In this document: in pieces, positions 1-64,000 of the stretch
Position numbering within the stretch: the first letter of the stretch is position 1
Layout: every line of letters starts with the position of its first letter
Translations under genes and position numbers: made by a program
The notes under the pieces: generated by a model
Told to the model about the DNA's origin: nothing
Seen by the model: only the letters and a program-made list of their open reading frames with translations
Databases searched by the model: none
Source of the DNA: Squalus acanthias
Lineage: Eukaryota
Assembly: GCA_030390025.1 (NCBI GenBank)
Contig: CM059432.1
Span: 38,504,001-38,568,000, forward strand
Direction: 5' to 3'
DNA: 64,000 nt

Positions 1-662
1 GCTCATGGTCTACAGAGCAGTAGTGATACCCGCCCTCCTGTATGCTTCAGAGACATGGACCATGTACAGCAGGCACCTCAAAGCACTGGAGAGGTACCAC
101 CAACGCTGCCTCCGCAAGTTCGTGCAAATCCATTGGCAGGATAGGCGCACCAACGTCAGTGTTCTCACTCAGGCCAACATCCCCAGCATCGAAGCTTTGA
201 CCACTCTCGATCAGCTCCGATGGACGGGCCACATCGTTCGCATGCCCGATATGAGACTCCCAAAACAAGCTATCTACTCGGAGCTCTGACACGGCAAGAG
301 AGCCCCAGGTGGGCAGAGGAAATACTTCAAGGACACCCTCAAAGCCTCCTTGAAAAAGTGCAACATCCCCACCGACACCTGGGAATCCCTGGCCCAGGAC
401 CGCACAAAGTGGAGGAGAAGCATTCGGGAAGGCGCCGAACACCTCGAGTCTCTTCGCCGGGAGCAAGTGGAAGCCAAGCGCAAACAGCGGAAGGAGCGCA
501 TGTCAACCCAAGCACCCCACCCACCCGCCCCTTCAACCAGCGTCTGCCCCACCTGTGACAGAGACTGTAGGTCTCGCATTGGACTCATCAGTCACCTGAG
601 AACTCATTTTTAGTGTGGAAGCAAGTCATCCTCGGTTCCGAGGGACTGCCTAAGAAGAAGAA
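1..662 (+). mobile_element. RTE-clade LINE, 3' end (ORF C-terminus with C2H2 finger), inactive
   Basis: ORFs 5..289 and 350..613 are one frame split by a TGA. Motifs QLRWTGHIVRM, GGQRKYFKDTLK and CPTCDRDCRSRIGLISHLRTH are present; the element ends in an (AAG)n tail at ~652-662. Confidence 0.9.
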
Positions 663-754
663 TGTGGTGACCAGAACTGCACACAGTACTCTAACGTCCC
701 AGTCCTTCCCTTAACTTGCAAGAACTTGCATTGCAAATTCTAAAAATGTACATA

Positions 755-2212
755 TGATTGGAAAATGGCAAATGTGATACCATTGTTCAAGAAAGGGTGT
801 AAGGACATTCCTAGTAACTATAGGCCGGTCAGTTTAACATCAGTGGTGGGTAAAGTTTTAGAAACAATAATCAATGAAAATATTAGAGAAGTTATGCTGA
901 ACCTTTATAAAGCGCTGGATAGGCCACAACTGGAGTATTGCGTCCAATTCTGGGCACCACACTTTAGGAAGGATGTGAAGGTCCTTGAGAGGGTGCAGAG
1001 GAGATTTACCAGAATGGTTCCGGGGATGGGGGATCTTAGTTACAAGGACAGGTTGGAGAAGCTGGATTTGTTTTCATTAGAGCAAAGGAGGTTTTGGGGT
1101 GATTTGATAGAGTTGTACAAGATTATGATGGGTTTGGATAGGCTAGACAGGGAAAGGCTGTTCCCACTCGTTGATGGTAAAAGGACTAGGGGACACAGAT
1201 TTAAGGTTTTGGGCAAGAGATACAGGGGGATGTGAGGAAAATCTTTTTTATGCAGCGAGTGGTGATGACCTGGAACTCACTGCCGACGGAAGTGGTGGAA
1301 GCGGAGACACTAAGGGCCAGAAATTCGGCTCTCCGGCTTCCCACGGGTGCAAGAATCGCACGCATACTTACATACAGCGCCTGCCGTTGTGCTTCGGGCC
1401 CACGTGGAATTCTGCTCCTGGGCCTCCTCCAGCTGCCGGTGTGCAGTGCTTGCGTATCCCAGGGGCGCAGTTAGTTCGAAGCGTCCCCTGGGATCACGTG
1501 GACCATGGAGAAGCAATCGGAGCAGGGAATCTTCATTCATAGATCGGCCCCAAAACCTCATTAACACTTCAAATAAATTTTTTTAAAAATCACATTTTTA
1601 AAATAACTATAAATTACATAAATTAACTACTTTAAACAAAAATTTTAATTTTTGAAAAAATTAATTACACTTTTTAATGGTGCTAAAAATAAACTTACCT
1701 TTCTTTAAAGTATGTAAAAAAGATAAACCTGTTGAAAAAATGTTTAAATTGTACTTAATTCACCACTTACCTTGTTAAAAGCAGGCCTTGCGCCTCCTTT
1801 TTCCCCGCGCAGCTTCTCCGTACGTACCCTCACGGAGAAACCTGAAAAAAAAAACGAAGTTCAAGGTCTACGAGCTGCCTCTCTGGCGCACGCATTCGAC
1901 CTCTGAACCCCTTCCTTCAGGGGAACGGAAGTTCCGGTTTCCAGCACATGCGCAGTGCATGCGCGAAACCGGCACTTTCGTTGGGTCTACGGGTGAGTAC
2001 ACAGCGCGTTCTCACCCGTGGAGACCCGAATTTCTGGCCCTGATCAATGTTTTCAAGGGGAGACTGGATAGGCACTTGAGGGAAATAAACTTGCAGGGCT
2101 ACGGTGATAGAGCAGGGGAATGGGACTGACTGGATTGCTCCACAGAGAACTGGCATGGACTCGATGGGCCGAATGGCCTCCTTCTGTGCCGTTATGACTC
2201 TATGACTATGAC
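755..2212 (+). mobile_element. CR1 LINE, 5'-truncated and internally deleted, split by a MITE
   Basis: [13 protein letters not shown] is fused directly to REVMLNLYKAL..LEYCVQFW (RT core deleted). The element resumes after 2043 and ends in a TATGAC(TC) repeat tail at ~2193-2212. Confidence 0.9.
1314..2040. mobile_element. Non-autonomous PIF/Harbinger-type MITE (727 bp)
   Basis: Perfect 15-bp TIR GGGCCAGAAATTCGG / CCGAATTTCTGGCCC, flanked by TAA / TGA; it interrupts the CR1, whose sequence continues on both sides. Confidence 0.85.
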
Positions 2213-3025
2213 ATCTAGCACATGCAAATATAAAATATGGTGAAAAATTCCAAAACGGTATCTAAGAGGTGAAGGTCCCAACAATAACCATCTGCATACA
2301 TTGTGGAAAACTTCCAGCATGCAACAAATCTCATTAAAAAGTCAAGGCACTTTCAGTAAGTTAGTGTTTTTTTACCCAAGGATTTCCTGTTCAGCAAATA
2401 CAAATTCTGTCAGCAGGCTGGTTAGATTAGTATGGTAGGGTCTGTGATCCCAAAATTCCTCAGCAGTTCCAAAGTCTCCTGCCATAACTCCAACAGAACG
2501 TCTCCAGAATACGATTGATATCCAGTGGCACCAGATCTCCACTGTTTCCAGGAATTTCTTGTTTGCTCTGTAAAGGGCATAGCTTCCATACACTCCTTAC
2601 AAGGGAAATTTTGGGAAGGGGTTGGAGCCAGGGTTGGTAACTCATTATGCCAGGAAGTTCCAGCTCTTTCGACTCAATCAGGACTTGGTACTTCTATGGA
2701 GACTGGTTCGTCCAGTGAGATAAGATCCACCAAGACAGATGTGGGCCCCACCATTGGGGTCAAGGCTAGTCAATTCACCTGGAACCCTGAAGAGAAGGAT
2801 TTAAATAAATAAACATTTTACAGATTGACCCTCTTGCCAACCTGGGTAATCCCCACCCACAGGCAGGTGGAGTTTCCAGCCGTCATAAGCAGGTGGGTGC
2901 CCAAAGTAGCATTTGCACATGCCTGTGCCATGTTAATGAGATGTCCTCCCACTGATTCCACAAACTCAAGTGGGTCAGCACTATAGGGCACCAGTGCGTA
3001 ACTGCCAAGATTGTGATACGTGATA

Positions 3026-3105
3026 CTCTGTGGGATAACTTCAGATTTCACTATGTTCTGTGGGTTATCTTCAGATTTCACTATGCTCTGTGGGATATTT
3101 TCAGT
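3026..3105. repeat. 30-bp tandem repeat, ~2.7 copies
   Basis: Units YTCTGTGGGWTAWCTTCAGATTTCACTATG at 3026 and 3056, partial at 3086. Confidence 0.85.
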
Positions 3106-3149
3106 GCCTACTACCTTTTGCAAATACTGCTCTGCTATTTTTTTTTAAT

Positions 3150-4172
3150 TTAATTTAATTTCTTTTTGATGGGATGTGGGTGTCGCTGGCAAGGCCAGCA
3201 TTTATTGCCCATCCCTAATTGCCCTTGAGAAGGTGGTGGTGAGCTGCCTTCTTGAACCGCTACAGTCCGTGTGGTGATGATACTCCCACAGTGCTGTTAG
3301 GTAGGGAGATCCAGGATTTTGACCCAGCAACGATGAAGGATTGGCGATATATTTCTAAGTCAGGATGGTGTGTGACTTGGAGGGGAACTTGGAGTTGGTG
3401 GTGTTCCCATGCGCCTGCTGCCCTTGTCCTTCTAGGTGGAAGAGGTCACGGGTTTGGGAGGTGCTGTCGAAGAAGCCTTGGCGAGTTGCTGCAGTGCATT
3501 TTGTAGATGGTACACACTGCAGTCACAGTACGCCGGTGGTGGAGGGAGTGAATGTTTAAGGTGGTGGATGGCCAATCAAGCGGGCTGCTTTGTCCTGGAT
3601 GGTGTTGAGTTTTTTAGTGTTGTTGGAGCTGCACTCATCCAGGCAAGTGGAGAGTATCCCATCACACTCCTGACTTGTGCCTTGTAGATGGTGGAAAGGC
3701 TTTGGGGAGTCAGGAGGTGAGACACTCGCCGCAGAATACCTGCTCTTGTTGCCACAGTATTTATGTGGCTTGTCCAGTTAAATTTCTGGACCCCTAGGAT
3801 GTTGATGGAGAGGGATTCCGCGATAGTAATGCCGTTGAATGTCAAGGGGCGGTGGTTAGACTCTCGCTTGTTGGCGATAGTCATTGCCTGGCACTTCTGT
3901 GGCGCGAATGTTACCTGCCACTTATCAGCCCAAGCCTGAACGTCGTCCAGGTCTTGTTGCATGCGGGCATGGATTGCTTCATTATCTGAGGAGTTGTGAA
4001 TGGCACTGAACACTGTGCAGTCATCAGCGAACATCCCCATTTCTGACCTTATGTTGGAGGGAAGGTCATTGATGAAGCAGCTGAAGATGGTTGGGCCTAG
4101 GACACTGCCCTGAGGAACTCCTGCACTGATGTCCTGGGGCTGTGATGATTGACCTTCAACCACCACAGACAT
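3150..4172 (-). mobile_element. CR1/L2-group LINE ('family B'), 5'-truncated RT + 3'UTR
   Basis: ORF 3576..4172 has [10 protein letters not shown] and MFADD; 3' end GGGCAATAAATGCTGGCCTTGCCAGCGAC..CACATCCCA followed by an A-rich tail. Confidence 0.85.
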
Positions 4173-4642
4173 GTGTACGGCTTAGAGCCAACAAAGAACT
4201 GTTGTAGATGTTCTTCATTATCCTAAACTGAAATTTAATTGTTATATGGTATCAAGGAGTTGGATAAGCAGTTGACTGATTACTTTGGGGAAGATTATCC
4301 AGAACCAAACATTACTGATGCTCAAAGGCTAGAACACAGAGTACAATATCAAAACCAAGTGTCCTTGGCAGACTTTAATTTGGCACATTGACACATTTTA
4401 CAAATAAAAGGCTAAAGACAGAAGCACGCTGAGTGCTTTGCATTCTGAGGTTTAAAAGCAATTTTCTAGCAAAATGATAGCTATGGAAGAATCCATTACA
4501 TATTTTCTAACCAGTGTAAAGTTATTATCAGTTTACTGCCACAATGTAATAATTCTTTCAAATTGTTTACAGGCCTCTGTTCTGCAATGATTAAATATTA
4601 TGGTTTAAAACATTTTCTAATGTATGACTCTTAAAATAAAAT

Positions 4643-5348
4643 AACAACAACTTGCATTTATATTGCACTTTTAAGATAGAAAAATATCCAAGGCGCTTCA
4701 CTGAAGTGTTATCAGACAAAAATCAATGCTCGGCCAAAGAAGCAAATGTTAGGAGAGGTAACCAAAGGTTGGTCAAAGAGGCAGACTTTAAAGAGGGTAT
4801 TTAATGAGGACAGAAGGTGGAGAGGCATAGATGTATAGGGAGGGAATTCAAAAGTGTAGGGCCTAGATGGCTGAAGGCACGGCTGCCAAAGGTGAAGTGA
4901 AGAGACTGGAAGATTGTCAGGCCAGAGTTAGAGGAATACAGAGTTTTTCGGAGAGTTGTACAGTCAGAGAAGGTTACAGAGATGGGGAGGAGTGAGGCCA
5001 TGAAGAGATTTAAACATGAAGATGAGAATTTTAAATTTGAGACATGGTGGGGGTGGTCAGGAGTTAATGCCGGTCAGTGAACACATGGGCAACGGGTGAG
5101 TGGGACTTGGTGCGGGATAGAATACAGGGCAGCAGAATTTTGGATGAGCTGAATTCTATGGAGGCTGGAGAATGCGAGACCAGCCAGAAGAGCATTGGAA
5201 TAGTTGAATCTGGAGGTGACAAAGGCATGGATGAGGGATTCAACAGCAAGTGGGCAGACGTAGGGGTAAAGGCAGGTGATGTTACCGAGGTGAAATTGGC
5301 GATCTTTGTGGTGGAGAGTATATGGGATCAGAAGCTCAGCTTGGGACC
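4643..5348 (-). mobile_element. L2 LINE 3' part, degraded
   Basis: LIHAFVTSRFNYSNALLAGL motif; tail ATATAAATGCAAGTTGTTGT (on -) at ~4643-4662. Confidence 0.85.
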
Positions 5349-5556
5349 TTGGATGAACAGAAATTTCCTCCAATTAAATCTTGGGAAGACCGAAGTCATT
5401 GGCTGCGATTTTGCCGGCGCTCAGAGGGCGGGTTCGGAGGCGGGTCAGGTGTTAAAGTCACAATGATTGACAGCGGGTTGGAAACCCGCCGTGAACCCGC
5501 CTCCGTGTGAGTTTCAAGAGTGTCGGGTCTGCAATTTCACAACAGACCCAACACCA

Positions 5557-7927
5557 GTCATAGAGTCATAGGGGGTGATTCTGCCAATGGGGGCGCGTTG
5601 GAGGCGGGATTGCTGCTTGTCGAGTTTTAGACCCGCCTCCATCGACTTGTGGCCAACCCACGCTATTTTCCCTTGATTGACCTTGTTAGGCCCGCCCAGT
5701 GGGCTTAGCAGGCCAATTAAGGGGAAGCCGGTTACAGAGAACGTCAGCGTATGACGTTTCATCTGTCAAAAATTTTGAGAAGCTGTCAAACACTGACATT
5801 CTCTGTTGTTTGGTGATTTCTTGTACACTAGGCTCACCAAACCTCTTTTGTGAGCAGAAAGCAGATGGCTGCTGCATCGGAGAATGCAGCAGCCATTCTG
5901 TCATCTCTGCCGTGGAGATGCCGGAGCCTTCGCATCCCCAACGATTGAAGCCTGCAGGAAGAAACAAAGGTAAGGAAACTTTTTCTATCACCTTCCACTC
6001 ACCTCACATACTTACCTCTCCACACTTGCACCCATTACTTACCTCCACAGCACACTTTTGGACCCCTCTGACCCCCGCAGGCCCACTGCTCACCTCGGTA
6101 ACCCTGGCGGGGTTTCCCAACATTGGGAAGCCCGCACCTATGATGGAAAAATGGGGATAATCCTCTTAACTGTCTGTTAACAATGTTAACAGGCAGTTAA
6201 GTGGCTGTAACCCCCTTCCCGCCTCCAGGAGACGGGACCCGGCACGGGTCGGGTACCTGCCTCCTGGGAAGGTGGCACGGAGGTGGGTTGGGGGCGGGAT
6301 GGGTACCCGCCCCCAGATTCTGCCATTTTCCAGGCAGTCCCGCCTCCCCAGGGCTGGCAAAATCGCCCAGAGTCATAACGGCACAGAAGGAGGCCATTCG
6401 GCCTATCGAGTCTGTGCCGGCTCTCTGTAGAGCAATCCAGTCAGTCCCATTCCCCCGCTCTATCCGAGTAGCCCTGCAAGTTTATTTCCCTCAAGTGCCT
6501 ATCCAGTCTCCCCTTAAAACATTGAGTGTCTCCGCTTCCACCACTTCCGTCGGCAGCGAGTTCCAGGTCCTCACCACTCGTTGCATAAAAAAGTTTTTCC
6601 TCACATCCCCCCTGTATTTCTTGCCCAAAACCTTAAATCTGTGTCCCCTAGTCCTTGTACCATCAACTATTGGGAACAGCCTTTCCCCGTCTAGCCTATC
6701 CAAACGTGTCATAATCTTGTACAACTAATCACCCCTCAACCTCCTTTGCTCGAATGAAAACAAATCCAGCTTCTCCAACCTGTCCTTGTAGCTAAGATCC
6801 CCCATCCCCGGAACCATTCTGGTAAATCTCCTCTGCACCCTCTCAAGGGCTTTCATATTATTCCTAAAGTGTGGTGACCAGAACTGAACGCAATACTGCA
6901 GTTGTGGCCTAACCAGCGCTTTATAATGGTTCAGCATAACTTCTCTACTTTTGTACTCAATGCCTCTATTTATGAAGCCCAAGATCCCATATGCTTTGCT
7001 AACCACTCTCTCAATATGTCCTGCCACCTTCAGGGACCTATGCACATTAACTCCCAGGTCCCTCTGTCCCTGCACACTCTTTAAAACTGTGCCATTAAGT
7101 GCATATTGCCTCTCCCTGTTCCTTCTGCCAAAATGCATCACCTCACACTTCTCTGTATTAAATTCCATCTGCCACTTGTCTGCCCATTCTGCTAGCCTTT
7201 CTATGTCCTGTTGCAGTCGATTGGTATCATCCTCACTGTTTGCCACACCCCCAAGTTTGGTGTCATCGGCAAATTTAGAAATTCTACTCTGTATTCCAAT
7301 ATCCAGGTCATTTATATATATCAAAAAAGCAGTGGCCCCAGCATTGACCCTTGGGGAACACCACTGTCTACCATCCTCCAGTCTGAAAAACAGCCATTTA
7401 CCACAACTCACTGTTTTCTGTCCTTAAGCCAATTCCTTATCCAAGCTGCCACTGAACCACCTATTCCATGAGCCTCAATTTTGTTAACCAGCCTTCTATA
7501 TGGTACTTTGTCAAACGCCTTCCAAAAATCCATGTAGACAACATCCATTGCATTCCCATCATCAATCCTCCCTGTTACTTCATCAAAAAATTCAATTAGA
7601 TTAGTCAAACACGATCTGCATTTTACAACTCCGTGTTGGCTCTCCTTAATTCGCTTAAACCTCTCCAAGTGCCCGTTAATTTTTTCCTTGATTATTGTTT
7701 CTAAAACTTTACCCACCATTGATGTTAAACTGACCAGCCTGTAGTTACTAGGATTGTCCTTACACCCTTTCTTGAACAATGGTGTCACATTTGCCACTTT
7801 CCAATCCTTAGGCACTTCCTCCGCATCTAGCGAAGATTGGAAAATTATGGCAAGCCCTTCTGCTATCTCCTCCCCCAATTCCCTTAGCAACCTGGGATGC
7901 AAGCCATCTGGACCAGGCGACTTATCC
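5557..7927 (-). mobile_element. CR1 LINE, 5'-truncated (RT region), frameshifted; tail split by a MITE
   Basis: ORFs 7408..7986, 6725..7411 and 6491..6724 ([25 protein letters not shown]); GTCATAGA tail repeats at 5557-5570 and 6369-6378. Confidence 0.9.
5572..6368. mobile_element. Harbinger-type MITE inserted in a CR1 tail
   Basis: Imperfect TIR GGGTGATTCTGCCA / TGGCAAAATCGCCC; CR1 tail repeats on both sides. Confidence 0.7.
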
Positions 7928-8060
7928 ACCACCATCAATATCCTGGGGGTCACCACAGACCAGAAACTTAACTGGACCAGCCACATAAATACTGTAGCAA
8001 CAAGAGCAGGTCAGAGGCTGGGTATTCTGCGGCAAGTGTCTCACCTCCTGACTCCCCAAG
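7928..8060 (+). mobile_element. ~130-bp fragment of LINE family B abutting the CR1 5' end
   Basis: TINILGVTTDQKLNWTSHINTVATRAGQRLGILRQVSHLLTPQ matches the ORF at 3576..4172. Confidence 0.8.
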
Positions 8061-8163
8061 CGGCGGGTAAGGGATTTAAGGCACTTAACTCCTTGTTAAG
8101 TGCTTGTTAACTGCTAGTTTGACAGTCTTTTCCAATTTTCCAATATTTTAATCGGGTTTCACG

Positions 8164-9892
8164 ATGTTCGGAAATCACGGCACAAAAAACCTCCCTGGGA
8201 TATCGGGAAAAATAGGGACATTTGCAAAGGAGGAACTGACGCAAATCAATATCTCTAAGGATATGGTGTTAAGGAAGCTAAAGGGATTGAAGGCGGACAA
8301 ATCCCCAGGGCCTGATAACATGCATCCTAGGGTGCTGAAGGAGGTGGCCCTAGAGATAGCGGATGCACTAAGTATGATTTTTCAGAATTCATTAGACTCG
8401 GGAACAGTGCCCATGGATTGGAGGGTAGCTAACGTTACCCCACTATTCAAAAAGGGGGGTAGGGAAAAAGCAGGTAATTACAGACCTGTAAGCCTTACAT
8501 CAGTTGTGGGCAAAATGCTGGAGTCCATCATTAAGGATGAAATAGCGGAGCACTTAGCAAATGGGGACAGGATAGGACAGAGTCAACATGGATTTACAAA
8601 GGGTAAATCGTGCTTGACTAATCTATTGGAATTTTTTGAGGGAGTAACTGGTAAAATAGATGGGGGAGAGCCAGTAGATGTGGTGTACCTGGACTTCCAA
8701 AAGGCCTTCGATAAGGTCCCACATAAAAGATTAGCAGGGAAAATTGAAGCTCATGGGATAAAGGGGAAAGTATTGACGTGGATAGAGAACTGGCTGTCAG
8801 ATAGAAAACAGAGAGTTGGAATAAACGGCTCATTTTCTGAATGGCAGGCAGTAACAAGTGGGGTACCACAGGGATCTGTCCTGGGTCCCCAGCTGTTCAC
8901 AATTTACATTAATGACCTGGATCAGGGAGTCGGATGCAACATTTCCAAATTTGCAGACGACACTAAACTAGGAGGGGGGGGTGGGCTCAGAGGAGGAGAC
9001 CAGGAAGCTCCAGAGCGATTTGGACAGACTGGGTGATTGGGCGGATAAATGGCAGATGCACTATAATGTGGACAAGTGCGAAGTTATCCACCTTGAGTGC
9101 AGGAACGGGAGGGCAAATTATTATTTAAATGGCAATAAATTGGGAGAGGGGGAAGTACAGAGAGACCTGGGTGTTCTTGTACACCAGTCACTGAAGGCGA
9201 GCATGCAGGTGCAACAGGCAGTCAAGAAGGCAAACGGTATGCTGGCCTTCATAGCAAAAGGGTTGGAATACAGGAACAGGGATACCTTGCTGCAGCTGTA
9301 CAGGGCACTGGTGAGACCACACCTCGAGTACTGTGTACAGTTTTGGTCGCCTCATCTGAGGAAAGATGTTCTTGCCATGGAGGGGGTGCAGCGGCGATTC
9401 ACCAGGCTGATACCAGGAATGGCGGGATTGACCTATGAGGAGAGACTATGTAGTTTAGGGATGTACACACTGGAGTTTAGAAGATTGAGAGGGGACCTCA
9501 TAGAAGTGTATAAAATTCTGACAGGTCTAGACAGGCTAGATGCAGAAGGAATGTTTCCCTTGGCGGGTGAGAACAGAACTAGAGGACATAATTTAAGGAT
9601 AAGGGCTAAACCATTTAGGACAGAAATGAGGGGGAATTTCTTCACTCAGAGGGTGGTGAACCTGTGGAACTCATTGCCACAGAGGGCAGTGTACGCCAGC
9701 TCATTAAATATATTTAAGAGGGAATTAGATATATTTCTACAGGCAAAAGGGGTTAAGGGTTACGGAGAGAAGGCGGGGACGGGATACTGAATTGGAGGAT
9801 CAGCCATGATCTCATTAAATGGCGGAGCAGGCTCGAAGGGCCGGATGGCCTACTCCTGCTCCTATCTTCTATGTATCTATGTATCTATGTAA
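8164..9892 (+). mobile_element. CR1 LINE, 5'-truncated, one frameshift in a G-run (~8975-8981)
   Basis: ORFs 8164..9036 and 8981..9790 give a continuous RT + C-terminus; 3'UTR hairpin GGAGCAGG..CCTGCTCC and (TATGTATC)n tail. Confidence 0.92.
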
Positions 9893-10249
9893 GTGTATCG
9901 GGAGGACCAACAAGCTGGAAACTTCACAGCTGCAACTGCAGTCTAAAAGCTGCACTCTCACATCTGCTCAATTTCAAATGTCAGAGGTTGCTGATTTAAT
10001 GATTTGAGAGACACATTCTGTCTTGAGGCTGTAAGTGTCTGGTGTTAACTCTATATCCACTGTCACCTGCATTGCTGGACATAAAAGGCGCCCTCACCCT
10101 TCACTGTGCCAACTCAAATTGAGAGCACACAAATGGCAACGATGTCAAACGTTCATACAACATTAATTTATTCCAAAATAATAAAAGAACAGAAACTTAA
10201 CATTGAATTCTATCAGAATACCCAAGTGATTACCCTTGTGATTATTTAT

Positions 10250-11918
10250 ATGTCAGCTTTCTCTTACACGTGCTTCTACGTGGTGCTACCCCTGTGGCTT
10301 CAGCAGATGTAGAGACAGCCTGCTCACTTCCCTGCTGCGGCTGCTTAGACACCCTTGGCAGTCGTCCTCTGGGTTTTGGACCCTGTGAAGGCTCCGCCAA
10401 AGTCTGCTCCTCCTGCGGCTGCACAGGGGCAGACTCGGCCATCACTGCTCAGGCAGTCATCTGGGGCTCTGACCGAGGGGTTGGCAAGGGGATGCAAGTA
10501 TGAGCGCTTGGAAAGGAGCCCCCACTTGCATGTCGCCTTCCACCATCATCCCTCTCATGCGCCACCCGCACCGCTCTGCTAGCAAATAGCTGGAGAGCAC
10601 TTTGCTGCACATAAGTGGGGCCATGAGGATCCGTCTCTGTGCTGACAGTCCTCATAACAGGGACGTCAATGGACCTCTGGTTCCTCTCCATGATAGATGC
10701 CCATCTATCCTCCATAGCTAACCATCAATTTAGAAGAGTCACCATGTCCGTTTGAGTCTGGCGATTTATGTCCTCCATGGAGGTTGCCATCCTTTCCATG
10801 GCGGGACCTACATTCACCATTGAGTGTACCACGGCATTGCTCATGTTTGAGATGGACTCCTCCATTCTCTGCACACTTGCAGTCACTGTGGTTGCAAACC
10901 CAGTCAGAGCCTCCTGCACTTGTTCCTGAAACTTCAACACTGCTCTCTTTCTGGATGGCTCCCGAGGCTCAGTGTCTACATGCAGCTGAGCAGATCTAGG
11001 AGCATCCTGCGACCTCCGACGAGGACTCTCCACTGCTGTCCCTGTCTCCACCATCTGCTCTTGCTCACTCGTCTATTGGGATACACCAGGTGACAACACT
11101 AATCTATGTTGCAACGACCCACCGAGGTGTGCGTCTCTGCGCTGGTGCTGGGTCGCTCATTTCTGCTGATGCTGCACCCTCAGAGGCTGGAGGATCCTCT
11201 GAGGAGTCCTCCTGCTCTTCCTCCTGGACAGTAGGGAGGGGGGCTCTTGATGGTCCTGTGGGAGAGTAGACATGAGTTAGACATGTGATATGTAGATTGC
11301 AGACACTCTCCCTCTTATTGTGGCCTCTCTTTTACTGCAATGAGGGAAAGAAGTGGAGTTTCAGTGAGAGTGATGGAATGCGTGTAAAGAATGGATACGA
11401 TAGATGTTTAGAGGGAGACTGTGAAGGAGTGGGTTCTCATTACGAAGTTCCCTCCTTTTGAGTTGTTAGTTGTTGTCAGTGCATAACCTTGAGGGTGGGT
11501 GTGAGGGGTGCATAGTAAGATGGGGAAGTGATTCTGTACATAGGGAGAGAGGGATGGGGGATGGTGCAAGGGATGTTGGGTTGAGTTAGGATGTGCAGGA
11601 GTAGGGTTACCAATGCTGAGTGATGGGGACGTGATGACAGGCACAGCAGAATTAAGGTAAGTGTGCTTTCATACTCACTTTTCCAGAGCGCAGGAGATCA
11701 TTGAACCTTTTCCTGCATTGGACCCAGGTGCGTCTGTACATGGACCTGGCACTGACCTCCTCAGCTATTCGCAGCCAGGATGCCTTTGTCTGCTGAGGAG
11801 GTTTACTTCTTCCATCACCTGGGTATAGGACCTCCCGACGTCCTCTGACTCCCTCCACAAGAACATGGAGGGAGTCTTCACTGAAGTGGGGAGCTGCCTT
11901 TTGTTTCTCTGCAGACAT
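10250..11918 (-). pseudogene. Harbinger Myb/SANT-like (MSANTD/NAIF1-type) DNA-binding protein gene, spliced, inactivated
   Basis: Exon 1 11918-11679 (240 nt, APHFSEDSLHVLVEGV..W..IAEEV..RTWVQCRKRFNDL) followed by GTGAGT. Exon 2 after ..CATTGCAG starts with TAA (probably GAA). Exon 3 acceptor lies near 11256, with a coiled-coil-like ORF at 10725..11054; AATAAA on - near 10166-10171. Confidence 0.8.
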
Positions 11919-12377
11919 CGTGGAGAGCAGCAGCAGTCAGAAGCTCCAGAAACGACCTGAGATCTAATTGTGAAATGGCCCCCTTAACTACACCGGCTGC
12001 AAACACATCAGCATATCAGCTGAACAGACCCACACCTTGTGATCAGGGCGGATAACCCACACGGCGGGCTTAACGAGCCCAATTAACCAAAGATTGTGTC
12101 AGCAGGCCGGCTGGAGCTGGCAGCGGGACCGGAACCGCTGAATAACGTTCCTGACGCCAACCCGCCTCCAAGCAGAAAATCGCGGCCATTGTTCCTTGCC
12201 ACAAACTCCGTTCCCTGGCCATCGACTCCATCCCTCTCCCTGGCCGCTGTCTAAGGCTGAACCAGACCGTTCGCCACCTTAGCATCCTATTTGACGCTAA
12301 GCTGAGCTTCCAACCCCATATATTCTCCAGAATACTGCCTTTACTAAAAAAATACCTTTACTGCCAGACACTAATGA

Positions 12378-15300
12378 CTCTTCTACAGAACATTTTGGAG
12401 GGGGAGGGCGAACAGCCAGCTGTCGTGGTGCACATAGGTACCAACGATATAGGTAAAAAAGGGGATGAGGTCCTAAAAGCAGAATATAGGGAGGTAGGAG
12501 GTAAATTAAAAAATAGGACCTCAAAGGTAGTAATCTCAGGATTGCTACCAGTGCCACGTGCTAGTCAGAGTAGAAATAGGAGGATATTTCAAATGAATAC
12601 ATGGCTAGAGGAATGGTGCAAGGGGGAGGGATTCAAATTCCTGGGACATTGGAACCGGTTCTGGGGGAGGTGGGACCAGTACAAACCGAACTGTCTGCAC
12701 CTGGGCAGGGCCGGGACCGCTGTCCTAGGGGGAGTGTTTCCTAGTGCTGTTGGGGAGGATTTAAACTAATGTGGCAGGGGGTTGGGAACCTGAGCAGGGA
12801 GACAGAGGAAAGCATGTCAGGAAGGGACAGAAGGTATGGAGTAAAAGGTAAAGTGTTAAATAAGGAAAAAGCAGGAAGTAAGTGTCGCAAAACACATTTG
12901 AAAGTTCTTTATCTGAATGCACGTAGCATTCGTAACAAAATTGACGAGTTAATGGCACAAATAACTATGTATGGGTATGATCTTGTGGCCATTACAGAAA
13001 CATGGCTGCACGGTGACAACGTCTGGGAATTAAATATGCCAGGGTATTTAACAATCAGGAAGGACAGGCAGGAAGGAAGGGGAGGGGGGGTGGCTATGTT
13101 AATAAAGAAAGGAATCACTGTAATACAGAGAAATGATATTGGGTCAAAAGATCAGGATAATGAAACAGTTTGGGTAGAGATTAGGAATAATAAGGGGAAA
13201 AAAACACTGGTGGGTGTACTATATAGGCCTCCTAATAGTTGCAACTCTGTTGGAAGAAGTATTAATCAGGAAATAGTTGGGGCATGTAATAAGGGAACAG
13301 CTATAATTATGGGGGATTTTAACTATCATATTAACTGGACAAATCAAATTGGGCAGGGCAGCCTTGAGGAAGAGTTTATTGAGTGTCTTAGGGATGGATT
13401 TCTTGAGCAGTATGTAACTGATCCTACAAGGGGGCAAGCAACCTTGGACCTGGTACAGTGTAATGAGTCTGGATTAATTAATAATGTCCTAGTTAAGGAT
13501 CCCCTTGGAATGAGTGACCATAACATGGTTGAATTCCATATCCAATTAGAGGGTGAGAAGGTTGGTTCTCAAACAAGCATACTGAGCTTGAATAAAGGAG
13601 ACTATGATGGCATGAGAGCAGAATTGATTAAAGTGGACTGGGAAAATAGATTAAAGGGTAAGACGGTACATGAGCAGTGGTGTTCATTCAAGGAGTTATT
13701 TTACAACTTTCAAAATAAATATATTCCACTGAGGAAAAAAGGGTGTAAAAGAAATGACAGCCATCCATGGCTAAGTAAAGAAATTAAAGAAAGTATCCAA
13801 CTAAAAACAAGGACATATAAGGTAGCCAAAGTTAGTGGGAGGATAGAAGATTGGGAAGTCTTCAAAAGACAACAAAAAGTAACTAAAGGATTGATTAAGA
13901 AAGGGAAAATAGACTATGAAAATAAATTAGCAAAAAATATAAAAACAGATAGCAAGAGTTTCTATGGTTATATAAAAAGAAAAAGAGTGGTTAAGGCAAA
14001 CGTAGGTCCCTTAGAGGATGAGACCGGGAAATTAATGGTGGGAAACATGGAGATGGCAAAAATGCTGAACAAATATTTTGTTTCAGTCTTTACGGTAGAG
14101 GACACTAAGAATATCCCAACACTGGACAAACAGGGGGCTCTAGTGGGGGAGGAGCTAAATACGATTAAAATTACTAAGGAATTGGGACTCAGTAAAATAA
14201 TGGGACTCAAGGCGGATAAATCCCCTGGACCTGATGGTTTACATCCTAGGGTCTTGAGAGAAGTGGCAGTAGGAATTGTGGATGCTTTGGTAATAATTTT
14301 CCAAAACTCCCTGAACTCAGCAAAGGTCCCGGCAGATTGGAAAACTGCTAATGTAACACCCTTATTTACAAAGGGTTGTAGGCAGAAGGCTGGAAATTAT
14401 AGACCAGTTAGCCTAACATCTGTGGTGGGTAAAATTTTGGAATCTATTATTAAGGAGACAGTAACGGAACATTTAGATAAACATAATTTAATAGGACAAA
14501 GTCAGCATGGCTTTATGAAGGGGAAGTCATGTCTGACAAATTTGCTCGAGTTCTTTGAGGACATAACGTACAGGGTGGATAAAGGGGAACCAGTGGATGT
14601 AGTGTATTTAGACTTCCAGAAGGCATTCGACAAGGTGCCACATAAAAGATTATTACTCAAGATAAAAAATCACTGGATTGGGGGTAATATTCTGGCATGG
14701 GTGGAGGATTGGTTATCTAACAGGAAGCAGAGAGTTGGGATAAATGGTTCATTCTCGGACTGGCAACCAGTAGCCAGTGGTGTTCCGCAGGGGTCGGTGC
14801 TGGGTCCCCAACTCTTTACAATCTATATTAACGATTTGGAGGAGGGGACCGAGTGTAACATATCATAGTTTGCAGATGATACAAAGATGGGAGGGAAAGT
14901 AGAGCGTGAGGAGGACATAAAAAACCTACAAGGGGATATAGACAGGCTGGGTGAGTGGGCAGAGATTTGGCAGATGCAATACAATATTGGAAAATGTGAG
15001 GTTATGCACTTTGGCAGGAAAAATCAGAGAGCAAGTTATTATCTTAATGGCGAGAAACTGGAAAGTACTGCAGTTCAAAGGGATCTGGGGGTCTTGGTAC
15101 AAGAAAATCAAAAAGTTAGTATGCAGGTGCAGCAGGTGATCAAGAAAGCCAATGGAATGTTGGCTTTTATTGCTAGGGGGATAGAATATAAAAACAGGGA
15201 GATATTGCTGCAGTTGTATAGGGTATTGGTGAGACCGCACCTGGAGTACTGCAAACAGTTTTGGTGTCCATACTTAAGAAAAGACATACTTGCTCTCGAG

Positions 15301-15911
15301 GCAGTACAAAGAAGGTTCACTCGGTTAATTCCGGGGATGAGGGGGTGGACATACGAGGAGAGGTTGAGTAGATTGGGACTCTACTTATTGGAGTTCAGAA
15401 GAATGAGAGGCGATCATATTGAAACATATAAGATTGTGAAGGGGCTTGATCGGGTGGACGCGGTGAGGATGTTCCCAATGATGGGTGAAACTAGAACTAG
15501 GGGACATAATCTTAGAATAAGGGGCTCCTCTTTCAAAACTGAGATGAGGAGAAACTTTTTCACTCAGAGGGTAGTGGGTCTGTGGAATTTGCTACCCCAG
15601 GAAGCTGTGGAAGCTACTTCATTAAATAAATTTAAAACAGAAATAGACCGTTTCCTAGAAGTAAAGGGAATTAGGGGTTACGGGGAGCGGGCTGGAAATT
15701 GGACATGAGTTTGAGTTCGGATCGGTCAAGGCCCTGTGGGTGGCGGAGCGGGCCCAGGGGCCGAGTGGCCTGGTCCTGCTCCTGCTTCTTGTGTTCTTTA
15801 GAGTTGAGGTTGGATCAGATCAGCCATGATCTCATTGAATGGCGGAGCAGGCTCGAGGGGCCGATTGGTCTACTCCTGCTCCTATTTCTTATGTTCTTAT
15901 GTTCTTATGTT
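12378..15911 (+). mobile_element. Near-full-length CR1 LINE (partial ORF1 esterase + ORF2 APE-RT)
   Basis: ORF1 VVVHIGTND (SGNH/GDSL esterase-like). ORF2 has [21 protein letters not shown] and [10 protein letters not shown]; (TTATGTTC)n tail. Confidence 0.95.
12769..15708 (+). pseudogene. CR1 ORF2 (AP endonuclease + reverse transcriptase) with one nonsense codon
   Basis: ORFs 12769..14868 and 14887..15708 are in the same frame; TAG at 14866-14868 replaces the K of SKFADD. Confidence 0.92.
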
Positions 15912-16057
15912 CTCTGTACTGCCTCCGAGTGCTTGATTGTCTTTCTGTTTCTTGGAGATCAGAACTGAACACAGTACTCAAGGGGAGGTCTGCCCAGAGC
16001 GCTACACGGTTTGATCAGGACTTCCTCTGACTTGTATTCTACTGCATTGGCAATGTA

Positions 16058-16225
16058 CAACAGCAACTTGCATTTATATAGCACCTTTAACATTAAAAAA
16101 TATTCCCAGAGACGTAATCACAAAAGAAAATGGATGCCGAGCCAAAGAAGGAGGTATTCGGAGGGGTGACCGAAAGCTTGGTCAAAGAGGTGGGTTTTAA
16201 GGAGGGTCTCAAAAGAGGAGAAGCA
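16058..16225 (-). mobile_element. L2 3'-end fragment
   Basis: ACAACAGCAACTTGCATTTATATAGCACC tail and AAAGCTTGGTCAAAGAGG motif shared with other L2 copies. Confidence 0.7.
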
Positions 16226-16633
16226 GCTGCTGTGTATTATAAATCTCAATCGAAATGACCCAGAGTGCATTAAGAATGTAAAACAAGGAAACACGGAGCT
16301 GCTATGCCACTGTCCCTCATCTTGACATCGCGGGAAGGTTCAGAAAGCGTGAGGGAAATTGGTGAAAGGATTTTAATAGCAAATTCCGCCAGACTTTCTT
16401 GCCTGAACAAATTTTCTGCACCGTTTCTTCACCACTAATGTGCTGAAAACTGCGAGGACATTCACTCCCATGGAATAACCACCTGGGTGATGTGCGGGGG
16501 GTAACGGCACCTATGGAACAGTGCCTCAGAAAGGAGTCAAAACCTTCATGAAAGGAGGCAGGGACAAAATTGGTGGGAAAAAAAGAAGAAGAAAGAAAAA
16601 ATTGTCTGCTTTCCTTCACCTTGGAGAATGTTA

Positions 16634-17517
16634 GGGGGAGAAATTCAGTATCGCCCATTTGGGGCGCAATTATGGGCCGGTCGCAAAGATTAGCGCCTGG
16701 CACTAATTATCGCCACTGACTGCAAACTTGACTTTTATCGCCCCTGGAGGTGATTGGAGCGCTAAATCAGGCGCTTCACACCTGTCTTAAGGCGCAAAGG
16801 CCGAGGAGCGAGGCGCTACCTCAGAGCGCTGGCGAAGCTCATGTAATGTCAGTCAGCAATGGAACACACACACAATGGCACGGGCCAGTTCTTAAAGGGG
16901 ATGGTTAATCTCACTTTCCATCCACATCCTGCTAATTGCAGCCTTGAATCTCGGCCTGGAGAGACCTGCACATCAAATCTGCTGGAAAGAACAATGGAGA
17001 GTACCAGGCAAAGAGCTCAGAGTGCAGCCCCCACAGTCTCTTCTAAATCGATACAAGGAATGGCAAATCAAAATGAACCTGCAAAGTGCTGCTCAGTACC
17101 CAAAACTCCTTCACACAACGTTGAAACTCCCCAGAAGTCTCTCTCTCTCTCTCTCAGAATGCGTAGTTCAAAAATGGCACCAACAATAAAAGGCAGGAAG
17201 CGGTCACCTTTAAATAGCGCTCCCCCTTTCCCTTCATGACTGCAGAACACTCCACTCAAACTGTCGTTGCTAGCGTAAGGCAGGGGGCGCCACTCAATAT
17301 CTGCTCCGGGGCGATACCGGGGCGTTGCGCACTCGAGTGACGTCACGATCTGCCGGCGCAGGAGATCGTGGCGGTAGTGCTTAGCGCCGCCGCAAAATGT
17401 CTAGTTAATTTCGCGAGCGACGCAAACTTCGCCGCGCCTGGGCGCTAGATGCTTTGCGCCCCATTAGCGCCCTCTTAAGGCGCTAACGGGAGGCGCAACC
17501 AACTGAATTTTTCCCCC
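16634..17517 (+). mobile_element. Harbinger-type MITE, ~890-bp family (copy 1)
   Basis: TIR GGGGGAGAAATTCAG / CTGAATTTTTCCCCC, TTA TSD; similar to copies at 53971, 55319 and 63423. Confidence 0.9.
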
Positions 17518-18324
17518 TTAGAATCCACACTAAAGCTGTTGAAACTTGCAGCAAACGGAATGGAATGTTTTGGCAAAAGATAATTCCGAATGAAATCAGT
17601 CCACAGAATAACACTGACAGTCTCACAAAGGTCAGGCGTCCTCCAGATGTACACAATATTTCCAGCAATCGGTCATAAGAATGGTACAAAAGGTTATCAG
17701 CCAGCCACAGAGGTCTGAAGTGAAGCATGAAATGGTAATGCGTGTTCAAGCACTGCCTGTGTAGTGTAATGGAAAATCCTACACACCAGTGGCAATCCAT
17801 TAACTGAAAAACTCGAATAAATACGTTAGCAAATTTTATCTGTTTACTAATAGCAACAACAAACTAGTCACTTAACTTAATACAACAATTTACTGCACGC
17901 AGAGATTATAATTCTGAGAGCTTGACTTGGTTTTAGATATCAAAATAGTTCTATTCTTGTTTCCTTTTACTCTAATATTCTCCTCTCCATTCTCTTTGTG
18001 AAAAGCCTGGCTCAGCCTGGGATAATAATGGGAATTCTGCAATCCAGTACTAACCCAGATGGTCATACTTCCGTCATGGTAGCCAAGAACCTTGTCCGTC
18101 ACCAAAGCATGTATCAGAAAATTTAAGATTGGGAGGAGGGCAATAGAGAAGTGGTTGCTGGAAAATACCTGGCAAGGCCCGAAAATACATGGAGGAGAGG
18201 CAGAGACCTGGTGCAGCGTGCAGGATATAAAACCTGCTGCTGCTTAAAAGGGGAAATGGCAGCACTGGAGGATCCAGGCAACCTGGTTGGCAAGGATGGC
18301 AGTCAGATCGAAGAAATGAGTGGC

Positions 18325-18535
18325 ATCATGGAGCGAGAGTTGCGTGTCCTCGTAATGGAGATACGGAGCAGGATGGATGGTCTATTTGAGGTCAGGGGCC
18401 GGAGACTCACCAAGGAGGTGGTACGTACTTTGTGGAGTGAGGTGGCTGTGCGGTGAATGTCACCTCCTTAATCCGCAGGTCTCCTTTGCATTGACCGAAG
18501 AAGTAGAAACATTTCACCAGAGTAGCCAAGGTAAG
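18325..18535 (+). pseudogene. Degraded Harbinger Myb/SANT exon 1 remnant
   Basis: ELRVLVMEIRSRMDGLF..LWSEVAVR, then after a frameshift VNVTSLIRRS..KK*KHFTRVAK followed by a GTAAGC donor, the same position as in the other two Myb genes. Confidence 0.55.
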
Positions 18536-18679
18536 CTGCCTGCTCTCCCGGCTCTTCCTTGCAGTCTATTTCTACTGTGGTCTTCATTCATTACCCTCAC
18601 AGTGCCAATGGAGTCAATGGTGAAAGTGCGATCTGACGGTGGGGAACAGAGGCTTTGCAGAAGTCAACCCCTAAAGAAA

Positions 18680-19120
18680 AAAAGAAAGACTTGGATTTAT
18701 AAAGCACCTTTTACAACCTCAGCAAGTCCCAAAGCGTTTTATAGCCAATGAAGTACCGTTAAAGAGTAGTCACTGTTGTAATGTAGGAAATGTAGCAGCT
18801 AATTAGGGCACAGCAAGGTCTCACGAATAGCAATGTGATAATAACCAGATAATCTGTTTTTGTGGTGTTGGTTGAGGGATAAATATTGGCCAGGACACCT
18901 GCTCTACTTCAAAATAGTGCCATTAAATCTTTTACATCCACCTGAGAGGGCAGGCGAGACCTCGGTTTAACATCTCATTCGAAAGACAGCACCTGCAGCA
19001 GTGCAGTACTCAACAAGTGTGTCAGTCTAAATTTTGTGCTCAGGTCTCTGGAGTGGGGCTTGAACCCACAACATTCTGACTCAGAGGCAAGAATGCTGCC
19101 ATTCAGCCACAGCTGACACA
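18680..19120 (-). mobile_element. tRNA-derived SINE, DeuSINE/SacSINE1-like
   Basis: Reverse complement of the copy at 44398-44870, with a tRNA-like head (TGGCTGAATGG..GGTTCAAGCCCC) and an L2-like tail. Confidence 0.75.
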
Positions 19121-19949
19121 GCTGAGCCCCTGGCTCCTGAGCCTGCAGCCTCTTATCACTTGCTCTAAAAAGGATGATATTGAATGAGCATCACACTTAT
19201 ATGGAGGAACTGAGGACCATCTCAGAGGACTTGAGACAGATGGCAGGGGTCACAGTGCGGTCCAGTACCATCCTCAGTGCTAACATTCGCAAATGATTCA
19301 ACACAATGCAGCACTACTTAGAGTAAGTGGCAACATCAGGAAAATCTATATCTATCTTCCCTGATAGGGAGGCCTGCAGACCAGTCAGTGCTTCCAAATT
19401 TGATGCTTCTACCACTGGCCTTTGGGGATTCTTTGGAAAGAATGATTGAAAGTGGCTTGCAAGAAATGTGGGGTGATATCTCTCAGAGTCTGCAGGATCT
19501 AACTGATACCATCAGGACTGGCCTCCTGCTAATCAAGGATCCAGGACCCGACATAAGTGGCGTGGCTAGAATCTGCCTTCATGATGTTGTCCTCTCCTCT
19601 GATGACAGCTCATGTGACCTTTCTACCCCGCTCCCTCAGATGGTGGCTCATGTAGGTGTCGGGATACAGAACCAGGCTGCACTCAGCTGCCGTTTACCTT
19701 ATTGTCCTATCACGTGCATACATCCACCACTCAGCAGGTAGGTTCAATTATACCTGAATTTGGTGTGTATTTTAGAATCGGTCCAATTCTGGCATATTTG
19801 AATTGGAACCAAAATTCTGGTCCTCCCTATGCCAAAACTATACCACGTTTGTACCAAAACATCTCTTTAATCTTCTGCTTCCAATGGAGAAAATGGGCCT
19901 CCTAGGAAAGGTGGTTAATTTCTTTAGCAAAAGTTTGGGACATTCTTGA

Positions 19950-20710
19950 GGAACATAGGAACAGGAGTATGCCAGTCAACCCCTCGAGCCTGTTCCGCCA
20001 TTCAATGAGATCATGGCTGATCTGCGACCTAACTCCATATACCCGCCTTTGGCCCCTGTCCCTTAATACCTTTGGTTAACAAAAATCTATCAATCTCAGA
20101 TTTAAAATTAACAATTGATCCAGCATCAATTGCAATTTGCGGAAGAAAGTTCCAAACTTCTACCACCCTTTGTGTGTAGAAGTGTTTCCTAATTTCACTC
20201 CTGAAAGGTCTGGCTCTAATTTTTAGACTATGCCCCCAGTCCTAGAATCCCCAACCAGCAGAAATAGTTTCTCTCTATCTACCCTATCTGTTCCCCTTAA
20301 TATCCTGAAAACTTTGATCAGATCACCCCTTAACCTTCTAAATTCTAGGGAATACAACCCTAATTTGTGTAATCTCTCCTCGCAACTTAACCCTTGAAGT
20401 TCGGGTATCATTCTGGTAAACCTACGCTATACTCCCTCCAAGACCAATATATCCTTCCTAAGATGTGGTGCCCAGAACTGCTCACAGTACTCCAGGTGTG
20501 GTCTAACCAGGGTTTTGTACAGCTGCAGCATAACTTCTACCCCCTTGTACTCTAGTCCTCTACATATAAAGGCCAGCATTCCATTAGCCATTTTGATTAT
20601 TTTCTGTACCTGTCATGACATTTTAATGATCTATGTACCTGAACCCCCAAGTCTCTTTGGACATCCACTGTTTTTAGCTTTTCACCATTTAGAAAGTAAC
20701 CTGTTCTATC
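19950..20710 (-). mobile_element. CR1 LINE 3' part
   Basis: LGLYSLEFRRLRGDLI (20223..20411); CR1 3'UTR hairpin and tail at ~19950-20020. Confidence 0.85.
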
Positions 20711-21409
20711 CTTTAAGGATGACAGTGGAAGTCATGCCAACTCTCAGCCCTTGTCCACCCCCTTACTGGAATTTAGATAGGCACTGTAAACAGGGCAGAA
20801 CCCCAGCAGAACCAGGTTCTGCCCCTAATTCCTGCCCCCAACCCAAGCAGAAATCTTTTTCCCAGCTTTTCCTGAACCCAGGAACTTTGGGGACAAAATA
20901 TCTTCCAAAAAAAAAGAAAAATTCCATTACTTGACTTCATGTACTGTATGTTGACACTTAAGATTAGTGAATTCTTTATTGACTACTGACTACATCAACA
21001 CCTTCAGCAATAATTCATTTCTTCTCCATTTGCTTCAGGAAGATAACCTGTCTAAATTAATGATGCAGAACATCAATCAAAATGAAAATTTGCTCATGTT
21101 GAGATAATTAAAATCAACAGAAAATCTTATTGAAATACAATTGTAAATATTTAATTTGTACAGCCATCACTTCAAATGGGTTTTACGCTCTAATAACATT
21201 GCAGCCCTTCCAGTAATTTGACCTCACTACAATGTTCCAAACTACCTGTTGAGATACAAGTAGAACCAAACATTGACAAAATGGTCACTGGGCTCACATT
21301 TGTTCAAACTAAGTCTAGTTACCAGCCAGTAGCTCCTGTTCAGAGAGCACAATATTACAAGATAAATATGGAAGAGGAAGGCATTCAGCCCATTATAATT
21401 ATTCAGCTA

Positions 21410-22690
21410 GAGAGATGCTAACATCCATCCATCCAATTAAATGAATCCAGGGTTTTTGCCTTCACTGGGCGTCTATACACACCGTGTTCAACGTGTGGAA
21501 AAGAAGAATTTCCTCATATTGGTCCTAAAATTGCCTTTCAAAAGTTTGAACCTGTGTGCCCTAGTTCTATTCCTGCATGTTTAATTTAAAGTAATATTCC
21601 AGTTTACTTTTTTTCAAGCCCTTAACATTCTTATATATCTCCATTCTAGGCTGAAATCTCTTGGAATTTCCTGGTAGCTGCTCCTGCTCTGGCACTGGAA
21701 CTTGACCAGAAGTGTGGCGGAAATCACGTTTAGGTGCATAAAAGGGGCTCCTGCCACAGCTCTGGTGAAGTTATGGAACAGCTCCCAGGAAATTCCGGGC
21801 CCATATCTCTCCTTGTAACTTCAACCCCTGACACTAGCAATCAACCTCATGACTCTTCTCTGCAATGCCTCACTTGTTCTTTGGTGATCAGAACTGGATG
21901 CAATATCTACGGTGTGCTCCGATCAGAGCACAATAAAGATTGATCACTGCCTCCTCTGACTATATTCTATTGTTTTGGCAATGTAGTGCAAAATCCTATT
22001 GGCTTTATTTATTGTTGCTTTGCATTGGTTGGACATGTTTTCCTTCCTATGTGTCGCACTTTACACTTGCCTGCATTTAATTTCAGCTACCCCCTTATAT
22101 ATCTTGTCCAAAACATTCTGTCTCTTCCAATTCCACTCCTCGTCCTAGTTCAAATCATATGCAAATGGACTATTTTCCATTGAGATTCTGAATCCAGTAT
22201 CCAAGTCATTTACGTAAATCAGAAACAGTATGATCCCAGCACTGATGCCTGAGGCACCTCACTCAGTACTTTCTCCCACTCTGACATAACTCCTCTTGTT
22301 ATATCCTACCCTTCAGACAGATTATTATCCATTCCCAGGGTTTACCCTGAATCGCCACAGCTTTTAGTTTAATTAATAGCCTTCAATGCGGAACTTTATC
22401 AAAAGCCTTTTGGAAGTCAAGGTGCCTCATATCATAGGGTTTTCCGTGATCCACTTGGGTTATCACTTCCTCAAAAAAGTCGAGGAGATTGATCTTCCCT
22501 TTCTGAGTCCATGCTAACTGCTGCTAACTAGGTTACTGTTGGACGAATGATCTTCAAATTTACTCCTGATAATCAATTCTATTATTCACATGAACTGGGA
22601 GTAAGACTAATAGGTCTTTAGCTGTCTCTGACTATTTTGTCATCCTTTTTGACTATGGCCATGCGCTAGCCCATCTCCAGTCTACTGGTA
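21410..22690 (-). mobile_element. Old degraded CR1 (RT region) with a small MITE remnant at ~21655-21802
   Basis: Eroded [10 protein letters not shown] (~22390-22420) and QFW motifs on -; inverted pair GGAATTTCCTGG / CCAGGAAATTCC. Confidence 0.6.
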
Positions 22691-23510
22691 CAACAACAAC
22701 TTGTATTTATATAGCGCCTTTAAGAGGGGTATTTTAAGACAAAAAAATTGACACCGATCCACATAAGGATAAATTAGGGCAGGTGACCAAAAGCTTGGTC
22801 AAAGAGGTAGGTTTTAAGGAGCGTCTTAAAGGAGGAAACAGAGGTAGCGAGGCGGACAGGTTTAGGCAGGGAATTCCAGAGCTTAGGGCCAAGGCAACAG
22901 AAGGCACGGCCACCAAAGGTTGATCGATTATAATCAGGGATGCTCAAGAGGGCAGAATTTAGAGGAGTGCAGATATCTTGGGGGGTTGTGGGGCTGAAGG
23001 AGATTACAGAGATAGGAAGGGCGAGGCCATGGAGGGATTTGAAAACAAGGATGAGAATTTTGAAATCAAGGCGCTGCCTAACCGGGAGCCAATGTAGGTC
23101 AGCGAGCACAGGGGTGATGGGCGAACGGGACTTGGTGCGAGTTAGGACATGGGCAGCCAAGTTTTGGATGACCTCAAGTTTACGTAGGGTGGAATGTGGG
23201 AGGCCAGCCAGGAGTGCATTGGAATAGTCAAGTCTAGAGGTAACAAAAGGCATGGATGAGGGTTTCAGCAGCAGATGAGCTGAGGCAGGATGGAGATGGA
23301 CAATGTTACGGAGGTGGAAGTAGGCGGTCTTTGTTATGCTGCGGATATGTGGTCGGAAGCTCATTTCAGGGTCAAATATGGCACCAAGGTTGCGAACAGT
23401 GTTGTTCAGCCTCAGACAAATGTTAGGGAGAGGGATGGAGTCAGTGGCTAGGGAACAGAGTTTGTGGCGGGGACCGAAAACAATGGCTTCAGTTTTTCCA
23501 ATATTTAATT
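22690..23510 (-). mobile_element. L2 LINE 3' part
   Basis: ORF 22774..23364 SRLDYSNALLAGLP..ITPVLADLHWLPV..KLWNSLP..LKTYLF; L2 tail at ~22690-22720. Confidence 0.9.
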
Positions 23511-23900
23511 AGAGCTCCTAGTCGCCATTGATTTCATGAGTTCAAATTCCAGCTTCAACTTACCTTCCAATTGAGTTACTTCTCACCGATGGTCCGTTCT
23601 TAGGCAGATCACTGGACTGAGCATGTCTTGGTAGTAGAGAGCCCCATCTCAGATAAGAAAAACTGAAGAAAAGCACCTCCTCTTGCTAATTATCAAGTAA
23701 TTGACTTCAATGGTAAAGAAAATCACGAGTGATGTAAAACGGGCTGCTAATTCGCTATTACCCATTTTACAATATCGCACAAAGTCAAAATCTACCCCCA
23801 TGAGCACTTATCGGGAATTCATACACATCCGCCACTGGCAGTACTAAAAATGAAAATTAGTTCGATAAAATAACAATTTTTCCAAGGGAACTGAGACAGA

Positions 23901-24600
23901 GGGCTGGATTTTCATTGACCCGTGGAGGTGGGTTTGGAGGCGTGTGGGGGGTTAAAATTGCGAAAACTGGTGGGCGGGCACAAGCCCGCCTCCATCCCGC
24001 CTCCACGCAATTTTCATTAAATCGTGTCTGCTGGTCCCGACTCCGTCCCGCCTCTAAGAGGCGGGATAGGCTGTTAAAGCCCTTAACAAGAACTAAATTG
24101 CCTCTATAATGCCATTTTGAAAGGCCTTTGTGATGTTAACCCTTTTTCTACGTGAAGCACGCCTGTTCTGATCCACGAATGTGAAACCTGGCGGGAGCAT
24201 ATTTGGCTGGCTGGCTGGCTGGCTGGCTGGATGGATGGATGGATGGATGGATGGATGACATATCTGGGAGTGGTGGTGGATGGGAGACATATCTAGGAGT
24301 GGTGGTGCAAAAATATCTGGGAGCAGACTTAGGGCTGCTGCTGCTCATTTTGCATCCAGGTCCTCTCACAGCAAAGGCCAGGCCGTCGTTGCAGACCTTC
24401 AATGCAGCAGCAATGATGACATCATCAGAGGCGACTTTCAGACTGAAAACATTATTGGGTCATGGGTTCCCACATGCTGGAACTCAATTGCCCAATTAGG
24501 TGAAAATCGCATCAATCTCCCACATCCAATTGCAGTCGGGTGGATAACACGAAATGCGGATGACACGACCCCAACCCGCCCCAGTATCAAAATCCAGCCC
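23901..24600. mobile_element. Harbinger-type MITE (700 bp) with an internal (GGCT)n(GGAT)n microsatellite
   Basis: TIR GGGCTGGATTTT / AAAATCCAGCCC, AGA TSD (23898-23900, 24601-24603). Confidence 0.85.
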
Positions 24601-25309
24601 AGATTGTTAATACTCAATGTACTCCAGTGTGATATGTGGATAAGAACATCCTGTCAGTGCGAAAGACTCCCTGAACGCAAGCACAATAGCCTTTCAGGTT
24701 TTTTTGTACTAGCTAATATACGTTGCTCTCTTCAATATTTGTCACTGTATAAGCAATGGGCATTGACATTTTCAACTGAATAAACCTATTCATTCTATTC
24801 AGAACACCTTATCCCTTCAGGGGAGGTTAGAATGAACACAGAGGTAAAAAGACAACAATTATGGTGTCATGACGAGTCAGGTGTCCCACTATTCACAATG
24901 CCATAATTATCCTTGACCTGTAAGGTCATTCTGACTTCCTCTTGCAGGGTCTTTAATGCGGAGAGTAGTTCCACACAAATGCCTCCAGGACAACGTTAAC
25001 CAGCACAAATCATGATCTTATAAGTACTGCATATTACTAAAACGATCATCACTCAATAGACAAGTAGTTTTAAATGTTTTCTTCCACAATTATTTTATAT
25101 GCAAAAGCAAAATTTATCTGCTAGCAGCCAAGTTCATCACTAGAAGCTTCTCAGCAAAGATGATGGCGCCAATAATATAATAATCGGTGCTATGCATCAG
25201 GCGCCATTCTCTGTAGTATTGGACACTGAGGTCTCCTGTGCACCCGATGAACCTCATTGAACCAGGGTTAGTCATCTGGCTTGATGGTGAGTGTAGATCC
25301 ACCAGAGTG

Positions 25310-25710
25310 ATTCAAGGTTTAAGAAAATATAGTTAAGAGGCAAGAGGAGATTTAATAGAGTTTTTTTTTAATTATGAAAAGTTTTGATAGGGTGAGATAG
25401 AAAAGATTATTTCCTCTGGATGGGGAGTCAGTGACGATAAGCCATTAATTTAAAATTGTCATGGAGTGTGAGAGAGAGATTAGGAGAAATTTCTTTGCAC
25501 AGAGAATTGTTGGAGCATGGAGTGCTTTGCTACGGGGAATAATTGCGTCAGAGACCATCACAGCTTTTAAATGAAAAATGGTTAAATATTTGTTGAGGAA
25601 CTTTAGGGCTATTGGGAGACACAAAGCAGTGGGACTAGTTTTAGGTTGTTCTAGCAAAAAGCCGGCATGGACACAATGGACTGAATGGCCCCTTCTGTGC
25701 TGTAAACTTA
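25310..25710 (+). mobile_element. Degraded CR1 3' fragment
   Basis: AGAGGAGATTTAATAGAG..AGGAGAAATTTCTTTGCACAGAGA..GAATGGCCCCTTCTGTGCTGTAA. Confidence 0.65.
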
Positions 25711-27369
25711 CACTGTTTTGTGTTTTAATTGGGTGTAATACTAAAATCAGAAGTCTTAGTTAGGTGAAAGGTTTCTGTTACTCTAGGAGATACATGTGAA
25801 CAACCCTAATGGAAAAGTGCCTAAGCTTTTTTCAGCAACTCCAGACAACCTGGCCAAGATCCAGAACTCAGCCCTTGGGGGGAGTTTAGGATTCACGACT
25901 GAGAACCCAGGATAGAACCTGCAATCTAGGTATTTTAAACAGGTTAACGCCTGTGTGACAATAGCATACACAGGAATGTGATACAAGCACTTTAAGCATC
26001 TAGTTAGGAAGTTCACTGATCAGAAGTTATACCCTCCTAAGTCCTGCTTGTACTCAGCGCTGTGAACTGATCCACAATCCAAAGGCATAGGGAGGTGTAC
26101 ATGATGTGTGCAATTGCATACAAATATGCTACAGTGTCAACTTGGCAATGGCAGAGAGGGATTTGTTTTCCCAAGAACACATAGCCATGGGGTGGGAGAG
26201 GCAATGGTTGTAAGGGAGAGTGTAAAAAACTTCAAACTGTTAGCTGCACCTCTTCATCAACCTGCTGAACCACCAGGCCATCTGGGTACTGAATATTTAA
26301 AGTAACAATCTGGGAAGGACTTAGTTTTGAAAAAATAAGTAAGTCTACACCTTTATGATGCTATAAATAGTTCATAAATTTGGATAATAAGCATCAAGCA
26401 TTCGTGTCTAGTATTTATGACCCACCCTTCAAAAAACAAAAAGCTGAATAATTAAGTGCTCCTGGTGACAGATTGCAAAGTAACACACTGGTTCATGGAA
26501 CTTGCTTCCAATTATCTCTGCAACAGTGTCAAATGAATCAGCATCTGGATATGTCTAGGCCTCCATTTTGAGATTGATGACCACTTTGGTGCCTCAGATA
26601 GCCATACACCTCATCATCTCTGCATCTTCACTTATTATGCATTCTGTAGGGATTTTCCACTCTGTGTGATAATATAAAAAATACATAAAGAAGATTAGAG
26701 GAAGGAAAACATGCGGCAGTATCTATTAATTCATTATTGAGCATGTTGTGTTATTATATCATTCGATATAACTTCGTCAGGATGACTGGCTGTAACACAG
26801 CCATACTATCAAATTAGCCCCTCCATCGTTTTCAATTAAAAATATTATAATATTGACATTAATCTCTTTGCTCCTATGGATTTTTTAAACTTAAAATATG
26901 CAAATTGAAAGCTCACATGACAAGTTTTTTTAAATATTTGTTGAGCACTAGCAATTCAAATTCTAACAAAGATTGTTTTGTTAAGCTTTAGTCTAAGATT
27001 TTGGGTGGAAAAAGTAGTTAAAACAAACTACAACAACAGAAATTAGAAAGCGCATTGATCCAAGATTTCATGATGGTTGGGCAGGGAACATGGAGCTAGT
27101 CAAAAGGACATCATCAAATGTCACATTAACTTATGCCATTTTGAAAACAAACTGAACTTGCAGCCCTGATTTCAAAGCTAAGTATGATGTCGTGTCACTC
27201 TATACACTCTGATGCCAAACACGTTCATTATCCAACTGAGTGCATCATTGTGGCTATATAATTGAAGTAGGCTCATTTAATTTTTTTAATTAAATACTAG
27301 TGTTTAAATACAAACACTCTGCATGCCATCTATTGTGGAGAAGATCACATTTTGTTTTTAAAATGTTCT

Positions 27370-27860
27370 CAATGCTGGCAAGGACACATTTATTGCCTAT
27401 CGCTATTTGCCCTGAGAAGGTGTTGGTAGGGCCTTCTTCTTGAACTACTGCAGACCTGATGCTCCCACAATGGTGTTAGATGGGAAATTCCAGGATTTTG
27501 ACCCAGCGATGATGAAGGGACTGCAATATATGTCCAAGTCAGGATAACGTGTGACTCGGAGGGGAACTTGCAGGTGCTGGTGTTCCTATGATATTGTTGC
27601 TCTTGGCCTTCTTGGCGGTAGAGGTCACGGGCTGAAAGGTACTGTTGAAGTAACCTTAGTGAGTTGCTACAGCGCATCCTGTATATCTTTTACATATTGC
27701 AGCCATGGCCCGCCATTGTTGAAGGGGCTGGAAATTGTACCCAGTGGCGGGGCATTGACCAAGCGAACTGCTTTGTGTTGGATGTTGTCGAGCTGTTCCA
27801 GTGTTATTGCAGTTGCACTTATCCAGGCGAGTGGCGAGTATACCAACACACACCTGATTG
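27370..27860 (-). mobile_element. LINE family B 3' fragment
   Basis: YSPLAWISA..LDNIQHKA (27667..27870) and a 3'UTR homologous to 3150-3560. Confidence 0.75.
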
Positions 27861-29364
27861 CATTAAACATGTCATACAGTGTTAAATTAGGCTGAAAAAC
27901 TCTGTGAAATGATCAAATATCCATCTGTGTCCATCTTCCACTTATTCCTAATACTGGGAATCTTCTGCCTGACTCATTAGGACATTATAAAATGTCACAG
28001 TCATTTACAGCACTGGCAATTCCAACAGAGTCAGAGGGCAGAGATTATTCTAACCTCTCTCCTTTGAGCACAGAATAATGCACCTGCAGATGTCAGAAGT
28101 CAGTTCTGTTCGGGCTAAATTTCACCAATTGCCGCTAAAAGACATCAGTACATCCCCACAGAAAATATCATATCCTATAAAACTTTACCAACAAAACAGA
28201 TTCTCCACAGAGTCTCATCAGGGTGTGTCAATGATGAGTGGTGGGAATATGCATGCTGTACTTGGGGATGATGCAAAATGATCTTACCACTACGTCTATC
28301 CTATTGGCGCAGTTCATAATTTGGTTTTGCTGAAGACTTGGAAAAGACCTCCCAAATAAGTCTGTAAATAGAAAGACGATCAGCAGCCTTTACTTGGACC
28401 AATAGGGCCAATTTTCTTGGCCTTTGCACTCCGGGAAATTGAGTGCCTCCATCCCTTTAACATTGCCCCAGGATTTCCCAGGCTTTCTGAGGGGCTGAAA
28501 TAAGTGCAGGCCAGACAAAGCCAATTAAATGAGGTGGGAGGGGTGTTCCCATACTTGCTGAGTGCCCCTATGCAAGGGCGCCCAGAACAGATGGTGCTGT
28601 CTCCTGCCTCAACAGCCCCAATGAGGGTCCATGGGGATCCCAGGGAGCAGGCTGAAGTAGTACAGGTAGTGCATTTCTTAAATTTCTTGCCCATTCCCAC
28701 CGCCCCCCACCCCCTCCGCCCCTCACCAGAAGTTGAATTTCAATCAGAACCTTCTGGCTGCTGATTTACATCCAATCACCAAGGGCAGAGAAGCAGGCCA
28801 AAGAAGCCTGAATTCCAGTCCCTATCTCTGGTGCCCCAGCCATTAAAATAACCGTTGGCTTTATCCTCAAGTGCTTGTCTGAAAAATAGACTTTTGTGTT
28901 TGACTTCTTTTAGAAGAAATACAACACACATATTGTAAATAATATGTTTGAATTAAAAATCCACACTGCAGTATCATAGAATCATAAAATCATACAGCAC
29001 AGAAGGAGGCCATTCTGCCCATTGTGTCTGTGCCACTCTTTGAAAGAGCGATCCAATTAGTACCACTCCCCTGCTCTTTCCCCATATCACTGTGAATATA
29101 TCCAATTTCCTTTAGAAAGTTACTATTGAAACTGCTTCCACCATTCTTTCAGGTAGTGCATTAGCTTTCAATCTGAACTATTTTCCAAGGCTAGGTGTAG
29201 AAAACAACTTTTGCTGCTTAATGTTGCATCTCAGCACCTCCCACTATTCAGGGCAGTAAAGTCAAAAAATTACTCCACTGAATCTAATAATGGGAGCAAA
29301 CTGAATTAGCATGCACAGGTGATGCTGACTCATCTCTGGGCTTATGACTTCATTACTACAGGTA

Positions 29365-30630
29365 TCAACCTTGGCTCAGTTGGTAGCACTTTGAGTCAGA
29401 AGGTCATGGGTTCAAGGCCCAGTCCAGAGACTTAACCTAGGCTGACACTTTAGCGCAGTGTTGAGGGGGCGTGTACTGTTGGAGGTGCTGTGTTTCGGAT
29501 CAGATGTTACATAAAAACATAAGAAATAGGAGCAGGAGTAGGCCATACGGCCCCTCGAGCCTGCTCCGCCATTCAATAAGATCATGGCTGATCATCGACC
29601 TCAACTCCACTTTCCCGCCCGATCTCCAAATCCCTTGATTCTCCTAGAGTCCAAAAATCTATCTATCTCAGCCTTGAATATACTCAAAGACTCAGCATTC
29701 ACAGCCCTCTGAAGCAGAGAATTCCAAAGATTCACAACCCTCTGAGTGAAGAAATTCTCCTCATCTCGGTCTTAAATGGCCTACCCCTTATCCTGAGACT
29801 ATGCCCCCTAGTTCTAGACACTCCAGCCAGGGGAACAACCTCTCAGCATCTACCCTGTCAATCCCCTATAGAATCTTGTATGTTTCAATGAGATCACCTC
29901 TCATTCTTCTAAACTCCAGAGAGTATAGGCCCATTCTACACAATCTCTCATCATAGGACATCCCCCCCATCCCAGGAATCAATCTAGTGAAACTTTGTTG
30001 CTCTGCCTCCAAGGCAAGTATATCCTTCCTGAGATAAGGAGACCAAAACTGTGTACAGTACTCCAGGTGTGGTCTCACCTAGGCCCTGTACAATTGTAGC
30101 AAGACTTCCTTACTCTTGTACTCCAACCCCCTTACAATAAAGGCCAACATGCCATTTGCCTTCCTTATTGCTTGCTGTACCTGCATGCTAGCTTTCTGTG
30201 TTTCCTGCACGAGGACACCCAAATCTCTCTGAACACCAACATTTGAAAGTTTCTCACCATTTAAAAAATATTCTGTTTTTCTATTCTTCCTACCAAAGTG
30301 AATAACCTCACATTTCCCTGCACGTTGAAACGATGCCCCGTCTGCCCTCTTAGGCAAATATAAAAGATCTCATAGCATTATTTGAAGAAGAGCAGGGGAG
30401 TCTTGTGGCATCTTTGCCAACATTTATCCTTCCACCAACACCACTGGAATGTAATTATCCGATCATTTATCTCATTGCCATTTAGGGGAGTTGCTGTGCA
30501 CAATTGGCTGCCGCATTTCCCTACATTACGACAGGAACCACACTTTTAAAAAGTACTTTGTACTGTGAAGTGCTTTGGGACATCCTGTTTTTGTAAAAGC
30601 CGCTGTATAAATGCATGTTCTTCCTTTCTA
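29365..30630 (+). mobile_element. DeuSINE-like SINE split by a CR1 insertion
   Basis: Head 29365-29509 (TGGCTCAGTTGG..GGTTCAAGGCCC); body resumes at ~30323 (CCCCGTCTGCCCTCT..GAAGAAGAGCAGGGG) and runs to the tail at ~30610-30630. Confidence 0.75.
29510..30322 (-). mobile_element. CR1 LINE 3' part
   Basis: ORFs 30079..30357 and 29866..30078 (KCEVIHFG, RPHLEYCTQFW); 3'UTR hairpin and tail at ~29510-29570. Confidence 0.9.
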
Positions 30631-31481
30631 CCTCTATTAATGTCACTTAGCTTTCTGACAGTCATGGTTATTAATTCCTTTCAGTCTGTACTGTTGATGA
30701 CATCATTGGTAATCATTCTGTAAACAAACAAAAAAAATCAAAAATTGACAGAAGCAAATGAAACAGAATAAAATAACTCAAACAAGAATTCCTTTCTAAA
30801 TCCTAAAAGAGGTCCTGATAAATATAAAGTACCTTTTTGAGATGAATACTTGAAAATTTGGGCTTCATAGGTTAAGTATAACTGAGCATAAACTCCTCAC
30901 TGGAAGCATCTGACTGTTACTGCAGTATGGGGAGAGTGTTTACTTTGATTATATAGGAAAGCAGGCAGAATAATATGGCTACATTCGGAGCACAGCCAGC
31001 CTGTTTTAACAGAGAATTGCACAAGACAAGTGTTTGATAAATACATTTGTCAATCCTACCAATTGATTATACTAGTTCTTTATAGAAAGTGGCCTTGACG
31101 CCACCTTTCACTCTTTTTATTTCATTTTTAAACTATGATGACCTCTGTTTAAAGAGAAGCTTTACTTGGGACCACAGAATAGATTAATGATCAACAACTG
31201 AGAACAGATAGATTGGCCCTGATATTATCTCAGAGACGCATTCGGAGCGGGGTGGTTGGATATCACGTGGAAACCAGGAAATAAGTTCAGCGCGTCTGTC
31301 TGGCATTTTAACGCAGTCAGCTCATTATCATTTTACTTCCAGGTTTGGCGTCGATTACGCGGCAGCAAGCGTGATGAAGAGCTGCCTGACATGATCCCAA
31401 CTCCAGTATTTAAAGGGCCAATCCAAAGATGGAATTTGAAGGAGTTTGGAGTTGGAAGCAAGAGAAGACAAGGTTTTAACA

Positions 31482-33420
31482 ATGGATTCAGAACACTCAA
31501 AGACTGCGCCCCACTTTAATGACGCCTCCCTTGATGTGCTGCTGGGTGGAGTGAGGAGCCGGAGAGAGATACCCTTCCCCAGCAATGGGAGGAGGAAACC
31601 TGATGCTGCCACAAAGAAGGCGTGGCTCGAGGTGGCCCAGGAGGTCAGCGGCAGGAGCATTGTACCACGCTCCTCGATTCAGTGCACGATGTGCTTTAAT
31701 GACCTAATCAGGTCACAAAAGGTGAGTACAGATGCACATTCACCTGCATCCTGCTGTGCGCATCACCCAACCCCCTCAATCAACCTGGTCAAGCCTATTC
31801 CATCATATCACTCCTCACACCCACTTACCTTGCAAGCGCACACATCCTTCTCTTTCTATGCACTTCCTCATATCCCATCTATCCATCCACCACTGCCACT
31901 AACCCTCATGCTTATGCAATTTCATGCCTCTCCCTGATAGTCAACCTCAGAAATGCACTGCATCCATCGGGTGAACACATGCCATTACAGTCACTCATAG
32001 GTCTTTTCTTTCCTCCATTGCAGGAGAAGAGCGCCCAGAACACTAGGGACAAGGAGAGAACCGGAGGTGGTCCTCCACAGATTTCCCAGCTAACAACTAC
32101 GGAGGAGGAAGCGCTGGAGATCAGTGTGTTTCGGCATCCCTGGCCATCGGAGATGGGGACCTCCCAGCTACCCGGTGACATAATTAAATAGTAGCGACAC
32201 ACGTCATAAGAAATAGGAGCAGGAGTAGGCCATTCGACCCTTCGAGCCTGCTCCACCATTCAATAAGATCATGGCTGATCTTCTACCTCAACTCCACCTT
32301 CCCGCACTATCCCCATATCCCTTGATTCTCTTAGAGTCCAAAAATCTATCGATCTCTGTCTTGAATATACTCAAAGACTGAGCATCCACAGCTCTCTGTC
32401 ATGTTGGCTTGATTTCAACCGTGAGTGAAATATGATCATCTTCATAATGATAAGTTGCAATATACTTACCTTACCAGTACTAATTCATATCTTTCTCTCC
32501 GCCAGGGCCTCCACGCTTGCAGTAGCAGTCGGTGGGCCTCGTGGACGACGAATCCTTGGAGGAGCTAATCTTTCTGAGGGTGCACCATCACGGACTCATG
32601 CTTACCATGTACAAGCGCAGATACTCACAATCAGTGGGAACAGGTAGTCAGATAGTTGGGTTTTCACCTGGTGACTCACATTTCACAAGTGAGCAAGAGC
32701 TAACAGTGGTGGCAGGGACAGCTCAGCTGGACATAGATGCTGTACCCCGGGGGCTGTCAATGAAAAGGAGAATCATTGAGGAGCAGCAGAGAATGTGTGA
32801 TGTACTGACAGGTCTTCCAAGGACACTGACCATGATTGCAGAGAGATTGGAGGAGTCCGCCTCAAGCAGAGTGGGATGATGTTTCAGGGCATTGCGACAA
32901 TGTCTTCTTGCATGGCTAGAGTGACCAACTCCGTGGAACATCAAACACGGCAATCAAATGAGTCTATGCAGTCCTTGACCATGGCCGTGCACACTCTGGA
33001 TGCCAACATGTCTGGTACTTCAATAGGATGACAGAAACCTTAGCCTTGACCTTACAGCGGTGCACTGATCTGCACCAAAGTGCTCTCCAGCAGAGTGATA
33101 GCAGTGAAGTGCGGCTGGCCCATGAGCGGGATGATGGTAAAAGGGGACATGGAAGTGGGGACTCCATTCAAAGCACTCCCGCTTCTCAGTCAGTACCCGA
33201 CAAGCTGCCTTGTGTCCTGATGGCCGAGTCTGCCCCTGCACAGGTGCAGGTGGAGCAGTCTTTGACAGGGTGCTCACGGGCTCCAAAGCTCAGAGATCAT
33301 CAGCCATCAGCCATCAGCAATCAGAGCAGGGATCTGAACACTTGCCTCTTTCTCTGCTGAAGCCACAGGGGTTGCACCACGTAGGAGCGGTCGGAAAAGG
33401 AAGAGTAAAGCTTTGTAGTT
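31482..33420 (+). pseudogene. Harbinger Myb/SANT-like DNA-binding protein gene (3 exons), degenerate
   Basis: Exon 1 31482-31721 (TAPHFNDASLDVLLGGV..KKAWLEVAQEV..QCTMCFNDL) then GTGAGT. Exon 2 32024-32174 (EKSAQNTRDKERTGGGPP). Exon 3 starts at 32506 and contains stops and frameshifts. Confidence 0.8.
32205..32400 (-). mobile_element. CR1 3'-end fragment in Myb intron 2
   Basis: CATAAGAAATAGGAGCAGGAGTAGGCCATTCG..CCTGCTCC 3'UTR. Confidence 0.85.
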
Positions 33421-33742
33421 GCACAAGGATATGCACATGGGTGTATGAGAAAATGTTATGTTGTGAACTTTCCGTTCTTTAGTAGAATCACGTGAATTTT
33501 ATTCGTTTGCACCACTTTCCTGTCTTGCCCATTCTTGGTTTCTGGGTTTGAATGCAGCTTTTAACTTGCTTGATGATGAATGGGAAGACATGAATTGACA
33601 AATACCAAGAGGGAGATGTGTAAGGGATGGCTGGTTATTTGCAGGACTGCTTTCTGTCAGTGGTTTTGTTGTGGGGAGCGGGGGAGGGAGGCAGGAAGAG
33701 TGGCTGTTGCAAGTGGTTCCGACATCAGTCCACTGGTGCAAC

Positions 33743-34837
33743 CTAAGTGAACCTTGCATTAATTAGCGCATCCCTGGCATCCCAGGCAGCAATGTGAGCA
33801 GCTGGTGCTGCATTGCCCTCATCACCTCCTTTCTCCTAGTCTTCCTCCTCCTCCTCCTCCTCGGAATCGTCTGCAGACAATCTGCGCTCTGCACTTTGTT
33901 CCTCCTGCAGGTCCAAACCTCGCTGCTGCGCAATGTTGTGCAGAGCCCAGCACACTACAAACATTCTGGAGACCCTGGCTGGTGTGTACTGAAGGGCGCC
34001 TCCAGATCTGTCTGGGCAGCTGAAGCGCATCTTCAGCATGCTGATGGCTTGTTCGATCAAACATCTGGTGGTCATATGGCATTCATTGTTGGGCTTTATT
34101 GGTCGAGTTTCTGACGGTGTCATCAGCCAAGTTTGAAGTCGGTATCCCTTCTCTCCCAGCAGTCACCCCTTATGTGTGCTTGCAGGTCCAAAGAGGTCGG
34201 GGAGCTTGGACTGCTGCAGGATGATAGCATCATGGCTGCTCCCCGGGAATCTTGTGCACACCTGCAGAAATATCTTTTTGTGGTTGCACACCACCTGCAT
34301 ATTGATGGAGTGGAAGCCCTTGTAGTTCACAAATACTCTTGGTTGGTCTGGGAGTGTGCGGATTGCCACGTGTGTGCAGTCGAACACAGGTGAAGTTCAC
34401 ATAGCTGCCGGCCCTGGCATCCACCCATCAGTGACTGGTCTTATGCATTTGTGGGCCGCCGACTGGGAGATCCTGCATATATCTGCGGCAGAGCCCTGGA
34501 AGGATCAGGAGACAAAAAAGTTGAGGGCAGTGCTGACTTAGACAGCCACTGGTATTGCTTGGTCACCAGGTCCAGCAGGGAGCATGATTTCTTCTAGGAG
34601 GCTGCAGATGTCTGCCACCACCTGATGCGACAACCTGAGCCTCCTGAAGCACATGTTAAAGAAACTCAGCCTCTGCTTATACACCCTGGGTCGCGGGTAG
34701 TGCCTCCTGTGAGCTGCATCCCTCTGCTGCTCCCCTCTATACTGTCTAGTTGCAGGTTTCCCAACAGCAGGCTGCTGCTGGTCGTCACTTTGTTCCTCCT
34801 CAGAGGTCCAATCTAAGGCAGCCAAGGTGCCACCCAT
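33743..34837 (-). pseudogene. Harbinger (HARBI1/DDE_Tnp_4-like) transposase, disrupted
   Basis: Pieces YPRPRVYKQR..FRRLRLS, DCTHVAIR..NYKGFHSINMQVVC..FPGSSHDA, LLGEKGY, TRCLIEQAISMLKMRF..ALHNIA; several stops and frameshifts, with GDKGY changed to GEKGY. Confidence 0.9.
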
Positions 34838-35309
34838 CCTGATATGATTCAGAAAACCTCCAAAGTGTAGAAAGTACCTCTCAGCAAAAGTACTGTGAAT
34901 AAACCCTTTCCCACTAGTAGGTAAGAAAGCAGCTGCGACTACTCAGTATTTATTGCAGTATTTCCATGAGTTTTAATCAGCCCCCTCAATAGCTGTTGTG
35001 CTCTCCCCTTGCTTTCAATGGCGAGTTTCAGGAAACCCATAGCTGCAACGTTAAACTTAAAACTGTGTTGAAATATTGCTCCAATTGAGCGATTACCATA
35101 TGTTAATAGGCAATCCACTTCTCCCGAGGGGGTTGCGCGCAAGCAACCTAATGCGCTCGACTTAACCGTGGAATTCGACGGATTGGAGCCGGCTTCCTGA
35201 CACACTCACCATTTTGCCAGATTTAACCGCCCCCCCCACCTCACCCGCACTCAAACCCACGCGTTCCTCCAGGTTACAACTCCCCCCATTGTTCCAGATA
35301 TATAGATAT

Positions 35310-35560
35310 AAACAACAACAACTACAATTTGTATTTATAGAGCGCCTTTAGCATAGTAAAACATCCCAAGGCGCTTCACAGGAGCGTTTTCAAACAAAAT
35401 TTGACACTGAGTCACATAAGGAGATATTAGGACAGGTGACCAAAAGCTTGGTCACAAAGGTAGGTTTTAAGGAGCGTCTTAAAGGAGGAGAGAGATTCGG
35501 AGAGGTTTAGGGAGAGAATTTCAGAGTTTAGGGCCGAGGCAGTTGAAGGCACGACTGCCA
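35310..35560 (-). mobile_element. L2 3'-end fragment
   Basis: L2 tail and GGTGACCAAAAGCTTGGTC..GTAGGTTTTAAGGAGCGTCTT motif. Confidence 0.8.
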
Positions 35561-37179
35561 ATAAACATTAAAAAGTGCAATGCAGATAGCTGGACGAGGT
35601 GCTGAGCAGAAGTGCTGTAATGGAGCATAGTTTATAGTGCTGCTCAATGGCTGCGATGATGGACATATGTACTAAAGCTTGCAGAAAACAGGAAATAAGC
35701 AGAAGCTGAGTTTTTGTTTTCTTTTTCTACACAGCTGCATTTTCCATGCCCCAAAATTGGTTTTAAAAAAGGTAAAAATCTGCAATTGCTTGTTAAAGCC
35801 TTATTAATGAGTTTTCAGAGAAGAATATGGCAATTTTCCACTCGAGAAAATTAAAATCACCGGGTAGGAATTAGCTCACTTACTCAGCTGGAGTTAGTTC
35901 AACAATAGAGAAAGAAAGACTTGCATTTATATAGCGCCTTTCACAACCATAGGTTGTCCCAAAGCGCTTTACAGCCAATGAAGTACTTTTGAAGTGTAGT
36001 CACTGTTGTCATGTAATGAGAAACAAAACTCTTTGGCAGAGTACCTGTTCAATCTGGGTTTTCCTGCAATTGTTACACTGACTTGCTCAAAGTTGCCATT
36101 GGTGGGACAACAACAACAACAACAACTTGGATTTATATAGCGCCTTTAATGTAGTATAAACTCAGAAGCGCAGTCTTACCCCCACCCACCCCTGCCCAAC
36201 CCCAACAAAGATTAAGCCGCCATCCCACCAACTACGATCAGGCTTTTAATGGCCTACTGTGTTATGCTCGTCATCACGTTAAGCAGCTGAGCTTTGGGGC
36301 AGTTTAAACGGATGAATACCCTGTAAATAAAAAGCAGCAGTGCCCAGCTCAGCCATAAAGTTCATTGTTCCTTATGGGAGATCAAAAATGTCAAGGTTTG
36401 GAGGTTTAAATAACAGCTAATGCTCATGATCTTTTTCAAAACATGAGGTGTTATTTCATCTTTCTGACTTCAAAATTCAGAAGTTGATTACACATCTAAG
36501 CGTAACTAGTTTGATTCCAATGCCATGGACCTATAAATCAGTTTTTTGAAATCTATAAAATGGTCTTGTAAATGAATCAGGATATACAAATCTGTTTCTC
36601 AGCATAATTTCCTGTTTTCCGGAGCTGAATGAATATGCCTGACTGTTACTTGGCCAGTTAAAAGCCTATTTAGTCACCTGAGAGTCATGAAATGAGCATT
36701 ATTGCAGGCAACATCTGACTGGTGAGGTTTCTTCTGGTAAGGCTAATAAAATCTTATCGACCAAACTAACCTGATGGAAGACTGAAGTAAATAGCACTTC
36801 TAAGTGCTAATGTTAAATCAAACAAAAAATAGTAAGATTAAAACCATTTCTAACAACAACAACATTTCTAACAGCTGAATCCACCCCTTTATACCCTGTG
36901 CACACAGGATGCAGACGATAAGACATTAGGCAAGAAAGATTTCGCAGTCACAAGAAATAGGCAAATGCTAATCCATTTTACCAGTGATATGGTGAACCCT
37001 TTCAACATTAATCTAAATTTCTAATACCTGGAGTAATAAAAAATATCTAATATTTTGTCTTCACCAAATAAAATTTTCACCAATGGATTAATTATTTTTG
37101 ACAGCTCACAGAAAAACCGTCTCCATCAAAATGACAGCAGGCGATCAGAAACACCCCGACAGAAATTCTACCCCAACAC

Positions 37180-37905
37180 CTACCTATCTCTGGACTCCTC
37201 CAATTCTGGCCTCTTGCGCCTCACCAATTTTAATCGCTCCACCATTGGTGGCTGTGCCTTCAGCTGCCAAGGCCCTAAGCTCTGGAATTCCCTCCCTAAA
37301 TCTCTCCGCCTCTCTAATTCTCTCTTCCCCTTTACGACACTCCTTAAAACCTACCTCTTTGACCAAGCTTTTGGTCCAAACCCTGTTCCAGAGGGTCTTT
37401 GCATGGGGAGGCAGGGGGTGGGTTTCAGATCCAAGAGTTTACCGCACTCCTGCGCCACCTGACCCACAAGCAGTGCTATAAAGGCACTTGCCTTCTCCCC
37501 GAACCTGTCCTCTCCTCCCTTCAGCTGTCGGGTTTCCCGAGGCCTGGGAAACCCGGCCGGCCAGGGTTAAACCTGCAAAGCAGATTAAATCTGAAGTTGC
37601 CAGCCTCATTAAAATATTTAAATGGCCAACCGGCCTCCTGGGAGTGGTTTGACTGCCCGCCCCTTATTCCGCCTCCGCTAAACCTGGACTTTGGCTGGTT
37701 GGAGGCGAGCTGTGGTCAGGTTTGAGATTTTTAAAGTTTTAACATCTCACCTGACCCCAACCCACCCGATTTTGGGGGGGTTAAAATTCCCCCCAATATC
37801 TCCCCATCTGGCTCAGTGTCAAATTTTCTTTCATAATGCTTCTGTGCAGTTCCTTGGGATGTTTTACTACGTTAAAGGCGCTATATAAATGTATGTTGTT
37901 GTAGT
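37180..37905 (+). mobile_element. L2 3' end interrupted by a MITE remnant (~37375-37795)
   Basis: AFSCQGPKLWNSLP..LKTYLF; tail GGCGCTATATAAATG..TTGTTGT at ~37877-37903; GGTTAAAATTCCCCC MITE end at ~37780-37794. Confidence 0.75.
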
Positions 37906-37931
37906 AAAGTAATGTTCTCTGGGAGACTGGT

Positions 37932-38095
37932 GGGGGGAAGTCATTTTAACCTTACTCGCCTGGCGTGAAACTGACAGGATTAGGTTGGGCACCCGTTTTA
38001 CTTCAGTGTAAAGTAATATTGGGTGGTGTGTAAAACGGATGCCCGACCTGATCACGTCAGTTTCATGGTGAACAGGTAAAAGTTAAAATTAGCCC
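37932..38095. mobile_element. Short palindromic MITE (~160 bp)
   Basis: Inverted arms ATTTTAAC..TGAAACTGAC..CCGTTTTAC versus GTAAAACGG..GTCAGTTTCA..GTTAAAAT. Confidence 0.6.
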
Positions 38096-38274
38096 TCGAG
38101 CTGGTGTTTGAGAAAGGAGCAGAGTTCATTAGGAAAGTTGAGGATGTTAACGAATGGCTGGCAACATGGTGTAAAAGCAACAATGCTGCTTTCATAAATA
38201 ACTGGCAGAACTGGAATAATACTTTCAATTAAACCGTGGGAAAGAAAGAAAGAAAGATCTGAATTTATGTAGCA

Positions 38275-38770
38275 AATGGTACGGTAGCATAATGGTTAGG
38301 GTACTGGACTAGTAATCCAGAGGTCCTGGACTAATGATCCATGAGACACGAGGTCAAATCCCACCACAGCAGCTGGGGAATTTAACTTCAGTTCATTAAA
38401 TAAATCTGCAATAAAAAGCTAGTGTCAGTAATGGTGACCATGAAACTACCAGATTGTCGTAAAAAACCCATCTGGTTCACTTATGCCCCTTTAGGGAAGG
38501 AAATCTGCCGTCCTTCCTGGTCTGGCCTATATGTGACTCCAGACCCACAGCAATGTGGTTGATTCTTAACTGCCCTCTGAAATGGCCTAACAAGCCACTC
38601 AGTTGTACCAAACTGCTACAAAGAAGTATACTTCCCTCCCTAACAGCACTGTGGAAGGTACCTTCACCACATGGACTGCAGCGGTTCAAGAAGGCGGCTC
38701 ACCACCACCTTCTGATGGGCAATAAATGCTGGCCTTGCCAGCGACGCCCACATCCTGTAGAACGAATTTT
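38275..38770 (+). mobile_element. tRNA-derived SINE whose 3' end matches LINE family B
   Basis: tRNA-like head (GGTAGCATAATGG..GTCAAATCCCACC); ends GGGCAATAAATGCTGGCCTTGCCAGCGACGCCCACATCC. A degraded second copy lies at ~58465-58860. Confidence 0.75.
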
Positions 38771-38774
38771 AAAA

Positions 38775-39060
38775 AAGCACCTTTCACAACTTCAGGACGT
38801 TCCAAAGCGCTTTACAGCCAATGAAGTACTTTTGGAGTGTAGTCACTGTTGTAATGTAGGAAATGCGGCAGCCAATTTGAGCACAGTAAGTTCGCACAAA
38901 CAGCAATGTGATAATGACCAGATAATCTGTTTTAGTGATGCTGATTAAGGGATAAATATTGGCCAGGACATCGGGGAGAACTCCCCTGCTCTTGTTCGAA
39001 ATAGTGCCATAGGATCTTTTACGTCCACCTGAGAGAGCAGACGGAGCCTCGGTTTAACGT
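38775..39060 (-). mobile_element. DeuSINE-like SINE, 3' half
   Basis: Reverse complement of ~44560-44840. Confidence 0.75.
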
Positions 39061-41694
39061 CAGAATAGGACAAGGGGAGACAGGCTCAAACTAGCAAAAA
39101 AATTAACTTTATGGCTGATATCAGGACATTCTTCAGACAGAGATCGATCAACAGTTGGAACAGACTCTCCAGTACAGTAGTGGTTACAAAATAAACCCTG
39201 GAATCATTTAAGAAACAATTAGAAGCTCCGATTGGGAAACCTTAGTTTGCTTTTGGATGGATGAACTAAGATGGGCTGAAAGATTTATAATGATTTTGTG
39301 AATTGGAAATGACAGGAGAACATTAGAAAAGGGGAAAATAAACAAAGCAAAATATATGGAGGAAAAAATTTGATATGTCGATTGAGGTCACTGAAAAGGT
39401 TTACTGCAGTATGTTTCACTGTAAAGCGATATAACAGCATGTGAAAACATTACTCCAAAGAACAGAAACCCAATAGTTATAACATTAGACCACTGACCCT
39501 TAGCTCTGATGTTTGTTTCTTCTCTCAAGAGGAAGCGCTGTAATTGTGAATGTGGGATATATTAAACCCACAGTAGAGAAAGCATTAACACAATCTAAAC
39601 AAACATTAACACCATCTTTCTTTCTAATGCCCTCAGTTGTTTTTAGAAGTCAATCAGAAAATTACCTATACTCAGAAAATAGACCCATTATTCCTTAGTA
39701 GTCAACATTCCACTTTAACTATACACAGTGCAAATGATTTAAGTTATATATAGAACAGTCAGAGGCGAGCTTTGCAAAACAGGCAAGAAGAAGCCAGAGA
39801 GGCTGAATTTTAAACCATCAACAACACTTAATATTTGTTTTTGTACTTTCGTTACTATCGATGCAGAGTATCACAAAGTAGGAGCATGTGAACATATGCA
39901 ACCACAGAATGTTTCGTTCTTTGCACAAATCTCCAGGTGAACTAAAGGATTGTCACTTGGTTACATTTTAATTTTGTGGCAAAAGAGAAGCTACAATATT
40001 TTTCAACGGGTTAAAGAGCTTTAATTTCATTAGCAATCCTCCCATCAACAAATCTAGTTAGATTTTCCCAGCATTTCAAAGTGATTAGCAATAAGCACTT
40101 CAGCAGATGATTCTAATTCCCGAAGGACTACAAGTAGTTTGAAACTAACATCCAATTTCCATGCTCAAATTGCAAGAAAATAGTTTTCCAATTTAATCGG
40201 ACAGCATCATTTGTTGGTGCAGGGAATGGCACTTCTTTGATTAATACAGACATGGCACACCTGTCCATAACAATTTTCCACACTGACATTTCAATTATAG
40301 TTTAAGTGACAAAGACTTGCAAGCATTCCACTATCTAACCCTACTTCTGGCAAAGCCCATTGAGAGTTTGGTATTGAATAAATGAAGCCAATAGAAATAG
40401 CAGTGAACAGATGCTACTGTTGTCAAAGTGGATTTTCCAATGGCCACAGATGTGAAGACAGTTAAATTTGCAGGGACCATTATACAGTTGTAAATATGCA
40501 AAAGAATTCTGTCATGAATACACTGCACATTAAAGTAAAACAATGCGTTCCAATCAAACACAGACAAAACTCACAGTAGGAGCTGACAAGAAAAACAGGA
40601 GTAAATTGTAATTAACATATTAATTTACAGATATATTATCCTCATTTCTCTTTTGAATAATGTAATGAAAGCACATTACACGGTAAGTCCACAAATAAAT
40701 ATAGAAAGAAGAGATTGATCTGATAAGTGATGCTGCTGCTCCCACTTTATAGCTTCCAACCCCATTATAACAATAACTGACAGTCTCTTCATAACTCACA
40801 AAAGTTGATTGTAGACAACAACCTTCCTGTTGGCTTCCTCAGCACAGTTGTGCAACTGTCAGAATGAATTAAGCATCAGAGCTTCTGCTGCTATACCAGA
40901 TGTAATGCTTTTTACCAAGCTAAAACATGTCAGTGTTTAGTAGGGGCCTCCTACACAAATGATTCGAGCTGCATTTTCACTGCAATGTTATCCCCAAAGG
41001 AGACAGCTGTAAAAGTACAACAGAATTGTGCCTCAACAGCTGGTAGTATGTGCCTCATATGAAATGTAACTTGGTACTCAAAGAACATCAATATTATACT
41101 GCGAGCAATAAGGGGTTGAGTTTAACCCTACCCGACAGGCAGAAACCAAATGGGTGGGCAGTTAAAGTTACTTACTCGCTCGGAATTTGACCCTTTTGCA
41201 CCATTTTGGATTTTAACCTGCAGGGTTCTTCAGGCGGATGAGGCTCCAGCCTAAAGCAGACGAGGCCTCATGAATTTATATAAATCAGGTTCCTATTACT
41301 TCAATGGGACCCGGATTATATTTTCACCTGCACCTGAACGGGGAAGCCGCCCAGCATTCCCACCAGGTTGAAGCTGGTCTGCAGACAGAAGAGGCCCTCA
41401 AGGTAAGTGCAAAACTTTCCTTTGTGGGACCAGAGGAGCAGGAGTTCTTCACAGCCTCCCCTGCCCTGGACTTCCCCTTTTCCTCCCATGAGAACCACCC
41501 AAAATCCTTCCCCACTGCTTACCTGCGAGACAATGGCTGGCAATGCTGGACAGAGGCAGGCCACCCTTAAACCGCTCATGACTTATGGGAAGCCAATAGT
41601 GCTTGTTGCTGTGGGAGAGTGCAAGGCTAGCAGCTGATTGCCAATGCAAGGTGAGTGACTGAACACCTACTCTGTTGCCTTGGCATGACCCAGC

Positions 41695-41938
41695 AGGAGG
41701 GAGGAGGAGGCAGAAGGAGGAGGAGGAGGAAGAAGGAGGAGGAAGGAGGAGGAGGAAGGAGGAGGAGGAAGGAGGAGGAGGAAGGAGGAGGAGGAGGAGG
41801 AAGAGAAAGGAGGAGGAAGGAGGAGGAGGAAGAAGGAGGAGGAAGGAGGAGGAGAAAGGAGGAGGAGGAGGAGGAAGGAGGAGGAGGAGGAGGGGGAAGG
41901 AGGAGGAGGGAGGAAGAAGGAGGAGGAAGACGGAGGAC
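41695..41938. repeat. Polypurine (GGA)n/(GGAA) low-complexity repeat inside a degraded MITE-like element
   Basis: About 240 nt of almost only G and A. Confidence 0.95.
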
Positions 41939-43109
41939 TTACCTGGTGAACTCAGTCCCATGAGGAGAGCATGAGGAGCCAATCACCTCCCTCGATACTG
42001 GCCTGCTGGTTGCACCTAGAAGAAGCACCAGAATCGGTGAAAGAAAGGCACATGTAGGCACCCAGGGAAACACAGTGTTAAAAAAGAGTACACACTGTAA
42101 TTATTGTACTAAAATAGAAAGTGCATTGATTTTGCACTTTGTTATTCATGGGAGTAAGGGTCATACAGGAGGGCATGCATTTATTAGGTGCTGCCTTATT
42201 TCCTCAGGTGATGATTATTGGCATTATGTAGGGGCAAAGAGGCCCATGTTGTGGAATGGGTAATGGATTGAGGGAATGTGAGGAAGAGGGAAGTAAGGCA
42301 GTGGTGTCAAAGAACAGAAGACTCAGTGATGAGATGTGCTATGATGCGCCGGTTATCTTGATGCTGTCTTCCATGTAGTTATGGATCCAATGAAAGTAGG
42401 ACCCCCTCATCTACCTGTCTACAAAACAAAAGCATGTCTTCAAAACCCTGATGGTCATCTTCTTTAGAGTCATGTTCCTCATTGTAGTGGTCCACTCCTG
42501 CTGTTTAGGCCATTCTTAGTGGGGTAATTTTCAATGCGATCAGGGTCTAACTTTGTCACCTAGAAGCCATCTGTTGACCTGATTTTTTCCCTGAAGAGGT
42601 CAGGAATTTCAACAGATGAATGCATCGTGCTACATTCCAGCATATCTGGCATTGACTTTTAGGATCCCCTGCATGTTCATACAATCATAGAATCACACAG
42701 CACAGAAGGAGGCCACTTGGCCCATCGTGCCTGTGTTGGCTCTTTGAAAGAGCTATCTAATTAGTACCACAACCTGCTCTTTTCCTATAGCCCTGCAATT
42801 TTTGTATTGTCAGACAAAATATATACACTGAGGTAGTGGAAACCCTTGCTGTTGAGGTCGTTATTGAGGTTTTCTGTCAAAGCTCACAAAGCAGTGTGTG
42901 TGCCACCGATTGCAGCCTGAACCAGCAACTTCATGAAATTGGATGGCTCTATCTCACTGCTGGCATGCTGTGATGCCAAAAAGTTAACAAATTTCCCAGC
43001 TCTCCTGAAAAGGGCATCAGTGACTTGAGGAATGAATGCTCTGGCTGCAGCCTGGTTGATATTACTGAGATCACCTTTGGCTGCCTGAAATCAGCCTGTG
43101 CTATAAAAG

Positions 43110-43866
43110 TTGAAGTGATGCACCTTGGAAGAAAAATGAGGAGAGGCAATATAAACTAATTGGGACAATTTTAAAGGGGGTGTATGTACACAAATCTTTA
43201 AAGGTAGCAGGACAAAGCTGTTAAAAAATCTTAGGGATTTTAGCTTTATAAATTGAGGCATAGAGTACAAAAAAGCAAAGAAGTGATGCTCAACTTTTAT
43301 AAATCACTGGTTAGACCTCAGCTAGAGTGTCCAATTCTCGGCACCGCAGTTTAGAAAGGGCGTCAAGGCCTCGGAGAAGGTGCAGAGGAGATTTATTAGC
43401 ATGGTACCAGGGATGAAGGGTTTCAGTTATCTGGTGAGACTGGAGAAGCTGGGATTGTTCTCCTTAGAGCAGAGAATGTTAAGGGGAGATTTAACGGAGG
43501 TGTTCAAAAATTATGAAGGGTTTTGATAGAGTAGATGGGGGAAACTGCTTCCACTGGCAAGAGGGTCGGTAACCAGAGGACACAGATTTAAAATAATTGG
43601 CAAAAAAAGTCAGGGGGGAGATGAGGAGAATTTCTTTTTACTCAGCGAGTTTTTATGATCTGGAATGCATTGCCCGAAAGTGTGGTGAAAGCAGACTCAG
43701 TAGTAACTTTCAAACGGGAATTGGACATATACTTGAGAAGGAAAAAATTGCAGGGCTATGGGCAAAGAGCAGGGGAGTGGGACTAATTGGTAATTCTTTC
43801 AGAGAGCCAGCACAGGTACAATGGACCGAATCACCTCGCTCTGTGCTGTATGATTCTATGATCTAT
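43110..43866 (+). mobile_element. Degraded CR1 3' part
   Basis: GAAGTGATGCACCTTGG..CAGAGGAGATTT..AGAGGACACAGATTTAA; tail TATGATTCTATGATCTATG. Confidence 0.8.
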
Positions 43867-44397
43867 GGTCACCTTCATAGCCACAGAGAGAGCAGTGCAG
43901 GCAGATGAGCATGGCTGCAGGACCTCATGTGTTAAAGAATGTAATTTTTAAATTTACAGAGGTTATTGCCTCTCACTCACCCTGTTCCCCAACAATAGTT
44001 GGCATTATACACTTAGCTTGGGTAAATTCACATCAGAATACACCACTCAAACTAACTGTAACATTTGTATTGATATTTATCGCTTTCAGTCAATCATTTT
44101 AAAATTATTGACAGCCTGAAATAGCTCCCATATTCACTGTAAGCTACCCCTGGTGAACCAGAAACCAGAAAACAAGAGGTGGATTTAGCTGAAATGTGAC
44201 AACAGGGAACAAGCGTCTTTCAAAAGCCTTCCTTTTTATAGTTACAATTCCAAGAGAGCTGCAGGGTGCACTCTGATCAAATGAAGCTTAAACCACAATA
44301 AGGATGAATCATTCTTTGTACAATGAACAAATTACATTGCCTATTACATGCGGAGGGTTTCTGAGAAGCGACAATGACATCCATTACTCCATCATCA

Positions 44398-44870
44398 AGT
44401 GTCAGCTATGGCTTAGTGGGTAGCACTAAGCCTCTGAGTCAGAAGGTTGTGGGTTCTAAGTCCCACTCCAGAGACTTAAGCACAAAGATCTAGGCTGACA
44501 CTCCAGTGCAGTGCTGAGGGAGTGCTGTACTGTCAGAGGTGCCGTCTTTTGGATGAGATGTTAAATCGAGGCCCCGTCTGCTCTCTCAGGTAGACGTAAA
44601 TGATCCCATGGCACAATTTCGAAGAAGAGCAGGGGAGTTATCCCTGGTTTCCTGACCAATATTTATCCCTCAATCAACATAACAAAAACAGGTTATCTGG
44701 TCATTATCACATTGCTGTTTGTGGGAGCTTGCTGTGCAAAAATTGGTTGCCACGTTTCCTACATTACAACAATGACTACACTTGAAAAAGTACTTCATTG
44801 GCTGTAAAGTGCTTTGGGACGTCCGGTGGTCGTGAAAGGCGCTATATAAATGCAAGTATTTATTTCTTTA
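44398..44870 (+). mobile_element. Full-length tRNA-derived SINE, DeuSINE/SacSINE1-like
   Basis: A/B-box-like head (TGGCTTAGTGG..GGTTCTAAGTCCC), core GGATGAGATGTTAAATCGAGGCCCCGTCTG..GAAGAAGAGCAGGGG and an L2-like tail GGCGCTATATAAATGCAAG. The family name is from recall, not from a database search. Confidence 0.75.
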
Positions 44871-44959
44871 CAATTTAAGATGGCCATGTTTGCTCTAAGG
44901 GCCACCTATCGCGCTACTGCTAATAGGTGCCACTCCTCATATCATGAGGCTGTGCGCCC

Positions 44960-47900
44960 TCAGGCCAACAGAGTACCTGATGGATACAGGACTAAATAGA
45001 AACATAGAAACATAGACATAGAAGATAGGAGCAGGAGTAGGCCATTCGGCCCCTCGAGCCTGCTCCGCCATTCGATGAGATCATGGCTGATCATCCAAAC
45101 CCAGTACCCTGTACCTGCCTTCTCCCCATATCCCTTGATACCTTTAGCTTTAAGAATTATATCTAACTCATTCTTGAATATATTTAATGACTTGGCCTCA
45201 ACTACCTTTTGTGGTAGAGAATTCCACAGGTTCACCACTCTCTGGGTGAAGAAATTCCTCCTCATTTCTGTCCTAAATGGTTTACCCCTTATCCTTAGAT
45301 TATGACCCCTGGTTCTGGACTCTCCAACCATCGGGAACATTTTTCCTGCATCTAGTTTGTCCAGACCTGTCAGAATTTTATATGTTTCGATGAGATCCCC
45401 TCTCATTCTTCTATACTCCAGTGAGTATAAGCCCAATCGACCCAATCTCTCCTCATATGTCATTCCTGCCATCCCAGGTATCAGCCTTGTGAATCTTCGC
45501 TGAACTCCCTCCATGGCAAGAACATCCTTCCTCAGATAAGGCGACCAAAACTGCACACAATACTCAAGGTGTGGTCTCACCAAGGCCCTGTACAACTGCA
45601 GCAGGACATCCCTGTTCCTATACTCAAACCCTTTCGCTATGAAGGCCAACATACCATTTGCCTTCTTCACCGCCTGCTGCACCTGCATGCTTACCTTCAG
45701 CGACTGGTGCACAAGGACACCCAGGTCTCGTTGCACTTCCCCTTCTCCCAATCTATTGCCATTCAGATAATAGTCTGCCTTTCTGTTTTTGACACCAAAG
45801 TGGATAACCTCGCATTTATCCACGTTATATTGCATCTGCCACGCTTCTGCCCACTCACCCAACCTGTCCAAATCATCCTGGAGTTTCTCGGTATCCTCCT
45901 CGCAGCACACACTCCCACCCAGCTTTGTGTCATCTGCAAACTTGGAGAAATTACATTTAGTTCCCTTATCTAGATCATTAATGTATATTGTGAATAGCTG
46001 GGGTCCAAGGACCAATCCCTGCGGTACCCCACTAGTCACTGCTTGCCACTCGGAAAAAGACCCATTAATTCCTACTCTTTGCTTTCTGTCCGCCAACCAG
46101 TTCTCTATCCAAGTCAATACCTTGCCCCCAATCCCATGTGCCTTAACTTTACATGCTAATCTCTTATGCGGGACCTTATCGAAAGCCTTTTGAAAGTCCA
46201 AATACACCACATCTACCGGTTCTCCCTTATCTATTTTCCCAGTTACATCCTCAAAAAATTCCAGTAGATTAGTCAAGCACGATTTACCTTTTGTAAATCC
46301 ATGTTGACTTGGTCTGATCCTGTCACTGTTTTTCAAGTGTTCAGCTATTACATCCTTTATAATGGACACTAGCATTTTCCCCACTACTGATGTCAGGCTT
46401 ACCGGTCTGTAATTCCCCGCTTTCTCTCTACCACCCTTTTTGAATAGTGGGGTAACATTAGCTACCCTCCAATCCATGGGTACAGTTCCAGATTCCATCG
46501 AATGTTGGAAGATGATCAGCAATGCATCTACTATTTCTAGGGCCACTTCCTTAAGTACCCTAGGATGTAGATTATCAGGCCCTGGGGATTTATCGGCCTT
46601 CAATCCCGTCAATTTCCCTAACACCATTTCCCTGCAAATACTGATTTCTCTCAGTTCCTCCCTTTCATCAGACCGTATGTTCTCCAACATCTCTGGGAGG
46701 TTATTTGTGTCCTCCTTTGTGAAGACAGAACCAAAATATGCATTTAATTGGTCTGCCATTTCTTTGTTCCCCATTATAACTTCCCCCGCTTCTGACTGCA
46801 AGGGACCTACACTTGATTTCACTAATCTTTTTCTCTTCACATATCTATAAAAACTCTTACAGTCAGTTTTTATGTTCCCTGCAAGCTTACTTTCATATTC
46901 TATTTTCCCCTTCTTAATTAATCCCTTTGTCCTCCTTTGTTGAATCCTAAACTGCTCCCAATCCTCAGGGTTACCGCTTTTTCTGGCCAATTTATATGCC
47001 CTCTCCTTGGATCTTATGCTATCCCTAATTTCCCTTGTTAGCCACGGTTGAGTCACCCTTTTTGTTTTATTCTTATGCCACACTGGGATGAACAAATTCT
47101 GTAGTTCATCCATGCAGTCTTTGAATGTTTGCCATTGCCTATCCACCGTCAACCCTTTGAGTGACATTCCCCAATCAATCCTACCCAATTCGCGCCTCAT
47201 ACCATCGTAGTTTCCTTTATTTAAATTCAGGACCCTAGTCTCTGATTCAACTACTTCACTCTCCATCCTAATGAAGAATTCTATCATATTATGATCACTC
47301 TGACCCAAGGGGCCTCGTACAACAAGATTGCTAATTAATCCTTTCTCATTACATAATACCCAGTCTAAGATGGCCTGATCTCTGGTTGGTTCCTCGACAT
47401 ATTGGTCCAGAAAACCATCCCGTAAACATTCTAGGAATTCCTCCTCCACAGTATTTTTACTAATTTGGTTAGCCCAATTTATATGTAAATTAAAGTCACC
47501 CATGATGACTGCTGTGCCCTTACTGCATGCTTCTCTAATTTCCCTTTTAATGCTATCCCCAAACTCCATATTACTGTTTGGAGGTCTATATACCACTCCC
47601 ACTAACGTTTTCTGCCCCTTGTTATTTCTCAGTTCTACCCATACAGATTCCACATCATCAGAGCTAATATCCTTCCTTTCAATTGTGTTAATCCCCTCTT
47701 TAACCAGCAATGCTACCCCACCTCCCTTTCTTTTTTGCCTATCTTTCCTAAATATTGAATACCCCTGGATGTTGAGTTCCCAGCCTTGGCCACCCTGGAG
47801 CCATGTTCCTGTAATCCCAATCAAATCGTATTCATTTACCTCTATTTGCGCAGCTAATTCATCCACCTTGTTCCGAATGCTCCTTGCATTGAGACACAAA

Positions 47901-47962
47901 GCCTTCAGGCTTGTTTTTTTAACGCTCTCAGACCGATATGAATTATTATTTACTGTGACCAT
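44960..47962 (-). CDS. CR1 ORF2 APE-RT, open frame, stop codon lost
   Basis: Continuous frame with [23 protein letters not shown] and FADD. The normal terminus GTGY* reads GTGYW, and the EN motif ITETW is ITGTW. Confidence 0.85.
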   Translation of the reverse strand: MVTVNNNSYRSESVKKTSLKALCLNARSIRNKVDELAAQIEVNEYDLIGITGTWLQGGQGWELNIQGYSIFRKDRQKRKGGGVALLVKEGINTIERKDISSDDVESVWVELRNNKGQKTLVGVVYRPPNSNMEFGDSIKREIREACSKGTAVIMGDFNLHINWANQISKNTVEEEFLECLRDGFLDQYVEEPTRDQAILDWVLCNEKGLISNLVVRGPLGQSDHNMIEFFIRMESEVVESETRVLNLNKGNYDGMRRELGRIDWGMSLKGLTVDRQWQTFKDCMDELQNLFIPVWHKNKTKRVTQPWLTREIRDSIRSKERAYKLARKSGNPEDWEQFRIQQRRTKGLIKKGKIEYESKLAGNIKTDCKSFYRYVKRKRLVKSSVGPLQSEAGEVIMGNKEMADQLNAYFGSVFTKEDTNNLPEMLENIRSDEREELREISICREMVLGKLTGLKADKSPGPDNLHPRVLKEVALEIVDALLIIFQHSMESGTVPMDWRVANVTPLFKKGGREKAGNYRPVSLTSVVGKMLVSIIKDVIAEHLKNSDRIRPSQHGFTKGKSCLTNLLEFFEDVTGKIDKGEPVDVVYLDFQKAFDKVPHKRLACKVKAHGIGGKVLTWIENWLADRKQRVGINGSFSEWQAVTSGVPQGLVLGPQLFTIYINDLDKGTKCNFSKFADDTKLGGSVCCEEDTEKLQDDLDRLGEWAEAWQMQYNVDKCEVIHFGVKNRKADYYLNGNRLGEGEVQRDLGVLVHQSLKVSMQVQQAVKKANGMLAFIAKGFEYRNRDVLLQLYRALVRPHLEYCVQFWSPYLRKDVLAMEGVQRRFTRLIPGMAGMTYEERLGRLGLYSLEYRRMRGDLIETYKILTGLDKLDAGKMFPMVGESRTRGHNLRIRGKPFRTEMRRNFFTQRVVNLWNSLPQKVVEAKSLNIFKNELDIILKAKGIKGYGEKAGTGYWVWMISHDLIEWRSRLEGPNGLLLLLSSMSMFLCFYLVLYPSGTLLA

Positions 47963-48665
47963 GTTTGATTTAAACCGTTGAGTTCTTTGCCTTCTACTTT
48001 TGTTTTTCTCCTTCCTGTCTTTTGCTTTTATCCTTGTTTCCCTTTCCTCTGTCTCCCTGCTCAGGTTCCCAACCCCCTGCCACTTTAGTTTAAACCCTCC
48101 CCAACAGCACTAGCAAACACTCCCCCTAGGACATCGGTCCCGGCCCTGCCCAGGTGCAGACTGTCCCATTTGTACTGGTCCCACCTCCCCCAGAACCGGT
48201 TCCAATGTCCAAGGAATTTGAATCCCTCCCCCTTGCACCATTTCTCTAGCCACGTATTCATTTGAAATATCCTCCTATTTCTACTCTGACTAGCACGTGG
48301 CACTGGTAGCAATCCTGAGATTACTACCTTTGAGGTCCTATTTTTGAATTTACCTCCTAACTCCCTATATTCTGCTTTTAGGACCTCATCCCGTTTTTTA
48401 CCTATATCGTTGATGCCTATGTGCACCATGACAACTGGCTGTTCGCCCTCCCCCTCCAGAATGTTCTGTAGCCGCTCTGAGACGTCCTTGACCCTTGCAC
48501 CAGGGAGGCAACACACCATCCTGGAGTCTCGTTGGCGGCCGCAGAAACGCTTATCTATTCCCCTTACAATTGAATCCCCTATCACTATAGCTCTTCCACA
48601 CTTTTTCTTCCCAGCCTGTGCAGCAGAGCCACCCATGGTGCCAGGAAGTTGGCTGCTGCTGCCAA
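44995..48665 (-). mobile_element. Near-full-length CR1 LINE (ORF1 esterase domain + uninterrupted ORF2)
   Basis: ORF1 AIVIGDSIVRG..CLPGARV..HIGIND; ORF2 1000 aa; 3'UTR hairpin and (TTTCTATG)n tail. Confidence 0.95.
48085..48660 (-). CDS. CR1 ORF1 C-terminal SGNH/GDSL esterase-like domain (5'-truncated)
   Basis: GDS block I, GxND block III, DSLHL block V. Confidence 0.8.
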   Translation of the reverse strand, partial: SSSQLPGTMGGSAAQAGKKKCGRAIVIGDSIVRGIDKRFCGRQRDSRMVCCLPGARVKDVSERLQNILEGEGEQPVVMVHIGINDIGKKRDEVLKAEYRELGGKFKNRTSKVVISGLLPVPRASQSRNRRIFQMNTWLEKWCKGEGFKFLGHWNRFWGRWDQYKWDSLHLGRAGTDVLGGVFASAVGEGLN

Positions 48666-49254
48666 TAACATGACCCAGATGCGTCTCAGATGCTTGTGCC
48701 CAATTTTGATGCAATTATAAGTACAGTGTCTGAGCAAAGTTTCATTGGCTCAGTGTGCATATAAACGACTCCTGCAAGGGAGGACTCTTTCCTTCACTTG
48801 GGGCCTGGCTCTCAAAAATATGTTTCTGTTTTTGATGTATTTGTTCGCGAGTCGCTGTTTCTCTGCTATATTCCTATTGTCAAACAAAGGAAGGTAGCAA
48901 AACTTAGCAAAGTCTTCCTGACAACTTCTTAAAACTGTATTGCATCTGCCACCTGAACCAGTTTGCCCACCAAATGGCATTATCGTGCTGATCTGAGAAG
49001 TGCTATTTGTATCCCTATGGGCATACCTCCATATTTTCAGGTTCTGGAAGAGGAAGAAGATCAAAAGAAACTTGGCAGACAGCTGCCGCTGCTTCTTCAT
49101 TTCTCCATTAGGACCTGTCCTTATGTTGTAACCCGTGTGTCCAGGATTCTAATAGACACCTACACGTGGAGGCCCCAAAATTCCTGGTGAAAAGGGCAGA
49201 AGGCTTGCTATTGTCGGAGTGGGTGATGTCGGGTGCTATCAGGTGCTTGATTAA

Positions 49255-49440
49255 GTGTCAGCTGTGGCTCAGTGGTACCATTCTAGCCTCTGAGTCAGAA
49301 GGTTGTGGGTTCATAATCCCACTCCAGAGACTCGAGCACAAAATCTAGGCTGACAGTTCAATGCAGTGCTGGAGGTGCCGTCTTTCGGATGAGACGTTAA
49401 ACCGAAGCCCCGTCTGCCCTCTCAGGTGGATGTAAAAGAT
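49255..49440 (+). mobile_element. DeuSINE-like SINE, 5' half
   Basis: GTGTCAGCTGTGGCTCAGTGG..GAGTCAGAAGGTTGTGGGTTC..GGATGAGACGTTAAACCG. Confidence 0.75.
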
Positions 49441-50720
49441 TTTGAATATATATATAATTGTATATATAGTAGCCTGGCAGCTGGCCACCTACCTGCTTTT
49501 TTGTCTCTGGGAATGGTGTGCAGCTTGGGTGGAGCGGCGAATTAAAAGGATAAAAATAACTAAGAACATTTTTGCAACAGACCTTCTCTGAGAATTTTGA
49601 AGAAAAATTATGGCTGTAGGGTTAAGATCTCAGTGCAGAATTATGGATAGCTCAGTAAGGTCAGAAGCAAACTATGTAAAACATAAATACATTAAGCAGT
49701 TAAAAATAAAACGATAGTGGATTATATCTTTCATTTGTTACATTTGGTTCACCGGCATGCATTTCATTGAAAAGACATACCTGCAGTGCCATTGTGATAG
49801 GTATTTTCATTGGTAAAGATGTCACACTATGTGACATACAAAGCTACTATTTTATAGGACTTCCTTGTCCTTCTCGGCCTGTCTGCAGCCTTTAACATGG
49901 TTGACCACTCCATCCTCCTCCAACGCCTCTCCAATGTCGTCCAGCTGGGTGGGACTGCACTCGCCTGGTTCCATTCTTACCTATCTAATCGTAGCCAGAG
50001 AATCACCTGCAATGGCTTCTCTTCCCACTCCCGCATCGTTACCTCTGGTGTCTCCCAAGGATCCATTCTTGGCCTCTCCTATTTCTCATCTACATGCTGC
50101 CCCTCAGTGACATCATCCAAAAACACAGCATCAGTTACCACATGTACGCTGACGACACGCAGCTCTACCTCACCACCACTTCTCTCGACCCCTCCACTGT
50201 CTCTAAATTGTCAGACTGCTTATCCAACCTCCAGTACTGGATGAGCAGAAATTTCCTCCAATTATACATTGTCTTCGGTCCCCACCACAAACTCCGTTCC
50301 CTAGCCACCGACTCCATCCCTCTCCCTAACATCTGTCTGAGGCTGAGCAACACTGTTCGCAACCTTGGTGTCATATTTGACCCTGAAATGAGCTTCCGAC
50401 CACATATCCGCAGCATAACAAAGACCGCCTACTTCCACCTCCGTAACATTGCCCGTCTCCGCCCCTGCCTCAGCTCATCTGCTGCTGAAAACCTCATCCA
50501 TGCCTTTGTTAACCCTAGATTTGACTATTCCAAAGCACTCCTGGCTGGCCTCCCACGTTCTACCCTACGTAAACTAGAGGTCATCCAAATCTCGGCTGTC
50601 CATATCCTAACTCGCACCAAGTCCCGTTCACCCATCACCCCTGTGCTCGCTGACCTACATTGGCTCCCAGTTAAGCAATGCCTCGATTTTAAAATTCTCA
50701 TCCTTGTTTTCAAATCCCTC

Positions 50721-50914
50721 TGTCGTAAGAATGAGCCTTACGCGTGGTGAACTTAAAGTAAGCTTTAATCAACTAAAAAGGTGCTACATACAAAAGAGGT
50801 CTTACTCTATGCCTCTCCAGGATCCAACTGATCAGTCCAGTATTTATCCTGGACTAATCACAGGAAGTGATGCAATAAAGTTCGAGTCACAGGAAGCTGT
50901 ATTGTGTTACCACA
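50721..50914 (-). repeat. 3' LTR
   Basis: TGTCGTAAG..GTTACCACA direct repeat of 56748-56941. Confidence 0.97.
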
Positions 50915-50927
50915 TTCTCCCCCCCCA
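50915..50927 (-). other. Polypurine tract
   Basis: A G-run followed by AGAA on -, immediately upstream of the 3' LTR. Confidence 0.85.
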
Positions 50928-50932
50928 AAAGA

Positions 50933-53900
50933 TTAGGAGGCTGGGATGCTCCCTCCATTTCGTAGCCACTGGACGAGAGAGAGCCGCACCCGTTTGGGTT
51001 CTCGTAGCGGTAGAGGGCCCCTAGCCCGTTGACCCGCCGCGGGCCGTGGACCAGAGTCCGAGCGATCCAGCCCGCTCTGTGAGGGGTCAGGACGATCCTG
51101 ACTGTGTACTGGTGCCCGAACGGGTGTCGGGCAGGGCTGTGGCAGATCCGTTTCCGAGCGTACGGTACAGGGTGGATCGTGGCTGCGCGTGCGAGCCCCG
51201 ACGGGCTCATAGTCAGTCTGCCCCAGGTCGGCACGCTGGAGTGAGGTACCAGCCGGCGTCAGATCCAGATCGTGATGAGAGGCACCTGGCGAGCCCAGAG
51301 ATGTGCCTGGTACAATATCATCCCCTGGTGTCCCTCTATGTTTCGGCGGGCAGGGAGCCAGATCCCTCAATGACACGGTAGATTCCCGACCATCAGGATA
51401 CCGAATATAGGCGTAGGTAGGGTTGACGTCAGTGAGCTCAACCTCATCTACCAGGGGGTCATTCTTAGACGCCCGGACATATCTTCGGAGTAGCACTGGT
51501 CCCGGTGCAGTCAGCCACGACGGGAGAGATATCCCATAGGATGAGCGACGCTGAAATCGGAAGAACCGTTCATGAGGCGTCGTATTTGTGGCGGTCGAAA
51601 GGAGGGACCGTGTGGAGTGTAATGCGTCTGGAAGTACTGCTTCCCATTGCTGGTTGGGTAGGCCCCGAGATCTCAAAGCCAGACGTACCGCATTCCAAAT
51701 GATAGCGTTAAAACGCTCGACTTGCCCATTCCCGACCGGATGATAAGGCGTCGTTTTGCTGGCAGCAATACCCCGTTCCGAGAGATAGGCCTTGAGTTCT
51801 CCTGACATAAAAGAAGGGCCCCGATCCGAATGAACATAGGATGCCATGCCACAGAAAGCAAATACCTGCTCAAGGCAGCTGATAACCGTGGTCGTCAGCA
51901 TATTGGGGCAGGGAAAGGCAAACGGAAAACGGGAATACTCATCGACCATGGTCAATAGATAAGTGTTGCGAGTTGAAGAGGGCAACGGCCCCTTAAAATC
52001 GATGCTAAGCCGTTGCATTGGCTGGGTCGCATGTATGAGTATACCACCCGAGGGGCGGAAAAACCGAGGTTTCAATTCCGCACAGACTCTGCAGTCCGAG
52101 CACATCTTCTTTACATCCCCGGTAGAGAATGGGAGATTTCGGGACCGCACGAAGTGTAGCATGCGAGTAACGCCCGGATGACACAACCCATCATGGATGT
52201 CTATGAGCGTAGAGAGTGCCATGGCGGAGCAGAATGCTCGTGTGAGGGTATCCGGAGCCACATTCTCCTTGCCAGGTCGATAGTGGATGGTGTAACCAAA
52301 AGAGGCCAATTCCAGCCGCCAAAGCTGGATTTTATTATTTTTAATTTTGGTCCGTTTTCGATTATCGAGCATGAAGGCGACCGATCGCTGGTCCGTGATT
52401 AAGGTAAAGTGCTGGCGAGCTAGGAGATGACTCCACTTCCATACTGCCTCTATGATGGCTGTAGCTTCTTTCTCGACTGGAGGATAATGTAGCTCAGCCC
52501 CTTGAAAAGTCCTGGACAAAAATGCCACCGGACGACCTTCCTGATTCAGAGTGGCCGAGATCGCCACCTCCGAGGCATCACACTCAACAACAAAAGGAAG
52601 ACTCTCATCGATGGAGTGAAGAGCCGCTTTCTCCAACTGTTTTTTCAGGAGGTTAAAGGCTGCAACAGCCGCTGTGTCTGGTGGGAATGTGCTGGCCTTC
52701 AGTAGAGGTTGGATTCGGTCCGAGAAGTTAGGAATCCATTTAGCATAGTATGCAAACAGGCTGAGGGCCCGGCGCAAGGAGGCCGGATTCTTAGGTGGCG
52801 GGAGTTCTTGGAGTGGGCGAAGCCTTTCAGGGTCAGGTTTAATGATGCCATTGCCCACACAATAGCCAAGGATGTTGATGGTTGGTTGTGACTCAATGGA
52901 TTTAGCCGCATTTAATGTTAAATTACGGTGCTGGAGTGCATCCCAAAATCGTTGGAGATTGGCGTCATGTTCCCGCTGATTGCGACCTGCGACAGTAATA
53001 TTGTCCAGATAAGGAAACGTATCCTTCAAGTCTTCCTGTTTGACCAGGTCATCCATTGCTCGCTGGAAGACAGCCACTCCATTAGTGACCCCAAAGGGGA
53101 GGCGACGAAATTGATACAGCCGTCCATTGGCTTCAAAGGCCGTATACTGCTTGTCTGAGACCTTCAAGGGTACCTGATGATAGGCACTTTTCAGATCATA
53201 TGTTGAGAACACCGTGTACTCAGCCAATTTATTAACCATATCATCGATGCGCGGCAATGGGTATGCGTCCAAGTCCGTATATTGATTGATGGTCTGTGAA
53301 TAGTCAATGCACAGCCGTTTCTTGTGAGGTTGTAGAGGGTTCTTAACAATAACGACCTGGGCGCGCCATGGCGACGAACAAGGCTCGATGATATCCTCTG
53401 CTAAAAGCCGAGAAATCTCAGCCGCAATAAAAGACTGGTCTTCCTGACTGAAACGTCGTGACTTTGTTATAATCGGTTTGCATCGAGGAGGGATACTGGT
53501 AAACAGTGAGGGTTCATCCAGTGAAGCTGCTGACAATGCACAGAACGGTAATCGAGGTCGTATATTAGAAATAGTGAGTTCAGGTTTGGATCCGCCGAAC
53601 TCAATGGTGAGCTTCTTATGCTGCTTTTGAAAATCCAGCCCTAAGATAAGATCACTACATAAGTCCTTGAGCACCGAAAGCCGGGTGGAGGGATACCTGT
53701 GACCATTAAGTGTTATTTCAACCATACAAAAGCCAGAAATTCTGGTATTAAGTGATGACTGAGCCATCGCAACTGCCTGGTCCGATGGGAAAACATGTAG
53801 CTTTAACTCTGCAACAATCTGTTCCCTAATGAAACTATCAGTGCTACCTGAGTCAATTAAGGCATCTAAAGTATGTCCATTAATTGATGCTTTTGTAGCT

Positions 53901-53970
53901 GCATGGAATAGGTTCTGAGGACAAGCAGCTGTAATTGGTGTCGTTGCACAAAGAGTGGCTGAAACTCTAG
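50933..53970 (-). CDS. Gypsy pol: protease, RT, RNase H, integrase
   Basis: Open frame with ALIDSGS (upstream of the ORF-track Met), LPFGV..YLDN, CDAS..EKEA..TDQ, HHCC, and the SIDF..HSDRG..VERFN DDE; no chromodomain seen. Confidence 0.93.
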
Positions 53971-54865
53971 GGGGTAAAAATTAGGTCGCGCCCCATTTGG
54001 GGCGCAAATATCGTCTGGACGCAAATATTAGCGCCTGGCGCTAATTATCGGCACTGACTGGAAACTTCACTTTTACCGCCCCGGGAGGTGAGTGGAGCGC
54101 TAAATCAGGCGCTGCACACCTGTCTTAAGGCGCAAAGGCCAAGGAGTGAGGCGCTACCTCAGAGTGCTGGCGAAGCTCATGTAATGTCAGTCAGCAATGG
54201 AACACACACACAATGGCACGGGCCAGTTCTTAAAGGGGATGGTTAATCTTGCTTTCCATCCACATCCTGTTCATTGCAGCCTTGAATCTCGGCCTGGAGA
54301 GACTTGCACATCAAATGTGCTGGAAAGAACAATGGAGAGTACCAGGCAAAGAGCTCAGAGTGCAACTCCCACAGTCTCTGCTAAATCGATACAAGGAATG
54401 GCAAATCAAAATGAACTTGCAAAGTGCTGCTCAGTACCCAAAACTCCTTCACACAACGTTGAATCTCTCCAGAAGTCTCTCCCTCTCTCTCTCAGAATGC
54501 GTAGTTCAAAAATGCCACCAACAATAAAAGACAGGAAGAGGCCCCCTTTAAATAGCGCCCCCCCCCCAGCCCCACAGCGATTGATAGCGTTCCAGTCTTC
54601 TGGTCGTTGGATGCGCCAGGCGGTAAAGCAGGGGGCGGCACTCAATTTCCGCTCCGGGGCGTCCCAAGGGCGTTGCACCATGGAATGACGTCATAATCTG
54701 TGCGCGCAGGTGGTCGCAGCGGTAAGTTTTAGCGCCGCCGCACAATCTCAAGTTAAGTTCTCGAGCGGCGCAAACATCGCTGCGCCCGGGCGTTAGCGGC
54801 TTTGCGCCCCATTAGCGCCCTCTTAAGGCGCTAACGGGAGGCGCAACCAAGTGAATTTTTACCCC
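53971..54865 (+). mobile_element. Harbinger-type MITE, ~890-bp family (copy 2), inserted between gag and protease
   Basis: TIR GGGGTAAAAATT / AATTTTTACCCC, TAG TSD. Confidence 0.92.
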
Positions 54866-56669
54866 TAGGTGTGTTTCTTCGAGAGGAAGCACGATAGATT
54901 TTAGCCGGAACATCTTGATAGGCCCTTACCGGGGCAGTTCGGTAGGACTTAGCTTGATAAGCCCTCGTAGAGGCTCTTGATAGGCAAACCTTTGCAAAAT
55001 GACCCTTTTTGTTGCAATGACTGCAAAACGCATTGCGAGCAGGGCAGAATTTCCGAGGGTGGAACTCATCACCACAAAAGAAGCATTTCTTTGATTGCCA
55101 AGAGGCTGCCACAGTGGGGTCATCATCCTCTTCATCAGTGAAGTCATCAGATTGATCGTCAGGGATAAAGACCTCCCTAATAGAGTTCACCTGTGGCCTC
55201 TTAAATTGCCTGACTGTAGTTAAGGCAGTAGACCGAGGTCTGGGCACTGTATAAAGGTCTGCATTTCTTTTTGCCAGATCTAGAGAGCAACCCATGTCAT
55301 AAGCTCTCTGAAGCTCAAGGGGTAAAAATTCACTTGGTTGCGCCTCCCGTTAGCGCCTTAAGAGGGCGCTAATGGGGCGCAAAGCCGCTAACGCCCGGGC
55401 GCAGCGATGTTTGCGCCGCTCGAGAACTTAACTTGAGATTGTGCGGCGGCGCTAAAACTTACCGCTGCGACCACCTGCGCGCGCAGATTGTGACGTCATT
55501 CCATGGTGCAACGCCCTTGTGGCGCCCAGTAGCGGAAATTGAGTGGCGCCCCCTGCCTTACCGCCTGGCGCTTCCAACGACCAGAAGACTGGAACGCTAT
55601 CAATCGCTGTGGGGCTGGGGGGGGCGCTATTTAAAGGGGGCCTCTTCCTGTCTTTTATTGTTGGTGGCATTTTTGAACTACGCATTCTGAGAGAGAGAGG
55701 GAGAGACTTCTGGAGAGATTCAACGTTGTGTGAAGGAGTTTTGGGTACTGAGCAGCACTTTGCAGGTTCATTTTGATTTGCCATTCCTTGTATCGATTTA
55801 GCAGAGACTGTGGGAGCTGCACTCTGAGCTCTTTGCCTGGTACGCTCCATTGTTCTTTCCAGCACATTTGATGTGCAAGTCTCTCCAGGCCGAGATTCAA
55901 GGCAGCAATGAATAGGATGTGGATGGAAAGCAAGATTAACCATCCCCTTTAAGAACTGGCCCGTGCCATTGTGTGTGTGTTCCATTGCTGACTGACATTA
56001 CATGAGCTTCGCCAGCGCTCCGAGTTAGCGCCTCACTGCTCGGCCTTTGCGCCTTAAGAGAGGTGTGCAGCGCCTGCTTTAGCGCTCCACTCACCTCCCG
56101 GGGCGGTAAAAGTGAAGTTTCCTGTCAGTACCGATAATTAGCGCCAGGCGCTAATATTTGCGTCCGGACGATATTTGCGCCCCAAATGGGGCGCGACCTA
56201 ATTTCTACCCCCAAGTGTCTTACTTTCCAGTAGACGCTGGCGTATAAATGGGGAGGCAAGCCCGCAGATGAAAGCATCACGGATCATTTCTTCACTGTAC
56301 AGCTCAGCTGAGGCCGCCTGAAAGTTACAGTCCATACTAAGTCTGCGAAGCTCTTGGAGGAATTTATCAATGGATTCCTCCGGCCCTTGTTGGGCTGTAG
56401 CTAGTAGATCTGGCATAGACCTCATTCGGTGTCTTAGTATATAGTCTCTTAAGCGTCCGAATTGCCTCCTCGTAACTGCCCCATTCCTCCACATACTGAA
56501 ATACATTCGGGGTGACACAGTTGATGAGTATCCGTAACTTTGAGTCATCATCAGCCTTACAATATTCAAGAAAATTGTCAAACGTGCGATACCAGTGTTT
56601 CCACACCTTACCGGCTGCTGGGGTGTTTGGGTCCAAGTCAAGACGCGATGGTTTAAGGATGTTTTCCAT
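54866..56669 (-). pseudogene. Gypsy gag with two CCHC knuckles, split by a MITE and one frameshift
   Basis: MENILKPSRLDLDP..WKHW..; IRDAFICGL..IRQRLLE; CFFCGDEFHPRKFC and CSHCNKKGHFAKVC; frameshift near 56410. Confidence 0.88.
55319..56211 (-). mobile_element. Harbinger-type MITE, ~890-bp family (copy 3), in gag, inverted relative to copy 2
   Basis: TIR GGGGTAAAAATT / AATTTCTACCCC, CAA TSD. Confidence 0.92.
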
Positions 56670-56735
56670 GATGGGTGATTCCCTGGATCCTTAGTTCTGA
56701 GTTCGTCCAAAAAGTTTGAGTGCGAAGTTTTCCAA

Positions 56736-56746
56736 AGTTGATTAAA
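56736..56746 (-). promoter_or_regulatory. Non-tRNA primer-binding site complementary to an LTR 11-mer (putative self-priming)
   Basis: Sense TTTAATCAACT 1 nt downstream of the 5' LTR; perfect reverse complement of the LTR 11-mer at 56791-56801; no TGG tRNA PBS. Confidence 0.7.
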
Positions 56747-56747
56747 T

Positions 56748-56941
56748 TGTCGTAAGAATGAGCCTTACGCGTGGTGAACTTAAAGTAAGCTTTAATCAAC
56801 TAAAAAGGTGCTACATACAAAAGAGGTCTTACTCTATGCCTCTCCAGGATCCAACTGATCAGTCCAGTATTTATCCTGGACTAATCACAGGAAGTGATGC
56901 AATAAAGTTTGAGTCACAGGAAGCTGTATTGTGTTACCACA
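56748..56941 (-). repeat. 5' LTR
   Basis: Direct repeat of 50721-50914; contains ATTAAA (sense) and an Inr-like TTAGTT. Confidence 0.97.
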
Positions 56942-58464
56942 CCCTCCATGGCCCCGCCCCTCCCTATCTCTGTAATCTCCTTCAGCCCCACAATCCTCCG
57001 AGACATCTGCGCTCCTCTAATTCTGGCCTCTTGCGCATCCCTGATTTTAATCAGTCCACCATTGGTGGCCGTGCCTTAGCTGCCTAGGCCCTAAGCTCTG
57101 GAATTCCTCCCTAAACCTCTCCGCCTCTCTACCTCTCAACCTCTCTTTCTTCCCTTAAGACATTCTTTAAAACCTACCTCTTTGATCATCTCCTTATGTG
57201 GCTCGGTGTCAAATTTTGTTTTATGACCCTCCTGTGAAGCACCTTGGGACGTTTTACTACATTAATACAAGTTGATGTTGTTATAGTGAGAGTATATCAC
57301 CCTGAGATTGCACAGTATGGCCACCAGTTTCCCAGTTGCCATTCTTACCCAGTAACTGAAATTTCTAATGCCCAAAATAAAGGTTTAATAAAACAAAATT
57401 TATATATTTATAAATTATATATTTCTAAAAAAAGATTGAATTAATCCATTGATTTATTTTTGAGTCTTTTAATGCCTTCATTAAAGGTTTTACTTAAAGG
57501 CCTCAACCTCTCCCAAAAGCCTGGACTTGGACTTGACGTAATGGCCTAGAAATTTGTTGGCATCACACCTGTTTTACAGGCGTAAAGCAGGTGCCTAAGC
57601 GTCCAATATGGCCGGCGGCACGTGCTCCCACCACACGCAAGAAGTGCACCACACGCCTTATTAGATTGAGCTTCTGCTTAAGATTCCAGGAAATTTTCAA
57701 AATAGTAAATAAAATACTTAAATAAGGGTCCTACGCTTGTTGTAGGACCCTTTTGTGAAATTGGGCTACCCAAGCATCTGACTCGCCACAGGATAAACTC
57801 ACTCAGTAACAGGCAACAGGGACTCTTCAGCACTGATATTTAAAGGACTCATTCACATAGTGTGGGCCGCTGCCGGCCCAGCCTTGCCCTGCCCAGAAGT
57901 CAAGATCGACCCCTGTGAGAGAAGTGAAGAAAAGAATTATGACTAGAGAAGAAACAGAAAATAGAGAACTAGAAGCAGGAAAGGAGAGGCAGAGAAAAAC
58001 ACTACGCAAGGGCAAGAGAAACAAGGAAGAAAGTGACTATATTCCCTGACTTACAACTTATAATGCCATGGGTCATCAATTAGCAAACAAATATATACAT
58101 TGGTACAGCAACTTAAATAGAATAGTATCAAGAGACAGAGACTAGCCACCCAACTGACAGACTGGAGTGGCGTATCTTTCGTATTCATCAAATGTCTTTC
58201 AGTGAAGAATCAGATCGAAATTGTAATTAATGGAAGGTTATACCACAAGCACTATTCCAGTACCTGTACAGTATGATGAGTACCCGAGTCATACTCTGCA
58301 CAGCAACAACCTACATTTATGTAATGTTCCACATGCACAAAAGACATCGATATTTTATCAGATGATTGACAAAAAGTGTGGAGGAAGAGAAGGCAAAAGG
58401 GGTGGAGGTGAAAGCATTAACAAAGACAAAAGTCTTTAGGAGGTTTTTGGAAGCGGGGAAAGAG

Positions 58465-58860
58465 ATATGGTAGTGTAATGGTAATGTCGTGAACTCGCAA
58501 TCCAGAGGTTGTGAGTTTAAATCCCACCATGGCAAGCTGTGAAATTAAATTAAATAAATCTGGAAACCTCTGAGCTAGCACCAGAAAAAAATGACCAAGA
58601 AAGCTGCTAGGTTGTCATCAAAACTATTCACTAATGTCCTTCAGGGAAGGTAAGCTACCACCTGGACTGACCTACACCTGACTCTAGTCCAAATTGCATG
58701 GTTGATTCTTACTGCCCTCTGAAGAGGCTTAGCAGCTCTCTTGGTTTACAAAAACTCGCTAGCAGTTCACAAAGGCAGCCCAGCGCCAACATTCCATGGC
58801 AAGTTGGGATAGGCAATAAATATGGGCATGACATTGTCACCCACATCCTGAGAACAAAGA
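58465..58860 (+). mobile_element. Degraded tRNA-derived SINE (same family as 38275)
   Basis: TGGTAGTGTAATGG..GAGTTTAAATCCCACC..CACTAATGTCCTTCAGGGAAGG..GGCAATAAAT..CCCACATCC. Confidence 0.65.
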
Positions 58861-59934
58861 AATAAAAAAAGTTGGAAGATGGAGATGTTGAAGGAGGGAG
58901 TCCTAAAGGGTGGGGCATAATAGCCGAAGGATTTGTCACCAATGGTGGCATGAGGGAGCTGGGAACAAGGAATAAGCCAGTGTTGGAGGAGCAGAGTGTG
59001 CACGCAGAGATAGAAGGAGATCACTGATATATGGTATGGTGAAGCCCTCAAACAATTTGAGGACACGCGCAAGAAGCATTGAGGCACCGAAAGACAGTGG
59101 AGTTGGGTGCAAATGGTGGTTGATGGGTTTGCAGGCCTCTTGTATGGCTGAAGATGCAGCCTGTAGGTTCTGGAAAAGCTGTTGTTTGTGATTGTTGGAA
59201 AGGGAAAGACTGACAAAGACAGCATGATAGAAATCAAGTCTAAGGATTTCTACTCCCTTGTCGATTACAGTTTAATGTTGGAAAGGAATGGAGAGCATCG
59301 GTTCCTTCAAAACACTCAAATTTAAGTTTAAAAAGTTCCCAAGCCATCCAACGGCTTGACAGAGTTGTGCTGCAGCCAAAGTTTCCGAGAGTTGGTCTCA
59401 AACCTCTTGGTTTAATGTGTTCTTCAATCAGACGTAGACCAGACACTCAAGTTATGCACTGTTGCTTTTGCATTGATTGGCATCCAAAGCCACAATTCAA
59501 AAGGACGAGTATCTCACCATGAGATAAGCAACAATGGAGATACAATAGAATGTGACTGACAACAGGCAACTTGCTTGAAAAATGAGACTGTCTTCCTTAT
59601 TCTACCTAAAAATTAAATGCTAAGAAATAAGAAGTTTATCCATATTGGCATGCAATTAATCTGTTTAAAAAGTATTAAAATATTTTATTTTTTCCACCCT
59701 CAGGTAATGGTATGAATAAGACTAGCTTTATTAATTCAGTACATAATTAGGTGGCAGCTTTTGAAATATGAGGTGAGTGAAGCAGTGCTACCTGGAGTTA
59801 CTGATCTGAGTGGGGCACTTTGGAGAGGTGTCCAGCAGATGGAAGATGTTTCAAAAATGACAATAATTAAATATATAAATAAATAAATTCCTTTCAACTG
59901 GAGGAATCGTGCAGGTGAGGGGTATAAAAATCAT

Positions 59935-62105
59935 AACATAAGAATATAAGAAATAGGAGCAGGAGTAGGCCATTTGGCCCTTTGAGCCTGCCACCATTCA
60001 ATAAGATCATGGTTGATCTTCTACCTCATCTCCACTTTCCTGCACTATCCCCATATCCCTTGATTCCCTTAATATTCAAAAATCTATCGATCTCTGTCTT
60101 GAATATACTCAACGACTGAGCATCCACAGCCCTTTGGGGTAGAGAATTCCAAAGATTCACCACCCTCCGAGTGAAGAAATTTCTCCTCATCTCAGTCCTA
60201 AATGGCCGACCCCTTATTCTGAGACTGTGACCCCTGGTTCTAGACTTCCCAGCCAGGGGAAACATAACCCCTGCATCTACCCTTCAAACCCTATAAGAAT
60301 TTTGTATATTTCAATGAGATCATCTCTCATTCTTCTAAACTCTACAGAATAAAGGCCTAGTCTACTCAATCTCTCCTCATAGGACAATCCCCTCATCCCA
60401 GGAACCAGTCTGGTGAACATTCATTGCACTCCCTCTATGGCAAGTGTATCCTTCCCTAGGTAAGGAGACCAAAACTGTACACAATACTCCAGGTGTGGTC
60501 TCATCAGGGCCCTACATAATTGCAGTAAGACATCTTGGGGGAAAAACCCAAAGAGAGCGCTAACAGGGCGCAAAGCAACTAGCACCTGGGCGCGTTGCTG
60601 CCAACGCCTCCTGCGAAATTCAGCGGGAGATTAGCGGCGGCGGTAAAAGTTAGCGCCCCGCAGCTTGCGCCCCGGCTGCGATCTTTGGTAGCGCCCCCTG
60701 ACTTACCGCCGGACGCTATGTCCGACAGGGTCAAGGGGGCCTACCTTCGGCCGGGGCAGCGCAAATTAAAGGGGAGGTGCCGGGCAGCCATTTTTGTTGC
60801 TGGCCGCCTGCTAGCACCTGCCCCCGTTGCCGTCCCCGGCCTTCTGTGAAGCCCCCCCCCCGCGGGGTGCCGGCTGTGCTCCATGAGCCCGGCACTTCTC
60901 TTGAGTGCCAGGCTCTTTTGCCGGCACTCGAATCCCTGGTGTCCCAGCTGGGCCCCAGGTTGCGCTGCTCAAGGCCCCTCCCCTTTAATAAGGGGAGGAA
61001 GGCCTGCAGTACCACGGCGCGACGTGATATTCACTCGCAGCGCCCCAAGAGGGAGGCGGGACGCTTCCAGTAGCGCCCCGCCTCCCTCTTGGGGCGCTAC
61101 CAGTGAATTTTGCGGGGGGGGGGGGCGCTAATTTTATCGGGTAGTAGCGCCCCGGCGAAGTTAGCGCCCCATTGGGGGCGCGACCCAATATTTCCCCCCT
61201 TTACTCTTATACTCAAATCCTCTTGTAATAAAGGCCAACATACCATTTGCTTTCCTAATTGCTTGCTGTACCTGCATGGTAACTTTAAGTGATTCGTGTA
61301 CAAGGACACCCAGGTCCCTCTGAACACCAACATTTCCCAATCTCTCACCATTTAAAAAATATTCTGCTTTTCTATTTTTCCTACCAAAGTGGATAACTTC
61401 ACATTTCTCCACATTATATACCATTTGCCATCTTCTTGCCCACTCACTTAGCCTGTCTATATCCCCTTGAAGCCTCCTTGCATCCTCCTCACAACTTACA
61501 CTCCCACCCAGCTTTGTATCATCAGCAAACTTGGATATATTACATTTGGTCCCCTCATCCAAATCATTGATGTAGATTGTGAATAGCTGAGGCCCAAGCA
61601 CTGATCCTTGTGGTACCCCACTAGTTACAGCCTGCCAACCCGAAAATGACCCGTTTATTCCTACTCTCTGTTTTCTGTCCATTAACCAATCCTCAATCCA
61701 TGCTAGTATATTACCCCCCAATCCCATGAGCCCTAATTTTGTTTAATAACCTCTTGTGTGGTACCTTATCGAATGCCTTCTGAAAATCCAAATACCCCAC
61801 ATCCACTGGTTCCCCCTTATCTATTCTGCTAGTTACAACCTCAAAAAACGCTAACAGATTCGTCAAACACGATTTCCCTTTCATAAATCTGTGTTGACTC
61901 TGCCCAATCCTATTATGATTTTCTAAGTGCCCTGTTACCACGTCCTTAATAATAGATTCTAGCATTTTCCCTACTACTGATGTCAGGCTAACTGGTCTGT
62001 AGTTCCCCGTTTTCTCTCTCCCTCCTTTCTTAAATAGTGGGGTTACATTTGCCACCTTCCAATCCGCGGAAACCGTCCAGAATCTATGGAATTTTGGAAA
62101 ATGAC
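59935..62105 (-). mobile_element. CR1 LINE, 5'-truncated RT, split by a MITE
   Basis: ORFs 61711..62148, 61161..61727 and 60026..60265; 3'UTR and tail at ~59935-60000. Confidence 0.9.
60537..61198. mobile_element. GC-rich Harbinger-type MITE (662 bp)
   Basis: Ends GGGGGAAA / TTTCCCCC, CTT TSD; many TAGCGCCCC motifs; one end resembles the ~890-bp family terminus. Confidence 0.85.
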
Positions 62106-63422
62106 AACCGGAAGTGAAAATAACTTCTATTTTATATTGCTGCCTCAAAATACCTCATCATAATAGGGTGTGTTTCAAACTCGGGACGTGGATAAATGTT
62201 TTTAAAATGGAAACATTTAAAGAGGTGTGAAGAAAGTGGGAACAAGTGAATAGCTTTTTCAAAGCACTGGCATGATGGGCCGAATGGCCTCCTTCTGTGC
62301 TCTAACATTCAATGATTCAAACCAACCTTCACAATCAGCAAGTAGAAAGTTCTATCCAATTGATATGTAGCTCTTAGCACAAATCTATTATTTGCAAAAA
62401 AAAGAAAATCTCTTGACAAATTTATTCAAGCATTTACAACTCTGACAGGTGATATCTGTTTTCTGTAAGTGAATAGTTTAGTCAGTGATAGCTTTGTGAC
62501 GGGTCCCTTTTGGATCTAGTCATCTAGACAAGAATACCAGAGCTCTGCAAAATTCACATTTCATTAGCAAATCTGCATCCAGCAGGTTGGCACTGCAGTT
62601 TGCTTTGTGGATCCTCATCCATAAAACAAGGGAAATCTGCAGCTATGCACTCTGCTTGCTGCTCCAGTCAGGCACCAGACCAGGGAAAATTAATGACATC
62701 TAATGTACCAGTGACTGCTCATCAAGGGAAGCAAATGAGAGATTCCATTGTGGCTTCACTGCTGAGCTGAGTGAAGACTTTCACACAATGCCAAATCAGA
62801 GATTTTATTTGTCACAAGCCCTGACACTAAAAATATGCTAAATTACCATATGTCCTTTACATTGTTTGAATAATCGGTGTCTGACAGCTAAAACAGAACA
62901 ATAATCAGGTATCAGCTGGCTCTCTCCATAGACAGAGTGAAAATAAAATGTCAAAACACTGAGGGAAAGAGCTGGGAGCAGAGATTGTCATTTCACTAAT
63001 GTGGAAGGAAAGTTACAAGCAAATTGCAGATAGTTATTTTTAGTTATACCCACATTAGGGAAAATGTTCTGATTTCATGCTCCCTGGCAGGGAGCTTTGC
63101 TTGCCGAGAATGTATATCAGAAATTGTGGCTTGCGCTGCGCACAATTTTCCAACCATTTAAAATAATGGTCAAAAGATCGTGCACGCCTGAATTTCCAAC
63201 CTGCGTTCTCTGTGGGCAAGGCTCCCCACCAGAAGCACAAAATCTGAAAAGTATCCTACATTATGTCATAATCTCTAACTGCTTCCTTTCATTAAATTTT
63301 AAACCAATCCTGCTCGTTGAAATTAAATATTATTTTTCTTTTGCCAGCACCACAGCAGTGTAACAATCTGTAACGTGAAACAGTAGGACTTCGGCTCGTT
63401 CAAGCATCTTACACATAACAAA

Positions 63423-64000
63423 GACCAGAAATTCGGTATCGCCCCGTTTGGGCCGCAATTATCGGCCGGGCCCAAAGTTTAGCGCCTGGCGCTAATTATC
63501 GCCCCCGACTGCAAACTTGGCTTCTATCGCCCCTGGAGGTGATTCGAGCGCTAAATCAGGCACTACACACCTCTCTTAAGGCGCTAACGCCGAGGAGCGA
63601 GGTGTTACCTCAGAGTGCTGGCGAAGCTCATGTGATGTCAGTCAGCAGTGGAACACAGACACACTGGTGCCAGGCAGTTCTTAAAGGGGAGGGTCGATCT
63701 TGCTTTCCATCCACATCCTGCTCATTGCAGCCTTGAATCTCAGCCTGAGAGACCTGTACATCAAATCTGCTGGAAAGAACAATGGAGAGGCCCAGGGAAA
63801 GAGTTCAGAGTGCAGCCCCCATAGTCTCTTCTAAATCGATGCAAGGAAGGTCAAATCAAACTGAACCTGCAAAGTGCTGCTCAATACCCAAAACTCCTTC
63901 ACACAGCGTTGAATCTCTCCAGAAGTCTCTCTCTCTCAGAATGCGTGTTGCAAAAATGTCACCTACAAAAAAAGGCAGGAAGCGGTTGCCTTTAAGTAGC
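63423..64000 (+). mobile_element. Harbinger-type MITE, ~890-bp family (copy 4, runs off the window)
   Basis: Colinear with 16634-17220. Confidence 0.88.

Follow-up and report, generated by a model that had tools for sequence, protein, structure and literature searches.

How does a Gypsy element prime its reverse transcription when its primer binding site (PBS) carries no TGG and pairs with a segment of its own LTR? The element that raises this question lies on the minus strand of the window, the whole 64,000-nt stretch of Squalus acanthias DNA analysed here, and runs from 56941 to 50721 (LTR positions are counted from 56941). Its 5' LTR (56748..56941) is 194 nt long with TG..CA ends, and shows one difference from the 3' LTR (50721..50914). 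A 5-bp target-site duplication flanks the element, with the 5' copy GAGGG at 56942..56946 and the 3' copy at 50716..50720. The pol open frame (50933..53980, 1015 aa) includes protease, RT with the motif YLDN, RNase H and integrase, and a polypurine tract ending in GAGAA occupies 50915..50926. The PR-RT-RH-IN order, the TG..CA LTRs, the polypurine tract and the target-site duplication identify it as a Ty3/gypsy element. All these features are on the minus strand, as is gag, whose ATG is at 56669. The 5' part of gag (56212..56669) is spread over two frames in this copy, and two insertions of about 0.9 kb interrupt the gene, which lies in more than one frame; the original prediction had missed this. 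Insertion 1 (55319..56211) has terminal inverted repeats and a 3-bp duplication, and insertion 2 (53971..54864) is of the same kind in the opposite orientation. The inverted repeats end in GGGG, the two insertions are about 82% alike, and a third copy is found at about 63429-64000. We take these insertions to be Harbinger-like MITEs.

The surroundings of the element are themselves repetitive. It is nested in a very high-copy LINE-like RT fragment (49858-50750 and 56942-57087), and a 1049-aa minus-strand frame at 44960-48109 reads as a LINE endonuclease-RT that looks CR1-like on inspection; about 59900-62150 there are diverged copies of it. A target-site preference that at first seemed apparent among the copies was an artefact of the query flank. 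Three copies (L187, L304 and L308) form a sub-lineage in which the beginning of U3 is duplicated; the duplicate follows a second purine tract and lies shortly before the real polypurine tract.

The pairing itself is as described from the single copy. The 5' LTR ends in ..ACGACA (56748), followed by A (56747) and by the PBS TTTAATCAACT (56746-56736), without TGG. The PBS is the perfect complement of AGTTGATTAAA in the LTR (56801-56791, LTR 141-151), an 11-mer that includes ATTAAA and is the predicted 3' end of a self-primer; the helix is exactly 11 bp long. The gap described as 44 nt consists of 43 nt of LTR, or 44 counting the spacer A. A second stem in U5, CGTAAG/CTTACG, is present at 56769-56764 and 56756-56751 and is predicted to fold (56751..56769), and a short hairpin predicted at 56778..56790 stacks on the primer helix. 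The AT after the terminal CA (56746..56747) may correspond to a 2-nt end overhang of the linear DNA. In folding, the 77 nt from 56801 form a structure in which the 11-bp helix encloses two hairpins (z -2.6). A longer segment, the 146 nt from 56845, keeps the helix, yet is not unusual overall (z -0.32). An 11-mer matching the PBS occurs in 0 of 20,000 dinucleotide shuffles of the LTR. Rfam and ARAGORN report no match in the LTR region or the window. A candidate intron in the LTR (GTAAGA..TTTTTAG) was rejected, being only 33 nt long with its AG itself paired.

In the host genome, of 3.7 Gb, both 11-mers are identical in 30/30 of the best-matching copies, a set picked by similarity and hence biased. 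Exact LTR-PBS junctions number 2,914 in the window family and a second family combined; the second family (family 2) has 79% RT-RH identity to the window family. Three junctions at G000:C1:566512, 570759 and 575006, spaced by 4,247 nt, probably belong to a tandem array of elements with shared LTRs.

Whether the two 11-mers change in step can be asked of the relatives. Of 7,993 candidates scored in a protein search, 1,185 qualify as relatives at E <= 1e-50. Those with a name come from Palaemon, Trichuris, Caligus and Nematostella, while Acropora and Montipora supply cluster members; together these represent crustaceans, nematodes and cnidarians. Pairing was scored on metagenome contigs, not on these named animal relatives. 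From 85 fetched loci, 37 have a gag start and 31 of those have enough upstream DNA for the pairing test. At least 10 bp of pairing right after a CA are found in 23 of the 31 relatives, and in 0.3% of 930 shuffles. One of the 23 (L040) has a mutated LTR and for that reason scored out of register. Five of the remaining eight (L036, L070, L079, L094 and L109) pair with a mismatch or in a separate analysis, and two (L093 and L102) have no recognisable LTR. The last, L105, has an LTR-like leader without PBS-LTR pairing; it is either a counter-example or a chimeric contig. Four clade members (L111-L114) are in contigs filed as bacterial MAGs, probably by animal contamination. Two scans of viral contigs find no relative, and an ESM Atlas search with the gag of one relative returns only generic gag clusters.

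For a closer comparison we hand-picked 20 representatives, namely the window element, family 2 and 18 outside loci, several of which are close kin. The 11 bp are perfect in 15 of the 20, and these comprise nine different sequences. More than one Watson-Crick pair type appears at 7 of the 11 helix positions, and a PBS pairs better with its own LTR (10.7 of 11 on average) than with that of another representative (8.4). The loop varies between 23 and 67 nt, yet the distance from the terminal CA to the helix is invariably 1-2 nt; in L046 there is no pairing before a spacer of 2 nt. Relatives with 50-72% pol identity preserve the pairing with different letters. Within one family, L034 differs from L041 in both LTRs and in the PBS. 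The covariation that the self-priming proposal called for among family members is found: the pairing is present in 23/31 relatives, and PBS and LTR 11-mer change in step at 7/11 positions.

Compensatory changes also occur within the dogfish genome. Family 2b is a compensatory subfamily: a matched T>C / A>G change is present in 17 of its 28 fetched copies, and 9 of the 11 non-matched copies fit CpG decay. Outside this subfamily, PBS variants at positions 5-9 are compensated in 1 of 20 cases, with the 3' LTR unchanged there. That one case may be explained by chance, 1/20 being about the chance level in older copies, and these mutation footprints do not tell a 5' from a 3' primer. In L299, we observe a matched change in the 5' LTR 11-mer and the PBS with the 3' LTR unchanged, possibly a hairpin-templated correction at the DNA level, or chance.

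A mature tRNA 3' end needs a TGG-type site in order to pair from its CCA (PMC5006619, in the sections available). Since the PBS here has no TGG, a mature tRNA 3' end is unable to pair with it in this way. The original proposal also asked whether a host tRNA or tRNA half matches the PBS. The half-tRNA test is negative: the pattern of 11-mer plus T-loop motif has 10 matches, against 12 in a reversed control, and ARAGORN finds no tRNA gene in 10/10 of the matched loci; this is a partial test, not one of a full tRNA set. Control Gypsy families in the same genome, for which "Mag-like" is our own label, have a TGG-type site in 9 of 16 loci, that is, where LTRs were found, and their best self-pairing is only 4-8 bp (6 loci tested). 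In a young tRNA-type Gypsy family (L339, L341, L349 and L350), the frame has about 1,335 aa and the LTR terminates in AAAC, not CA.

The absence of a tRNA site, together with a pairing to the element's own LTR that changes in step, makes it likely that copying is primed by a cut piece of the element's own RNA. Where that RNA begins is a separate matter. The prediction of a start at 56801, the first base of the 11-mer, is not supported in that form, given a TATA-like box, pairing upstream of the 11-mer, and a T at position 1 in three families. The TATA-like GATAAATA is at 56868..56875 (minus strand, LTR 67-74), 74 nt upstream of the 11-mer, so that transcription would be expected to start near 56855-56837. 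In family 2, a canonical TATAAATA precedes the 11-mer by 92 nt; of the 18 outside representatives, only 3 have a TATA-like word about as far away. Among the 15 perfectly paired representatives, pairing continues beyond the 11-mer on its upstream side for 1 nt or more in 14 and for 2 nt or more in 13, with a nominal p that is overstated by kinship. The longest helices have 18-19 bp, and the window helix has no upstream extension. Because of the extension in 14/15, the primer is probably longer than 11 nt. At position 1 of the 11-mer, 16 of 20 representatives have A, and the three families with T keep the pair; position 2 is an invariant G (20/20), in an initiator-like TTAGTT context. The TATA-like box is in the loop of an inverted repeat, AGTCCAG..CTGGACT (56861-56882, LTR 60-81), where the copy L206 folds back. 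As for the poly(A) signal, the primer segment ends in AATAAA or ATTAAA in 12 of 20 representatives, and 8 have no canonical hexamer. A masking of the 5' poly(A) signal by the helix is possible in those 12, and is not general.

Rearranged LTRs point to the place of a cut. We looked for LTRs in which the sequence switches immediately before the 11-mer ends. Among 24 LTRs with a non-A at LTR 150, 12 are rearranged exactly there, and these belong to seven elements: in three, about 22-155 is missing from both LTRs, in two, about 131-151 is missing from both, and the other two have an inverted U3 end plus TT joined to A151. In matched controls, 1/17 is rearranged at position 129 and 1/6 at position 161; in an unmatched control, 0/15. 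That 7 of 9 events fall at one of three sites has a binomial p of 0.008, which is to be read knowing that microhomology (AGC/AGCTT) favours deletions and that L178 and L179 are perhaps not independent because they share a sub-lineage marker. A151 is retained in every join, and no microhomology is seen in L203, L206 and L183. The search for a non-A at 151 returns one point mutant only. A sister subfamily has 2/2 LTRs deleted at the same point, both in one element, and in family 2b the single case is rearranged (1/1, L183); the junction cluster is absent from family 2a (0/2, with 0/17 in its control). Deletions in both LTRs are most simply made at minus-strand transfer, which would place the end of the strong-stop DNA at 151 and the cut at 150/151. 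The junctions therefore suggest LTR 151 as the last position reached by minus strong-stop DNA and, for the RNA, a cut at 56792/56791 (minus strand); the rearranged copies join at A151. Read as footprints, they suggest a cut site precise to the base. The clustering at LTR 151 fits a cut and points to no particular enzyme. L203 and L206 carry two extra bases at the U3 end, as expected if RT first copies AT. In L196, CA and AT are followed by a jump, and both this copy and the 2-nt spacer of L046 fit a copying that begins with AT.

A second kind of aberrant copy was found by searching the genome for a PBS that runs on into an inverted LTR. The window family has two such fold-backs, both among the three elements that lack 22-155 and hence have LTRs without the 11-mer. 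In one (L178), the inverted copy ends at LTR 96/97, 30 nt after the TATA-like box, with the end blurred by a 6-nt patch (LTR 85-80); in the other it ends near LTR 38. In family 2, three events account for four fold-back loci; each event traverses U3, and two continue into the polypurine tract and the integrase tail. One of them, L225, bears 297 nt of its own 3' end in inverted form, with polypurine tract and integrase tail included. In L183, U3, R and the 11-mer are joined directly to antisense U5. Fold-backs run into U3 in 4 of 5 events, and they are rare (5 events for 2,914 junctions). They show that RT is able to pass from the PBS into the LTR at exactly this register. They do not decide the origin of the primer, since any of three sources would suffice: a long 5' fragment, a 3'-end RNA or a snap-back of plus-strand DNA.

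How do these observations combine? That the element primes itself in some manner is very probable, and the original proposal of RNA self-priming without a tRNA is supported by the covariation, the compensatory subfamily, the negative half-tRNA test and the footprints of reverse transcription. To the exact version in which a 5' piece of the element's own RNA, released by the cut at 56792/56791 and probably of more than 11 nt, serves as the primer, we give about an even chance. Transcription would start upstream of the 11-mer, at about 56855-56837, under the TATA-like box. R would then fold onto the PBS and close the 44-nt loop, and the element's RNase H would, by analogy with Tf1, cut within the helix, one base before its 3' end. 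RT would copy AT first, the usual 2-nt end overhang, and then U5 and R to position 151. The resulting strong-stop DNA of about 45 nt would transfer to the short 3' R stretch between the cut and the poly(A) site, and an occasional mis-transfer would give rise to the deleted LTRs. If the primer is a 5' fragment, U3-reaching fold-backs would arise only with a further template switch.

Self-priming could take two other forms. The element may copy Tf1 exactly, with an RNA that starts at 56801 and whose first 10-11 nt are cut off as the primer. The conserved 11-nt register, with its G at position 2, its prevalent A at position 1 and its TTAGTT context, agrees with such a start, as does the window helix of exactly 11 bp; the strong-stop footprints fit equally well, and fold-backs are possible if plus-strand DNA ending in a PBS copy anneals to any LTR 11-mer. 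We nevertheless find an exact copy of Tf1 unlikely, since upstream pairing in 14/15, reaching 18-19 bp, is not expected of bases outside the transcript, three families keep the pair with T at position 1, and the canonical TATAAATA of family 2 is 92 nt upstream. The primer may also come from the 3' end of an element RNA, either the molecule being copied or one packaged with it; that end would be trimmed directly behind ATTAA(A) and carry U3 and R. The U3-reaching fold-backs (4/5 events), the inverted 3' end in L225, the direct join of L183 to antisense U5, and the fact that both window-family fold-backs are in elements whose LTRs lack the 11-mer all speak for a 3'-end primer. It predicts no template end at 151 in the 5' R, however; the fold-backs are few and selected for aberrant products, and no copy compensated in one step, in both LTRs and the PBS, is among the 20 non-subfamily PBS variants. 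We judge it improbable.

The helix could instead be regulatory only, hiding the 5' poly(A) signal or aiding packaging, with an outside RNA such as a tRNA fragment as primer. The hexamers that end 12/20 primer segments fit such a role, and a pairing partner exists for the 5' copy only. Against it, 8/20 segments have no canonical hexamer, the site has no TGG, the helix stays fixed 1-2 nt after CA despite a loop of 23-67 nt, the PBS tracks the LTR through nine different perfect sequences, and the half-tRNA pattern does not exceed its control (10 against 12, no tRNA gene in 10/10 loci). A purely regulatory helix is for these reasons highly improbable. Chance complementarity in an AT-rich stretch would be compatible with a helix that is short and AT-rich and with a 146-nt region whose fold is not unusual (z -0.32); the 0/20,000 shuffles and a pairing kept with changed letters at 50-72% pol identity speak against it, and we regard it as excluded because of the covariation.

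The clade to which this self-priming element belongs resembles the Mag lineage in some features. Tandem CCHC knuckles in gag are typical of Mag, and the window element has them; the tRNA-type TGG site of the Mag-like control is absent from it. Other likenesses are short LTRs and, in relatives, gag and pol joined in one frame of about 1,200 aa. The Mag-like families of this genome differ in having TGG and YLDD, are at 27-30% RT-RNase H identity, and fall outside the clade. Compared with Ty3, the RT-RH region scores 151 bits for this element and 187 for the Mag-like control. Cigr-1 presumably matches the clade relatives in size, and the clade may be linked to it. In the supplement of PMC6238403, as far as available, Cigr-1 is filed under Mag.

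The two-knuckle gag and the missing chromodomain that had been described are confirmed: the knuckles (CX2CX4HX4C) are at 54984..55085 on the minus strand, and no chromodomain or SH3_Tf2-1 match is found in any of 21 proteins (the window pol and 20 of 120 listed relatives). Most clade members have the YLDN RT motif and two zinc knuckles. In an RT-RH tree of 35 rows, from which 8 loci without a full match were dropped, the clade is recovered (100/99) on a branch of 1.8, apart from the TGG-type families. The suggestion that the element may be outside Tf1/sushi draws on the missing chromodomain and the long-branched clade. The tree has no Tf1/sushi row, because the SH3_Tf2-1 and Chromo matches in the genome gave no usable outgroup: the SH3_Tf2-1 matches were retrovirus-like elements or had no RT match, and the 16 Chromo matches were all in frames of at most 251 aa. 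The retrovirus-like elements matched by the SH3_Tf2-1 profile (L130, L133-L135, L144, L146 and L147) are about 8-9 kb long and have near-identical LTRs.

With Tf1/Tf2 of S. pombe, Tj1, Tosmo and the Tf1/sushi group of chromoviruses, the clade shares the absence of a tRNA site and a PBS whose complement is a stretch of some 11 nt in the LTR. A chromodomain is present in all seven fission-yeast elements according to the portion consulted of bioRxiv 2022.12.06.519325, whereas the clade has none and has two CCHC knuckles and, in most members, YLDN. The element probably works like Tf1 yet fails a defining feature of chromoviruses, the chromodomain. For Tf1, cleavage adjoining the helix has been demonstrated (PMC7175516, in its available part), whereas here it is read from footprints. 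Further differences from Tf1 are a helix of 10-19 bp that often overlaps a poly(A) hexamer and a primer that probably does not start at the first base of the helix. The predicted fold at this locus has the primer helix and two inner hairpins, which falls short of establishing a three-duplex "pretzel" of the Tf1 type. A stem right after the helix is similar in several relatives, and not significant against a shuffle control. In the available text of PMC6317226, self-priming is predicted from PBS-LTR complementarity for Tcn1, a plant gypsy, and for the copia elements TAR, Houba and Osr-1, so that for TAR copia it has already been proposed outside Tf1/sushi. Those elements are from plants and from another superfamily or the chromovirus branch, unlike the present one, whose named relatives are animal. 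Taken together, the available portions of the papers tie self-priming to Tf1/sushi, Tcn1 and plant TAR copia (PMC6317226, PMC4600332, PMC6238403, PMC5445492, PMC3601003, PMC3670739, PMC2774666, bioRxiv 2022.12.06.519325, PMC7175516, PMC5006619 and PMC5341516). The literature covered here, to which Repbase and the original Tf1 and Cigr-1 papers do not belong, holds no description of self-priming in this animal clade.

What would this mean for Gypsy elements? In the published work, to the extent that it was accessible, the demonstrated case of self-priming is Tf1, and the proposed ones are its chromovirus kin and a single copia lineage of plants. Our tentative reading, which goes further than the single locus and which we hold somewhat short of even, is that a widespread animal Gypsy clade evolved self-priming independently of Tf1/sushi and along another path. 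Its primer would be an internal R segment located at the poly(A) signal; cleavage within an RNA duplex would expose this segment, which would belong either to a long 5' fragment or to the 3' end of a second RNA. A single helix would in that case set priming, the DNA end and the silencing of the 5' poly(A) signal. The footprints cast doubt on the rule by which the opening 11 nt of the RNA make up a self-primer. Annotation tools that require a tRNA PBS would miss or mislabel this clade, which has thousands of young copies in one vertebrate-sized genome. A self-priming clade would, by inference, also evade control by 3' tRNA fragments. If the reading is true, the escape from tRNA priming arose again, in a separate clade of animal Gypsy elements without a chromodomain.
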